DNA from: Schizosaccharomyces osmophilus
Taxonomy: Eukaryota
NCBI RefSeq assembly: GCF_027921745.1
Contig: NC_079238.1
Location: 2,790,001 to 2,854,000, forward strand
Direction of reading: 5' to 3'
DNA length: 64,000 bases
The position numbers and the translations under genes are program-made. Within the stretch, counting starts at the first letter, position 1. Every line of letters starts with the position of its first letter. Below are positions 1-64,000 of this stretch, one piece after another. The notes beneath the pieces are model-generated. The model worked only from the letters and a program-made list of their open reading frames with translations, was not told the origin of the DNA and did no database searches.

Positions 1-138
1 TTCATGCCTTAAAGCACTCTTAATTAGATTTTTACTAGGTTAATTGTTGAGTCAAGAAATATTACAAGTACAAATTCCTTACTGAATTAACAAACTATGA
101 AGTAGTAGGAAAGAAAGTTTGGAAGTATTAGTAATTGC

Positions 139-486
139 CTACAAACTGTTCTGTACGCGTCGCAAGTTTCTTCTCAAAAATACTCGCCCTTGAAGTGTAG
201 GAGTTGAATGTTTTATATGCGTCCAGCTATTAGCCCTCATTCGGTCGAGGTTTATAGAATGAGAATGACGATCGCGAATACCAAAAGGTCGGTTTCGAAC
301 TATTATTACTTGGGTTTCAGACACATCTAAATCGGGAAGGCTCACAGATTCTAATGGTTTTTTGAATAAGTTATCTAAAGCGGAATTGAATAAATCCAAA
401 TTAGATATCAAACGAGTTTTTCGAAACGTTGTATCAAAAGCAAAATCGATGGCCTTTGCTTGATCTATCGGTATTAAATTGGACAT
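139..486 (-). CDS. mis19: Centromere CENP-A loading factor Mis19/Eic1/Kis1 (115 aa)
   Basis: ATG at 486 (MSNLIPIDQAKAIDFAFD...FGIRDRHSHSINL...RVFLRRNLRRV) resembles S. pombe Mis19 as I recall it; it also lies next to mmm1. Confidence 0.8.
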   Translation of the reverse strand: MSNLIPIDQAKAIDFAFDTTFRKTRLISNLDLFNSALDNLFKKPLESVSLPDLDVSETQVIIVRNRPFGIRDRHSHSINLDRMRANSWTHIKHSTPTLQGRVFLRRNLRRVQNSL

Positions 487-899
487 AGATCGGCACAAAA
501 CAAACCTCTCTTATAATGGAATGTAGAATAATTAGTAATGTGACGGCAATTGAGGGACAATCACAGGTAATAAAAGGAAGCTTCAGAGAGAAACGGATTT
601 CTTAAACCGCGGTAGAAATTCAAAAAATAAATGTTAAACAGTATGAGAAAAAGGCTTTCGTATGGAGAAAACTAATGTTTCGAGTTTAGAGATATCCTGT
701 TTTCGTTAAATAGTTCAATTATTTTAAAATTCTGTATAGTTTACTACAGTGTTCTTGCTAATTCATGAAGTATTACTAAATTCCTTTCAATCGTCCAAGG
801 AGGATTGAATAAGTGAAGCATACGCTGAACCACCAACATTCTGTCACTGGATTGAGCTTGTCGTGATATTTGAATAAAATCTTCCTTTATGAATAAATA

Positions 900-1995
900 A
901 TGGGTCTTTTAATACAGTGGTCCTTTACTCAGGGATTCATATTAGGGCAATTGTTAACGATTTCGGTTATTTATGTATTTCTTCGGTTTTTTTTATTTTG
1001 TAATCCACCACCGCAAGATCTAGCCAAAGAAGAAGAAAAGATTGAAGCAATTAAATCTCAACAATCAAAATCTTCTCCTAGTTCTCCCCCGAGTGTTGCC
1101 AATGCTACTGACAGTGCTAGACATTATTTTCAAGATACCCATTCAACTTTGGATTCCGAGTTTTTGGATGCTCTTTACAATGTTAACGAACATGAACCTG
1201 AATCACTAGATTGGTTCAATGTTTTGATTGCTCAAGCTTTAACTCAGTTCCGACATGATGCAAGCTCGAACAATGTTGCTTTGAGAAAATTAGAAGCAGT
1301 TTTAAATAAAGGTACTCAAGACAGAACAATGGTTGATCACATCTACGTGAAAAACCTTTCATTGGGTCGAGGATTCCCTGTTTTTAGTCACTGCAGAGTT
1401 CTCCGTCGAGAGCAAGGATCTTCTCAGCTACGAGCAGAAATGTTAGTTTCCTTAAATGATAATCTTACTTGTACAGTCGAAACGAAACTGCTACTGAATT
1501 TCCCAAAACCTTCATTTGCGACACTTCCTCTGTCTATAACTATAAGCATGCGAAGATTCGTTGGGAAGGTAATACAAATATTAAGAAAAAAAAAAACCTT
1601 ATTGTTCTTATCACTTCGGCGTATTTATGTTTGCTAACCTACTTTAGATGATGATTCATTTTTCTCCAAGCAATGGAGCAGATCAACCAGCTTATTTTAA
1701 TTTCTCCTTCGATCCTGATTTTGTGATCTCTTTAGAAGTCAATTCCCTTATAGGAGCTAGATCGAAACTACAGGACATCCCTAAAATCACTCAATTAATT
1801 GACTCTCGTGTCCGTCAATGGTTTATTGCTCGTTGTGTTTCCCCTCAATTTCAACAGTAAGTATATCGTTGATTTTTATACTCTATTAACCACGGACAAT
1901 ACAGAATCGCTATACCAAACTTTTGGCCCACTTCCGCCAAAGAAGGCCATGCACGCTCACAAACGACAAGTGCAGATATGCATGGCAATATGTAA
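900..1995 (+). CDS. mmm1: ERMES complex subunit Mmm1 (SMP domain), 3 exons
   Basis: N-terminal TM (WSFTQGFILGQL), HEPESLDWFNVLIAQ, IGARSKLQDIPKI; introns 1569-1647 (GTAATA..CTAAC..TAG) and 1857-1904 (GTAAGT..CAG) keep the frame to TAA at 1993-1995. Confidence 0.93.
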
Positions 1996-2031
1996 AAGAA
2001 TACAAATCAGAAAAATCTTAATTGCTCCTTT

Positions 2032-3161
2032 TTATTTTTGCCGCTTTGACAAGAAAGGTGGATATTTACGATTGGGTATCCATCCGTTGTTTTCATATTT
2101 GAGCCACCACCGGTTACACTCAAAAGTTATTCCTTCCATACTCATCCTGTTAATAATTCTTGCAATGTTTCTGGAGTCGTCGATGCCGCTATGTTGGTTT
2201 CCTTCAAATCGAAGATTCCACCGCTGCAGCATTCCTTCAATATTTATTCTTGGTACATGGTATACATCAGAAAAATAAGCTCGAAGGTCGACAAAGTGAC
2301 CCTTGATCCAGTCTGGAATCTGTGTATTGCTAAATTTGAACTGTTAGGTTAGCTGACATTGGAATGTCCCAGAAAAAGGTAATTTTAATAATATAAGTCA
2401 ATTTAATTAAGCCAAAGATGATTACCTGTTTTGCAATGAAAGACGCCATGTCCCAAGGACCATCGCATGTCCAAGCCCAATTTTTTAGCTGACTCCTAGG
2501 GATCGCTCGTGAGGGTTCGAGGATTTTTATTTCATCAATTGGGGGTTGGAGGATAGCTCTATGTTGTCTTAGGAATTCTGTCAAGTTTTCAAGCACCTGC
2601 AGGAATGGCGGTGCTTGGTCTATAACCGATTGTTGTATCCCAGTTAATGATATACAATAATCGGATAATGTAGGATTCATATTTGGCCGAACATAAGAAT
2701 GAAATTCGTCGATAACCTCATTCTTTTCCAAGTCATAAAGCAAACAGGGAAATTCTATTATTTCATTATCGAAGGTAAAGCCGCATCCTTCCTCACAAGT
2801 AGCTTCTACATCAACTATTAATAAATATCGACTTTATAAAGAAAATTATCGAGTTAGTTTAATAAAATTTCTGTAAGACATAAAAAAATGGATTCGTACG
2901 TACAGAGGAATTTTGGCTTGATTGTCTAAAGAATAAAGATTCCATTGCTGTTGCTTCTTTTTTTCTTCCAAACGCTGCTCCCGAAACTTGTATCGTCGGC
3001 GCAACTTGTCCCTATTTTTGTAAGTTACTATACTTTATAAGGGCTAATAGTACAGAGCAAATTTGGAATTTTAATACGTACTTGCTTCCTGAAGAATTCA
3101 AACCAAGTTCTTCCAATGCTACTCTGAGTTCTTCAATCGCTGACGGTGACTTTTTACTCAT
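2032..3161 (-). CDS. eri1: DEDDh 3'-5' exoribonuclease Eri1, multi-exon
   Basis: Exons encode LIVDVEATCEE, EIIEFP, FHSYVRP, DGPWDM and FEGNQHSGIDDSRNIARI; SAP-like N-terminus from ATG 3161; several GT..CTAAC..AG introns. Confidence 0.9.
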
Positions 3162-3369
3162 GGTAAGGTCGGGTTGGCATTTTGATGATAGCTCTTCCCA
3201 TTCGCTTGAACTTGCGACAAAAAGTGTCTATATACTTGTAAATTCGATTTTCTCTAGAGATAAAGAAAAAACAAAATTTTTATAAGCTAATTTATCAAAG
3301 CTTTTCTGCCTGTAAGGTCGTTGTATGAGAAGAAGTATTAGCGAAGGAAATTTTGGGCATTAATTTTAT

Positions 3370-4312
3370 ATGGAGGATTTTTCTACATTAAAGCAACCTA
3401 CAGGGACCTGGGAAGCTTCTGAAGAAGCATCAGATACTCCAAGTTTACTTGTGGTTATATTGGATGCGAATCCAGCTTCTTGGTATTCACTTTCTAAACG
3501 TATATCCGCTGCAAAAGTACTGGCGGATATCAACGTCTTTTTAAATGCACATTTAGCATTTCATCATGACAATCGAGTTGCTGTTTTGGCTTCTCATTAT
3601 GACAAGGTTGAATATCTTTACCCAAAGCCAGAGACTGAAGAGACTGTTCCTTTGTTAGATCCTGCGAAAGAAGCAAATACATATCGCAAGTTTCGAGAGG
3701 TTGATGATTTTGTCCTCAATGGGATGAGGCGGTTGATGAAGTCCACATCAAAGGTATCCAAAAAGACGCTGATGTCAGGAGCGCTATCCCGTGCCCTGGC
3801 ATATGTAAACCAAGTGCAAAATCAAAAATATATCCGATCTAGGATAGTTATTTTCTCACTGACTGGTGATGTGGCTCTTCAATATATTCCGACGATGAAT
3901 TGCATTTTCTGTGCACAAAAGAAAAATATTCCAATTAGCATATGTAACATTGCGGGTGGAACACTCTTTCTTGAGCAAGCTGCGGATGCTACAGGAGGCA
4001 TTTACTTAAAAGTCGATAACCCCAATGGTTTATTGCAGCATTTAATGATGACTTTGTTTCCTGACCAGAATCTCCGGAAACATCTAAATACCCCAAATCA
4101 AGCGAATGTCGATTTTCGGGCTACTTGTTTCTGTCATAAAAATGTTTTAGATGTCGGCTTTGTCTGCTCTGTATGCTTGTCTAGTAAGTACACATATTTA
4201 AAAGCGTAAAGAGGTTAACATTTATCTAGTCTACTGTGAACCAAGAGAGTTTTGCTCGACCTGTCAAACTAAATTTACTCCCACTACACTATCCAAACGG
4301 AAGTTTTCGTAA
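3370..4312 (+). CDS. tfb4: TFIIH subunit Tfb4 (p34)
   Basis: vWA-like LLVVILDANP, VDFRATCFCH, VCSVCLS; intron 4184-4229 adds IYCEP..CSTC to complete the zinc finger; stop 4310-4312. Confidence 0.93.
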
Positions 4313-4846
4313 TTTAACTTTCATTTACGTGTTCACGAGTTGGTTAATGAGCCGAGTTTTCTGACAATTAATGAGGCAGCAATAAATTATCTATGAGTTT
4401 TGCTTTTGTGAGTACTTTGATGTTATGCATATAACATTACGGCCTCTGACTTTCCTTGATGGTACGTACTGGGTACTTTCGGTCAAAGTTTTCTCAACTG
4501 TTTTCTGGTTGCAATTCAGAATATAATAATAGAAGAGAACACTAAAGTAGCTTCTTAGGAACTTGCGCTATTTTATGAATGCTATAATAGATTTTTTGGT
4601 TTATATCCAACTTCGGCTACAATTCCATATTCAACAATGCTGATTACTATCCATCCACACATTTTATAAATGTGTTCAAAATAAGCTATTTCTGCATCGC
4701 AAGAGTTTTTGATTAGTGCATCACCACTATAAGGATAACAAGTATTTCATTCTACCACCATATAACAAAAAATTTATTAACACTTTGGTTTATTGTTCAA
4801 TTTTGGGTTTGTTCTTGGAAAAACATGGATATCGAATAAACATTGC

Positions 4847-6884
4847 ATGATGTTTTATAAAACTATTTTACATACTTCAAGAAGAAGGTTTAGCACCAAT
4901 TTGGTGACAAATAAAGGACATGTCGTGGTAATTGGAGGAGGCCACGCTGGAGTTGAAGCTGCTGCTGCCTCTGCAAGGCTAGGAGCGCCTACAATTCTTT
5001 TGACAAGGTCAGGCAATGATATTGGGCAAATGAGTTGTAATCCTGCTTTTGGGGGAATTGGAAAGGGCACGTTGATGCGTGAAATTGATGCTCTTGGAGG
5101 TGTTGTTAGTGCTGTTTGTGATGATTCTGCTATTCAATTTCACGTGCTAAACCGATCGAAAGGAGCAGCGGTATGGAGCCCGAGGGCTCAAATGGATCGT
5201 TCAATCTTTAAGTCAAATATGCAGAAGCGAATGAGTAATTATCGACCAAATCTCCACATTCTAGAAGGTAGTGCTGTTGATATTAGTACGAAGGCAGACG
5301 CTTCTGGTAACCTATCTTGTTCTTCCGTCAAACTCGCTGATGGTACAGAAATCGAAGCGAATGGCGTTGTTATTACAACTGGAACGTTCTTAGGTGCTAA
5401 CATTAACGTTGGAAGTAAGCAAACACCAGCGGGCAGGCTTGGTGAAGCTCCTTCCTTTCCTCTCAGTGATTGTCTACGGCGTCTAGGTTTTCAGATGGGA
5501 CGCCTGAAAACAGGAACACCACCGCGTATACATCCTAAAACAGTTGACGTTGAGAATCTCTCAGAGCAACTAGGTGATGGAGTACCTGAAGCGTTTAGTT
5601 TTCGTAACTTGAATGACAACTTTCTTCCAAAATTACCACAACGCTCGTGTTATAAAACTCATACAACAGAGCAAACGCACATGCGCATCCGCGATAATCT
5701 GTCATTAGCCCCTCATATGCTTGCACATGATATCCATTCCCCCCGTTATTGTCCTTCTTTAGAAGCTAAGGTAACTCGCTTTCCTGAAAAATCAAGACAT
5801 ATAGTGTGGTTAGAGCCAGAAGGTTTAAGCCCTGATTCTTTTTGGTATCCAAATGGGCTAAGTAACTCAATGCCTGAAGAAGTGCAAAAAATGATAATTA
5901 GAACTGTACCAGGGCTTGAAAACGCTGAACTAGTTCGCCCAGCGTATGGTGTGATGTACGATTATGTTGATCCTCGTCAACTCCATCCTACACTTGAAAC
6001 AAAAAACATTCGTAAACTTTTCACAGCCGGCCAACTTAATGGTACTACTGGATACGAAGAGGCTGCCGCACAAGGTATCATAGCTGGCATAAATGCCGGT
6101 TTGGCCGCTTTAGGTAAAGGACCCATCACAATACCTAGAAATGCTGCATTACTTGGAGTAATGATTGATGACTTGATAACCAAAGGTGTCAAGGAACCAT
6201 ATCGAGTTTTTACGTCTCGAAGTGAATATCGACTTACTACGAGAGCTGACAATGCTGATTTAAGGCTGATGCCCCTGACGAAATCTCTTGAATTACTTGA
6301 TGACAGCAGTCAATGGGAAAACTTTTCGACTACTAAAAGTTCAATGGACGCCGTAATTAGTGATTTAAAAAACAAAATTCTGAGTTCTCAACAATGGGCC
6401 AAACTTGGACTTTCGGTGCCCCATGATGGAAAGTATCGAAGTGCCTGGCAATTATTATCATTCACGAATTTAAATGCAGTGGATATTGCGCTCACGCTTC
6501 CTTCAGCAAAAGAACTTCCTCGAAGGATACTTGAAAGAGTAATTATTGAAGGAAGATATGCATTTTACATTGGTCGGCAAGCATCACAAAATAAGTTGCT
6601 TTACTATCGAGATGAATCCACAGTTATTCCTCCAAGTTTTGATTATGAAAAGTAAGTTTTTCATTCTTTGTTACACTAACAAGTAAACCAGGTTGCAATC
6701 TGTTTCCGCAGAAGAATTAATGTTATTAAAAACAATTCGACCCGCTACCATCGGACAGTTGAAGCGAATTCCAGGTATCAAACCAAGTACAATCATTTAT
6801 ATGCTTCGTCACGCCACTCACAATCCTAAAAAAGAAACCTGGATGCAAGAAGTTTTTAAGCCTATGTATGACTTTCATTCTTAA
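4847..6884 (+). CDS. MTO1: Mitochondrial GidA/MnmG-family tRNA U34 modification enzyme
   Basis: VVIGGGHAGVEAA, MSCNPAFGGIGKG, RYCPSLE, AGQLNGTTGYEEAAAQG; intron 6652-6691; basic presequence. Symbol follows budding-yeast/human usage. Confidence 0.93.
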
Positions 6885-7034
6885 TCATACGTTTACGTTC
6901 TCTTTGTAAGCTGCCTAACTATACGTACCCGATCAAATTAGAACGGATAACTAAAATAAAACACAAAATTTTATTACCTTAAATATTTTTTCCTTGACTA
7001 AAGACCCGTTCTTTTCTAATTCATATAAAGAGTT

Positions 7035-9976
7035 TTAAATAACATAACCGTACGACTGTAAAACGCTTTGGCCATCACCAGGTAAGTGCATGCTTATAAT
7101 TTGGGACACTCGATTGGCATAACGTTTATTAGCAGCGTTCATCTCTGTAGCAGCATAGTGTTTAAGATCAGCTATTTGAGCAAATGGGTCCACACGTTTG
7201 CCACCACTAGTTGCCAGTCTTGAAAAGGAAGCTTGGAACATCACCGAGTCAGCGTCAATCTCGTCTACCATAAGATCTTCGTCAGCCTCGGTTTGAGTTT
7301 GTTCGATTGGAAGTTCGAATAACTTCAATAGCGATGATAGGATGGGAATGAATAGGCGTTCATATGGAGAGTTATTTGATACTAAAAGATCACTAGTGAG
7401 CAAGCGCACCATACCTATTGCGGTGATCTTCCTATCCAAAGGAAGAGATAGTTTTTGGGTTTGAGGTAAAATAATTGAAGACATAACTTGTCCAAACACT
7501 CCGGTTTGTACGGAATCCACGCCATGAATTAAATTATCTGGTCCGCATGAACCTGTAGTAGAAGCCGCCAAAAAGAAGAAGAACACGGTACAACGTAATG
7601 AAAACCGTTCAGTACGTGAATTTTTAAGACGGCTCAATAATAAGAAAAAGATATGATTTATGTAAGGAGCAAGGATGTTAGCATCGAAAACGGAGAACAC
7701 CCGATCTAGTAAATCAAAACCAAAATGATCATTTATTTTAGAGGAAATCAACTTCCTATAAATACCCAAAACAGGTTCCACAAAGTTATTTGAAATAAAT
7801 ATTTGAGGACCACGAGTAATCATTGCTTGCAAAAGCCTTACTAAAGCAGGAATGTTTCCCTTGGAATCCCAAAGGGCCGGAGATAAGCAAGGTTGTATCA
7901 TATTCACCACAAAATCAGGCAGAGGTTCAGACCCACTTGCTTCAATCAATTGGGACAAAAGTTGTAAAACATAAGGAACAAATTCAGTCACATCCATTAT
8001 CAAGACATTCTGGAAAACAGGAAGCAAGGCAGATTCTAATTGCGAAACGGTTTGCGGTCCCGTTTTTGATAAACTTCGAATAAATGCACCAAGTGCCTCA
8101 AACAAGTAGTGATTGAATTTTGGGTTAGAAGGGTTTTTGCATACTTCAGTTGTTATTTTAGTTAAATGAGTTAAAGCAAGTTCAGCAAATGGCACAATGC
8201 GCTCTTGAGACATGATAATAATCCGCATAATAGCCTTCATCAAGTAATCGTTTTCAGCAAGCTTTTGTGGAGTAACACCACTCTCGATAATGAAAAATAG
8301 CTGGCCTAATACCGGATGGATAATGGGTTCTATAAGAAGGCTAGTAAAAATGTGTACGTGATCATGGCGGAGCGTAAGCAATAGATCAATGGCAATTGAA
8401 GCATAAGTGTAAACAACAAAATTCGGCAATTTCAAGAAATCGGCGATAATAGGTAAGATGTCGACAAGTTGCTGAGATTGCAATTGGTTTCTAAAAGTAA
8501 ATATAAACTTGATATCTTCAGCCAGTACCATAGGATGAACGCTCCCAACAGGTTGAATTAGATCAGGTCTGATGTTGCTTTCAAAAAAACTAACAACATC
8601 AACCATGAGATTTGTTGAAGTAACTCCCAACCTCGACGATTGACCTTTAATTGCAATAGCCGCAAACAATTGTAAAGCAGCATACTTTTTGTTCCAATCT
8701 GATGTAGGATTTAAAGAGGATTGTTGAAGACTAGCATTTATATGGGTAGTAATAACTGTGGTAATTAGTTGATCGAAGTGATCTAATAATCCCCGAACCA
8801 GTACGATGGCAGACCGAGAACGAGAATCACTATTGGATCCTTCTAAATCACGACGAACATATTCAAGGGGATCATCCTCAAACAGCTCTTCGTCAGATTC
8901 ACGCAGGCAGATATTTGGGAGAATGACGAGTTCGATAAATTGTTGGAGGATAGGTTCTTGTCGGAAGAACTCTGCATGTCTACGAATTCGAATAACTGAA
9001 GTTAAGAAAGCCATAGCTTTTCCTACCAACACATCATATTTCTCCTCTTGGGTAAGATTTGTAAGTAGCGTCCAAGTCATATTTACAAAGTCGGTTAAAT
9101 TGGTAAACACTTCTTCGTATCGAAGGGTATAAAGTTCAGCGATTTCACAAATACTGGCCTTTACCTTAATTAAGACATTGTTATCATCATCTTCCAAAGC
9201 AGGATTAGAGTAGATAAAGTAATTGAGAAAAGTAGTCATAAACTCTGTTATATGATCTTCAAAAAACTCCGGAATATCCTGACAATTTAAATCATAAAAA
9301 AGTTTGCATTGTAGTAAAATAACCTGAAACAAGGTGTTTAGAGAAGCGACATTCTGGGGTCCACTTGCCAAGAGAGCATTGGTTTGCTTGAAGAGAGCAA
9401 GAAAGGGTTCACAAAAACGATCCAACACATATTTGATCTCCAAAAACAACGCATCACTTCGAAACAGAGGACGCCAACGCTTAAATATGGCGTGAGCCGT
9501 AGAAAGCACAGAAATATTTACATTCAAGTCTACTGGAGAGAGTCGGGATATCAAATCAGGCAAAAGAGAATCCCAGCGATCAGGGAAATCGAAATTGGCA
9601 ATATAGCCTACAACTTCTCCTAATTGTACCTGAATATTGGCAGGGCTCTTAATCATGAGATTGATAATTTCGCGCTTGACGAGTTCGGCCACTTCGTCGT
9701 TAATGCGAACAGTAGCATCCTCTTCAGCATCCCAGTATCTTTTAATGTAATTCTTAAAATACAAAGAAGCAGCAAGTTTGATGCTAGGGTCGGAGTTTTC
9801 ATCTGCAACAATGCTTAATAACTGGAGAGCAAAGCTTCCATCTTGAACTTCCCATGATTTTAAAGCTTCCTCGGCTGTATTCAACGTCAGTTTATTTCCA
9901 TTATATTTCAATACTTACCAGACCTGGAGGTGGCAGGATTTAGAGTACCTGCAAGAAGAGCTGGAATCCCGTCCAT
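7035..9976 (-). CDS. kap109: Exportin Cse1/CAS (karyopherin Kap109)
   Basis: Importin-beta N domain (LAASLYFKNYIKRYW), FYDLNCQDIPEFFEDH, NPSNPKFNHYLFE; short exon 1 (ATG 9976) plus intron 9875-9918. Confidence 0.93.
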
Positions 9977-11100
9977 GATATACGTGAAGGGGTTGTTGTG
10001 GTTGAAGGAAGGATGAAGAACATGGGTACTATATAAGGAAAATCAATACTAAATTGCATTTCATGGAATAGGAGCTGTTTTATTTATTTCTTTGGTATTT
10101 TTGAATTAAATCTGGATGAATAAAAGTTACGAGTCGAATATACGAAGGGAAAAGGATCGGTTTCTCTCGTCATGGGCTTTCTTCACTTTATGAGATTAGC
10201 TTATATATGTCTACTTTTATTAAAGAAAACTGTTTACACGTATAGAAGAGTAAGAGAATCCCGCGCAAGCATCAACATGCATAGGAGAAAGAGAAAATAG
10301 ATATTGGTTCATCCATAGGAAATTCGATTTCCCATGACTTTATTACAATAAATATAAATCCTTTATACTTCAGATTTTCCTAGCTTGAAACAAATGTCAA
10401 AAAAGTTTCGTTTGTTTACACGAAAAGCAGACGTATAGTCATCTTTCAGCATATTGTAAAAAAAATAAAAATAAACATACATAAAAAAATAAACTGATAC
10501 AGAAAAATGGCTGCAATAGTAGTTAATGCCCAGGAGGTTTGAAAGCATTTTTCTATTCTTTTGTTTACAAATAAGAAACTATCGATAATGTGAACAAAAT
10601 TCCAGTTTCATGTGTTTCAGCTTAGCTACGTATTGTTCGAAACTGTTTCTACGTAAATTAATTCTAGATAGTCATGTAGCACCGGTTTTCTTCTTGGTTT
10701 ATTTGACAAATGGAAGTACTTAACGTTAAAGAGTATTTCTTTTTACCAAAAAGGACTCTCCCAGTATAAAAAATATAGTGTTTTTATAATATGAATTGAA
10801 TTACAAAATCTTCTTGATTTATCTGACTTTTCGTTCTTTTTATTTTATTACTATTTTTTCTAATTTTCTGTAAACAACAACAAAGAATCATTTTATTTAC
10901 ATTTTTTTTTATGAAGTTCGTAAAGGGGTATAAGCAGCTACGAAGCCTTGAATAAAATATAATAGTGTGACTTAGCGCCACTCTTTATTTACTTACAATC
11001 CAACTTACAATAGTTAACTACATATTTTTGGGCAGTGTATTATTACAAAAAGTCGCCTTCTATTGTCATTGTAAAAGGACGTTGGAAACTATGAACTATA

Positions 11101-13776
11101 ATGTTTGACGGAGGATATGCTCAAAAAATGAACTTTAGCGGTTCTGACTCGGGAACAACAAGAACACCGGACTTGTATGGACAAGGCAATAGCGGCCAGT
11201 TTCCCTCCTATCCCTCTAATAATTACCAGCTCTCATCATCGTCTAGACCGCAAATGGAAGGAAATCCAGGATATTCTGAGATGATGTTGCAAACGCGCCC
11301 GCCAGCGACAACACAGGGATTTCCATACGGCTCTTCAGGTACAACTGAAGGGGTACCTTCGGTACCATCCATACACATGGGAGAAACTAACCAGTTTACT
11401 TCTGCTCCTATGGCTTCTGCTGGTATGAAGCATGCGTCGCCGTCTATGCCACCTATGGCTTCATCCATTCAGCAGCAACAACATCAACAAATGTTACAAA
11501 GGCAACTTTATCTAAAAAGTCAAATGGAATCAGCAAATACTACGTTTGAACCCTCTTCTCAAAACAACCCTGAGTACCCCCCAAACACATTTCCTAACCA
11601 AAGTATGGGTGCCTCATCCTCCAGATCTCCTTCGATGGCGCCTGGTGTGCCTAACAATTCCAGTCCTCCAAACAGAAATAGCAACTCAAATCCTTCAGAT
11701 GTTGCTGAAAATTACAACAAATTTATGGTCAGTTTATTAAGTTTTATGGCGAAGCGTGGAACTCCGTTGAAGAATTATCCATCAATTGATGGATCTCCTA
11801 TAAATCTTATGATGCTTTATGCTCTCGTTATGCGCACAGGTGGCTCTAGGCGAGTAACAAGCTTAAAATTATGGCCCAAAGTTGCTGCTTCTCTTGGAAT
11901 CACTAATCCAAAAACAGTTCCCCTCTTGTATCAGCAATATAACAATTGCCTTCTTCCCTATGAAGAAGCATGGGCCCGTGCCCACCAACAAAAGCTTCGG
12001 TTAGAAAATCAAAATCAAACTCAAAATGAAAACCAAACTTCTTATTCGGAAGACCCAAGAATACTCACCTCTAGACAAGCATCCGTGCCGAAGATGGCAT
12101 CCCACGTACAAATACCAAATCCTAAAAGTGAAACACCGTCTCTGAATGTACCTTCATACATGACTGCTAACTATAAACCGTCACCCTCTCCTACTGCTGT
12201 ACCCCAACGAAGCGGCTCAATCCCACTTAACCCTTCTGGTAATGAAAAAAGCAAACCTTTTGCCTCCAATGTTTCGACACCCTTACCATCCGTATCCAAC
12301 CGACCTCCTCCAGCCGAACTTAGCGTTGAATCTCGTATTTACAATCCCATAAAAATAGACTTGGCGGGAACAACTGCTGGATTTCCTTTGCATCTTTCTA
12401 GCGCTCATCGCATTGATGAGTCCTTAATGCACTTGAAAATGCCATCTATTTCAAACTTAGGCTGCATAAACATTCATGCGCTATCCATGAGTCTCTTATC
12501 TACACTTTCTGGTGAAATGACTTACTCCCTCAATGTTTTACTTCTTTTGACGAATGATAGACAAGAAGTGGTGCATCTAGCGAAATGCGAGGAAGTAATT
12601 GATGCGTTGGTGGAAGTTGGATGGAACTGCTTGGATATATTGACTGAAAGACTTGCATCGGAATCAAATCAAAACCTTCACAACGAAAGGCCATCTTATA
12701 GGCATCTATTGCTAGAATGCATACAAGAGAATAACCTTCAAAAGATTCGGCCAGACAGCGGAGCTGAAGCTTGCCCTACTGATGAAAGAAAAAGTCGTGA
12801 ATTGACAGAGCAACACTTGCTTGCAGTATGTATAATATTTCGTAACATGTCTCTTGTTGACGAAACTATAATGAACCGTTGTCACGGATCTGAGTTTTTC
12901 AGCTTTTTAATGCGATTAATTCGGCTATTGAATCGTGGTGAGTCTTATTTGCTACCGTCCAAGCGTGCCATGTTAGATCTTCATAAAGACGTTTTGCTAT
13001 TACTTTCACAAGTGTCGCATAATATAGTGTTACCAAACATGGAATCTGCTTTGCAAATATTACATTTTATTTTAGCGTTTTCTCCTATAACGAAGAGATA
13101 TATCAAGCGAAATGGTTTGGAAACGGAACACTCCCAAAAATTTCCGTTAGACGTTCCTAATTATACCCCTTTCACACACCCCTATGTGGGACCCTCTATA
13201 GCTGTGTACGCAAAGTTGTTAGCTCGGGACACTACCAACAAAATCTTTTTTCAGACGGTCTTTGACCGAAATCCTGCTCTTCTAGACCTGACATTTCTCT
13301 TCCTTGCCTCCGTTATCCCAAAGTTCAATAGACAGTGTTTAAAGCTTTGCGAAAAGCGTCTACCATTGTTACAGCATGCCTTTTTATGTTTAGAAAACAC
13401 TGTATCGTTTATACGAGAACCATCCCAGGCGGTGTTTTGGTGTAACATTGGCGATGGTTTTTTTGCTTCTCTCATTCGTTTGTTAATTCTATTATCCGGT
13501 CATCCATCTCTTAATCCCGTTTTTCCTCCCGATGTTCCTGCCCGAACGAGCACGAATCCCTTCCGCTATATCATTCAAAATGGGATATTATGTGCAAAGA
13601 AGCTCTACCATTTAGCATGCTCGATCAATGCCCCAATTACCTCTTTCCCAAAAGGCGAAACTATTCTAGCGATCCTTCTTGCTCCTACCACCGACCGAAC
13701 GTTTTTGAAAGACCTATCAACTATATTGGATAAAGACCTTGAGGAACAACTATCTTTTAATAATAACTTTGAATAA
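11101..13776 (+). CDS. sol1: SWI/SNF subunit Sol1 (ARID domain, Swi1-like)
   Basis: ARID (FMAKRGTPL..INLMMLYALVMRTGGSRRV..WPKVA..LLPYE), low-complexity N-terminus, ARM-like C-terminus. Confidence 0.85.
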   Translation: MFDGGYAQKMNFSGSDSGTTRTPDLYGQGNSGQFPSYPSNNYQLSSSSRPQMEGNPGYSEMMLQTRPPATTQGFPYGSSGTTEGVPSVPSIHMGETNQFTSAPMASAGMKHASPSMPPMASSIQQQQHQQMLQRQLYLKSQMESANTTFEPSSQNNPEYPPNTFPNQSMGASSSRSPSMAPGVPNNSSPPNRNSNSNPSDVAENYNKFMVSLLSFMAKRGTPLKNYPSIDGSPINLMMLYALVMRTGGSRRVTSLKLWPKVAASLGITNPKTVPLLYQQYNNCLLPYEEAWARAHQQKLRLENQNQTQNENQTSYSEDPRILTSRQASVPKMASHVQIPNPKSETPSLNVPSYMTANYKPSPSPTAVPQRSGSIPLNPSGNEKSKPFASNVSTPLPSVSNRPPPAELSVESRIYNPIKIDLAGTTAGFPLHLSSAHRIDESLMHLKMPSISNLGCINIHALSMSLLSTLSGEMTYSLNVLLLLTNDRQEVVHLAKCEEVIDALVEVGWNCLDILTERLASESNQNLHNERPSYRHLLLECIQENNLQKIRPDSGAEACPTDERKSRELTEQHLLAVCIIFRNMSLVDETIMNRCHGSEFFSFLMRLIRLLNRGESYLLPSKRAMLDLHKDVLLLLSQVSHNIVLPNMESALQILHFILAFSPITKRYIKRNGLETEHSQKFPLDVPNYTPFTHPYVGPSIAVYAKLLARDTTNKIFFQTVFDRNPALLDLTFLFLASVIPKFNRQCLKLCEKRLPLLQHAFLCLENTVSFIREPSQAVFWCNIGDGFFASLIRLLILLSGHPSLNPVFPPDVPARTSTNPFRYIIQNGILCAKKLYHLACSINAPITSFPKGETILAILLAPTTDRTFLKDLSTILDKDLEEQLSFNNNFE

Positions 13777-14047
13777 TTAGTTGCTTCCTATTCATGTTGA
13801 TCTATTTTTGTTAATATTATTTCCTTCTCTTCATTCGTTGCATTCGCTTCATTTTATCTCTAACTAGTACTTTCATGCTCCTTTATTTCCCCATAAATGA
13901 AAATAGTGTTGTGTATACTTCTAAACACACAAATACACAAGCCCTTCTGGTTTAAATAATTATGCTTACGTTTTACTACTGGCATACAACAACAACTTAG
14001 TTTATAAAAAAAAGAAAAATTTATTATAAAGAAATCGACAAACAACT

Positions 14048-14154
14048 AACATCAGACATCCAAAGGAAGGACTATGGCCGTCATTTGCGACAAGATTGGG
14101 TTCGATGTCGCTCCGTGAAAACTGCGAATGTTTATTGGAAATTTCATCACCTGT
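14048..14154 (-). ncRNA. snoU14: U14 box C/D snoRNA
   Basis: Minus strand: box C GTGATGA (14150-14144), domain A CATTCGCAGTTT (antisense to 18S AAACUGCGAAUG), Y-domain hairpin GCGACA..CGAACC..TGTCGC, domain B CCTTCCTTTGGATGT next to box D CTGA (14055-14052). Confidence 0.95.
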
Positions 14155-14464
14155 CAGTCTTTGTCGATACTTTTTTCCATCACCCACAACAACTAAGCAC
14201 ATCTAAGACAAACTAAAGCTAACTGACAAAACTTTCATTGTCAAAAACTGGAAAAGAAAAGAACAGAATCCAAAACTCGCTCGTATAGGAGCAGCTACCA
14301 CGATTTATTCGATCATACACGCTTCTATATCAATACAGGAATACCGATACCTCAAACACTTTACGAGTTTGAAAAGTTTAAAACTTTCATGATCCCATCG
14401 CAAAAGCACACCTGAAAAAAGTTAGTAATGGGTTGGCAGTAAAGATCACCAAATGAAAAACGAG

Positions 14465-14590
14465 AGAATCAGACACCTAAAATACTGGCAAGTATTACCT
14501 CTTTCGGGAAAAAAAAATTGAAAGAGGCGTGTTGTATCGTCATAGTCGATAGGACGGGTAAAGAAGACGCATATTAATATCATCAGGCTT
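14465..14590 (-). ncRNA. Intronic box C/D snoRNA, snR190-like (probable snR107 orthologue)
   Basis: Box C TGATGA (14585-14580), guide GTCTTCTTTACCCG (14568-14555), C' ATGACGA (14543-14537), box D CTGA (14472-14469), flanking stem ACGAGA/TCTCGT; lies within a GTAAGT..TACTAAC..CAG intron (14622-14412). Confidence 0.85.
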
Positions 14591-15096
14591 TCTCGTTCTT
14601 CAATAGGATTGGAATAACTTACCTCTACAGACAAGTTTACCGAGAATCCAAAATTTTAGGTTTTCCAAAAATCACAAAAATTTAATGTTTCAGCTTCACA
14701 GCGAAGTTACATCTTAATCAACAGATCGCAATGTTTTATCACTCACAATACGCAGAGCCTCCAAAGTTATCGACACATCCGTCTACGAATTACCGTTTTC
14801 ACGATACACGATTACGCGTTTCCACGATTAAGACACGTCCACCTACTCCAGCTACGGCTTAGGAATTCCAACCAGCAGCTACTCATACGCATGATCCAGC
14901 ATTTTCAAGTGCCCAACTGGCAACAACACACTCCCGTCCAAAAAAGGTCCTTACACTCATCAGTCCTCCTTACAAGAACCTTCTCGTAATGAAAACCAAA
15001 TTCAATGCATCCACAGGACTGTGTTTAGCACAGGACTGTATAATTACCAGTGAAACACTTGAAGCTGCTTAATGAAAAAAGAGGTCCTTTGCTGTC

Positions 15097-15124
15097 CTTA
15101 TATAGATTAAAAAACCCTAACCCT
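15097..15124 (-). promoter_or_regulatory. TATA box (TATATAAG) and AACCCTAACCCT element upstream of the snoRNA host
   Basis: cttatata at 15097-15104 reads TATATAAG on the minus strand; AACCCTAACCCT at 15113-15124 resembles the AACCCT box/Homol-E/Teb1-Tbf1 motifs. Confidence 0.55.
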
Positions 15125-15712
15125 GAAAGTTCTGGAAGGAAAAACTGTGGTGAAAACAGTCCTTTGTAGCATCCATTACGTCATTGGGAATTTATCCAGC
15201 ATGGAAGAGTAGAGCAATGCACCACGCGGAATCGTAAAAGCATGTAACAGACTACAAAAGATAGCTCAGTATAGACTGTAAGGCAATTAAAGCCTTTCCG
15301 TATATGGAAATACAGAGATGCAAAAAGGCGACAATGAGAGCGGCCCTCCAACAAACTTCATACTTGTAACAAAGTATTGAACCAACAAATAGCTTTGTCG
15401 TATTCGGTTACAGAATTGTCGTTGATACAACCAACTATCCGGCTAATAAAAAAAGAGCCAACAACGAAATAAAATTTAAAACAAATATGCATACTCTATA
15501 GTACAACACGAATGTCTGTCAATTTCCCCATTGTTTACCAAAATGAAATAGCGAGTTGCGACAATGCACGGTAGACATTGCCAAAAAAATATCTTCCATC
15601 GCGCTATTCCAGCACTCCCAGCATTTTTTACATCGGCGGGACCTCAACTTCACGCTTTGCATAGAGAGCTAGAGCAATTCACTGCTTTAGCAGACAGTTA
15701 TCGAATCTCTTT

Positions 15713-16939
15713 ATGAAAAGCATGGGCACCAACTATGCATCTATGATGTTTAACAGCGGCTCCAATATTCTTGGCTATGGCGTTCTTAGACTTTTACAGT
15801 ACAATGAACAATTATCCTGCGGGTGGGAAAACACCATGAAAGAAGACATCGGATACTGGAGGAGATTTGTGCACAATTTCTTTACTGAAAAGGGAACGTT
15901 TCGATTTAATTTTGAACCCAACGCACAAAGGACTCGCGAGTCGAAGGAGTTTGAATTGTCGTATGCAGCTTTGCCGAGATTCTTCTATTTAAATTACATG
16001 GGAAACATGAGGCGAATGTCGATTGTTTTGGGTGATACGAAAGAATTCGCAATTCCTAATAATGGATATTTTGTCGAGTCCTCAAACGCAAGCCTTGTGT
16101 ATCAGTTTGCTAATGGTATACAAGTAATCATTTATGGTTGTTTGCGAGCGCACTTCCATCGTGCACCTCTTTTGAAATTGGACTCACTTGAATTCTCCGC
16201 TACCAACCATTCCGAGTATCTTCTTCGTGAACTTGTAGAAAATGCTTCTCTCGCCCAGCAGTATCAACAAGAGCGCCGGCCAGAACAGGAAAACACATCG
16301 ATTTTCCCTTCGCAAGGCAACGAACAAGCTCCGTTTTATCCTCCATATAATTTCGGTGCCAGTGCGCAACTCCCCTCAACGCCGGTGAACGAGTACGGGA
16401 TTGAACCACGAATCATGCGCTTTTTGGAAATTTCTGAAACTATTTCTGGGATGCGAGATTTAATAGCCTTTACTTTGGCTCAACGTTCAGGTCCGGCAAG
16501 TGCCCTCCAAAAGTTCGCTACAGCTTTACAGCAACAACAGCAGATGCAAAAATCTAGTGCTGCAAAGGTAGCTTTTCCGAGTAATCCCTCTGTAAATAAT
16601 CAAGTTCCTAATAACGCTGAAGCTCCATTTCCCATGGCCCCTTCCGCAGCTGCAACGGGAGGGCCTCCCGAATACCGCGTCCCTAATTACCCATCCAATT
16701 ATAATTATCACCAGTCCCAACGCGCCATGAGCACTAATTTTGATTCATCTCAATTTGCCAACCATTACCCACATCCAAACCCTCAATCGCCTGCTCCATT
16801 AATGAATCCTGCCTACACACAACCTTCTCAGAAAAGGTCCGCTACAATGTCTCCGCTGGGGGAACGCGAAAAGCAGGATGTTGATCCCTCGTTTTACCCC
16901 AATGGATCCTTGGGACCTCAGAAGCGAGCTAAAGCTTAG
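15713..16939 (+). CDS. adn1: LIM-domain-binding/Mfg1-like transcription cofactor Adn1
   Basis: LIM_bind-like domain (YWRRFVHNFFTE..LPRFF..VNEYGIEPRIMRFLEISE), Q/N/P-rich tail. Confidence 0.8.
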   Translation: MKSMGTNYASMMFNSGSNILGYGVLRLLQYNEQLSCGWENTMKEDIGYWRRFVHNFFTEKGTFRFNFEPNAQRTRESKEFELSYAALPRFFYLNYMGNMRRMSIVLGDTKEFAIPNNGYFVESSNASLVYQFANGIQVIIYGCLRAHFHRAPLLKLDSLEFSATNHSEYLLRELVENASLAQQYQQERRPEQENTSIFPSQGNEQAPFYPPYNFGASAQLPSTPVNEYGIEPRIMRFLEISETISGMRDLIAFTLAQRSGPASALQKFATALQQQQQMQKSSAAKVAFPSNPSVNNQVPNNAEAPFPMAPSAAATGGPPEYRVPNYPSNYNYHQSQRAMSTNFDSSQFANHYPHPNPQSPAPLMNPAYTQPSQKRSATMSPLGEREKQDVDPSFYPNGSLGPQKRAKA

Positions 16940-17661
16940 TTGTTTGTCAAAACAGCTTGTCCTTAATATAATGGTTATCCTTGTCACCCGTTTTTGTTAC
17001 TACTTAAATATGTTTCCTTGCCCGTTGCCTTAATTTATTCTCTCATATCTGCTTAAAGGAGGTTTTTCTGTTGATTTCATGTTTACTTATTATGGTTTCC
17101 ATTTGACGTTATTTACTGTCTCCCTACCCTTCGTTTACTCTCTTTGTTTCCTCAAAAGTCGTTCTTCTTATTTTATTTTATTTTATTTTTGTCATATTCA
17201 GTCATTACTTAGAGACAAGTATTTTCCTATCCTATTCCATATCACATTTCAGTATATTCACTTACAACATATGGAATCGTTCTCCATTTCGAGGAACATT
17301 ATTAAGTTGCAATAATTAAAAAATCTATTCCCATTTATCTTATTATTTTATTCGTTCGTCAACTGTGTTGGCAATACAATAGTTTCTATTAATATAGTCT
17401 AGCTTACAAAAGGGAAAAAGAATTATTTAGAACACGTATAAATAGAAAAAGATGATCTTTATGTCTTTATCGTGGCAAACGGACCTTATTGCCCTCTACT
17501 GTGTAAACGCGTAAGCTATGATCTTCATCTTCAGTAAACGTAGTAACCTATCTTTCACCATACACTGACTCACAGTGTAACTAGTGCTTACACTCTTAAT
17601 ATTTCTATTTTTATTTATTATCCTTATAAGAAAAAAATTATAAGCGTAAATCCTTCATTCA

Positions 17662-19596
17662 ATGCAATCGTTCGGCGATTTGGAAGTATTGGACCAACTA
17701 GATGATGCTGACTTTTTAAACTCAAGTACCAGGATTCGTCGCTTCAAAGGGTCGAAAAAGAATGCTCATACTTTCCCTCGTAGTAAGGGCACTCGTATTT
17801 CACAATGGCCTCGCATGAGGTTTGTTCGTGCAGTGGATATCTTTAATCCTACTGAGGAAGTAAATAGAATGATTGAGGAGGAAAAAAGCAAACGAAACGC
17901 TACTTCTGACTTTAGTGGGCTTGAGTACAAGAGTAAGGCTTCTGAAGAGGAGCATCCTTACGTACAAAAAACTCCTGGCGTTCATCAAGACGTTGTTTTG
18001 TTCAAGCCTATACGCAATAACATTATCTCACGTGAAGACAAGGAACCTTCACATGCTCAAAAGAATATTCATGAAGATGCTACTGTGTACAAGCCCGTAA
18101 CTGTAACTGAAAAACAATCGGAAGAGAAGCATACCCCTCGTATAGCTTTGGACTCTCCTCGGTCCCACAAACCACATAAAGCTAAAGGTTTACAGAAAGA
18201 GAACATGGATGGAAAAAACAAAAAAGCACATAAAAATTCCGATAAACGTTTTGGTAGAGAAAAACCGTATATTCTTTCAGATACTGAGGACAATCTACCA
18301 GACGAGGACAGTACTGATACAGAATTAAAATTCAGCATGAATAAGTTTGCCGACTTGTCTATGCTTTCTGAAACTGATGAAGATGATGAATCCATGGAAG
18401 GAGATGAAGACATAGAGAGTACAAATGCGGAATCTACAGATGAAAATGGATCATCCTCTCACGAGAATTCGGATTTGCTTAATGACCAGCATGACCAGGA
18501 TTATGAATACGATGATGAAGAACTAGCAAACGTCTTGGCTGAAACCGAAAACTTAGAAGATGAAGAAGTAAATGCCTTGCTTGCTAGTGTCTTCAATGAC
18601 AGTGACGATTCAGAAATCGAAGCTTACCTAAGTGTTGGAGACACTGGCGCAAATGATTTTACACTTTATGATTACGATAGCGAAGAGGAGCCATACCAGA
18701 AAGCACCTCCGAAAGCATTATTAAAACCTTCCAAAAAAGACAACAAGAAAAAAGAAAAATCTAAGAAAGTATCTAAAAAAGAAAGGAAAGCCCAAGGGAA
18801 ACTTGAAAGAAAAGCTGGAAAGTCAATAACAAATCGACTCGCTAGTGCTTATGATGTCGATGAGGATATTGCTCAGGAGTTGGAAATGTACTCTGATCTT
18901 CAAGAACAATGGATAAAAGATCATCAAAAGAAAGCGAAGAAGCGTAATGAACGTGAAGAAAAGCGTGCACAGGGGCTTTTAGGGAAAAAATCTAGTAAGA
19001 AACTGGCTAAAAAAGCAGCAGCTTCTGACAAAGGTTCGGACCCTGATAGTCCTACTCTATCGAAAGCGGACCACGATTTTATCATGCATGCATACAAGCG
19101 GATGCAACAGTTATGTCTTTCAGGAGTGGATGAGGTTTCTCTTCCTGCATGCCGGAAATATGTGCGCCGTTTAGTTCATGAAATAGCTAACCGTCTGAAT
19201 CTCCGTTCTCAAAGCTATGGTTCTGGCAAGAAACGGTACACGGTTCTTTCGAAGACGCCCCGATTTAATTCCTCAGATATTAATAGCACATCGTTAACGA
19301 GGATTCTACATCGTGTGCAACTGTCAGTTGAAAAGCGATCAGGAATTTCCGGTAAACCAGGTAGAAAGCCCAACATTATGCTTGCTTCGAAGCGTACAGT
19401 TACCAGTGCTACAAAACTATACGAAGGCCAAGTGGTTGGTGGAGATGCTCCTGAAATCACTCGTGCTAATCCAGGTCGTCGTATGTTAGAGCGACTGGGC
19501 TGGTATGCTGGTAAAGGATTAGGACATCCAGAAAATGAAGGCTCTCATGAAAGTTTGCGTGCTATCGTGAAGACCAGTCGCAGTGGTCTAGGTTAA
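17662..19596 (+). CDS. sqs2: R3H and G-patch domain protein (Sqs1-like)
   Basis: Acidic and K-rich middle, R3H (RRLVHEIANRLNLRSQSYGSGKKR), C-terminal G-patch (NPGRRMLERLGWYAGKGLG..RSGLG). Confidence 0.8.
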   Translation: MQSFGDLEVLDQLDDADFLNSSTRIRRFKGSKKNAHTFPRSKGTRISQWPRMRFVRAVDIFNPTEEVNRMIEEEKSKRNATSDFSGLEYKSKASEEEHPYVQKTPGVHQDVVLFKPIRNNIISREDKEPSHAQKNIHEDATVYKPVTVTEKQSEEKHTPRIALDSPRSHKPHKAKGLQKENMDGKNKKAHKNSDKRFGREKPYILSDTEDNLPDEDSTDTELKFSMNKFADLSMLSETDEDDESMEGDEDIESTNAESTDENGSSSHENSDLLNDQHDQDYEYDDEELANVLAETENLEDEEVNALLASVFNDSDDSEIEAYLSVGDTGANDFTLYDYDSEEEPYQKAPPKALLKPSKKDNKKKEKSKKVSKKERKAQGKLERKAGKSITNRLASAYDVDEDIAQELEMYSDLQEQWIKDHQKKAKKRNEREEKRAQGLLGKKSSKKLAKKAAASDKGSDPDSPTLSKADHDFIMHAYKRMQQLCLSGVDEVSLPACRKYVRRLVHEIANRLNLRSQSYGSGKKRYTVLSKTPRFNSSDINSTSLTRILHRVQLSVEKRSGISGKPGRKPNIMLASKRTVTSATKLYEGQVVGGDAPEITRANPGRRMLERLGWYAGKGLGHPENEGSHESLRAIVKTSRSGLG

Positions 19597-20473
19597 AATC
19601 CATTCATTTTGAATTTGATGATGACACCTTTGTTTTTTTATGACGAACATTTCTGACATGAATTATTTAATTTTCTTTTTGATATACTTTTATAGAAGCC
19701 TATGCTATCTAAACCTGTTTCTTCCGGGTCTTTTTGTACATATTACGCATTTGTTATAGAGATAACAATGAATAGTTGGGTTTGAAGCGTCTTTAAAATA
19801 TTTGTTGACTCCTGTATTTGTAAGTTTTTCATCCGGTCTTTACCATTTATGAATCTATTCCTAAATCTTTAAAGAAAAAGAAATAAAGTTGCTCATTGCA
19901 TTACACTATTTGAAAATACGTTGGTTCGTACGCATCATTAAGTTTTGTTACCGATGAATCAAAATGTAAGATCCGTGCTTTCCACGAAGTCCGTGTGTTT
20001 TCCCTTAGCACAGCACAAAAAGGTAGAAGGTGTTTAATCCTGACCTGTTGTTTCTACTCGAAACGCGTATATTTTTTTATTTCAAGGGGTTTCTATTTCA
20101 GTGAAGAGTAATTATCTGTGCCTTTTTTATCTTTTGCAATTGGCCATTTAACCCATTTATTGATCAGTCAAGGCTTGACTGCATCTTCTTCGCAATCTTT
20201 CGTTCTTTTCGTATTGTCGTTCTTTTTTTTTATGCTTCTAGATATATAGAATCTATTCTTTTCTAGGTTTCTTACACTAATCAACGCATAATTTATATTT
20301 GGATACCCGTTCATGCTTGGATAATAACGAGCGTAAATAGATCTTCGTTCTTTTTCTGAATATTCTCATTCTTTCCTTATTCACTTTCTTTTTATAACGG
20401 TTTTAGCGTTTTACAGGGACGTTATCTTTCCAAGAAATAAGTCGATTGTCTAGTATTTTGCGGCTGTGGTACT

Positions 20474-21412
20474 ATGAAGTCGTTTTATTACCGATCCCTC
20501 GCTTTGCGATTCTTGCAAATCTTTGTACTTTTTAATATAGGTAATCGCCAAGTGTATGCAGATTTGAATACGCAGTTTGGATGTTACCAGGTCGATGAAA
20601 GTTTATCCGTCAAAGGTAATTACCAATTCCTCACTCCTCAGTACTGCTATGATCATCTATGTAATGACGATCCTAATGTTGCTTTTGTTGCCGTACGCGA
20701 AAAAAATTGCTACTGCGGTAATACACTTACAGCCCAAAAGGTTGATTCTAGCAATTGTAACAAAGTATGCCCTGGTTGGGACCAGTTCAAATGTGGTGGT
20801 GACCTCTATTGGTCGGTTTACTTGACCGGTAGCGGTATTTTGCATACGTCGTCTTCTCAGAGTTCCTCTTCTACTTCTTCTACTCATTCATCCTCAAAGA
20901 CTTCCTCTACGCCGTCTTCCACGACGAGCTCAACGTCAAGTTCTGCACCATCTTCCAAACCTACTTCTTCCTCCCATTCCCCATCTTCTAGCCAGTCATC
21001 ATCTAGAATCACATCGCCCAGCTCATCATCTTCTCATATGCCAACAACTTTTTCTTCGTCCTATGTGAGATCAGTGACTCCCAGTCCCACAAGCTCATCT
21101 TCATCTTCGACGGGTTCACCAAATGGTTCTCAAGGCTCAAAGATGAATAACTCATTGAACACTGGTGCAATTGTTGGTATTGTGATTGGTTGTGTTGCTT
21201 TTGCAGTGGTTATCGCTTTATGTATTTGCCTATACTTTTGGTATAGGAAGTTTAAGGCAAGGATGAATGCTAAGGATGATATAACTTTTCCCTCCTACAA
21301 GAGTGAACTGGACTCGCGTCTTGATCCTGGCATGCTGAAAAATCGCAACTCCGCCGAATCGTTGGCCGATAGTCAAGATTACTCGAGAAGAATTTTAAGG
21401 GTCATGAATTAA
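20474..21412 (+). CDS. wsc1: Cell-wall stress sensor Wsc1
   Basis: Signal peptide, Cys-rich WSC domain (GCY..CYCG..CNKVCPG..CGG), S/T stalk, single TM, tail ending DYSRRILRVMN. Confidence 0.9.
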   Translation: MKSFYYRSLALRFLQIFVLFNIGNRQVYADLNTQFGCYQVDESLSVKGNYQFLTPQYCYDHLCNDDPNVAFVAVREKNCYCGNTLTAQKVDSSNCNKVCPGWDQFKCGGDLYWSVYLTGSGILHTSSSQSSSSTSSTHSSSKTSSTPSSTTSSTSSSAPSSKPTSSSHSPSSSQSSSRITSPSSSSSHMPTTFSSSYVRSVTPSPTSSSSSSTGSPNGSQGSKMNNSLNTGAIVGIVIGCVAFAVVIALCICLYFWYRKFKARMNAKDDITFPSYKSELDSRLDPGMLKNRNSAESLADSQDYSRRILRVMN

Positions 21413-22869
21413 AAGAAGAAAATATAATATATGAATCTTTTTACGTCAGCACACTTGGAGACAGCTTTCTATATTTACTCAAATGTTTTATCTACATATT
21501 TTCTTCCATATAAAGATAAAAAATGCGTGCCTTATTTCTCGCTTCGATATTTATTTATTAATTTACTTCGTTGGTTTATACTTTCTTTTTTATAAGGATT
21601 TCATTGTCTGCTTGAAATCTTTTTATTCTTTTTCCTTTTACTTAATTTCATATTTTCTTAGTTCTGATCGACCTTTACATTTTCTTCAAGTCTAGTGCCG
21701 GATTATGAGGATTCTTTTCAAACGCATCCGAGTCTCTAACATTTGTAAACATATGCAAGGATGCGATAATTACTGCTGAACATCATTGATGCTTTTGTAT
21801 TTTGCTTGTATCGTTCAAATGGTGCTTGTTTTTAATAACGGTTGAGCGGAGAAACAATTTTTTACGATTCCCCTTAGATGTCTTTTCCTCTTTATATTAC
21901 TAGATTTTTTTTTATAATTCAATGGAGGATACACAACTTTTGGAACCAATGACTTGTTGTGAACCTTTGTGTTGTTTACGAACGCTGAAGGAAGTCCTTT
22001 TATGGAAAGACTTTTGATTAGCCGTCATTATGGTCGCTGTTGGAAAAAGGACTATGCATGTGTTTTGTTTTTCAGAGTATGGTACTCAAAACTATTTCAA
22101 TCTCTTTTTTTAGACGGCAGCCAACCTACCTCATTGAACTCTATTCCTTTATTCTTTTGTTCTTCCTCTGGCGATATCCTAGAACCCAGTCACTCTTTCA
22201 TTTGCTTTATAATAATTTACCTGCCTGCTTTCTTGGTTTAATTGAATTGACAAATTCCAATTCAGTGATACAAAGTAGTACACACCTTGTTAAACCCTTA
22301 CCGTTTTGAATTTTTATCTAATTTTTATAGGGCTGAAGTCTAAAAGAAAAGAAGAAATGTGGTTTATTAACCCTTCGTCTTGTCTCATGGAAGCTGTGCT
22401 ATTTGAAAAGTGGGATTCAGCACAAGTCAAAATCAACTGAAACATTTGTATTTTTTTTAAACCGATTATAAAAGAAAAACTGCTTTACTTGGGTCCACTG
22501 ACAGTATTTAATAGAAACTAGACCCTCCTTTTCTATCTTCCTAGCTCGTTTGCGAACTTTCTCTGAGCTAGATGCTATTCAAATGTACCCATATCCGAGC
22601 TCCTTGTGAGATTCCTTTATGAGCATACTCTTAAAAGATGTATCCTTTTATGCTTATAAGCCGTTCAACGTCACTTCAATTGCTGTAAAAGATGACGTCA
22701 TAGCCCACAAGAGATTATATATTTCCATCCCCTCTTCAATAACGGTGGTTATTATTATTCAGATTGACTCATACATTATTAATTCGTTGAGATATTACTA
22801 TACCACCTAAACAGTGAAAACCTGCTGCCTATAATACTGGATCTTACCAAGTGAAAATTCAAAGACAAT

Positions 22870-23091
22870 ATGTAAGTACGAGCACGAGACGATAAGTACT
22901 ATTCGAAGGTTTGCTCTTACTAACTTTTCCGTAGGGCTAGAACATTTCAAGAAAAGCAACAAGGCCGCAGAATGAGAATGAGTACTGGCAACATTTTTTC
23001 GAGAGTCTGGAATTCAGTCGTCTTTGGTTTTGGTGCCGCTTTGGGTGCCACTGCTGCTAGTGCCATGCTTGGTGCTTGCTGTGGTGGATAA
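22870..23091 (+). CDS. 52-aa microprotein with intron-split start codon (MARTFQEKQQGRRMRMSTGNIFSRVWNSVVFGFGAALGATAASAMLGACCGG)
   Basis: AT(22870-71) | intron 22872-22934 GTAAGT..TACTAAC..TAG | G GCT AGA..; biased GGT/GCT/GCC codons; stop 23089-23091. Confidence 0.75.
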
Positions 23092-23836
23092 TTTCGAAGC
23101 CATACGAGACGAAAAATGCCAATTCAGATGATGCTTACATTTGACTGCGCTGGGATGCAAACTACCGAAAAGATGTCTCGAGATGATGATGATTCAAGAC
23201 ATCTGTAATAACGTGTGTTTGATGCGATTACGTTTATTTTATATCTTTTTGCTACTGGAACCCTTTCGATTTTATGATTTTTTCATTCCTGTTTGTTACA
23301 TTCTTGTCTTTATTTTTTCCCCATAATTAATTAAAAAATATCGCTAGTTCAGTCTTTTAATACTAATACACAATGAGCAACGCTTCCAATCGGAAGTTTG
23401 AGATTGAATGGTAGTCGAAGGAGGGTAAAGAGGTTGAGTGAATTTTTTAAATATTGGTATGTAGGAAGTTGTCTTTAGAAAGGCTCAATGGACAGAGGTT
23501 GGTTGAGAATAGTAGTAATAATCATTGACAACGGGAAGCTAAAAGTCATTTATTTAACGTCGAAAGATCATCTGTAATGATTTTCTCTTAGTCCAAATTT
23601 AATCACTTTCTATTATCATTACCGCTTAAAAGATTACAAAAATTATGATTACCTGGTTTGGTGTCATTTGGATTTTGGAATGGTGTCTTCTTTTTCGATT
23701 TAGATGAACCTGACCAGTGCCACCTATTCAAAAACAGAACAAGCGAAAGAGACTTTGCAAGTCTGATTAAATTGGCTAGTTTTTTTTTAAAAAAAAAACC
23801 AAGTTTAATTGTTTGAAAATAGAATAATCGTCAAAA

Positions 23837-26101
23837 ATGCGAGGTTTCGCCGCTTTTGCACCAAAAACGTGGATCCAGTGGATAGCCCTTTTGGCTATCC
23901 TTTTCCAGGTCGCTACTGCCTCCGTAGACCTGACAGATGAAAATTATAATGAGGCTGTGAATGGAAAATGGTTTATCAAGTTTTATTCACCAACTTGTCC
24001 TGCCTGCAAACGCATCGCTCCCATGTGGGAAGGTATGGCAAAGAAGTCGGAAGAGAAGGCCAATCAAGCCAATATCTCAATTGGCGAAGTGAATTGTAAA
24101 AAATATAGCAATCTTTGTCGCGACTTGGAAATTAAGGCTTTTCCCACTCTTCGATTCTTTGTAAACGGTGAGAACAAACAAGAAATACCGTACAGCGGTT
24201 TAATCACCGAGGCTTCTCTTTTAGACTTTGTTGATGATCGTATTGTCGACGCCGAAAAGGAAATTGAGGCCGAAAATACAGAGACACCGAAGGAAGCTTC
24301 TGATGCCGTTGCCCCTTCCGCACCTACCCAGACATTTTCTACAAGTTCTTTATCACTGGTAACTGCTTCTGGTACCTCAACAAAATCTATTACCGATTTT
24401 ACTGATTTGCAAATGGCACAATTTTCCGCCAAAACTTCTTCCGGTAGCCCTGCTTCTGCCTCTTTGACCCCATCTTCCTCTGCTATTAAATCAGGTACTG
24501 GTACATCAAAAGACGACCATTCATTGGCCTCCGCTTCCTCTGTTATTACTACTGTTCCTGCTACAAACAGTGCTGACAAAGCAACCGCTACTTCGCTATC
24601 TGCATCTTTACAGTCATCTACCTCTACAACACCTGAAGCTACCTATGCTATTCAAACTGCTCCAAATGTTCTTCCCGAAGGAGGAGATTCCTCGGGACCC
24701 TCGAATAAAGATTCTGAAAAAACCGACCAGCCGGTTCTCAATCCTGCTGGACGCTCCAAACCCCTAGTTACCCAAGAAGACATCGAGGGTGCCTTAACAA
24801 GTGATGTTGGCTGGTTCGTTCGCTTTTATTCTTCTGATTGCACAAATTGTGCAGATGTTACTACAGCTTGGGATTCAATGGCTGGAAGAATGAAGAATAA
24901 GCTCAATGTTGGCCATATCGACTGCAGCAAGCAAAAACCCAGCTGTAGCAAATATAAGGTTCAGCATTATCCTTCTTTCTTTTTTTTCAAGGAAAATGAA
25001 TACGTGGAATATTTTGGTCTCCCTAAAGTCGGTGATCTTACTAGTTTCGCTGAAGAAGCCGCCAACTTCGAGATCCGTGAAGTCGAATTTTTTGATACCA
25101 CGGAATCTGAGAAACATGGAGATGTCTTCTTCCTATATTTTTATGATGATAAGAGTGCTGATAGCCTTGCTACAATTCGTAAAACTGCTATTCAACTGCT
25201 TGGCCATGCCCGTCTTTACCTTACAAAGTCTCAACAACTTGTAAAGAAATACAATGTCAATAACTTTCCAAAGCTAATTGTCGTGAAAGATGCCACTCCT
25301 AGTTATTATCCTACTAGTGTAGCATCTGATATTATCGATTACAGAAGAATTTTGAATTGGATGAAGAACAATTGGCTTCCAGTCCTTCCAGAACTCCAAA
25401 CATTTAATTCTGATGAAATTGCTAATACTGATACTGTCGTTTTATTTTCCTTGAATCCCGATTCACCTGATTTTTATGAAACTAAAGCCACCGCTCGAAA
25501 CATTGCCTCTGAATGGTTAAACGAGGAGTCTCGTGAATATCAGATGGCTTGGAAGGAAGAAACTGATAAAAAGAATGCTCATATGAACAAAGCTGAGGAA
25601 AAGAATGATGCCGAAGCGTTAGAGGCCGCCCGGAATATGAATGTCAAGCATAAACCCGCCCCTAAACGATTTGCCTGGGTAAACGGCAATTATTGGGCAA
25701 AATGGCTTACTAACTTTAATCTCGATATCAAAAACTCGGGCCCAAGGGTAGTTTTATACGACGCTGGTAAGAATCTTTATTGGGACACAACTGCCAAGGG
25801 TGAACCCATCACTGTTAATAAAGACGTCGTTACCAATTTTCTTAAGGATGTGGAAGCTAATCCCAACTCTTTGAAGCCTAAAAAGCCTAAAATGCTAAAG
25901 GAAAATGCTGGTCTAGAATACTTAGCTTCCTACGGATTGGATACACGTGCTTTATACTTAATTTGTGGTGTCGTTTTTCTCGGTATTGTTGTTTCATTAT
26001 TTGGTGCTAGAAGGATTAGAAGTCTTGAGCGCCGACACCGTTCTTCTCCCATTTTGCCCATCGCAACAAAGAACACGGGTAATACTGGGAAATTTGATTA
26101 A
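23837..26101 (+). CDS. ER membrane protein disulfide isomerase family protein (Eps1-like)
   Basis: Signal peptide, thioredoxin domains with CPAC and CTNC, S/T-rich linker, C-terminal TM, ends GKFD. Confidence 0.85.
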   Translation: MRGFAAFAPKTWIQWIALLAILFQVATASVDLTDENYNEAVNGKWFIKFYSPTCPACKRIAPMWEGMAKKSEEKANQANISIGEVNCKKYSNLCRDLEIKAFPTLRFFVNGENKQEIPYSGLITEASLLDFVDDRIVDAEKEIEAENTETPKEASDAVAPSAPTQTFSTSSLSLVTASGTSTKSITDFTDLQMAQFSAKTSSGSPASASLTPSSSAIKSGTGTSKDDHSLASASSVITTVPATNSADKATATSLSASLQSSTSTTPEATYAIQTAPNVLPEGGDSSGPSNKDSEKTDQPVLNPAGRSKPLVTQEDIEGALTSDVGWFVRFYSSDCTNCADVTTAWDSMAGRMKNKLNVGHIDCSKQKPSCSKYKVQHYPSFFFFKENEYVEYFGLPKVGDLTSFAEEAANFEIREVEFFDTTESEKHGDVFFLYFYDDKSADSLATIRKTAIQLLGHARLYLTKSQQLVKKYNVNNFPKLIVVKDATPSYYPTSVASDIIDYRRILNWMKNNWLPVLPELQTFNSDEIANTDTVVLFSLNPDSPDFYETKATARNIASEWLNEESREYQMAWKEETDKKNAHMNKAEEKNDAEALEAARNMNVKHKPAPKRFAWVNGNYWAKWLTNFNLDIKNSGPRVVLYDAGKNLYWDTTAKGEPITVNKDVVTNFLKDVEANPNSLKPKKPKMLKENAGLEYLASYGLDTRALYLICGVVFLGIVVSLFGARRIRSLERRHRSSPILPIATKNTGNTGKFD

Positions 26102-26433
26102 TATGTTATTCATGGCATGCTTATAATCGAAATTTGGTGATTATTATGAATTTCTATATATTGTTGCATTATGATTATTATTCTATCGTTTTTTATAGGT
26201 AACTCGCTTTTAAGTTAGCAATTTTACCATTATTATTATTTACTCTTTGTTTCCTTGGTATGTAATAAATTTACAAACTTACCACTTAAATCAATGAACT
26301 CGTTACCTTAACAATATGTATAAGTAAAAAAAAAAAGAACCTATTCACGAACCAAAAATTCCCATTTATATAACTAAATATTCAATTAAGCATCATTTCA
26401 CCCTTAAATCCCTTTTTTTAGGTCTTTAAAACC

Positions 26434-29205
26434 TTAAACATTAGAAAATGCACGCTTCTTTCCATCAATTCCGAGCAAAGGATTATCAACTTCCTCAAGA
26501 GATGTTTTATGATTCAAATCCCACTCATTTTTTAAGTATGTTAAGCCGGCAAGATTGTAACCCACTAGCGATCGCTCTTCCACTAAAGAACCTCTAAGAC
26601 TATTGCGAATATTATTTAGTAGAGGTCGCATTTTAATCGTAGACGTCAATTGACGATGATATGTCTTCAATAAGAAAAATATAATTCGAGATACTAAGGG
26701 TATAGACCACTTCTTGCTAGCCCATATATCAACAAAGCGAAAAAGGGACAAGACTTGGTCAAAGGGAAGTACCAACAGAGCGTCATCGAGATGACTTATA
26801 CGAACTTTTTTAAAGGTATTTAAAACATATTCTTCCGCTGAAACATTCAAGTGAGCTAAAATTGGGTTACGCGGGATTCTAGATTTGTTCGGATTGCTAA
26901 GTTTCTCAATTCGATATTGAATTTCCTCGTCCAAATCTTTAGCGCCAATAACTAATGCATCGAGTATTTTTTCACCGTCTTTAAGACTTTCAACAGTCTG
27001 TTTATTCACTGTAGCAACATTGTTTTCTGCTGCGTCTTCGTTTCTCTCCTCAGCACTGAAACTGGAAACCAAAGTTGACTCGTACTGTTCCTCAAGTTCG
27101 CGCTCTCTTTCTTCTTCTAAAAATACTAGATCATCCGATTGTGCCCATACACGGATGGAGTGATCATGCGAACCGGTAAAAACCGTTGTTGGAGCAACAG
27201 CTAATGACCAAACTTCAGAATGATGACCGCGCAATTTCAAAATCAAATCGAAGGTGTCACCATCCCAGTATCTAAGCTCCTTATCCTTAGAGCATGTAAA
27301 AAAATTTCTGGAGCCAGGTTGAAATGCAACCTTCATAACAGAATCCTGGTGAGCGAAAATTGATTTATGGCAGTCACCAAAGTCTAATCCCCATAATTTG
27401 ACGTTCTTGTCGGCACTACAAGTAGCTAATAATTTAGAGTCGTGCGAAATGTCCATTGAAAGAACAGGTAGTTTGTGTCCATACATATTTAAGAAAAATT
27501 TCAAAGTATCCAAGTAATACACCTTGACTGTATTATCGAGTAAAGATGCAGTGATAAGGCGACCATCTGGAGATATTGTGGTCGCAAGAACATCATCCGC
27601 AAAGTCAATTTGACGGGTTTGCTCAATCCTCAAAGCGAAAACTTTGACGGAAGTACCGGGAGCATAATCGAAAGAAGGTTTCAAAGACCATAACTTCAAA
27701 GTCTTATCTGCAGAAGCTGTAGCAAAATATGATCCATTGTGTCCAATAGCCAAATCCCAGATAGGGCCATTATGGGCTTGAATACGTTCCAATAGAGAAG
27801 AGCTAGCAACGTCAAATAACTCAATTTCCCCCGCCTTATTAACAGAAAGAATTTGCTTATCTGCATTTACAAATGCAGCGGCTAAAACGTAGCCACAATC
27901 AAAAGTACGAATACAAGAACCTGTTTTATGATTCCAGATCTTTAGTGAACCATTAGCGCCACTTAAAACCATTTCATAGTTAGAGGAAAGGGCTAAAGTT
28001 CTAACGTCAGCACGATGGCCTGGCAATTCAATGGAATTGGTGCGTGTAGTTCGTTCCGTAAGGGGAGTAGTAGCCTCTGCCTTGGTATCCACATTATAGA
28101 CCTCAATGGAATTATTCTGAAGAACAACGACGAATACAGGGTTACGGCGATGAGGAATCCAGGCAAATGAGGAAACGCGGGAAGGAGCACGAATAACTGC
28201 AAAAGGTTCGAATTCATCCTTCAAAGTCAATTCTACTTCCTCGGTCTTTTTGCGTCTACGGCGGCGACTCATAATTTTTTCCATTTCAGAAGGAGTCCTT
28301 ATGCGGATAATCTCTATCAAACGATCATGGGCCTGGAAAACTACAAATCGACCAGAATCATAAAAGTCCAAGGAAAGTGGACGATCACGACTTTGGCGAG
28401 GAACACCTCCTAATAATTTCAAAACTTTGGTTGTAGGGGTTATGTTTCCATCAGTGGGGAAAGAGATTTCCCAGACTTTGACATCCGCATCGCTGCTAGC
28501 AGTTAAACAGCGCTTTCTGTCGGGAGATACAGACATTGCCCAAATTTCACCCTGATGATTGACATGTGTCTCGACACAATGCTGAATTGAAAGATCCCAA
28601 AGCTTTAAAAATGAGTCTTTACCAGACGACAACAAGTATTGGTCTGCGTTCGTGGCATCAATTTCCATGTTTGTTGAGGCATCATCTTCAACACCGTCCG
28701 TGGTTCCCTGTTCATTAACGGCTGTTAAATCACTAGGGGTTAAAAAGATGAGCTTCGTAACTTGATCTTTATGTCCACGAAGTCTATACAAGCCAGTTTC
28801 GTTCACAACATCCCACAAAATTATATCTGTATCTTTGCTGCCACTAGCTAATCGAGTACCTGTTTGATCGAAAGTCATAGTAGAAACAGCACTTTTGTGG
28901 CCGTTCAAAGTCAAAAGCAATTCCCCTTCTTTCCAAAGACGAATAGACCCATCCTCGTAGCCAGCGGCATATACATCGCCATGATTTGTGAGACAGGAAA
29001 CATTAAATGAACAATCCGTGTCCTTCCATTTAGACGACAATTGACCGGTCTTGAGATCCCATTCTAGAATGCTTTCGAGACCTCCAACAATCGCTTTGCC
29101 TACGGATTTCGCCGATTCAGATGGTTGCGTTACGATATTACACCCGGATGAAGCGACGACCCCAAAGAATCCTGAGGGCTCGTAACGGGTATAACTTTTC
29201 ACCAT
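26434..29205 (-). CDS. dip2: SSU processome WD40 protein Dip2/Utp12
   Basis: MVKSYTRYE start, many WD repeats ([23 protein letters not shown]), Utp12 C-terminal domain ([10 protein letters not shown]). Confidence 0.93.
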
Positions 29206-29746
29206 GGCGTTTTCCTCGTCCTAATGGCGTTCCAAGGTTGTTGGTAGAAGCAAAATTAAGGCTGTCTGTCCTTCCTTTTTCGCATATAACGAGTAGCAAT
29301 GCTAATCGTTCGAATGGATACCACAACTAGTTTATTCTCTGCTATGTTCTATTACGCGATACTTATTTTACGTTTAATGTACATAAGGTACAGTACTCTT
29401 TTTCGTGCTATGACATTTTACGCATTTAAGGCATCTCGCTTTCCAATAGTTTTGCCTACACATTAGTATAAAAATATTTAGTAAGAAAAGGTAACTTGGG
29501 TTGCATTATTTTTGCCGTGTTATTCCCATGTGAAAAAGAAAAAGAATTAAACTTCTTTGAAGTCTGTTTGTTTTTGGACGTTTTCCTCTAATAAGCCTGA
29601 AAGACCAAGTTTTCCTTGGTTGGGTCGCAGAAAGATTTTAGAATCGCTCTACCAGAAGTCGAACACTATTCAGTTTTCTTTGATTCAAAGGCTTTCAAAG
29701 AAAAAAATCCATCTCTATCAAATCACCGGTACGGACATTATTGGCA

Positions 29747-30514
29747 ATGCCTCCTACACCAAGATCTGGAAATCAAAGATACGTTCCTTACGACACAAGA
29801 GCAGCTCGATCACCCAGGGAGGCCGCTGCAATTGCTGCAGCTCGTCGTCAACGAAGAGGCTCTAATGAAACCTCGTATCTTGCTGATGAAGCAACTAATG
29901 AAGGCTCCAGTGAACGTGCAGAATCCAGTAGAGTCACGGACAGAGATGTCGACGACGAGTTTGATGGCCAAGGAGAACAGCAGACGCCAGAAGTCCCAGG
30001 AGTTCCTCGATCAGTTCGAAGCTTGGCATATAATGAAAATTTACGATCACCTGAAAGAAGCATAAATGAATGGTCAACAGACCTGGAAGGCCTGGACGAT
30101 ATCGATAGCGTTGAGGATATCTCTCTGCGAGAGGCATCTCAGCGTCCTGATCTTTTTGGTAACTTCCCATCCGGTTTCGATGATGTTATTGATTTAACAG
30201 AAGCCGAACAGAAGCGAAGTCAACCAAAGCAAAGAAAAAGGAAACAAAAGCCCACCGATGAACCCGCACCTCAAGCGGATTCTGTAAGCAACTCTCAAAG
30301 ACTAGCGGATTACAAATGTGTAATTTGCCTAGATAATCCTGAAAATTTGTCTGCTACACCTTGTGGTCATATTTTTTGTAATTTCTGTATATTAAGCGCA
30401 TTAGGAACTTCATCTGCAACTCAAAAATGCCCTGTCTGTCGAAGGAAAGTGCATCCGAAGAACGTGATTTGTTTAGAAATGATGCTAGGTAGCAAACAAA
30501 ATAATAAGAATTAA
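29747..30514 (+). CDS. slx8: SUMO-targeted RING ubiquitin ligase Slx8
   Basis: SIM (DVIDLTE), C3HC4 RING (CVICLD..CGHIFCNFC..CPVCR); synteny. Confidence 0.85.
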   Translation: MPPTPRSGNQRYVPYDTRAARSPREAAAIAAARRQRRGSNETSYLADEATNEGSSERAESSRVTDRDVDDEFDGQGEQQTPEVPGVPRSVRSLAYNENLRSPERSINEWSTDLEGLDDIDSVEDISLREASQRPDLFGNFPSGFDDVIDLTEAEQKRSQPKQRKRKQKPTDEPAPQADSVSNSQRLADYKCVICLDNPENLSATPCGHIFCNFCILSALGTSSATQKCPVCRRKVHPKNVICLEMMLGSKQNNKN

Positions 30515-30585
30515 CTGGTGTACTTAAAAATTTATTAAGTTCTGATTATCATTATTATTCATGTCTATTTTTCGTGACTTAACTA

Positions 30586-32182
30586 TTAGCCCTTCCAGTC
30601 AGAGTCCCAAAGGAAATATCTACATTGAAACGGCTGTGTATCATCATTAGAAACCGCGTTAGAATTTTCAACAACTTCTCCAATCGGTCGAGCACACATC
30701 CAAAAATTTCGACCATAATTTATGCCCGGCTTTTTCACGCTTAATAACTTACAGGGTTCTTTATGTCCATCACATAATGGCGGCATTTTTTTTTGGAATC
30801 TGCTCTTCCATGCCGTTACAGTTTCCGTATTAGAAGAATTAGATACTGTAAACTTTGACCCAGTTTCATCTACTTCAATCAATGGAGGTTTTTCAGTTTC
30901 CAGTTCATTTTGTTCCATTGGCTGAGGCTTCTTCAAAAAAAAAGATGATAATTTTGGCTGCTGCTCTGTTCGTCGACGCTTCTCAGCTGGACCGTTTTCA
31001 GGTACAGACAATGGCGTACTGTTGCTAGTGGATGGTGAGCAAGACGGTGTTTTGGATGATTCATCTAAAGTAATGTCTGATTCTGATTTTGACTTCTTGG
31101 TCTTTTCAAATTGTTGAAACATGGTATGTATGTTTTTTGACGGTCGATATGCTGAGTGATGACATGCTGCTAAAGAGGGAGGATCTTTTGCATGAGTGAG
31201 TAAATCATATAATGGTGTACTGTCTAGTGAATCTCTTAAATCCATGTAAACAGGGCAATGATCAGATCCCATGACATTTGCCATAATATCTGCGTCTTGC
31301 ACCCACGGTAAAAGGTCTGGAGTTGCTAGCGTATAGTCAATTCTCGTACCTAAAATTGTTAGATGATTATTACTAAATTTTATCATTACCATAGTTTGTG
31401 GGCCTCATATTAAGCCTGGTGTTCCAGCAAGTGAACATGCCCTTTCTTGTAGGATGCCGTACCCGTCCAATATCGAGCAAAAGCCCAGATCTGTGCGGCT
31501 TTAATAACTCCCTAAGCCATTTTCTTGAATCATGTACGCTTGGAATGAATGACTCTTTTAAGATATCTTTTTGGTCTGCCGTGTCGATAGAATCGCAAAG
31601 AATATTCACATCCCCAACTAAGACAACCTTCCGTTTTCCTTCCTTTATAAAAGCTGATATTCTATCCTTTAAGCATTTGTAGAAGGCTGTCCGATATTCC
31701 CACCTATGATCCCCAGAATTGACAGGGCAATAAACGCCAATTAGAATGAAAATACCCAAATCTAGTAGAATACATCTTCCTTCATCATCAACCCATTTTG
31801 CAGTTTTTCGGTCTACATCTTTGGGGTAATATCCAATCTGTTCATGCGGAGGAGCTTCAATATAAGAATATCGTTGATTCCGAACTGGTAAAATTCCAGT
31901 GATTCCTTCTTCTGCCTTTACGGGTGTGCATAGACTTTTTTTTACATAAATACCGACTCCACTGTAACCTTTTCTTGTAGTAGGAAATGTGAAATAACCT
32001 TCATATCCCTCAATAAGAGCAAATTCTTGGGGGAAATTATCCTTTTGCATCTTTAATTCCTGAAAGCATATAATATCCGCTTTAAACTCTTCAAAAACTT
32101 CTTTGTAGGAATTTTTTTTGTTCCACGGATGATAGTTAAATGGGTTTTGTATACCATTCACATTCCAACTAAGGATTCGCAT
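30586..32182 (-). CDS. apn2: AP endonuclease Apn2 (ExoIII family + zf-GRF)
   Basis: ILSWNVNG, CFQELK, GDVNI, RIDY, GSDHCP, PIP-like QPKLSSFF, GRF zinc finger; intron 31350-31389. Confidence 0.93.
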
Positions 32183-32711
32183 AATTGCTGTTTCAATGGT
32201 CTATTCTTGGAGAGGTGTTTGTTGATTGAGTAAAGACGTCAAGAATGTGTCTTCGTTGAAATATGTGGGAAAAAAAGCTCTTTTTTAACTCTTTAATTGA
32301 ATAGATCTAAAGTATGTAGGTATAATATATTTTTGCTCTGTAGGAATATTCAAAGACTTATTTAGAAAGCGAAACTCAACATGAGAAGTTGCAATCGTAA
32401 TGGTCTAACCAACTTTAATAAATAATAAATAAAACCAATTAAGAAAGATATGCAATAAATTAATGAATGACTGCTAAAAAATGGGAGTCTGCAAAATTAA
32501 CGAAGGTAAGGTTAACTTTCAAAACTTTATGAAGAGATGTGAATATATATAGTCCATAAATGTGAAGATAAAATCAAAAAGCAAAGTATACGGTTTAAAG
32601 CTTTTTTACATGGCATTTGTTAATGAAACGATGATGGGCACAAAAGTTGGTGAAAAAGGAACAACAAGAAGGACGTAGAATACATCAAGGAAACACAACA
32701 TAGCTGCCTCT

Positions 32712-33530
32712 TTACGAAGAGTTATTAGGAGATCCGTGCAGCTCGGGTTCTGATTCATTTACGTCGGAATCTGAACTGCCTTCATCAATAGGATTTCCTG
32801 TTGCATCAGTTAAGTGAATAGTATCTATGTAATTGGGTTCAACAGAATCTTCAACAGGGTTTTCTGTTGCCTCCATATCCGCATCCTCTCTATCAGAGAG
32901 AATATTTTCTTGTGCCAATTCCTCAGCAACATCTTCTTGCTCTAATTCATCTTTATCGTTTTCTTCCATTCCAGAAGACGTTTCCTGCACAAGTTTGTCC
33001 TGTGGATCCAACCTGCTTTTCTTCGTAGATTTATCTTCATCCACGTGAGGAATTTTTAGCTTCTTTTCTTTCAACGCAGCTTCGTATGCTATTTTTGTCA
33101 GTTGCGTATGCATAAAGAGAATCATACCTTGAAGATGAGCATCTAGTTGATTGGTGAAATCGGGATATTCTATTTCCTGTAGAGCACTCAAAACATCTTG
33201 GGGCATAACAACTTTCCGATTTTTTGTAGAAGAAATTTCTCCAGCACTAATCAATTGAACGGGTCAGTCTACGTGTCAAGTTGGAAATTGTCTGGAAGAA
33301 ACACGAATCTGTACTTTCTCTTCGTGTTAAGTTTGTAAAGTGACTTAAAGTACGTACGCAGATGTTAAATAACTAACAAAAAGAGTCGCTGAATTCGTAA
33401 TGGCCTTGACCGCTTCCTTTTGTGCTGTACTTTTCTGGGGTAAAACCTGTTTAATTAAACGCATAACAATAGAACGAGGAAGAGCCAAGTCATCTAATTC
33501 AGTATGTTCTCCGGTATTCATTGGATCCAT
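32712..33530 (-). CDS. dpb4: DNA polymerase epsilon histone-fold subunit Dpb4
   Basis: [34 protein letters not shown] histone fold, acidic tail; introns 33247-33357 and 33089-33127. Confidence 0.88.
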
Positions 33531-34455
33531 TTTGTAAGTACTGTATTCGTTTTACGCCGGTAGTTCAGAAACGTGAAAGATAAGTCAACTAGGGCGTGTA
33601 AGTAATGTTTACAGGTAAAAAAGCTTTGCCAAATGAGAATATAGTATACCTTCATACACTTTCCTGTTTATAATTTTTTATTTTATTCATTTAGTACATA
33701 TATTGTTGTTTATTATTCATAAAAAAATGGAGAAAGTTCTATCCTGAAAAGCATAAAATCGAGACACACGATTCAAAGGTTGCTTATTCAATGTGAATAA
33801 ATCCAAAATAATTAAAGACAAATTATTGAGTAGAAAATCTCTTAAGTATGCGTTGTTGGTATTTATTCCAACAGCGTAAGAGCAATGATTGAAATAGAGA
33901 ATGGGGGACACACGTCCTAAAAAAGATTCAGAATCGTTTGGTTCGATACAATTGGCCCCATCCATCAAAAACTTTTCATTTCTAACGGTCCTTGAAGCCT
34001 ACGGCAAGTAGACATTACTCACAAGCAATGAAGGAAATGAGAGCGTCTGTCTCCTTTGCAACTCATGAAGCTTATGAAAATCCAGCAAACTTCATGAAAT
34101 GAATGCAATGAAATAATTCATGATGGACTCAAGGAATCAGTTGCTCTTCTTCGTCAAGTGAGTGCTAAACCAGGTTCGCTTCTTTAAAAAAAGGAAAGCA
34201 GTCAATGAATTCATCAATACTTTAATAATTCACAAGTTTATGAACAACTATTGTTGTTTAATTCAGACATAGTACCCCCTTTGCTTTCGAAGTTGCTTCC
34301 CAGAGACTTCTTCTTCACTTTACCACCTTCAATAGTCTTTTACTAAAGGAAGAAGTAACGAAAGTGTAGCGAATTGACTACCTTTACCGTTCAAGTAAAA
34401 GAATAAGCTAATAATTTTTTGTTATTTTCGGCTTTCACGCATACCTACTATTTGA

Positions 34456-35055
34456 ATGAATCAGGCAGGTCAAATTATTCCCTTTACAACATCTGGCTCC
34501 CTGGTGGATTATGTTGACCGTAAGCTTTCCCTTCCTTCTTCAACTTCTAATTTTTGTTTCTATAGGTAAAGTAATAGTGGTTTTACGAGATGGTAAAAAG
34601 TTAATTGGCATTCTCCGGTCCTTTGACCAATTTGGTACGTTTTAACTTTGTTTTCCCTGTTTGGAAAAATATAAAGGTCAACTCCCTAACTTTTACAGCC
34701 AACCTTATGCTCCAGTATACGATTGAAAGAATTTATGTGGATGACATGTTTGGTGATATTGATCGAGGTGTTTTCATTGTGCGAGGTGAAAATGTTGTAT
34801 TACTAGGAGAATTGGTAAGGATTTAGACAGGTTTGCGAGACTTGAAGGATCGTGGTTTGTCAATTGTGCTAACCATTTTAGGACTTGGACAAAGAATATG
34901 AAATGGAAAAGGGATTGCGCCGTGTTCCAGCGGAACATCTATTTCCTTTGTCAAAGGGACGTTCTGATGAAAAGCGGAAAACTTTACGGGAAAAAACCAA
35001 AAAACTGAACACCGTCGGTTTCAGCGTCGATTTTGGTCATGATGATTTGTACTAG
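34456..35055 (+). CDS. lsm1: Decapping activator Lsm1, 4 exons
   Basis: FTTSGSLVDYVD / KVIVVLRDGKKLIGILRSFDQF / ANLMLQYTIERI..GVFIVRGENVVLLGEL; three canonical introns. Confidence 0.9.
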
Positions 35056-35289
35056 AATTTACAAACGTGTGCCTTAATTTTATTTTGCTCTCTATAATAT
35101 TACATTTCTTTGGTCTTTTCAGTCTATCACTTCATCGATAATTTCTTACATCTCTAAAGAATGGAAATTTGTGAGTTTGTGAATGATACATAGATTGAAC
35201 CAATAAATGAATTTTCAATGTTTGTTTCCGATTCATATATTATTTTTTTCATTATTAAAGACGTGGCATATAAAGTACTTTTGAAAGAA

Positions 35290-36992
35290 TTAGCAGAATT
35301 TGTCTGATGATGATCCAGTGCTACTAGACCTTTTTAACTCAGGCGTCTCTATCTCATCTTGCATAGAAAGGGAAACAGGTGGTCGGTCCACTGCAAGATC
35401 AATATCTGAAGCCGGCCAAATCCAGTGTAAGAGCATCATAACCAAATAATCTAACGTTATTAATATACAAAATAGTTTACCAGCCCATTGACCACAACCA
35501 TAGTAAAGTTTTAACCGATTGATAAGACGCAAGTTAGGCTCTGCGCAGATACTTTCATAAACTTTTTCGGTTCTTTCTGCGACGTCAATCCATGAATACA
35601 TTTTTTTTACCTCATCATGAAATTTCACGGTTTTTATCTTATTGTTGAGGTAATCAGAAATTGCATTTGACAATGTTCGTACTAAATCGTCTTCTTCAGG
35701 TCTGGCAAATCGAGTCATATGAGAAGGCAAAACTTCAGGAACACCTCCAACCTTGGTAGAAATAACGTACAAACCACAACTCGCCGCTTCCACCAAGACA
35801 GTTCCGAACGCTTCAGTTAAACTTGGGTGTAAGTAAATATGTCCGCGCACCATAACATCTCGGACTTGGTCATGCCGTACTGAACCTAGCATTTCCACTC
35901 TATCTTGTAGCATATATTTTTCACGCATTTGTTCTAGATCAATTGCCTTTGGCCCATCTCCTGCAATTACAAATCGAACCTTGTGGAATTCCGCACAGAT
36001 TCTAGGAATGACGGCAATTAGTAGATCAATTCCCTTGTTATAATACAATCTTGAAATTACGACGATGGTCACTGTGTGCACAAGGTTAGACAGAACGTGA
36101 AAAAATAAAGAAAGAAAGTAAGAAATATAAATACATACAATAATCCTCAGACGCTTTTGAAGGATCTGGCTTGAAGTTTTCAGGTACCAGTGCATTTGGA
36201 ATAACCGAAACTTTTTGGGGATTTAGGACAGCACGAAGGACGGTGTTTTCTCGACTAAATTTTCATGGTTAATAAAAAAGCAAAATTTCATATCGTACCA
36301 TGTGTGAGAAACACAAATTACATGATCAATATCACTCATCGTAAACTTGAGGAGCTTATTAGTGATTATGCTTCCTGCATCAGCAAAACCAAATAGGGAA
36401 TGATCAGTAAAACAGGTCTTTAATCCCATAGTACGACCATGAAGAATGGCATCGTGGCATAAGAACGACAAACTTCCATGTCCGTGTACGATTTCAATTT
36501 GTTCTCGGATTATGATATTTCGGAAGATGGGGAAAAAGTAAAAAAATGAAGGAAAAGTAGTCTCACGGTACACCGTCTAACAGAAAAGTGTCAGCAAAAG
36601 ATGGTGTCTGAGGAATGTGGATCCTAGAGAGAAACATACATGAAGAGGAACATAATAGGCCGTTAAGCCATTGGTGAGATACCGGACACCGACACGGTCT
36701 TTATACGCATGGGTAATCACTTGTTATAATTGTTAGTCGACAAATAATAGAAGAAACCCCACCATCGGAGAATGCGTACCTATAACTTTATGTCCAAGGT
36801 CAATGAGTCGTTGAGATAATTGAAAAATATGAGATTCAATTCCACCTGGTTGAGGAAAGAAAAAGTCAGAAACCATGCTAAATACAAGTTAGAACAAGGA
36901 AAACAAGATGAAAACCGCAATGATTCCATTCGCGAAAGACAAGTCAGCGACACATTAGTACAGTCCATTACATACGCTATTCGATAACCCAT
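35290..36992 (-). CDS. gpi3: GPI-GlcNAc transferase catalytic subunit PIG-A/Spt14, multi-exon
   Basis: [58 protein letters not shown]. Confidence 0.92.
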
Positions 36993-37641
36993 TGTGAGAA
37001 AGGTATTATAAAGTTTCTAGGGAAAGGACTAAATCGATCTAAAGAGGATGTCCATTCGCATTTCGTTTTTCAGATGGTAAAAATCATGTAAACATCCCTT
37101 TCATAACAAGGCACGTTGGTGGAATTAGTAATACTGTAAGATAATATTACTATATTACTAAGTTAATTAAATTCATCAAAAACTATTTAATTCATTTTCT
37201 CAGATGTACTGAAGAAAATAGAGGAGGACTATAGTGGAAGTTTATGAGTTTTGTTGTAAAGAATTATTTTGAACTCGCACTGATAATTCATCAGTCAACC
37301 ATATTCAAGGTACAATCATAACTCGGGGTGATTGAAGTTACGAAAGAAGGTATGTATTTCCTTTTTCTCGCCAATGGTTTTCTCACAACTCCACAGCTCT
37401 CCTTTCTTTAACTTTCAATGCCATTCTCTTTATATTGCAACCAGACCTACATAAAAAGTTTCATTTGTTGCTTACAGTGGAAGCCTCGTAAATTTTGTCT
37501 TAATCAGAATATTACTATTCATATAGTGTAACAAAGGATGCATATTTTCAAGAGAAAATTCCCAAATAAAACAATCTACTTGATCTCAATTGTACTCCAA
37601 TTCCACATATATTTATTTTGCTTTAATAAGCCATTAACCAT

Positions 37642-37715
37642 GGTCGCATGATGTAGTTGGTTATCATGTCGATCTAATAAGTCGAATGTCGCCAGTTCGA
37701 GCCTGGCTGTGACCA
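37642..37715 (+). tRNA. tRNA-Ile (anticodon AAT)
   Basis: Acceptor GGTCGCA/TGTGACC, D arm ATGTAGTTGGTTATCAT, anticodon stem TCGAT-CTAATAA-GTCGA, T arm GCCAGTTCGAGCCTGGC, followed by a T-run Pol III terminator. Confidence 0.95.
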
Positions 37716-38141
37716 TATTTTTACATATTTAATTCTTTTTGTTTATTGTCATTCTTTAATGATTTAATGCCATATTTTACTTTTATTTGATTTGTTTTTT
37801 TTTTTATTATTATTCCATACGTTTCGTGATTGTTTTGCTTGAAAAAAAGAGTAAAAGCAGGACGTACAAAATATAGAACATACAATGTTTAAAGGTGGAG
37901 AACACGAGACTACTTTTGTGCCGCTACAATGTTTTGTAGTAGTTTGATCATAAGAGAAATTTATGATTCCTTTTTCATTTAAGGAAAATAAAAAGACAAA
38001 ATCCAACAAAGTAAACAAACACTATATCTCGGGTAAATAACCTTATTCTCTAGCGAGAGTTTCTCGCTTTGTGGTGACAGCTAGATTTGAACTGAGTACA
38101 TTAATTTTTAGAAAGCACACTTTTAGTACAAAAGACAAAGA

Positions 38142-39575
38142 ATGAAAAATTTAGTGGTTTTTGGAACTGATTCACATCCAAAATTAACAGAAGCCATATG
38201 CGAACATTTATGCTTGGAGGTTGGTCGTGCTCAAATTGGAAAATTTAGGTATGTTAATGCACAGATGATAAAAAAAGCAAAAGGACAAGGATTTGGGCAA
38301 AAGAAGTTTAAATAAATTAGCAATCCTTTCCCTTTAAAAATTAATTATTTGAAAAGATTTATTCCATTCAAGGGAATGCCCAAATCTTAAATGACAAATG
38401 AAGAAGCGTGAAAACTTAGATTTTATTTAGCGATGCATGTGTACTACTAGAGCTATCATTCGCAGAAGTATTTTATAAAGCTTTCCTATTCCATTTCTTT
38501 TTTCTTTTTTTTTCGCTTGCTGTCTCGGTCCATCCTCGTGAGAAATAGGCTAACTCTTCTTGCAGCAATGGAGAAACCTCTGTAAAAGTCAAACAGTCTG
38601 TTCGTGGTTGTGATGTATATATTATTAGTCCGGCTTCTGGTCAAGTTAACGACCACTTAATGGAACTCTTGGTTATGATTTCTGCGTGTAAAACCGCCTC
38701 CGCTATAAAGGTGACGGCCGTTTTGCCTGTTTTCCCTTATAGTCGTCAACCAGACCAAATTTTCTCTTCTCGAGGTGCTCCTCTTTTAGGAGCTTCTGCT
38801 GAAGGCACTATAGAACCAAAGCGCACTTCTCCGTATCAATCATGGATTGCTCAATCAGGAACTTTAGTTGCTGATTTGTTGATGTGTGCCGGTGCTGACC
38901 ACATCATTACTATGGATCTCCATGACCCTCAATTTCAAGGCTTTTTTGACATTCCCGTCGACAACTTGTTTGGCCGCCCCTTATTGAAGCACTATATAGC
39001 TTTGAATATTCCTGACTATCAAAATGGAGTCTGTATTTCCCCGGATGCTGGTGGTGCTAAACGAGCCACTGCTATAGCTGACTCTTTAGGATTGGATTTT
39101 GCTTTGATCCACAAGGTATGTTTGCTTTACATTGATGATTTACGTACTAATCTTTTAAGAACCGTCGTCACGAATCTGGAAGCTCATTAATGCTCGTTGG
39201 TGATGTACAAGACAAAATAGCAATTTTAATTGATGATTTAATTGACACCGCTTCTACTTTGGTGAGTGCCGCCGAATTTGTTAAAAAGCATGGAGCTAGC
39301 CAAGTATATGCTCTTGTTACACATTGTGTCCTGTCTGGTGATGCCATTGAACGTGTCAAACAATCTTGTATAGACAAATTAATTGTTACCAACACAGCAC
39401 CTCAAACAATTGAACCAAGTGACTGTTTCGACATTATTGATGTTTCTCCTACTTTTGCTGAGGTATGTCCCGTACTTTTTTTCTTTTTTTTTAACAACAT
39501 GATTAGGCTATCCGTCGTATTCACAATGGCGAGAGTATTTCCATTTTGTATGACCAAAATAACGTTTGGTTTTAA
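38142..39575 (+). CDS. prs5: Ribose-phosphate pyrophosphokinase, 4 exons
   Basis: [70 protein letters not shown]; introns 38249-38565, 39116-39159 and one near 39463-39506. Confidence 0.88.
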
Positions 39576-40032
39576 AACCATTGGTATCGATTTGCACATA
39601 TTTATTATTTCTTTGCCAATGTCATTTACCCATTGGCATGACAAAAGCTTTGGCATGCTTAACGTATGATTGTCATATTCTTTTTGGGATACTTTTGATT
39701 TGCTATTGTTTATTTTTATTTTTTTTAGGGTCAAAAAATAGATATTTTACAGACAATTTTTTTTTAATAAATATACTTTTTTTAGATCAATTAATTGTAT
39801 TGATATAAAATCTAGACTTTGGTAGGAAATATTAAAACGAATGTTAAATAACTTGAGGAATAAAACGGATATCATGTAGAAAACATAACGGAATGCCTGA
39901 GAAAAAATAAAAGAACAAGAAAGTAATTAGTAATTACATCAACAGTCGATGTTTGCTTTGCTTTTTTTTTATTTATCAAAGCATATACACAAGGGGTAGT
40001 ATTCAATAAAAGGTGCCGATACGATAATGGGC

Positions 40033-40939
40033 TTACATTATCAAATATAATAAACCTCCGGACACAACAGGTATCACCACATTATCATCTAAACCCCATA
40101 CGTTCATTGCTTCTGCAACAGCACCGACAAATCCGTTCACTATACATAGTACTGGAAAGGGCATCCAAGATTGGGTTGCCAAATTCTCGGGGCCCGTCCG
40201 GATGATTCCCCAGTACACATAAGACGCTAAGATCCCACAAACAAATGCACCAAGACTACCGGCTAAGCTTTTATTTTTAGCAATCTTTGGAGTATACTTT
40301 CCATATTTGCGACCAAAACTAGAAGCTGCTGTGTCGCACCAAGATAAAAGTAAAATACTCATTACTGCAATCTCCTAAACGCGTATTTGTTAGAAAATCA
40401 GTTTCAACGTTGTCATGTCCATTTGAAAAGACGAGCAAATGATTAAGGAGCTGGAAACCACCAAAACTCATGAACATAATTCATTTTGTTCCTGATGAGG
40501 CCCAAACGAAATCAAAAAGTATTCTTTCAGCGGTTCATCTTCTGCACTATACGTCCTCTCAATGTCTTCAACATACCTCTGGTAAAAAGCTCAAAACTAT
40601 CCATGTTCCTACCAAATAAAATATAACGCCATTCCAACTATTTTTCTCAGATTCACGCATCAAAGGACCCATAACTCGATTGTACAACCGACCAAAAGCT
40701 GGCCATTGAAATCGTATGACATCTCCTGTTAAGACTGGAATAAAACCCAAGGCCAAGTACGGGGTAATCTGCTCAGCATGAAATTGATACCATTGAAGTC
40801 CTAACGTGATGAAACCTACCAATATAGGTTAACCAGTGTTCACCCAAATCGCTTTTCACTTACCAATTGATGTATGTAGGAGTTTTCGAGGAAGTTCATT
40901 CTTTTTAGACCATTGCGACCAAGTCAATTTTGTCGACAT
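40033..40939 (-). CDS. dgk1: CTP-dependent diacylglycerol kinase Dgk1 family
   Basis: ELPRKLLHTSIG, LMRESEKNSWNGVIFY, LLSWCDTAASSFGRKYG, KSLAGS, LDDNVVIP; introns 40816-40863 and 40375-40576. Confidence 0.88.
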
Positions 40940-41668
40940 TAGATCGTTCTTGCTCTGTTCATTCCACTCTAGCCATTCGCGGTTTACTATAGAAGTTTTA
41001 AATAACGATACCGTACAAAAGCCAACGATATATTGCAGTGCTGTATAAAATATAGCAACAATATAAATGTTTCCCTATTTGTTTTCGCTTCTAAAATTCA
41101 TAAATTATTGTCCCATATAAATCATGTAAATAAACAAGTCGATAGAATGTTTACCAGAACCGTCTTTGGTTTTGTATTTGCCAATGGATGTATAATTACA
41201 GTTGTTTTATAGTATATTTATCTATTCTACTATAAATGAAGCCTGTATATGAGGGAAATATGAAAAAGAGCGACTGTAGTCTTTTCTTATAAAAATCGAC
41301 TTTGTGAAATTCATTCACTGGACACATAAAATTACGATGATGAAAGGTATGATAATAACAGTCTAAATTAAAATAAAGGTTGAAACCATGTAAACTAAGA
41401 ATCACTGCTCAGTTGGAGTTCTTTCCATCATGTTTTTCAGTACGTTAAATCAAGTCGTTTGTTGTCACTTTGAAGAGAGTTACAACAGAAAGAATCATTC
41501 CATATTTATCTTTTTTGTTTAGCATTATTGTTGATAAAAATAGAATACTCAATTTTTCGTGTTCTTTAAATGAAAATATCTATATTTATCAACGAAATGT
41601 TGCGCGCTCTCCGTAATGTCAGTAGCTATGATTTCCCAAAACACAGAGAAAACAAGCTCTCAACCTCC

Positions 41669-43763
41669 ATGGCGGATTCACCCCGAAATCCGTTTAATTC
41701 TCGATCACAATTGCCTAGGTTTTTAGCAACTGCTCCCAAAAAACCATCGTCTATCCCGGCGCCCAAAAAACCCACTTCTGGTACGCGTACCCTTACATAT
41801 TCTTTACGAGCATCATACTAATCAAACAGAAAAGGATACTACTCGAGTCCAGTCACTTGAATTCGCTTTAGAAAATGCCAAAAATGATTTGAAACAAAAA
41901 GAAATTGAAAATGACCGAGAACGCAATGACTTACTCGCGAAACTAACAGAGGAGCGCGAACAATCAAAGGCCCTTCAAATTCGCGTCTCTTTGCTTGAAA
42001 AAAAAGATTTTGAACGGGAAGCTAATAACGATGAAGTCCTTGAAAGACTCAGATCTGATAATGAGTCACTCGTCCTACAACTTTCAAAAACCAAGTCTGA
42101 TTTTACCCAAGAAACTTCTGCTCTCGGAACTGAACTAGAGAAAACACAGCAAGAATTAAGGAATAAAATCTACAAGATGGAAGATTTCCAACAAAAGAAC
42201 AAGCTTTTTGAAGAGAACGCGTCTCAATTGGAGAGTCGTACTGCCTCCTTGCAAGAACAACTAAACTCAAAGCTTAATGAACTTTTGGATAAAGAGCAAC
42301 AAATGCAAGCTCTTACCAACGAAGTAGAAAAACTCAAAGAATCGGTCGATCACGTTTCTGATTCTTTGGTGTTAAAAGATGCCAACCAAAAGCTCTTAGA
42401 ACGAGTCTCAGAACTGGAAAAGCTTCAGGAAAAGCATCTGTCTATGATTGAACGATTCAATACGAACTCTAGAAACGTTGAAATATTAAATGAAGAAAAA
42501 GCTGATCTCGAGGCTAAGCTATACCAATACGAAGACTACAAAGAGAAGGTCGCTACTCTGAGCGTTGATATTGAAAAAACTCAAGCGGAACTGAATACTT
42601 GGAAAAAGACATTCACGGATATAAATGTCCCAGAGCTTGCCGCAGAAAAATTCAAGACTGTGCAATCCGAAAATAAGGCCCTTACCGAGCGCGTCTCAGA
42701 CCTCACACAACAGCTACTTCAAGAAAGGGACCAGGGACCTCCAATGGTTTTAGACTTAAATAACAAGGTTGCTGACCTTAAGAAAGAAATTGTAGAAATC
42801 AACGAACAGACTCGACGGCTTCAACGTCAGGTATTCTTAGCCAACCAAGAAATAAGTCTTTTGCGCGCAAATTTGAAAAGCTATGATGACGAGGAATCAA
42901 TAATGAATAGCGAAAGTTCTAATCAGAAAAAGCTTGAACGAATTGAGTCGCTTACTAAGTTGATTGATGAGTATAAACTCTTATTTGAGAATTCCAAAAT
43001 TTATAACAACGGCTCTTCCGCAGATGAACAGCCCTTAACTTTAAAACGTCCTCGGGAAGAGGACCAGGACGATGTTGGCTACGTAACGGAGTTGTATCGA
43101 GAAAATCAACATATACAGTTACGGCTACAAGAAAAGCTAAATACCGAAGGATTCCTAAGAGATCAAATCAACGGACTTGAAGTTATTATCGCTGAGCTGA
43201 GGCAAGAAATCATTCAAATGTCAGAACTAAAATCCTCCAGGGTCCTTCAACACAGATCAAATCCTACGCTTAAGCACGAAAGAGTAAAAGCAGAACAGCT
43301 TTACCTTCTTGAAAACGAGAATGAGGGTTACAAGGCGATCTTAGAACAGAGAGATATTCAAACAGTACCGATGGAGTCGCTGGCATTAGCTAATAGGAGA
43401 ACTTTGGAACTTAAGAAGGAACTTTTAGATCGAGATAAAAGGATACAGAGACTGAAAGAGATTTTTTCTGTGAAATCTTTGGAATTTAGAGAGGCAATAT
43501 ATTCTCTCTTTGGCTATAAAATAGAGTTTCTGCCGAATGGAAGTGTCCGCGTTACATCCATGTATTCAAACGAAAGCAACACTGCTTTTGTTTTTGATGG
43601 TGAAACTAGTACAATGAAATTGGTGGGAAAGCCTTCAAGTCCAGATTTCGAGCGATTAGTTAAATTTTGGTGTGATGAACAAAAAACGATACCTGGAATG
43701 CTGGCAGCCTTGACATTGGAATTGATCGACAAAAATGACCACTCTACCTTGAATGAGCAATAG
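41669..43763 (+). CDS. mad1: Spindle assembly checkpoint protein Mad1
   Basis: Long coiled coil, Mad2-binding RVLQHRSNP, RLKEIF motif, C-terminal RWD (FREAIYSLFGYKI); intron 41781-41829. Confidence 0.93.
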
Positions 43764-43902
43764 TGTAATGACAAAATCAATTTATGAAGGAAACCCTTAA
43801 CTATTTTTATAAGGCATTTACACATATGATATAAACTACATTCTCCAAACCGCAACTTTAACTAAATTCCTTTAATTTTATTCAATCAATTCTTCTGATA
43901 TT

Positions 43903-44276
43903 TTAAGCAGAAGGAATACGACCTTAAAATTGGTTAGCAATGTCATAGAGTCAACACACGAGATTGAACTTACTGTAAATCAATTGCTTAGAGGAGTGGT
44001 CCACCTTTTGAATAACACCACGGTCGGCCAAATCTTTGATGGCGATACGAGCAAGAGCACCGTTCATCTTCATACGGTCAACAAGGACAGAGACAGAGAT
44101 GAACTTGAAGGCAGGAACTTCCTTGTTGATACGGTCAATGAGATTCTTGTCAAAGACAGTGGCATGTTGAGCCTTGTCTTTCACTTTTCCTTTAGACCAT
44201 TTCTTCTTGGGTGCCTACATACTGTTAGTCTAGCTGTCAGGTAAACATTTACAACTAAATTCAAGCTTCATACCAT
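43903..44276 (-). CDS. rps25: 40S ribosomal protein S25 (eS25), 3 exons
   Basis: Exon 1 is the ATG only; APKKKWSKGKVKDKAQHA..; introns 44215-44273 and 43923-43973. Confidence 0.95.
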
Positions 44277-44335
44277 TTTTACAGTATTTACCAAGGGATT
44301 ACCAGTTAAACATGAGAAGTTTTGACCTTACTATT

Positions 44336-44343
44336 TGTGACTG
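44336..44343. promoter_or_regulatory. Homol-D box
   Basis: TGTGACTG (= CAGTCACA) 60 bp upstream of the rps25 ATG; the canonical fission-yeast ribosomal-protein promoter element. Confidence 0.85.
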
Positions 44344-44454
44344 TTTTATTAAGTAACACTTTACTATTCGGAACAGGTAACAATCATTGGTGAGCCAAGG
44401 TGCCAACAGAGATCCACAGGTTTGTATATTTGGTTACAATTTCTTAGGTATGGT

Positions 44455-46470
44455 ATGAAAAATTTAATTCGCCATAAGTTATGCACTTTATATAGAAAAA
44501 CCCCAATCACAATGTTGGGCCATACTTTACCCTGCAAAGTTGGAACATTTGTGCAATCGCGATGGGTTAGTCAACAAACGGCGCGAAGAAAAGAAAACAG
44601 GAATACAAATCGTATTTCTTTGAACGTGATAAGTTCTGTAGCCGCTGACAATCTGATCGCTCCTTTGTTGTGTGTTACCCTAGATGATAGAAAGTACCTA
44701 ATAGGAAACATGGGGGAATTGATGCAATTGAAGTTTCGAAACCACCCACTCAATTATGGAGGGAAAATATTGCGGTCGTTCATGATGCCTGGAAGTGGCC
44801 AAAAGTACAACCCATGGAGCGCGACTGCTGGCCTTCTAGGTTATGTACAGTCCAGCGAAATAGACACCGTGTTGGATGTGTATGCTCCTTCTAGCATAAC
44901 CTCACTTATTGCTAATTCCAGGAACTTAACTTCAGGCAGTAGCCTAAAATTGAACGTTATACCCTTTCAAGACAAGTTCTCGGAGGATCATGAAAGCTTT
45001 GAGTTTCGCGAAAAGAATTTTTGTACTATAAAAGGAGAAATGTTCCCTTTGTGGTCATACTTGTCTTTCATGACCGTGCCCATCCATGGCACTTTTGATG
45101 CTGTGAAGGCAAAACTCTTAGGTGTCCCTTTCGGAAAGGCTAATGGCTTACTATGCGAAGGGAAATCAGTCTTAGCTAATGACAAAAAAACATGGGTGCA
45201 CCCGGAACAGGTACTGGGTCCTACAAAACCGGCTCAAGGGTTTGTTGTTCTCGGTTGTAGTAGTCCTGCGGCCATAAAAGATCTTTTGCAGTATGTGAAT
45301 GCCTGGGAACACGATATCCCTTCTTGCATTATTCATGTTCTTGATGAAGGAGTTTGGGGCAATGATTACTTAAAGTTTTTGGAGCACCCAATAATGCGAC
45401 ATTCTAAGCATATAATATCGTGTGTAGAGCTTGGAAAAGACACCCCAACATTCAAAAGAAGTAAATCTGTTAATGTGCTGCCTAGTTGCCATGGGTTCTT
45501 GTCAGCTAGCCTTTCGATTCCTCGTAGTCTTCCTGAAAATGTTTTTATACTGGAAGAGGGTTTGAGTTTAGAATTATCGGAACAAAAATGCTTGGTAAAT
45601 AGTGAGCCTACGGAGAATGCCATAGTAGAAACTCACTCTTCTAATGCATTACCGTCTCCTTCCGAAGGTTATGTAGTGGATATTTTGGGGACGAGTGCAA
45701 CGGCTCCAACACTGTATCGGAGCTTAAGCTGCTATTTGATAAATGTGGACAACAGTTTCGTTTTACTAGACTGCGGTGAGGGATCATATTCTCAGCTGAT
45801 ACGGCAATACGGAACTAACATTGACTCTGTATTGAAGCAACTCCGTTTAATTTTTGTTTCCCATATGCATGCTGACCACTGGCTAGGGCTTGTGAATATT
45901 CTCTTAGCCTGGAATAATAGTACTTGTGGTTCAGACTCTAAAATTACCATCGTTTGCCCCCGGTCGCTCCGCTTTTGGGTGTCGAGGGTTTGTGATTCTA
46001 CCAAACTTTCTCAAATTGTGGAACGCATTCGCTTTGTTGATGCTTCCACTGTGCACATGGGAAACAAATACTTCTTGTCACAGGATTTATCTTTATACAC
46101 AGTCCCCTCTATTCATATATATGATTCCCACTCTGTTGTTTTATCTCATAGAAGCAGTGGGAAACTGGTTTATAGTTCTGATACCCGCCCAAATATGAAG
46201 CTAGCGAAGGCAGGGAAAAATGCAGCCGTTTTATTGCATGAAGCCACGTTTGAAGATGATTTACATGAGGAAGCTGTCAATAGATACCATTCGACCATCT
46301 CGGAGGCATTGATGGTTGCGAAGAGAATGCAAGCAAAACAACTAATACTAACACATTTTAGTACTCGTTCTATGGATATTTCTTCTAGTGGTCCTAATTG
46401 GTCTATTTATCCCAAACACAAAACCATTCATGCTCGAGACGGGATGCGTTGGAAGCAATCTACATCTTGA
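44455..46470 (+). CDS. trz2: Mitochondrial tRNase Z (long form) Trz2
   Basis: Presequence, GP exosite (LGVPFGK), LLDCGEG, SHMHADH, YSSDTRP, HEATF, HST, LTHFS motifs; start codon uncertain. Confidence 0.88.
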   Translation: MKNLIRHKLCTLYRKTPITMLGHTLPCKVGTFVQSRWVSQQTARRKENRNTNRISLNVISSVAADNLIAPLLCVTLDDRKYLIGNMGELMQLKFRNHPLNYGGKILRSFMMPGSGQKYNPWSATAGLLGYVQSSEIDTVLDVYAPSSITSLIANSRNLTSGSSLKLNVIPFQDKFSEDHESFEFREKNFCTIKGEMFPLWSYLSFMTVPIHGTFDAVKAKLLGVPFGKANGLLCEGKSVLANDKKTWVHPEQVLGPTKPAQGFVVLGCSSPAAIKDLLQYVNAWEHDIPSCIIHVLDEGVWGNDYLKFLEHPIMRHSKHIISCVELGKDTPTFKRSKSVNVLPSCHGFLSASLSIPRSLPENVFILEEGLSLELSEQKCLVNSEPTENAIVETHSSNALPSPSEGYVVDILGTSATAPTLYRSLSCYLINVDNSFVLLDCGEGSYSQLIRQYGTNIDSVLKQLRLIFVSHMHADHWLGLVNILLAWNNSTCGSDSKITIVCPRSLRFWVSRVCDSTKLSQIVERIRFVDASTVHMGNKYFLSQDLSLYTVPSIHIYDSHSVVLSHRSSGKLVYSSDTRPNMKLAKAGKNAAVLLHEATFEDDLHEEAVNRYHSTISEALMVAKRMQAKQLILTHFSTRSMDISSSGPNWSIYPKHKTIHARDGMRWKQSTS

Positions 46471-47450
46471 TCTGATTATAAAAAACTTTATTTCTTGAAT
46501 CACAGCGGTAGAAGTCTAATAATTTCCCCAAAATTTCCTAAAATGGAGTTGTTTTGCCGTCACTGCTTTGCTGCACTTCATGTATGACACATGGATGATG
46601 CTAAACTGAACATACACTGACTTGGTTCTTTTGTAAAAGCTTGACAGGGAAAGCAAGTGTTTTACCTTACAATTACACACTGTTTTACGCTCGTTTTATA
46701 TCACAAAAAACTGAGACTATGAAGACACGTGTACGATACGTCGACATGCTGCATACCTAATCATTTGGAAGACACCCGACAAACATAATTCCACAAAACT
46801 TCGCTATTTAACTGTTCACTAGCCTAATGGGAATGAATACAAGGAGAGTCATTCCCGTACATAGTCCAACTTTGAAATAATGAAAATCAGTAAATTAAGT
46901 AAAATAAGGAAAACTAGCATCTAATATTTGAAGAAAACATAAAATCATGATGTTCATGAATGTTTGTAGCAATAGAAAATACTTCATCCTGCACTTTGTA
47001 ATTTGATCAAATGGTAGTTCACACAAACGAAAACGTAGGATTGATAAATGGTTAACAAAATAACGATTTTGAAATGGAATTCAATAAGAACAAACAGAAA
47101 CAAACGAATGATGCCAAACGATGGTTTGTTTTCTAGTAGACAGAACTCTCTGCCTACTCAACTTGTTTGTCTAAGATACATGGAAAATTAAACATTTTAT
47201 TCTTATTTATTAGTTCACGTTGCGAATCAGCAATACGCTAGAAAAGACAGCATTAGGTGAACCCAATTTCAAAACTAAAAACGACCAGTTCCCAAAACAA
47301 CCAGTTCAGGAACCAGGAATAGTAGCGTAAAAGATTAATATAGACAACAGGTGATAAAAGGAACAACACTAGATAAGCATAATAACAAATTGTATTAGGC
47401 AAACATTTTGAAAATATACGTATTTACATATAAACATCTGCAGAAGCAGC

Positions 47451-48662
47451 TTAATCGTAGTTTGCATTGGAGTAGGCAAACATAGTCATACCAAGACGGG
47501 GGCTGAGAGTATGGACCCAAGACATGGAGGTGTCGGAGTTAGCGGCGGCAATCTCGAAAGTATGAGAGTGACCAGCGCGAGGGCAAGCAATGTTGGTAGA
47601 GTACTCACAGCCATAGTTGGAGCATTGGAAACGAGCAATCTCTTGGAGACGCTGGGGACCCTTGCTGGTGGTTGTTTGCTTCTTGGGGTTACCGGACATG
47701 TTGTAAACAACAAACTCGGCAGGGCCGTTGGAAGAAGAAACGTTCAAGGGGAAGAACTCGTTGTTCAAGCGGACCTCCAAGGCGCAGCTGGTATAGTAGT
47801 ATGAGGAACGACCGTAAGGAAAGTCGAAGGTTTGCAAGACGGATTGGTTCTGGCCATCAGCAGTAGTAACGTGGGGAGTGGTGAAACGTTGCATACGCTT
47901 GTCGGGTGCCTTGTAGTTGTAGTTGTAGATACCGTGAGGCTGAAGACGCTGAGACTTGGGAGGAATGTCAGCAGAGCGGTTAGAGTAGTATTGCTCGGAG
48001 GAAATAGAGGTGTTGGAGAGACCGGTGTATTGTGCGCGGTAGTCAGAGAGGTTGTAGGCAACGGAGTCGATGTCTTCACAGTCAATGCTACGGCCAGCAC
48101 CAACGAAAACTTGAGTACCGCAGTGCATGAAACCCTTACCGGAACGCTTCAAAACATAACCGAAAGGATCCAACTTACCACATTGCTTAGTGGCGGCAAA
48201 ATTGTTGGCAGGCTTGCGTTGAGTCAAGTCAACACGGTGGCTACCATCGTCATGTTGCTTCTTCTTGTAGTCGGTATGGTTGGTGAATTGGATTTCTTGG
48301 TTGTGACCAATGAAAGCAAACTTGTTGCTGTCGGAAGCAAGACGCAAGAAAGATTCCTCGTCAATCATAAAGACAGAGGGATCGACGGCATCGTCCCAAG
48401 GACGGAGGTAGGTCTTTCCGGTGGTGGGAGAGACGTGCCAGACAGTGTAGTCGTAGCCACTCTTCTCACGGAAAGAGAGAATACCAAAGGTGTGGTTAAT
48501 ACCGGCACCGGTGTGGAGGTCAGGAGACTTGTAGGGCTTAGCAGGCTGCGCGTTCGTAGGGACAACACGCTTGGAAAGACCTTCGGCGGGGGCAGCAGAG
48601 CCGCTGGAGACCAAAAGGGAGGCAGAAGCGACCAAAGCAAAGAAAGAGTTAAAAAGTTGCAT
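47451..48662 (-). CDS. but2: Secreted But2-family protein
   Basis: Signal peptide plus KR site, Cys-containing C-terminal But2-like domain, strong high-expression codon bias; synteny. Confidence 0.75.
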   Translation of the reverse strand: MQLFNSFFALVASASLLVSSGSAAPAEGLSKRVVPTNAQPAKPYKSPDLHTGAGINHTFGILSFREKSGYDYTVWHVSPTTGKTYLRPWDDAVDPSVFMIDEESFLRLASDSNKFAFIGHNQEIQFTNHTDYKKKQHDDGSHRVDLTQRKPANNFAATKQCGKLDPFGYVLKRSGKGFMHCGTQVFVGAGRSIDCEDIDSVAYNLSDYRAQYTGLSNTSISSEQYYSNRSADIPPKSQRLQPHGIYNYNYKAPDKRMQRFTTPHVTTADGQNQSVLQTFDFPYGRSSYYYTSCALEVRLNNEFFPLNVSSSNGPAEFVVYNMSGNPKKQTTTSKGPQRLQEIARFQCSNYGCEYSTNIACPRAGHSHTFEIAAANSDTSMSWVHTLSPRLGMTMFAYSNANYD

Positions 48663-49394
48663 GATGATGAAACAAAAAAGAACAACTAGTAATCCGATGG
48701 AAATGTGAAAACTATCTAAATAGATGGCAAAGATAAGGAAGACAAAAAATAGCTTGTACTAATTTTTAAAAGAAGATAACAAGCAAGTTCTAGGACCTTT
48801 TTCTGATTTTCAAAGAAAACGAGAGAATACCAAGATCAACAGGGATAAAGTTGATAAAGGTAAAAGTAAAAAGTAAAAAGAAGGGGAAAAAGCCTTTTTT
48901 TTAATTTTTTTTTTCTTCAGACTTGAAAATTTCCAAGAGAGATAATCAAGGTAGAAGAGAGAAGGAAAAAACAACCAAAACGAAAAAGAGAAAGACTATA
49001 CTACAACGAGATAGAGAAGGAAGCGATTCCAAATACTAGAAAAGCTACCGGAGCACTGAACCTTTCCTTATTAAAAAAAGTCAACCTCGCTATTTTGGTT
49101 TCAAAAAATCGGAAGAAAGAGGGAGGGAGCCTATATATATATCCGCTTCGTTACTTCCGTGAACGGAGGTATCGGGAGAAAAATAATAATGACAACGGCC
49201 GATCGCGTGACTGACGTAATCCGAAATTCGGCACTCGTTGGTCGGGATGGAACGAAGTGGAACGCGAATGGTTTCAAAACGGACAGACTATGGATAGTGA
49301 GAGTGGTCGACTCGGGTAGGAGAGATAGCAGAGGTGGTTAGTAGAGGGAGGAGTAATCAGTAGGGAGAGGAGTAGTCGTTTATAGAGAAAAGAG

Positions 49395-49397
<3 letters not shown>

Positions 49398-49425
<28 letters not shown>
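49398..49425. repeat. (GA)n microsatellite
   Basis: About 13 uninterrupted GA units. Confidence 0.9.
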
Positions 49426-49428
<3 letters not shown>

Positions 49429-49494
49429 GTGGGAATGGCAAGAAGCATTTTCCTATTGAATCTCCTTTTTTTTTTTTTTTTTCTTTTTTTCTTT

Positions 49495-49581
49495 CAGACT
49501 CTTCGAGTCTCTTTTCCAATAGAATGAATAGAATGAAATATCAATTCCAATGGTAAATGAAAAAGAGACTCGAAGAGTCTG
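49495..49581. repeat. Perfect 21-bp inverted repeat with 45-bp spacer
   Basis: CAGACTCTTCGAGTCTCTTTT (49495-49515) / AAAAGAGACTCGAAGAGTCTG (49561-49581). Confidence 0.95.
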
Positions 49582-50043
49582 CAACAAAAAAAAAAAAAGG
49601 TTCAACAGTTTTTGTTCACCTGATCTGTTTCATGTGATAGTCAACCTTCTTTTTGCTGGATAGGGTTGTTCGCTTCCTTGGGACAATCACTTGGGTTGGA
49701 AACCCCCTCCTTTTCCTCAAAACTCACCTCGCCATTCTCCACTCTCGAGCGTTCTCTGTCTCATTAGGGTTTCTCTAGCGCGCTGGTATTGGTGCTGTGT
49801 GGTGTGGTATTTGGAAATAAGAACGAGGTGCAAGAACCTTGTACATGTGATTTGGCGAATGGGAGAATACCGACAGATAGCAGGAATCACTTGAGAGATT
49901 TCAAGACCGAACGAGACCACGAAAAACCGGATACGGTTTAGGTGACAAGCGCCAGCTTGGAAGGAGCGTGAAGAAGTTGATTGGTGAGACAGGCAGGAAG
50001 CTTCAACCAGGCCTGGCCGGTTCAAGGTGGCAGGAAGGCTGCA

Positions 50044-50067
50044 GTAGTAGTAGTAGTAGTAGTAGTA
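50044..50067. repeat. (GTA)8 microsatellite
   Basis: Direct reading of the sequence. Confidence 0.9.
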
Positions 50068-51110
50068 TCCATGGGGAGAAAGTAAGATTCTATCTAGTAG
50101 TAGGAGAAGGGTAGTAACTAGTAGGAAAGTGGTATCAAGTAGAATAGAAATAGAAGAAATACGAAAAGAATACGTTGTAAATTAGAATAATTTGAAGAAA
50201 AAAAAGAAAACCTCTAAAATCGGCAATCCTTATTTCAGTATACACTAGATTTCATTGGAGGTGAAAATTTTTATCTCTTCTAGTGCAGTCTCAGTGTAGC
50301 TGCCGACAGTCAGTCCGTCCTACTGGGAAGAGAGATCGGAACAAGTCGCTAAACCCAAGATCAAAAGTTTTGGTCTTTTTCCCTTTGCATGGTGGTTGGA
50401 GCGACTGTTTCTGTCAAGATACAGAAAAATGGAGATTCATTGCACCATGCAAAATAAAAGAAAAAAAAAAAGAAAAAAGAAAAAAGAAAACGAAAAACGA
50501 AAAAAGACAAATATGGATTAGCAATTTCAATTGCACTTGCAATTGCACTTGCAATTCCTCGTTTTTAGTTTTTATGAATGAAGAAGAGATTGTTATTGTT
50601 TTATCTCAACGATTGCACCGATTCAAAGCAAACATCAAGTCTGTCATTGAAATAAAATACTTTATAGACTCTCACAAACGAATCTACCACGAATTCTCTT
50701 TTCCATCCATCATTACAATTCCAACCCTCTTTTTAAACTTTGCTCCATACTTCTTCTACCACACTTTTTCTCTAACCTGCCCTTCCACCTCTCTCCTTCC
50801 TTCATATTATCATACAACGATATCATACACTCAACAACGATATCACACTTCCCATCATACTAACGAGAGTTCTTTGACCTTCTCTAACGTCATCCTTGAG
50901 CCAACGCCTTTTCATCACCAGCAGCCATTTGTCTTCTTCCAAAAACCTACCGTATCGTCCGCTGATTTAGATTTTGTAAGTTTCTGTTTCTCTTTGCCAT
51001 ATCTAGTTTCGTTGGTTTTGCTTTTACTTAACCACCTGTTTTGTTTCTATTGAATTACTTTTTTCTCCCATTTCCTTTTGTAACTTTTTTGTTCATTTTC
51101 TCCTTGAATC

Positions 51111-52085
51111 ATGTCTGAACAACATTCTATGAACCCTTTTGAACACAGCTCCGTCTCTGAAAACCCCGGTTCTTCTCAAAACGCCGCTGAACAACTCATC
51201 CAGTCCTTGAACGCTGATCAACTCGCTACTTCCTCCAAACACTCCAGTTCCAGCAACGCCCCTGCCCCCTCTGGTCCTGCTCACCCCATCATCGCCGGTA
51301 GCAACATGGACAAGGACTCTCAAAACGACTCGGAACCCGCTGCTCCCCAATACTCCGAGCACGACTCTCACCCCCATTACTCTGAACAAGAGACTCCCGT
51401 CCCCGCCAACGAATCCAACCACTCTTCTGGTTCTTTCTCCGCTGCCAAGCACCACTGCCCTGCCATGGCTGGCGGCAGTCCTTTCACGAACCAGTCTCAG
51501 CAAAGCGTCGACCCAGAAGTCGCTTCTGCCTTATGGCGCGTTCTCACCTGGAAAAACGTTTCATGCAGCGCTTCCACTTTGTTGAGCATCCTCGCCGTCT
51601 TCTTCATTCCCGCTTGGATTAACATTCCCCGCTTGTTCTTCCGTACCATCCGTTATGTCTTCTTGATCACTTCCATCATCGAACTAGGCGGTCTCTTTGC
51701 TTCTGGCGGCCGTCGCGGCGTCTTGTCCCCCTTCCGCACAAAATATGTCACTTGCAACACCAAGTCCGTCGACTGTTGTGTAAACTCTTTCGTCGATATC
51801 GTCAACGTCCTTCTCATCCAATTCCAACGTGTCTTGTTTGCCGAATGCCCTCTCTTGACTTTTGCCGTTGCTATCGGTGCTTTCGTCGAATACTTCCTTT
51901 CTGGTTTCCTCTCTTACAGAGGTCTCTTCATCTGGAATGTTCTCTTCGCTTTCACTCTCCCCAAATTGTATGAAATGAACGAACCTTGCATCAACCGCTT
52001 GGTTCACTCTCTTGAGCAACAAACCCACAAGCTCAAGCACGATGCTGCTTCTGCCGCCTCTTCTGCCACCTCTTCTCATCAGTAA
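51111..52085 (+). CDS. rtn1: Reticulon Rtn1/Cwl1
   Basis: Reticulon domain (VLTWKN..two long hydrophobic hairpins..AFTLPKLYE) after an S/H/P-rich N-terminus. Confidence 0.88.
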   Translation: MSEQHSMNPFEHSSVSENPGSSQNAAEQLIQSLNADQLATSSKHSSSSNAPAPSGPAHPIIAGSNMDKDSQNDSEPAAPQYSEHDSHPHYSEQETPVPANESNHSSGSFSAAKHHCPAMAGGSPFTNQSQQSVDPEVASALWRVLTWKNVSCSASTLLSILAVFFIPAWINIPRLFFRTIRYVFLITSIIELGGLFASGGRRGVLSPFRTKYVTCNTKSVDCCVNSFVDIVNVLLIQFQRVLFAECPLLTFAVAIGAFVEYFLSGFLSYRGLFIWNVLFAFTLPKLYEMNEPCINRLVHSLEQQTHKLKHDAASAASSATSSHQ

Positions 52086-52610
52086 ATAAACTATGGCTTC
52101 TACTAGTTCTTTCCAACGGAAGGAACCTCCCTTCTAGTAGAATTCTCTTTTTCCTTGTTTTTTGTCTAAAATGACTTTCGGTTCCATTCGTTTTGGTTCC
52201 CGCTTTTTGTAAAAGAAAGTCTGTTTTACATATCGACAGTTTGTCTAATTTTTTATTTTTTCGTCATTTATTCTATTTAACGAATAACTGAATGAGGGAT
52301 GCTGATGCTTTTCTGAATTGCTTGTTGTCTCATCGACAACCATGCCAATTCTATCATGGCTTTTACTTTATATATTTGATTATATGATAAATTTACTGCC
52401 TTTATAGTCGTACTTTTGTTTCCATTTGTAATTTGTTTTTTTGCTCAGTCGTCGCCATTTCCATCTCCTCCCACCAACCCAAACCTCTGTTTTTCTCCAT
52501 TTAAGTGTTCATCATAAAACAAAAATCGAGGCTTTTCCTACCACCCTCATATTCTTCTAGGAGAATTCATTCTCTATAATCGTTAAAGCAACCATAGGTG
52601 TCCTTCAACC

Positions 52611-53408
52611 ATGAGCGCAAAGAAAAGATGGGTTGTATCGTCACAAAAACATTCCTCTCCATCCGAAGAGAAAGGTTCTCTTACAAAAAATGTATTCGGA
52701 TTCCATTCCAAAAAGTCTCAAAAGTCTCCTCTACGGGAAAATATAGAAGATGTTGAAGATCAAGACGAAGAAACTCTGCTACTCTCCATACGAGAGTCCT
52801 CGGCGTCTAAGAAGCAGAAAAGAGACCAATGCCAAGATGATATTCAAGAGTTTTCATCTGAAGAAGAATCAACTTCCGTGCCTTTAGGTAGTCATGATTT
52901 TCAGTTTTCGTCAGCTACTGCAAATCCAGGTGTCCGTTCTCCCTCATCTGCTCGCTCTTCCAAAGCTTTTGCATTTCAGTCTCCAAAATCTGTGAAACGA
53001 GACCAGGCTCTTGAAAAGTCTCCTGTATCCGTACATTTAGCAAAGTTTTCCGCAGCAGCTACCGGAACACCTCCTCCCAAACCAGTTTTCGCAAATCGCT
53101 CACCTTTCTTGGATAAAAAGAAGAAAGAGTTTTCTTTACTAGATTGTACAAAAGTTCTTGAGAGCCGTTACGTGGCACGTATACAGCATCGCAATTTCCA
53201 ACAACTAAATCTCGCTTCCCACAATGTTAGAGACAAGTACGGCAACTTATTGCTAGTAGAGGAAAATACAACGCCCGATTCACGAAAAAACTATTTACTG
53301 TGCAAAAAGACACCCGTCGAACTAAATCGGTCACATTTGCTTTCCTTGCCTCCTCCCGTGTATAGTAACCAGTATGATTGCATCGATGTTTCTTTAATAC
53401 CTTGTTGA
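52611..53408 (+). CDS. Uncharacterised lineage-specific S/K-rich protein
   Basis: 265-aa ORF with ATG in good context and many SP sites; no domain recognised; 3' end may be spliced. Confidence 0.65.
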   Translation: MSAKKRWVVSSQKHSSPSEEKGSLTKNVFGFHSKKSQKSPLRENIEDVEDQDEETLLLSIRESSASKKQKRDQCQDDIQEFSSEEESTSVPLGSHDFQFSSATANPGVRSPSSARSSKAFAFQSPKSVKRDQALEKSPVSVHLAKFSAAATGTPPPKPVFANRSPFLDKKKKEFSLLDCTKVLESRYVARIQHRNFQQLNLASHNVRDKYGNLLLVEENTTPDSRKNYLLCKKTPVELNRSHLLSLPPPVYSNQYDCIDVSLIPC

Positions 53409-53801
53409 ATTTACCATCCATACCATAGATTTTTTGGGTAGCTCTGTTCAATCCTTAGTTAGCATCCTACTACCGCCAAAGAATCCTCCTTTTGCACTTA
53501 TATTTATTCATGAATACCTTAATGATATCTGTTTCCTTTTTACTATTTGTCTAAAGCATCTTTATATTGTCACAAAAATCCTCCGAATTAGTTTTATCTT
53601 CATGCTCAATCCTTCCATAAATCTTCCTTTTTTTTTCCTATTTTTTTCTACTTCTTTGAAATTGAATTGAATTGACTTCACATTTCTACCTTTTTCATCT
53701 TGCCAGAAGCAGACAGAACTGAAAGCTCTTAAATCTACACCATAACCTACGGTACTTTCAGAGCTCTCTGTTTTGCTCAAATCTCTCTTTAATCATAGGG
53801 A

Positions 53802-55141
53802 ATGAGTACTTTGGAAGCTATTTATTTAATTGATATCTATGGGTAGTAACAGTTCTCTTTATTTTACTAAATCTAACGAATTTTGACAGATCGGTCCTGC
53901 TTCAAATTGAATCCAGAGGCAGAATATCGCCAGTGACTTCAGAGTTTATAAAAAGTGAAATATCAAAATGCAAGTTAAGAAACGAAGAACCCCCTTTTAT
54001 CATCTATCACATGAATTACCTGATATTTCAACAATTGCAAGATGATGTTCGAATATGTATACCAGTAACCTGCGACACAGAACCTCTTTACATACACGAT
54101 GTGATGAAACTGATTATAGAAATAATAAAGACTTACTTTGGAAGCTTTCAGTCATCCGTAATTGAAAAAAATACCTCTTTAATCGCACAGCTTTTGACGG
54201 AGATGATTGATTATGGATACGCGATAAATATGGAGCCTAATACTTTGCAAGACATTATCCCTACTCCAAGTTTGATGAAAAAATTTATGGAAGTTACTGG
54301 TCTTCAATCTAATACACCTAGTATCCATAAAAATACAGTTCCCTGGCGAACCTCCAAAGCCAACTATACTAATAATGAGTTTTTTGTCCGTATTATTGAA
54401 CGTGTATTTGCCGTATATGAGGGAAATAATCAGCTTGCGTTTGGAACTCTGAAAGTTGACGTTGAGTGTAAAAGTCAAATGTCTGGAATACCTGAGCTTT
54501 TACTGTATCTGACGCCTGGATCGATTATGGAGAATGCAAAGTTCCATAATTGTATTGATGTAAAACGATGGAAAGACCGTCCTTTGCAGTTGCAGTTCAT
54601 ACCGCCAGAAGGAAAATTCATTCTTGCATCGTTTCAGGCTAATTTATCCAAACAAAAACCTTTACCTCTTAATGTAGAGGCCAAAAATATGACTGATGGA
54701 AATTTTGAGATTCGTATACGAAACACAGGAAAAAAGCCTATAGAAAATCTGGAAGTAAGGGTCCCTTTACCTGGTTCTTTAAGCAGCGTTTCCACTACCC
54801 ATGGTGACTATATATATCGCCCATCAAAGTCTGTGAACGACGAAGGCGCTGTACTAGAGTGGACTATAAAAAAAATCGAATGGACTTCACCTGCCTACGT
54901 TTTGAAGGGTACTCTAAATACGAAACAGGAATTATCTATCAGTGATATGAGTGACGGCGGTTTTGAAAAGAAAGCTCATCCTAAACTTGAGCATCTGACC
55001 CTTCATTATAAATATCCGCTTACAATCCTTTCTCATTTTAAGGTTGATTCTCTCAAAATTGTCAACCGTCCAGACATGAAGTCTTTTAAGGGCGTAAAAC
55101 ATAGTGTAATAGCACAGGATGTCTCTGTTCGCTTTAAATAA
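53802..55141 (+). CDS. apm3: AP-3 adaptor mu subunit Apm3
   Basis: EMIDYGY..MEPN, VPWR..YTNNEFFV, FHNCI, FIPPEGKF, VDSLKI..FKGVK; intron 53843-53889 (GTAGTA donor). Confidence 0.9.
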
Positions 55142-55274
55142 CTTACATAAGATATGCTTTTCATGACCGTTCTAACATGCTAGTTACTAACACACACTCT
55201 TTATTCTCATTAATTTTATTCTGACTATACTAGTACAGGTGTTTTTTCTTTTTTAAATTATTTTCAGAGAAATT

Positions 55275-56444
55275 TCATCCATGTTGTATTGCTGCACTAT
55301 CTGAGTGCTCCAATATATAAATTAAAGTAGTCAAAGGCTTCACGACATTATTGAATTTTTCCATATTAAGTCCCTCGTATGCCAAGTAAAGCTGTTTCAT
55401 TTTGTCTAATAAAAGAGTATTTTTGGTTTTTTGTAAACTAGTAGAATCCGCAGATAACAGCGAACAAAAGAAAAATGTCCAGCTTATTAAATGAAGAATC
55501 TGACGATTCTTCTTTCTCGGAATAAAACCTCTTGCAAATGAATTAAGATGTTGAGTCGAACTATCCAATACATGACGAATATTCAGAGATATCCCTGCAC
55601 CTTTCATTATACAATATTGACTCAAAGAATAGCAAAGAGAAGAGTTTCCAAGTGACTGAAAAGCTCTCTGTTGCTTTTGTGGAGGAAAAGATTCAAAATG
55701 AGAATCGACTAGGCTCAGAAAATGATGGGACTTTGTCAATTGTACAACGACAGAAAGGCCTTTAGGAAGTGAAAGCCAAACCAAATGAAGAAGATGGGCC
55801 GCGTAATTCTCTAGCTTTTGAACAGTTTCATTTGATAGATGTGCCTTCCCAAAGGCCTTTTTATGAACAACTTCATCATCGTCTGAGAACGGAGACGCAT
55901 ATGGTCGCCGCTTTGGGAGGAAGCCAGTCAAAATGATTTCTACCGCATCACCCAATTCACAATAATCTTCGCCCAAATATTCTTTCATAATCAAGGAACT
56001 GTTAAAATTTGCATCAGAGTCTAAAGCAAGTATCCAAATTTCCATCAATAGAAGCCAACGGTTCAAATCCTCGGGAATCGAAAAGGTATATGCTACCAAA
56101 TCCCAAAAGTCAACATCTTTCATAAAAAGATTGTGGACTGAAAAAAGTGATAAGCTCTCATCACGAGGACTATCAAAGTCAGACAGTTCTGTTTCGAATG
56201 ACCAAGCAACTAAGTCATCTTTACAACCTTTTTTTAAGATTTGTAGAAGCACCCAATGACTAGTTTCTTGAAGATTCACGTGTGGGTATTCAGGATTAAC
56301 AAGAAGAGTTATGCATAACTGAATATAACAAGCTGGAACTCTCGTGGAAGACACCTGAACTAAATATTGTAACACTCCAAGAGCTTTTATTAAAAGATCT
56401 TCCTCTATACAAAGCTCCAATATCGCTTTCAAAGCATAATTCAT
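55275..56444 (-). CDS. nse5: Probable Smc5/6 complex subunit Nse5
   Basis: 389-aa helical ORF; assigned mainly from recalled synteny between apm3 and prf1. Confidence 0.65.
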   Translation of the reverse strand: MNYALKAILELCIEEDLLIKALGVLQYLVQVSSTRVPACYIQLCITLLVNPEYPHVNLQETSHWVLLQILKKGCKDDLVAWSFETELSDFDSPRDESLSLFSVHNLFMKDVDFWDLVAYTFSIPEDLNRWLLLMEIWILALDSDANFNSSLIMKEYLGEDYCELGDAVEIILTGFLPKRRPYASPFSDDDEVVHKKAFGKAHLSNETVQKLENYAAHLLHLVWLSLPKGLSVVVQLTKSHHFLSLVDSHFESFPPQKQQRAFQSLGNSSLCYSLSQYCIMKGAGISLNIRHVLDSSTQHLNSFARGFIPRKKNRQILHLISWTFFFCSLLSADSTSLQKTKNTLLLDKMKQLYLAYEGLNMEKFNNVVKPLTTLIYILEHSDSAAIQHG

Positions 56445-56789
56445 TTCGTTATGCTACTATAGACTGCAACGCACCACTTTGACTCAGCTGAACGGATTAG
56501 GAGTTATTTTTCAATGCCACGAACAGGATAATTCTTAAAAAAGTATCTTAACAGTAAATAAAAATAATAAACACAATATTTTTATGAAACTGAAATTTTG
56601 ATAGATTCTAGGTCACAGTCAAATCTCTCCTGAAACATGCAGTTGTTATAATTATGCATTGCTCTAAACAAGAACCAAAAAATCAATTCTTTACTGTAAC
56701 ATGCTTTAACAGGCGTATGCACGTGCACCTGAGTAGTTTTTGGTATGTTGTAGTAGACTGGTATGGTAGGTGACCTATCCTTCACCAAC

Positions 56790-58565
56790 ATGGCTGACTT
56801 TCAAGATGAATTGTTAGCATTAGCCGGTGTGGATGATGCAGATGTAGGGAATGACCGTAAAAGGTTGCACGATGAATTGTATGTTGCTTTAATTTGTTAA
56901 GAACACCCTCAATTGACACCTTTTTAGGGACGATGATTCGGATAGCAGCTCAGACGAAGAAAAAGGAGAAGAAAATGATAATAATTATAGAGAAACTTCA
57001 GAAAAAGACAAAGAAAGTCAATCTGAAGATGATTTTGAGGAAAAATATCAAAATCCATATATGCTTGAGGGCAAATTCAAAGACGAAGCGGATAGAGCAA
57101 GGTAAGCACATAAAAGATTGAATCTAAATTTCTAATTGGGTTTAGCATCATGGCCATGTCAGAAATTGAAAGAGAAAGTATACTCTTTGAACGTGAGGAA
57201 GAAATATCCAAATTAATGGAGAGACGAGAATTGGCCATTCGACTTCTTCAACAAAATAATCAATATGCTGCACAGACGACAAGAAGGTCTGCTCGAGATA
57301 GACCATTGACATCGACCGCAGCAGGTAAAAGAGACAAGTTAACAGAACTTAAGAAAAGAAGGCAGGAGCGGACTTACAAGCCAGACGAAGCAACAGTAAA
57401 ATCAAAGAAAGAAAACTTTAATTCAGATTATGAAGAGGAATCTGAAAGAAGCGAAGCAGATGCTTCTCCCTATTCTCCTGCTTCGGACTTGGAAGGAAAG
57501 GATGAAGTAAAGGTCGGTTTGCCCGAATTGAATAGTATTCGCATGGGTCGTAAGCATGTTGCTGAATATATGTATCATCCTACGTTTGAAACTACGATTA
57601 CTGGCTGCTTTATACGAGTAAAAATTGGTGAAAGAGACGGCCAAGGCGTATACAGATTATGTCAGGTCAGGGGAATTACTGAAGGACGAAAACCATATCG
57701 TGTTGAAGGTGTCCTCACAAAAACATATCTAGAATGCTTTCATGGAAAATCAAAAAGGGTGTTTGAGGCCAATGTTTTATCAAACGAGCCTTTTACCGAG
57801 TCGGATTTTCAACGTTGGTTTCATCAAATGAGCGAGGACAAGCTCAGTATGCCTTCGAGATCCTTTGTTGAAAGAAAACTTGATGATCTTAAGCAAATGA
57901 CACAATACTTATTAAACGAGAGAGAGGTATCTGACATTATTCGCAGAAAGAAAGAACTTTCAAGAGTTCCTTCCAACCTTGCTGCGGAAAAAACTCGTCT
58001 TCGTCAGCATCGCCAAGCTGCCATTGGTGCTAACAATACCGAGCTTGCGAAAGAGTTAGAAGAGCGATTGAATACACTACAAGAACTTTCTGTAGGAAAT
58101 ACAACTCAAACAAACTTTTCAGAAATGGATCAGCTTGCAAAGGTTAATGAGCGTAATCGCCGCCGTAACCAAGCTGAGGTTCGTTTAGCTGAAAAACGTA
58201 TGAATGAAGAACGGCGAAGATTAGCAACTCCCGCTACGAGTCTACCACCGTTAGCTGTTGCTGGAAACTCTAATAGCTCGACTCCTTCCATCCCTGCGTC
58301 TAGGATTTCAACGCCCCAGCCTGAGCAGAACTTTTCGTCCAATACTCATTCAGCGCCTCAATCTCAAACTGTTGCCTCTTTGGACAATACACCTAAATTA
58401 TCTCCTTCAGATTCTCATATATCGATCAATGAACCTGTCCCAGCTCCCGTTGACCACGAACCGGCCACCTTAGCTGAGAAGGAAGCCAGACTTCGTGAGA
58501 AGGCTGTTCATGGTATCGACGATTTAATTGCTACTGCTGATTTCGGCATTGATATTAACATATGA
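56790..58565 (+). CDS. prf1: Paf1C-associated Rtf1/Prf1 (Plus3 domain)
   Basis: MADFQDELLALAG start, NPYMLEGKFKDEADRA, MSEIERESILFER, Plus3 (GCFIRVKIG..YRLCQV); two 5' introns. Confidence 0.92.
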
Positions 58566-59042
58566 GCAATTTCAGTTGATATTGTAGCTTTCCACTGATT
58601 GTCAATTTCATGATGAACCTACTGTTTCTTGATCTATTCTCACGTTGAAATCCAAGAACTACACTAACTCATTTGTTTATCGTAATGTAATTATAACCAT
58701 AGTTTACAGTGCGCTTTTCTTGCAAAGGAGAAACCAAAAAATATCTAAACTACCGTATCGGAAGGTCCGTATCTGATGTTTATACGACAGTTTGGCTACA
58801 TTAGATAAAAGTTTAACAGTAATTTTTACGACTTAAAATACATTTTTGGAACACTTATTTTCAGTCCTTATACGCACTATAATTATATTGTCGGTAATAT
58901 TTCTGTAGGCTTTGTTAATATAATAATATCTTAACTAAAGAGCATACAAATTTGTTTTCTACCAACAACGTCTGGTGTTGCAATAAGCCATATTTTTGGC
59001 TTGCATCTTGTCAATTTGATCATTATAAATACTGTATGAGTT

Positions 59043-62000
59043 ATGAAGGATCCTATTGATAACCAGGTAAGCTCTTTGAAGCCATTGTTCAAATGGAGAA
59101 AACTAATTATAAAATAGGTGCCCAAAAAGATCAAGCATTTGCAGTTTGGCATTAGTGGGCCAAAGGAGTTTGTCAAAGATGCCACAGTTGAGGTTTTTAG
59201 CCGTGATTTATACACCATGACCGATAGGTCACCGGCTGAACATGGTGCCCTAGACTTGCATATGGGTACAAGCAATAAGACAATCAATTGTACCACATGT
59301 GGTGAGACAATGGCTGATTGTATGGGCCATTTCGGTTATGTGAAGCTTGCTTTACCTGTCTTTCATATTGGTTATTTCAAAGCAGCAATGACCATTTTAC
59401 AAAATATATGCAAAGATTGCTCAAGTGTTTTACTTACGGATCCTGAGAAGAGGCAATTTCTTAAGGAGCTTCGACGCCCTGGAATTGATAACTTAAAGCG
59501 ATCTCAAATTTGTAAGCGCATCAATGATCAATGTAAAAAAAGCCGTCGGTGTCCTGTATGCGATTCCATGCAAGGAGTTGTTAAAAAGGCTGGTCCTTTG
59601 AAAATAATTCATGAACGATTTCGTTATGCTAGAAAATCCCAAGATGATGAGGGTGAATTTCGCCATACCTTCGATGAAGCTATCAAGACCTTACCTGAAT
59701 TAAAAATGCATCTTTCTAAAGCTCACGATGATTTAAACCCTCTTAAAGTCTTAAATTTATTTAAGCAAATAAACCCAGTTGATTGTGAGCTTTTAGGCAT
59801 GGATCCAGAATTTGGTCGACCTGAAAACCTGTTATGGCAGTATGTCCCAGCACCTCCTATCTGTATTCGTCCTTCAGTTGCTCAAGAAGGAGCAACTACT
59901 GAAGACGATTTGACTGTAAAAATTACTGAAATTGTTTGGACTAGTTCTCTTATTCGTGCCGCTTTAAGCAAGGGCACCCCCGTCAGTAATTTAATGGAGC
60001 AATGGGAATTTATGCAACTGTCAATTGCGATGTATATTAACAGTGAAATGCCCGGCTTACGCCCTTCAGATATGCCTTCAAAACCGGTCCGTGGTTTATG
60101 CCAACGATTGAAAGGAAAGTCCGGACGCTTTCGTGGCAATTTATCGGGCAAGCGTGTTGATTTTTCTGGAAGAACTGTTATCAGCCCTGATCCTAACTTA
60201 CGAATCGATCAAGTTGCTGTTCCTTACCGCATCGCAAAAATCCTTACATTTCCTGAAAGGGTTACTAATCAAAACAAGCTATATTTACAGCAATGTATTA
60301 AAAATGGGCCGGATGTTCATCCTGGTGCTAATTACATTATTGATCGTGAAAGTGATTTGAAAAGATTTTTACGGTTTGGCAATAGAAATCGAATAGCTGA
60401 TGATTTAAAGATTGGTGATATCGTTGAACGACATTTAAATGACAACGATGTTATTTTATTCAATCGCCAGCCATCTTTACACAAACTTTCTATTATGGCT
60501 CATCTTGTAAAAGTACGTCCATGGAGAACTCTCAGATTCAATGAGTGCGTCTGTGGCCCATACAATGCCGATTTTGATGGTGATGAAATGAATCTTCACG
60601 TACCTCAAACTCAGGAAGCAAAGACTGAGGCTTTGGAATTGATGGGTGTCAAGAATAACCTAGTTAGTCCTCGTAACGGTGAGCCTATTATTGCAGCCAC
60701 TCAAGATTTCATTACAGCTTCTTATTTGCTATCTTTAAAAGATACCTTTTTGGATAGAAAGTCATTCGCTAACATCTGCTGTTACATGGTTGACGCTTCG
60801 ATGCATATCGATATGCCACCTCCGGCTATTTTGAAGCCCCGCTGTCTTTGGACAGGTAAACAAATATTTTCTGTCTTGATGAAGCCAAGCCGTTTCAGTC
60901 CTGTTCAAGTTAACCTAGACGCCAAAACTCGATCATTTAGTAGAATAAAATCCAATACTCCGGAAATGTGTCCAAAAGATGGATATCTAATGATTAGAAA
61001 TAGTGAAATTATAGCAGGTGTTGTGGATAAATCCGTGGTTGGTGATGGAAAGAAAAATTCTTTATTTTACGTTATTCTTCGAGATTATGGCTCGATGGAA
61101 GCTGCTGAAGCTATGACTAGACTATCAAAAATGTGTGCTAGGTTTATGGGTAATAGAGGCTTCTCTATAGGTATCAGTGATGTGCAACCAGGACAGAGTC
61201 TTTCTTCTCAAAAAAGAGATTTGGTTGAGAAATCTTATGCTACGTCGGATGATTTCATTATGCAATATGCGAAGGGCACTTTGGAAACCCAACCTGGTTT
61301 GGATCAAGAAGCAACTTTGGAAGCAAAAATTTCGTCTACTCTTTCAAAAGTTCGTGACGATGTTGGTGAAATATGTATGGATGAATTGGGACCAATGAAT
61401 TCACCTTTGATTATGGCTACTGCCGGCTCGAAAGGTTCGAAGATTAATGTTTCTCAAATGGTTGCTTGTGTCGGACAACAAATCATCAGTGGTAAACGTG
61501 TTCCAGATGGCTTTCAAGATAGATCACTTCCTCATTTTCACAAAAATTCAAAGCATCCTTTGGCTAAAGGATTTGTTAGTAACAGCTTTTATAGTGGTTT
61601 AACTCCAACTGAATTTTTGTTCCACGCAATTTCTGGTAGAGAAGGTTTGGTTGATACTGCTGTCAAGACTGCTGAGACTGGTTATATGTCTCGACGCTTG
61701 ATGAAGTCTCTCGAAGATCTCTCTTCTGCTTATGATGGTACTGTCCGAAGCTCCAACAGCGATATTGTTCAATTCTTATATGGTGACGATGGCTTGGATC
61801 CTACATATATGGAGGGTGATGGACAGGCAGTCGAATTTTCGCGTAGCTGGACTCATTCTGTTAATATTTCTGGAGACAAACGTGATCAACCCTTACTTCC
61901 TTACCAGGTTATTAATATTACAAATTCTTCTCTTTCGCATCAAAGATTTGCTCAAAATTGCATAGGAGATTTTATTCAAACAATTCGAAAATTTGTGACT

Positions 62001-63308
62001 GAGCGGATTGCAACCCAAATGGCTAAAGTTCGCGAAAATCGTGGTTTGTCCCCTATGCTTGAGGAACCTGATTTAGACGATATGGACGATTTTGAGACTG
62101 ATGATTTTGCACCGGTCGCTGCTAAAAAGTCCGTGGAAAACATTATCCGAGTCACTGAAAAACAACTAAACACATTCTTAGACTACTGTTGGGAAAAGTA
62201 CATGCGTGCTAAAGTCGAACCTGGCACAGCCGTGGGAGCTGTCGGGGCACAGTCTATTGGTGAACCTGGTACACAGATGACCCTGAAAACTTTCCATTTC
62301 GCTGGTGTTGCTGCCCAGACTACACTTGGTGTACCCCGTATTAAAGAAATTATAAATGCTGCGAAAGCCATTAGTACTCCTATTATCACTGGTCAATTGG
62401 TTAGTGCAGATGAACGCTCGGCGCGTGTTGTTAAGGGAAGAATTGAGAAAACATATCTTAAAGAAGTTACTACTTATATGGAAGAAGTTTATGGCCCTAT
62501 GTCTGCATATATTGCCATTCAAGTAAATTATACCACTATTTCCAAGCTCCAGTTGGACATTACCTTAGCCGACATAGCAGCTGCTATATGGAGCGATCGA
62601 AAGTTGAAGATTCCTTCTCAACAGGTTACCGTAAATAACACGCTTCAACAAATTCATGTTCATACTTCCTCTGAAGGTAAAAGTGGCGAGACTGAACTAT
62701 ATTATCGCTTGCAAAATTACAAACGTGCTCTTCCTGATGTGATTGTGGCTGGCGTTCCTGAAATTAATCGTTCAGTCATTAATCAAGAAGATGGGAGGAT
62801 TGAACTATTTATGGAGGGTTATGGTTTGCGTGAAGTAATGAATACTGAAGGTATAGTGGGTGATAAGACAACAACAAATCATGTTATGGAAATGAAAGCA
62901 GTTTTGGGTATTGAGGCAGCTCGTACTTCAATTATCTCAGAAATTGGTTATACAATGGCTAAGCATGGTCTTACTGTGGATCCTCGCCACATTATGTTAT
63001 TGGGTGATGTTATGACTTGCAAAGGTGAAGTTTTGGGAATTACAAGATTTGGTGTATCCAAAATGAAAGATAGTGTACTAGCTTTGGCTTCATTTGAAAA
63101 AACGACTGATCACTTGTTTGATGCCGCCGCTCGATTTGCTAAGGATTCAATTGAAGGAATTAGCGAGTGTGTTGTATTAGGGAAATTAGCACCGATTGGT
63201 ACAAATGTTTTCCAACTTATTAGAAGGACTGAAGAGGATGAGGAACAGAAGCAAAAGCGTCTTCTGTTTGATACGCCTTCCTTGCCTCAACTGAAAATGG
63301 CTGCTTAA
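59043..63308 (+). CDS. rpc1: RNA polymerase III largest subunit Rpc1
   Basis: YNADFDGDEMNLH active site, GHFG, RGNLSGKRVDFS, TQMTLKTFHFAG, no CTD; intron 59067-59117. Confidence 0.97.
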
Positions 63309-63632
63309 TTCCTTACCGCTGCATTGTATAATACGAAGGCATTTTAAGGCTTCTAAATATTTGGTTATTAGGGATTTTATATTGGTTTTTTTTTGATTTA
63401 ATAATGATACATAGTAACTTTAGACTCGTTAACATAAATATAAAATAAAAGGATTTCCGGTATTAATTAATACATTAAGAGCTAAGGTAATTTAAAACTC
63501 CAAAACCGTATTATCACGAGGCCAGACGAATAAACGGCCTATGTACTGTACTTTTTTTGTCTGTTGATTAGAATGAAGTTTAATGAACTCGTTAATAAGT
63601 TGAAAACGTCTGCTACATATTAACAGGCAAAA

Positions 63633-64000
63633 TTAAGCAGCGACGTAGTTCGAGTATTTTTCGATTAAATTAGTGCAATACAAAAGCTTTTGAAGGTTGC
63701 ATATCATGGTAACCTGTAGTTTTTCATTCAAATATGTGTCACTAGGGACTTCCATGGAATCCAAAAGTCGACAAGCATGCGAAATGGACGACAAATCCTG
63801 CGGTGAAAATTGCGAGGGATCCTCAAGGCGGTTTATCAAATGTAAAGCACACGACTGAAGCTTTTCAACAGTAAATCTTTGAGAACTTGTATTTATGGAG
63901 TTTTCGTTTTCTGTCGAGTCGAGTTGTGACAAAGTTTGCAAGGCGGAAAAATAACCCGATGGATATTCACTGATTTTAAAAGGAACGCGAACGCAATTTT
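63633..64000 (-). CDS. 3' part of an uncharacterised protein, truncated by the window edge
   Basis: Frame is open from the window end to TAA at 63633; no domain recognised. Confidence 0.55.
   Translation of the reverse strand, partial: NCVRVPFKISEYPSGYFSALQTLSQLDSTENENSINTSSQRFTVEKLQSCALHLINRLEDPSQFSPQDLSSISHACRLLDSMEVPSDTYLNEKLQVTMICNLQKLLYCTNLIEKYSNYVAA

Follow-up and report, generated by a model that had tools for sequence, protein, structure and literature searches.

A probable mamRNA/snR107/snoU14 host gene in a Schizosaccharomyces species other than S. pombe

A gap between two ORFs in the 64-kb stretch of DNA analysed in this work (hereafter the window) very probably contains the host gene for mamRNA, snR107 and snoU14, in a Schizosaccharomyces distinct from S. 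pombe. We read it as one minus-strand non-coding gene, bearing snR107 in a 211-nt intron and U14 in the last exon, whose transcript is likely processed as in S. pombe. The system is already known: it has been worked out in S. pombe (Andric 2021, PMC7859202; Leroy 2025, PMC11971394; Migeot 2025, PMC12508059), and its conservation in the genus has been published. A sequence-only reading of the window had guessed that the system was not wholly new, rightly so in view of this published conservation and of an existing Rfam model. Its description of the S. pombe locus, as the source of mamRNA, a scaffold for Mmi1 and Mei2 with snR107 in its intron, agrees with the published papers.

The locus adds one more fission-yeast genome to the published arrangement, in which splicing is followed by RNase III cleavage in the production of snoRNAs, and it matters little beyond annotation. 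Two small additions can be reported. The exact splice junction is found in RNA-like contigs of a relative that is not S. pombe, the published genus comparison resting on sequence as judged from its text and legends, and it is only in the snoRNAs, the splice sites and the hairpin that the sequence is conserved against this relative. If absent from the annotation, the gene merits inclusion as a snoRNA host gene with orthologues of snR107 and snoU14.

The intergenic gap and its two snoRNAs

The gap spans 1,936 nt (13777..15712). Its left neighbour (11101..13776, plus strand) is an ORF of 891 aa to which Pfam assigns an ARID domain, and its right neighbour (15713..16939, plus strand) is one of 408 aa with a Pfam LIM_bind domain. 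They are presumably sol1 and adn1, which would also flank snoU14 in S. pombe. The absence of a credible ORF claimed for the gap was confirmed, as its only ATG-initiated ORFs of at least 50 aa are one of 66 aa lying over U14 and one of 50 aa at the right edge. The longest ORF of the spliced host RNA is 57 aa. On the minus strand the gap holds, in this order, a TATA box, a non-coding exon, an intron with a box C/D snoRNA and a second exon ending in U14 (Table 1). Direct reading and Rfam also agree with the order given by the sequence-only reading, from the intron with its C/D RNA through two UNAAAC motifs to U14.

Table 1. Features of the host gene on the minus strand, from its putative promoter to U14, and one further gene of the window
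Feature	Position	Strand	Basis
Putative TATA box TATATAAG of the host gene	15097..15104	-	Sequence reading; presumed promoter role
Exon 1, non-coding host RNA (mamRNA-like)	14623..15041	-	Contigs in 4 of 4 runs
Hairpin 5' arm, exon 1 tail	14623..14649	-	Predicted pairing with 14288..14265 in the spliced fold
Intron, 211 nt	14412..14622	-	GTAAGT, TACTAAC, T-tract and CAG read; skipped by contigs in 3 of 4 runs
snR107-family box C/D snoRNA	14464..14591	-	Rfam RF04328; boxes and fold
Hairpin, exon 2 part: inner stems and 3' arm, putative Pac1 (RNase III) substrate	14265..14411	-	Predicted fold
Two UNAAAC hexamers (UUAAAC, UCAAAC)	14381..14376, 14372..14367	-	Apical part of predicted hairpin
Spacer, hairpin to U14	14156..14264	-	Contigs in 3 of 4 runs
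U14 box C/D snoRNA	14048..14155	-	Rfam RF00016; boxes
tRNA gene	37642-37715	+	Rfam RF00005, 56.6 bits

A scan of the whole window with Rfam at the gathering thresholds returned the snR107 match and one tRNA, and nothing else. The snR107 match (RF04328, 14591..14464) covers the full model (1-118) with 112.8 bits, the gathering threshold being 44, and an E-value of 1.3e-22. The complete C/D RNA, resembling snR190, that had been claimed within the intron is indeed there, RF04328 being the snR107 / snR190 / SNORD12 family. Its four boxes on the minus strand, C (UGAUGA, 14585..14580), D' (CCUA, 14553..14550), C' (UGACGA, 14542..14537) and D (CUGA, 14472..14469), are all identical in their letters to those given for S. 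pombe. The antisense elements ASE1, preceding D', and ASE2, preceding D, and the linker between D' and C' (the k-loop) show no mismatch to the upper-case RF04328 consensus, and in these elements and the boxes the RNA matches the family consensus as the S. pombe locus does. A difference lies in the internal stem-loop, which carries an 11-nt insertion relative to the Rfam consensus, with the loop enlarged to hold a run of nine U residues (U9); the distance from C box to D box is 117 nt, whereas S. pombe snR107 measures 107 nt. In S. pombe the corresponding 21-nt stem-loop of snR107 is reported as dispensable in the text of Leroy 2025 (PMC11971394). The U9 run (14500-14515, minus strand) is one U longer in the contig of the relative described below, owing to an insertion at 14508. 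S. pombe snR107 has also been detected independently by SnoBIRD.

The second snoRNA aligns with the full RF00016 (SNORD14) model (1-111) at 14155..14048, with 57.2 bits and an E-value of 2.5e-10. It is missing from the scan at gathering thresholds because this score is below the curated value of 64 bits. We nevertheless call it U14 because of its boxes C (14149..14144) and D (14055..14052, minus strand), its position and two long conserved blocks, starting at 14131 and 14071, which match the upper-case RF00016 consensus; the gathering score serves curation and does not describe the biology of the RNA. The two blocks are presumably domains A and B, complementary to the 18S rRNA. The U14 named in the sequence-only reading is thus upheld by the full-length alignment and the boxes, at a score under the gathering value. 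Further matches to the snR107 or U14 models were absent from the rest of the 64-kb window.

Transcription, splicing and the junction hairpin

The intron has canonical signals on the minus strand, with a GTAAGT 5' splice site from 14622, a TACTAAC branch site at 14427..14421 and a CAG after a T-tract that ends at 14412, which together give its length of 211 nt. Upstream of exon 1, TATATAAG at 15104..15097 is the sole TATA box noticed on direct reading of the gap. It is immediately preceded by AGGGTTAGGGTT (15113-15124, minus strand), which looks similar to the elements of HomolE / TTAGGG type that occur in the promoters of ribosomal-protein and snoRNA genes in fission yeast.

No public sequencing run that is recorded as RNA and contains the stretch was found. 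We used four small runs of one study (X1 to X4), available as assembled contigs, whose RNA status was guessed and which share 29-41% of the sampled words of the stretch. Their contigs, which show neither strand, true ends nor single molecules, were mapped on 13900..15400. Being 95-99% identical to the window, they come from a close relative, of another strain than that of the window. As a control, the cover by the same runs was determined over 18 kb (6000..24000), and three islands of at least 150 nt were found together with one 33-nt piece in X2: 7015-7280 (X1 only), 14009-15041 and 22862-23401 (both in all four runs), the last terminating at 23401 in a loose end of poly(A). Since few short islands and a poly(A) end are unlike genomic DNA, X1 to X4 were accepted as RNA.

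Within 13900..15400 the cover is limited to 14009..15041. No contig in any of the four runs extends past 15041, so that the 5' end of exon 1 lies at this position or further upstream; the most upstream contig end is 56 nt from the TATA box. In three of the four runs (X1, X3 and X4) contigs skip 211 bases that correspond exactly to 14622..14412, the junction foreseen by the sequence-only reading, while X2 has no contig spanning the splice site. The skipped segment ends in CT..AC on the plus strand when the cut is shifted by two bases, that is, GT..AG on the minus strand. A 737-nt contig of X1 joins 14956..14621 to 14409..14035 and thereby unites exon 1, exon 2 and U14, a contig of X2 (14405..14040) runs from exon 2 through U14, and a separate 155-nt contig of X1 over 14435..14588 represents the intronic snoRNA. 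An intronic snoRNA and an adjacent 3'-exonic snoRNA were in this way found on one precursor in the relative's contigs from this one study. Contig cover excludes 14410..14434 and 14589..14620, the intron in X2 to X4, and 14177..14263 in X3.

The contig ends around U14 cluster, those of X3 and X4 at 14176/14177 and those of X1, X2 and X4 at 14035-14040. One X4 contig (14038-14177), read in the RNA sense, consists of 14177..14038, four A residues and a repeat of 14177..14148. It could stem from a pre-U14 with a 5' extension and added A residues, but we treat it as a possible artefact of the assembly, next to the A6 run at 14176..14171.

These contigs bear on whether both snoRNAs are made mainly from promoters of their own, the long spliced RNA being a minor read-through without a role in processing. 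Some observations would suit such a case. X3 has a gap in its cover from 14177 to 14263, and 14176/14177 is where contigs of this run and of X4 stop; in S. pombe, mature U14 barely responds to mutation of the splice sites, and it has been suggested that it may also arise from a promoter of its own beyond the intron, on the downstream side (Leroy 2025, PMC11971394), while a Pac1-independent route to U14 has been described (Migeot 2025, PMC12508059). We nevertheless consider separate promoters unlikely. One snoRNA is enclosed in an intron of textbook form, whose exact removal is seen in three of the four runs, the X1 and X2 contigs are continuous from exon 2 through U14, only the one TATA box upstream of exon 1 was noticed on reading the gap, and the CAGE data of S. 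pombe presented in Migeot 2025 (PMC12508059) indicate one start site for the locus.

Compared with the relative, 13 changes fall in the 305 nt of the 5' part of exon 1 (14737..15041), the most divergent part of this exon, and 4 in the 108 nt of the spacer that precedes U14 (14156..14263), giving 17 changes in 413 nt. The covered portions of the hairpin, the splice-site flanks, snR107 and U14 have only 2 in 524 nt (Fisher P 5.9e-5), both in the snR107 contig, one of them being the additional U of the U-run. In 14264..14409, within the exon 2 part of the hairpin, and in U14, the relative's contigs are identical to the window. On the 3' side variation begins at 14263, two bases past 14265, where the pairing of the main stem ends, and this agrees with the constraint on the stem base reported for the genus, where the constrained parts are the splice sites, the snoRNAs and the stem base (Migeot 2025, PMC12508059, as given in the text).

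Folding of the region from -30 to +140 around the junction made in silico yielded -49.9 kcal/mol, compared with a mean of -36.5 (sd 3.9) for 300 dinucleotide shuffles (z -3.5), two of which were as low as the observed value. When the full spliced precursor (15041..14156 minus the intron) is folded, the structure of minimum energy has 14649..14623 paired with 14288..14265, which defines a predicted hairpin of approximately 174 nt, from the last 27 nt of exon 1 to position +147 of exon 2. The expected number of pairs between exon 1 and exon 2 in the ensemble is 19.6 in the spliced and 0.0 in the unspliced RNA. In the unspliced fold, 14649..14629 is paired instead with 14606..14624, the region of the 5' splice site (14606-14649, minus strand), and the same exon 1 bases are thus predicted to change partner upon splicing.

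This predicted hairpin, which depends on splicing, matches the published Pac1 signal of S. pombe, and by analogy Pac1 may cleave it here. According to the text of Migeot 2025 (PMC12508059), the S. pombe hairpin begins at -15 in exon 1, reaches +121 in exon 2 (-35 kcal/mol) and is cleaved by Pac1 with a 2-nt overhang. The spliced precursor becomes more stable when the arms are mutated, and decays again in a double mutant whose changes compensate each other. The purpose proposed there is to force splicing, hence the release of snR107, before cleavage. The sequence-only reading had proposed release by splicing rather than purely by endonuclease. This is correct for snR107, which the published work shows to be freed by splicing, and incomplete for U14, as in the published system the spliced junction creates an RNase III hairpin that helps to free this snoRNA; at the present locus such a hairpin is predicted.

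By extension from S. pombe, snR107 would be freed from the excised intron by splicing, debranching and exonuclease trimming. After splicing, the junction hairpin would recruit the Pac1 orthologue, the cut would part a mamRNA-like 5' product from a 5'-extended pre-U14, and the latter would be trimmed to U14. With a hairpin that forms only after splicing and is then cut by Pac1, the two snoRNAs would therefore mature in a fixed order. U14 levels in S. pombe are hardly altered when splicing or Pac1 fails (Leroy 2025, PMC11971394; Migeot 2025, PMC12508059), so that the hairpin route is not the sole one there, and a Pac1-independent route to U14 is probably present in this species too. As for the mature snR107, its ASE1 would guide the 2'-O-methylation of one guanosine of the 25S rRNA, equivalent to G2483 of S. 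pombe, and its second antisense element would aid 60S assembly; the window itself contains no rDNA.

The possible link to meiosis regulators

In S. pombe the control of Mei2 has been traced to snR107. The text of Leroy 2025 (PMC11971394) reports that deletion of exon 1 is without effect on Mei2, that the intron by itself rescues Mei2 control, that snR107 has no UNAAAC, and that its k-loop and ASE2 are the motifs required. The letters of the k-loop and ASE2 needed in S. pombe are conserved at the present locus in the Rfam alignment. By analogy, a link to the meiosis switch may apply to this species, in which snR107 might scaffold Mmi1 and Mei2 via the k-loop, the least secure step of the proposed mechanism.

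The wiring could also differ from that of S. pombe, with Mei2 and Mmi1 docking on canonical motifs, namely the exposed U9 loop for the former and the two hexamers at the hairpin apex for the latter, where Mmi1 would compete with RNase III cleavage. The RRM3 of Mei2 binds consecutive U residues in vitro, and the S. pombe k-loop is described as being without them (text of Leroy 2025, PMC11971394). We regard such a rewiring as very unlikely.

Also very unlikely, in our estimate, is a working DSR formed by the UNAAAC pair of exon 2, through which Mmi1 on the spliced host RNA, and not the snoRNA, would link the locus to meiosis. The two hexamers, which the sequence-only reading had listed as DSR motifs, are present 9 nt apart, at 14381 and 14372, inside a block that is unchanged in the relative, and for S. 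pombe mamRNA three UNAAAC sites have been counted and Mmi1 binding shown (Andric 2021, PMC7859202, in the text). What did not hold is an enrichment. Two more hexamers occur in exon 1, at 14738 and 14692 (minus strand), and none in snR107, U14 or the intron, so that the 1095-nt region contains 4 against approximately 1.75 expected from the window mean of 1.6 per kb per strand (Poisson P 0.10). On its two strands the window has 12 other UNAAAC pairs spaced by no more than 20 nt. The pair was rejected as an enriched DSR signal, these counts fitting chance. Moreover, the block is conserved as a whole hairpin, in the predicted fold of which the second hexamer (14372) is base-paired, and the ability of the S. 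pombe intron alone to restore Mei2 control, through an snR107 without UNAAAC, also argues against a role of the pair. The hexamers were left out of the functional parts because of this lack of enrichment and because the S. pombe activity maps to snR107.

That the locus merely holds chance matches or decayed copies from which no functional RNA is made, as a U14 score below the Rfam gathering value and the absence of the stretch from any run recorded as RNA might suggest, has a negligible probability in view of the E-values of 1.3e-22 and 2.5e-10 over full-length models, the integrity of every snR107 and U14 box, and the contigs of the RNA-like runs, which cover both snoRNAs and show them to be nearly identical in the relative, next to variable flanks.

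Relation to known systems and other features of the window

The host gene favoured here has its parts in the same order as the S. pombe locus described in the published text, with a single start region at the upstream end, then a non-coding exon 1, the only intron with snR107 inside it, and an exon 2 that has U14 at its end. Canonical splice signals and a predicted hairpin that requires the exon-exon junction are also shared. The orthology to the S. pombe mamRNA/snR107/snoU14 cassette proposed by the sequence-only reading is supported. The same organisation, down to a disjoint structure that spans the exon junction, has been reported as conserved in related Schizosaccharomyces, S. japonicus included (Migeot 2025, PMC12508059, in the text and legends). 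Differences from S. pombe concern lengths and exon 1. The intron is 211 nt long here and 227 nt in S. pombe (Leroy 2025, PMC11971394), and the predicted hairpin is longer, reaching from -27 to +147 (-49.9 kcal/mol for -30..+140) compared with -15 to +121 (-35 kcal/mol) in the published text. Exon 1 has diverged, two S. pombe exon 1 primers (Migeot 2025, Table EV2) giving no match with up to three mismatches. This primer result, the intron length and an snoRNA of more than 107 nt show that the species is not S. pombe.

In the snR190-U14 unit of Saccharomyces cerevisiae, U14 is immediately preceded on the same precursor by an snoRNA of the snR190/snR107 family, and RNase III contributes to their separation (Leroy 2025, PMC11971394), as is proposed here. 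The S. cerevisiae unit is described as having no intron and as relying on Rnt1 cleavage alone, whereas the upstream snoRNA is intronic at the present locus. According to the text of Leroy 2025 (PMC11971394), snR190 of S. cerevisiae guides no methylation. More distant relatives are the orthologous human snoRNAs SNORD12, SNORD12B and SNORD12C, described in introns of the non-coding host ZFAS1, which differs in carrying no U14 and in having no Mmi1/Mei2 link. Human SNHG25 resembles the present gene in another respect, with an intronic followed by an exonic snoRNA and a predicted hairpin over the last exon junction, for which DROSHA is the candidate RNase III in the published account.

Outside the gap, the tRNA of the Rfam scan lies on the plus strand (Table 1). 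The island at 22862-23401 (plus strand), covered by contigs of all four RNA-like runs up to its poly(A) loose end at 23401, contains no ORF of at least 60 aa and has no Rfam match in a search of 22500..23800. GTAAGT and TACTAAC signals are found near 22872-22935 and are skipped by no contig. A 39-codon ORF was noticed by eye, from an ATG at about 22973 to a TAA at about 23090, rich in G, A and small hydrophobic residues, and the island may represent a gene for a small protein or for a non-coding RNA.

Follow-up and report, generated by a model that had tools for sequence, protein, structure and literature searches.

An intronic box C/D snoRNA of the snR107 family upstream of U14 in a Schizosaccharomyces locus, predicted to guide 25S rRNA methylation

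The snoRNA locus lies on the minus strand between two plus-strand protein genes of the window (the whole 64-kb stretch of DNA analysed). One of them encodes an ARID-domain protein and the other a LIM_bind protein of the Adn1-like, adhesion-defective type, which is 85% identical to the protein of S. octosporus, 83% to that of S. cryophilus and 55% to S. pombe Adn1. The search with the LIM_bind protein returned six proteins at E ≤1e-10, including the window's own, and two others were about 30% identical. By these identities, and by its differences from the S. pombe letters described below, the window probably derives from a non-pombe fission yeast, a Schizosaccharomyces of the octosporus/cryophilus group other than the two strains matched. 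The space between the two genes is occupied by a non-coding, mamRNA-like host transcript with two snoRNAs, one in its intron and one in its downstream exon. Elsewhere in the window, a tRNA-Ile gene with the anticodon AAT is located at 37641-37716 (+). The features of the locus are the following.

11101-13776, plus strand: gene of an ARID-domain protein, 891 aa (domain match)
14035..14411, minus strand: downstream exon of the host, carrying U14 (contig cover; UNAAAC at 14381 and 14372)
14048..14155, minus strand: U14 (SNORD14-family) box C/D snoRNA (match to the whole RF00016 model, 57.2 bits with a cut-off of 64, E 6.2e-11)
14412..14622, minus strand: host intron, 211 nt, GT..AG (splice signals; skipped in contigs)
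14412..14414, minus strand: 3' splice site CAG (sequence motif)
14421..14427, minus strand: branch point TACTAAC (sequence motif)
14464..14591, minus strand: snR107-family box C/D snoRNA gene (RF04328; a 155-nt contig of run X3 over 14435-14588)
14469..14472, minus strand: D box CUGA (CTGA; sequence motif)
14480..14492, minus strand: second antisense element, ASE2, CUUGCCAGUAUUU (complementarity to residues 331-343 of the printed S. pombe 25S)
14481..14496, minus strand: AAUACU-UGCC-AGUAUU (AATACT-TGCC-AGTATT; sequence motif)
14497..14528, minus strand: post-C' stem-loop, a 9-bp stem with the 14-nt loop AAUUUUUUUUUCCC (fold of -11.5 kcal/mol)
14537..14542, minus strand: C' box UGACGA (TGACGA; sequence motif)
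14543..14549, minus strand: spacer UCGACUA (TCGACTA) between D' and C' (fits the upper-case consensus of RF04328)
14550..14553, minus strand: D' box CCUA (CCTA; motif, letters as in S. pombe)
14555..14568, minus strand: first antisense element, the ASE1 guide, GUCUUCUUUACCCG (DNA GTCTTCTTTACCCG; 13/14 pairing with the S. pombe 25S helix 73 letters)
14580..14585, minus strand: C box UGAUGA (TGATGA; sequence motif)
14617..14622, minus strand: 5' splice site GTAAGT (sequence motif)
14623..15029, minus strand: upstream exon of the non-coding host, minimum extent (contig cover in runs X3, X6 and X8; UNAAAC at 14738 and 14692)
15713-16939, plus strand: gene of the LIM_bind protein, 408 aa (domain match and protein search)

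A scan of the whole window with Rfam at gathering thresholds gave two matches, snR107 and a tRNA. The snR107 model RF04328 matched at 14591-14464 (-) with an E value of 8.5e-22 and 112.8 bits, the cut-off being 44. The alignment runs end to end over model positions 1-118 of 118, and this is the single snR107 copy of the 64-kb window. The upper-case positions of the RF04328 consensus are matched throughout the part from the guide to the C' box and in ASE2, and the RNA departs from the model mainly by 11 nt inserted into the loop of the post-C' stem. A permissive scan restricted to 13300-15800 gave three matches (snR107, SNORD14/U14 and snR190), whereby the snR190 model RF01249 reached just 16.4 bits against its cut-off of 40, with an E value of 0.95. 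The stretch therefore belongs to the snR107 family by its covariance-model score, and it carries all four boxes and both antisense elements, next to U14 and to a fission-yeast flanking gene.

The initial annotation, made from the letters of this DNA, had proposed an snR190-like box C/D snoRNA, and the RNA does belong to the lineage of snR190, snR107 and SNORD12. All the motifs it listed are present in place on the minus strand, and the similarity to the snR190/snR107 family models, whose absence it had named as a refutation, proved to be far past chance at 112.8 bits for snR107. Its likeness to snR190 holds at the level of the wider family, since snR190 is named an orthologue in the excerpted parts of PMC11971394, but not at the level of the snR190 model itself, with 16.4 bits against 40. 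Likewise, the feature and its wider family were recognised correctly, whereas the context had been missed: a non-coding host transcript whose intron holds the snoRNA, and U14 further downstream.

In S. pombe, snR107 is described as a box C/D snoRNA of 107 nt that lies upstream of U14, within an intron of 227 nt in the lncRNA mamRNA (Leroy et al. 2025, PMC11971394; this paper, PMC8536666 and PMC12508059 are all cited here from excerpts). It has the boxes UGAUGA, CCUA, UGACGA and CUGA, is bound by Fib1, Nop56, Nop58 and Snu13, and is termed orthologous to snR190 and SNORD12/B/C (PMC11971394). The window has the same four boxes, in that order, and the two RNAs also share the ASE1 letters, the A opposite a G beside the target and the ASE2 core CUUGCCAGUAU, together with the intronic position in a non-coding host and U14 downstream. 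The D'-C' spacer region, which bears a conserved 6-nt k-loop motif in S. pombe snR107 (PMC11971394), is conserved as well. Differences are found just 5' of ASE1 (window UAUGCGUCUUC, S. pombe UAUGUCUUC), within ASE2 (GUAUUUU against GUAUCUU), at the 5' end (GCCUGAUGA against UUCUGAUGA), in the bases flanking boxes C and D, as well as in the length of the intron, 211 against 227 nt. Counted from the C box through the D box, both included, the span is 117 nt, and the mature RNA is predicted from the sequence to have about 120 nt, against 107 nt in S. pombe, because the post-C' stem-loop carries the 11-nt insertion with its run of nine U. The snR107-U14 organisation is reported to be conserved in related Schizosaccharomyces species (PMC12508059, EMBO Rep 2025), and no paper naming both 'snR107' and 'octosporus' was found in the literature searched.

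The loop of the post-C' stem-loop (14506-14519, -) contains a U9 run in the window and a U10 run in a contig of a related organism (organism B, see below), making it a length-variable homopolymer inside the snoRNA. A 21-nt stem-loop is dispensable in S. pombe snR107 (PMC11971394), and the U-rich insertion is most simply explained as neutral, because this is the corresponding part of the S. pombe RNA. Outside the boxes, GAGAA at 14594-14590 is complementary to UUCUC at 14468-14464 over 5 bp. There are no UNAAAC motifs within snR107 of the window, and likewise none in snR107 of S. pombe.

Ten sequencing runs matched the interval 13900-15400. Two of them, which are DNA of organism A, a possible source of the window, cover the interval completely, whereas the four from organism B, presumed to be RNA, cover 24-34%. 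Three of the latter (X3, X8 and X6) were used together with the DNA run X1 of organism A. Contigs of X3 and X8, two of the three organism-B runs, join 14409 directly to 14621, skipping 211 bases bounded by GT..AG on the minus strand. In the DNA run X1, no join across the 211-base intron was found, and X6 had contigs on both sides of the intron and none bridging it. The joined contigs are 95-99% similar to the window and therefore come from a close relative and not from the same strain; the intron is removed in the transcripts of this relative, the runs being RNA by presumption. Moreover, a separate 155-nt contig of X3, a run likewise presumed to be RNA, spans the snoRNA over 14435-14588 with one extra base in the U run, although such contigs show neither RNA ends nor abundance. 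On the host strand, no ORF of at least 60 aa was present at the upstream exon.

Over the exonic parts, organism B differs from the window by 8 substitutions and 6 indels, 14 in all. None of the 14 falls into the 220 nt of exon adjoining the splice sites and all 14 fall into the 443 nt further out (P of about 0.004 if evenly spread); inside U14 there are no differences. The difference-free exon parts are 14300-14411 and 14623-14730 (-), and the four UNAAAC motifs cluster around the intron. Four copies in the 663 nt of exon examined compare with a mean of 0.48 in mononucleotide shuffles, where four were reached once in 2000, and with about 1.1 predicted for 663 nt if the motif were as dense there as in the window overall, 1.6 per kb on each strand. 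In the snR107-U14 transcript, a stem that forms only across the spliced junction is described as a Pac1 site (PMC12508059). In the window, a Pac1-type junction stem folded with 60, 90 and 120 nt on either side of the junction gave 24, 29 and 47 bridging pairs; of 200 shuffles, 50, 46 and 15 had as many, and the exon-exon junction fold was not better than shuffles at these three lengths either (MFE z of -0.24, -0.85 and -0.33). The invariant splice-adjacent exon and the UNAAAC cluster thus fit a constrained junction-spanning structure and/or Mmi1 sites, while the fold itself is no better than that of shuffles.

U14 lies downstream of the intron, 256 nt from its 3' splice site, and both conserved 18S-complementary blocks are aligned in its match to the family model. 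Its 57.2 bits lie below the cut-off of 64, so an annotation at the gathering threshold would miss it. The synteny of snR107 and U14 found here is the layout described in the excerpts of PMC11971394 and PMC12508059.

The ASE1 guide is separated from the D' box by a single U. Its pairing, as well as that of ASE2, was judged by the letters of S. pombe 25S as given in PMC11971394. Reverse-complemented, the guide agrees with the 14-mer CGGGGAAAGAAGAC in 13 of 14 letters, and with at most one mismatch this 14-mer has one site in the 64-kb window, compared with a shuffle mean of 0.02 and any match in 2 of 100 shuffles, which confirms the guide match of the initial annotation. The fifth base back from D' (+5) is C14558, and the mismatched A14559 adjoins it, opposite a G. 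The +5 rule had been used to point to the G equivalent to G2395 of S. cerevisiae, and this assignment is upheld, the corresponding residue in S. pombe being G2483. Mismatches adjoining the target usually lower methylation guided by C/D RNAs.

For S. pombe, ASE1 is printed as 5'-UAUGUCUUCUUUACCCGUCC-3' against 25S 3'-UCCCAGAAGAAAGGGGCGAC-5' (PMC11971394 supplement), and the printed pairing contains the identical A:G mismatch beside G2483. ASE1 of this RNA guides 25S Gm2483 (PMC11971394), with a RiboMethSeq value at G2483 that falls from about 0.85 in the wild type to about -0.5 in the snR107 deletion, the ASE1 mutants and the splice-site mutants (PMC11971394). The word 'mismatch' is absent from the main text and the supplements of that paper. 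The mismatch and the CCTA letters of the D' box had been taken earlier as grounds for a poor guide; both are present, but they do not speak against guide activity, because S. pombe snR107 has both and its Gm2483 depends on the guide. By analogy, Gm at the G2483-equivalent position is predicted to be directed by snR107 of the window.

Counted from the D box, ASE2 takes up +8 to +20 and is thereby out of methylation register, which fits the absence of a modification there in S. pombe. Its S. pombe counterpart is printed as 5'-AUACUUGCCAGUAUCUU-3' against 3'-AGAGAGCGGUUAUAAAU-5' (PMC11971394 supplement), and from these letters the pairing was derived by hand. The partner expected in 25S domain I is predicted to be AAAUAUUGGCGAG, and, should this species have the same 25S, the C-to-U change would raise the number of pairs from the 11 of S. 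pombe to 13. Such sameness was considered in other LSU sequences: a 20-base 25S motif from the paper's supplement marked at least 29 LSU-bearing loci, and the ASE2 target, allowing up to two mismatches, was not found in the seven LSU loci examined. Locus L027, which holds a whole eukaryotic LSU, reads differently at the ASE2 target. The target therefore varies between fungi and is not to be assumed for this species. As side observations, the whole eukaryotic LSU of L027 (187-3983, with a group I intron at 2524-2866) comes from a MAG labelled Bryobacteraceae, with a second LSU copy about 10 kb away on the same contig, and many bacterial- or archaeal-labelled genomes or MAGs among the at least 29 loci carry eukaryote-type LSU pieces, likely by assembly contamination.

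In S. pombe, 35S processing, 60S levels and the control of Mei2 depend on ASE2 and the k-loop, but not on ASE1 (PMC11971394), and both the k-loop spacer and ASE2 are conserved in the window. The suggestion made in the initial annotation that the RNA acts as a 60S folding aid is supported insofar as a methylation-independent 60S role is documented for S. pombe snR107, yet it had been tied to the mismatched guide, while the documented role needs ASE2 and the k-loop.

The budding-yeast counterpart, snR190, leaves G2395 unmethylated and serves as a chaperone by way of its boxes A and B (Jaafar et al. 2021, PMC8536666), its divergent C'/D' boxes being the suspected cause of the inactivity (PMC8536666). 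It is an orthologue according to PMC11971394 and is also located upstream of U14, and its antisense elements both have the same 25S targets as those of snR107 (PMC8536666). The 5' half of snR190, as represented by metagenome locus L035, has CCTGATGATA, TCTTCTTT, CGTCC, TCGAC and ATGACGA in common with the window, and the 3' half, compared by eye, has CTTGCCAGT. In contrast, its guide CUUUCCUCG has C at +6 and U at +4, followed by the D' box CCGA, whereas the window reads CUUUACCCG and CCUA. Furthermore, snR190 is about 190 nt long and is freed by Rnt1 cleavage, while the snoRNA of the window lies in a spliced intron. A dicistronic, intron-less release by RNase III of the snR190 type was accordingly rejected for the window: the synteny with U14 is present, but the snoRNA is intronic. 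In humans, the orthologous SNORD12/12B/12C are, by description, intronic in the lncRNA ZFAS1, with ASE1 guiding 28S Gm3878, a small ASE2 and no U14 synteny reported in the excerpts (PMC11971394).

A search of metagenomes with a 26-base snR107 pattern gave 0 loci. A looser, 22-base degenerate pattern gave 30 (L030-L059), four of which (L035, L040, L045 and L046) are snR190 with U14 of the budding-yeast type. The other 26 were rejected as snoRNAs, having no Rfam match, no C box and one common unrelated sequence family, and are taken as chance matches, which a 22-base degenerate pattern still collects.

Three other explanations of the feature were weighed. A chance resemblance to C/D boxes and rRNA has no point in its favour and is practically negligible in view of the E value of 8.5e-22, a guide site expected 0.02 times per window and the synteny with U14. 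It is also very improbable that snR107 is a decaying or unexpressed relic without function in the intron. Although none of the ten runs matching 13900-15400 is RNA of the window's own organism, all the boxes and both antisense elements are intact in what is the only copy of the window. Moreover, the host is spliced in the close relative, where a separate contig spans the snoRNA, and the relative's copy equals that of the window except for the one extra base in the U run and one other letter, as read from a single low-depth contig.

An RNA of the snR190 type that acts as a chaperone only, binding helix 73 and domain I of pre-25S without methylation because the guide is mismatched (A:G) at +6 and D' departs from the consensus, is the reading towards which the initial annotation leaned; it deserves somewhat more weight and is still improbable. 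The mismatch and the CCUA box are truly there, and in S. cerevisiae G2395 is unmethylated despite the comparable guide of snR190, for which the authors blame the divergent C'/D' boxes (PMC8536666). However, S. pombe snR107 shares the guide, the mismatch and the CCUA/UGACGA boxes, and Gm2483 is highly prevalent there and depends on snR107 and ASE1 (PMC11971394). The window, in turn, equals the Rfam snR107 consensus throughout the block from the guide to C' and scores 112.8 bits on the snR107 model against 16.4 on that of snR190. Indeed, snR190 is better paired at +6 and yet does not methylate, while the mismatched snR107 does, so the mismatch does not decide activity. With high confidence, then, the minus-strand feature 14591-14464 is the Schizosaccharomyces box C/D snoRNA snR107, whose host is a non-coding transcript with a 211-nt intron around the snoRNA and U14 in the next exon. 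It is a predicted guide for 2'-O-methylation of the 25S G that corresponds to S. pombe G2483, and through ASE2 it likely aids 60S assembly as well.

For snR107 in this role, the following course can be proposed. Splicing would set the intron free, after which trimming by exonucleases would leave a snoRNP of about 120 nt containing Snu13, Nop56, Nop58 and Fib1, as expected from homology with S. pombe, whereby the 5-bp GAGAA/UUCUC complement could draw the C and D boxes together. ASE1 would then pair with 25S helix 73, with one A:G mismatch, and place the +5 G (the G2483-equivalent) under Fib1, and ASE2 would pair with domain I at residues 331-343 (S. pombe numbering) as a folding or processing aid; both steps are modelled on the homologous RNA. 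Finally, the k-loop and ASE2 may support control by Mmi1-Mei2 as in S. pombe, which is the least certain step.

Overall, snR107 of the window is already known in kind: it is an ordinary, Rfam-detectable copy, in a sister lineage, of a characterised snoRNA. As one further copy of an RNA that was characterised in S. pombe and has its own Rfam family, it adds little, and the layout of the locus was previously reported as conserved in related Schizosaccharomyces (PMC12508059). The points for specialists are the shared A:G mismatch, the U-rich loop insertion and the two extra ASE2 pairs. The mismatch is unchanged between S. pombe and this distant clade, whose flanking protein is just 55% identical, and a single A-to-C change would perfect the guide duplex. 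A speculative joint reading, to which we give a low probability, is that the A:G mismatch was selected in fission-yeast snR107, weakening the helix 73 duplex just enough for both methylation and release, and that, separately, the U9-U10 loop gives snR107 of this clade a run of consecutive U of the kind bound by Mei2 RRM3 in vitro; S. pombe snR107 has the k-loop without such a run. If the reading of the mismatch were true, the A:G mismatch would be a selected feature of the guide and not a defect.
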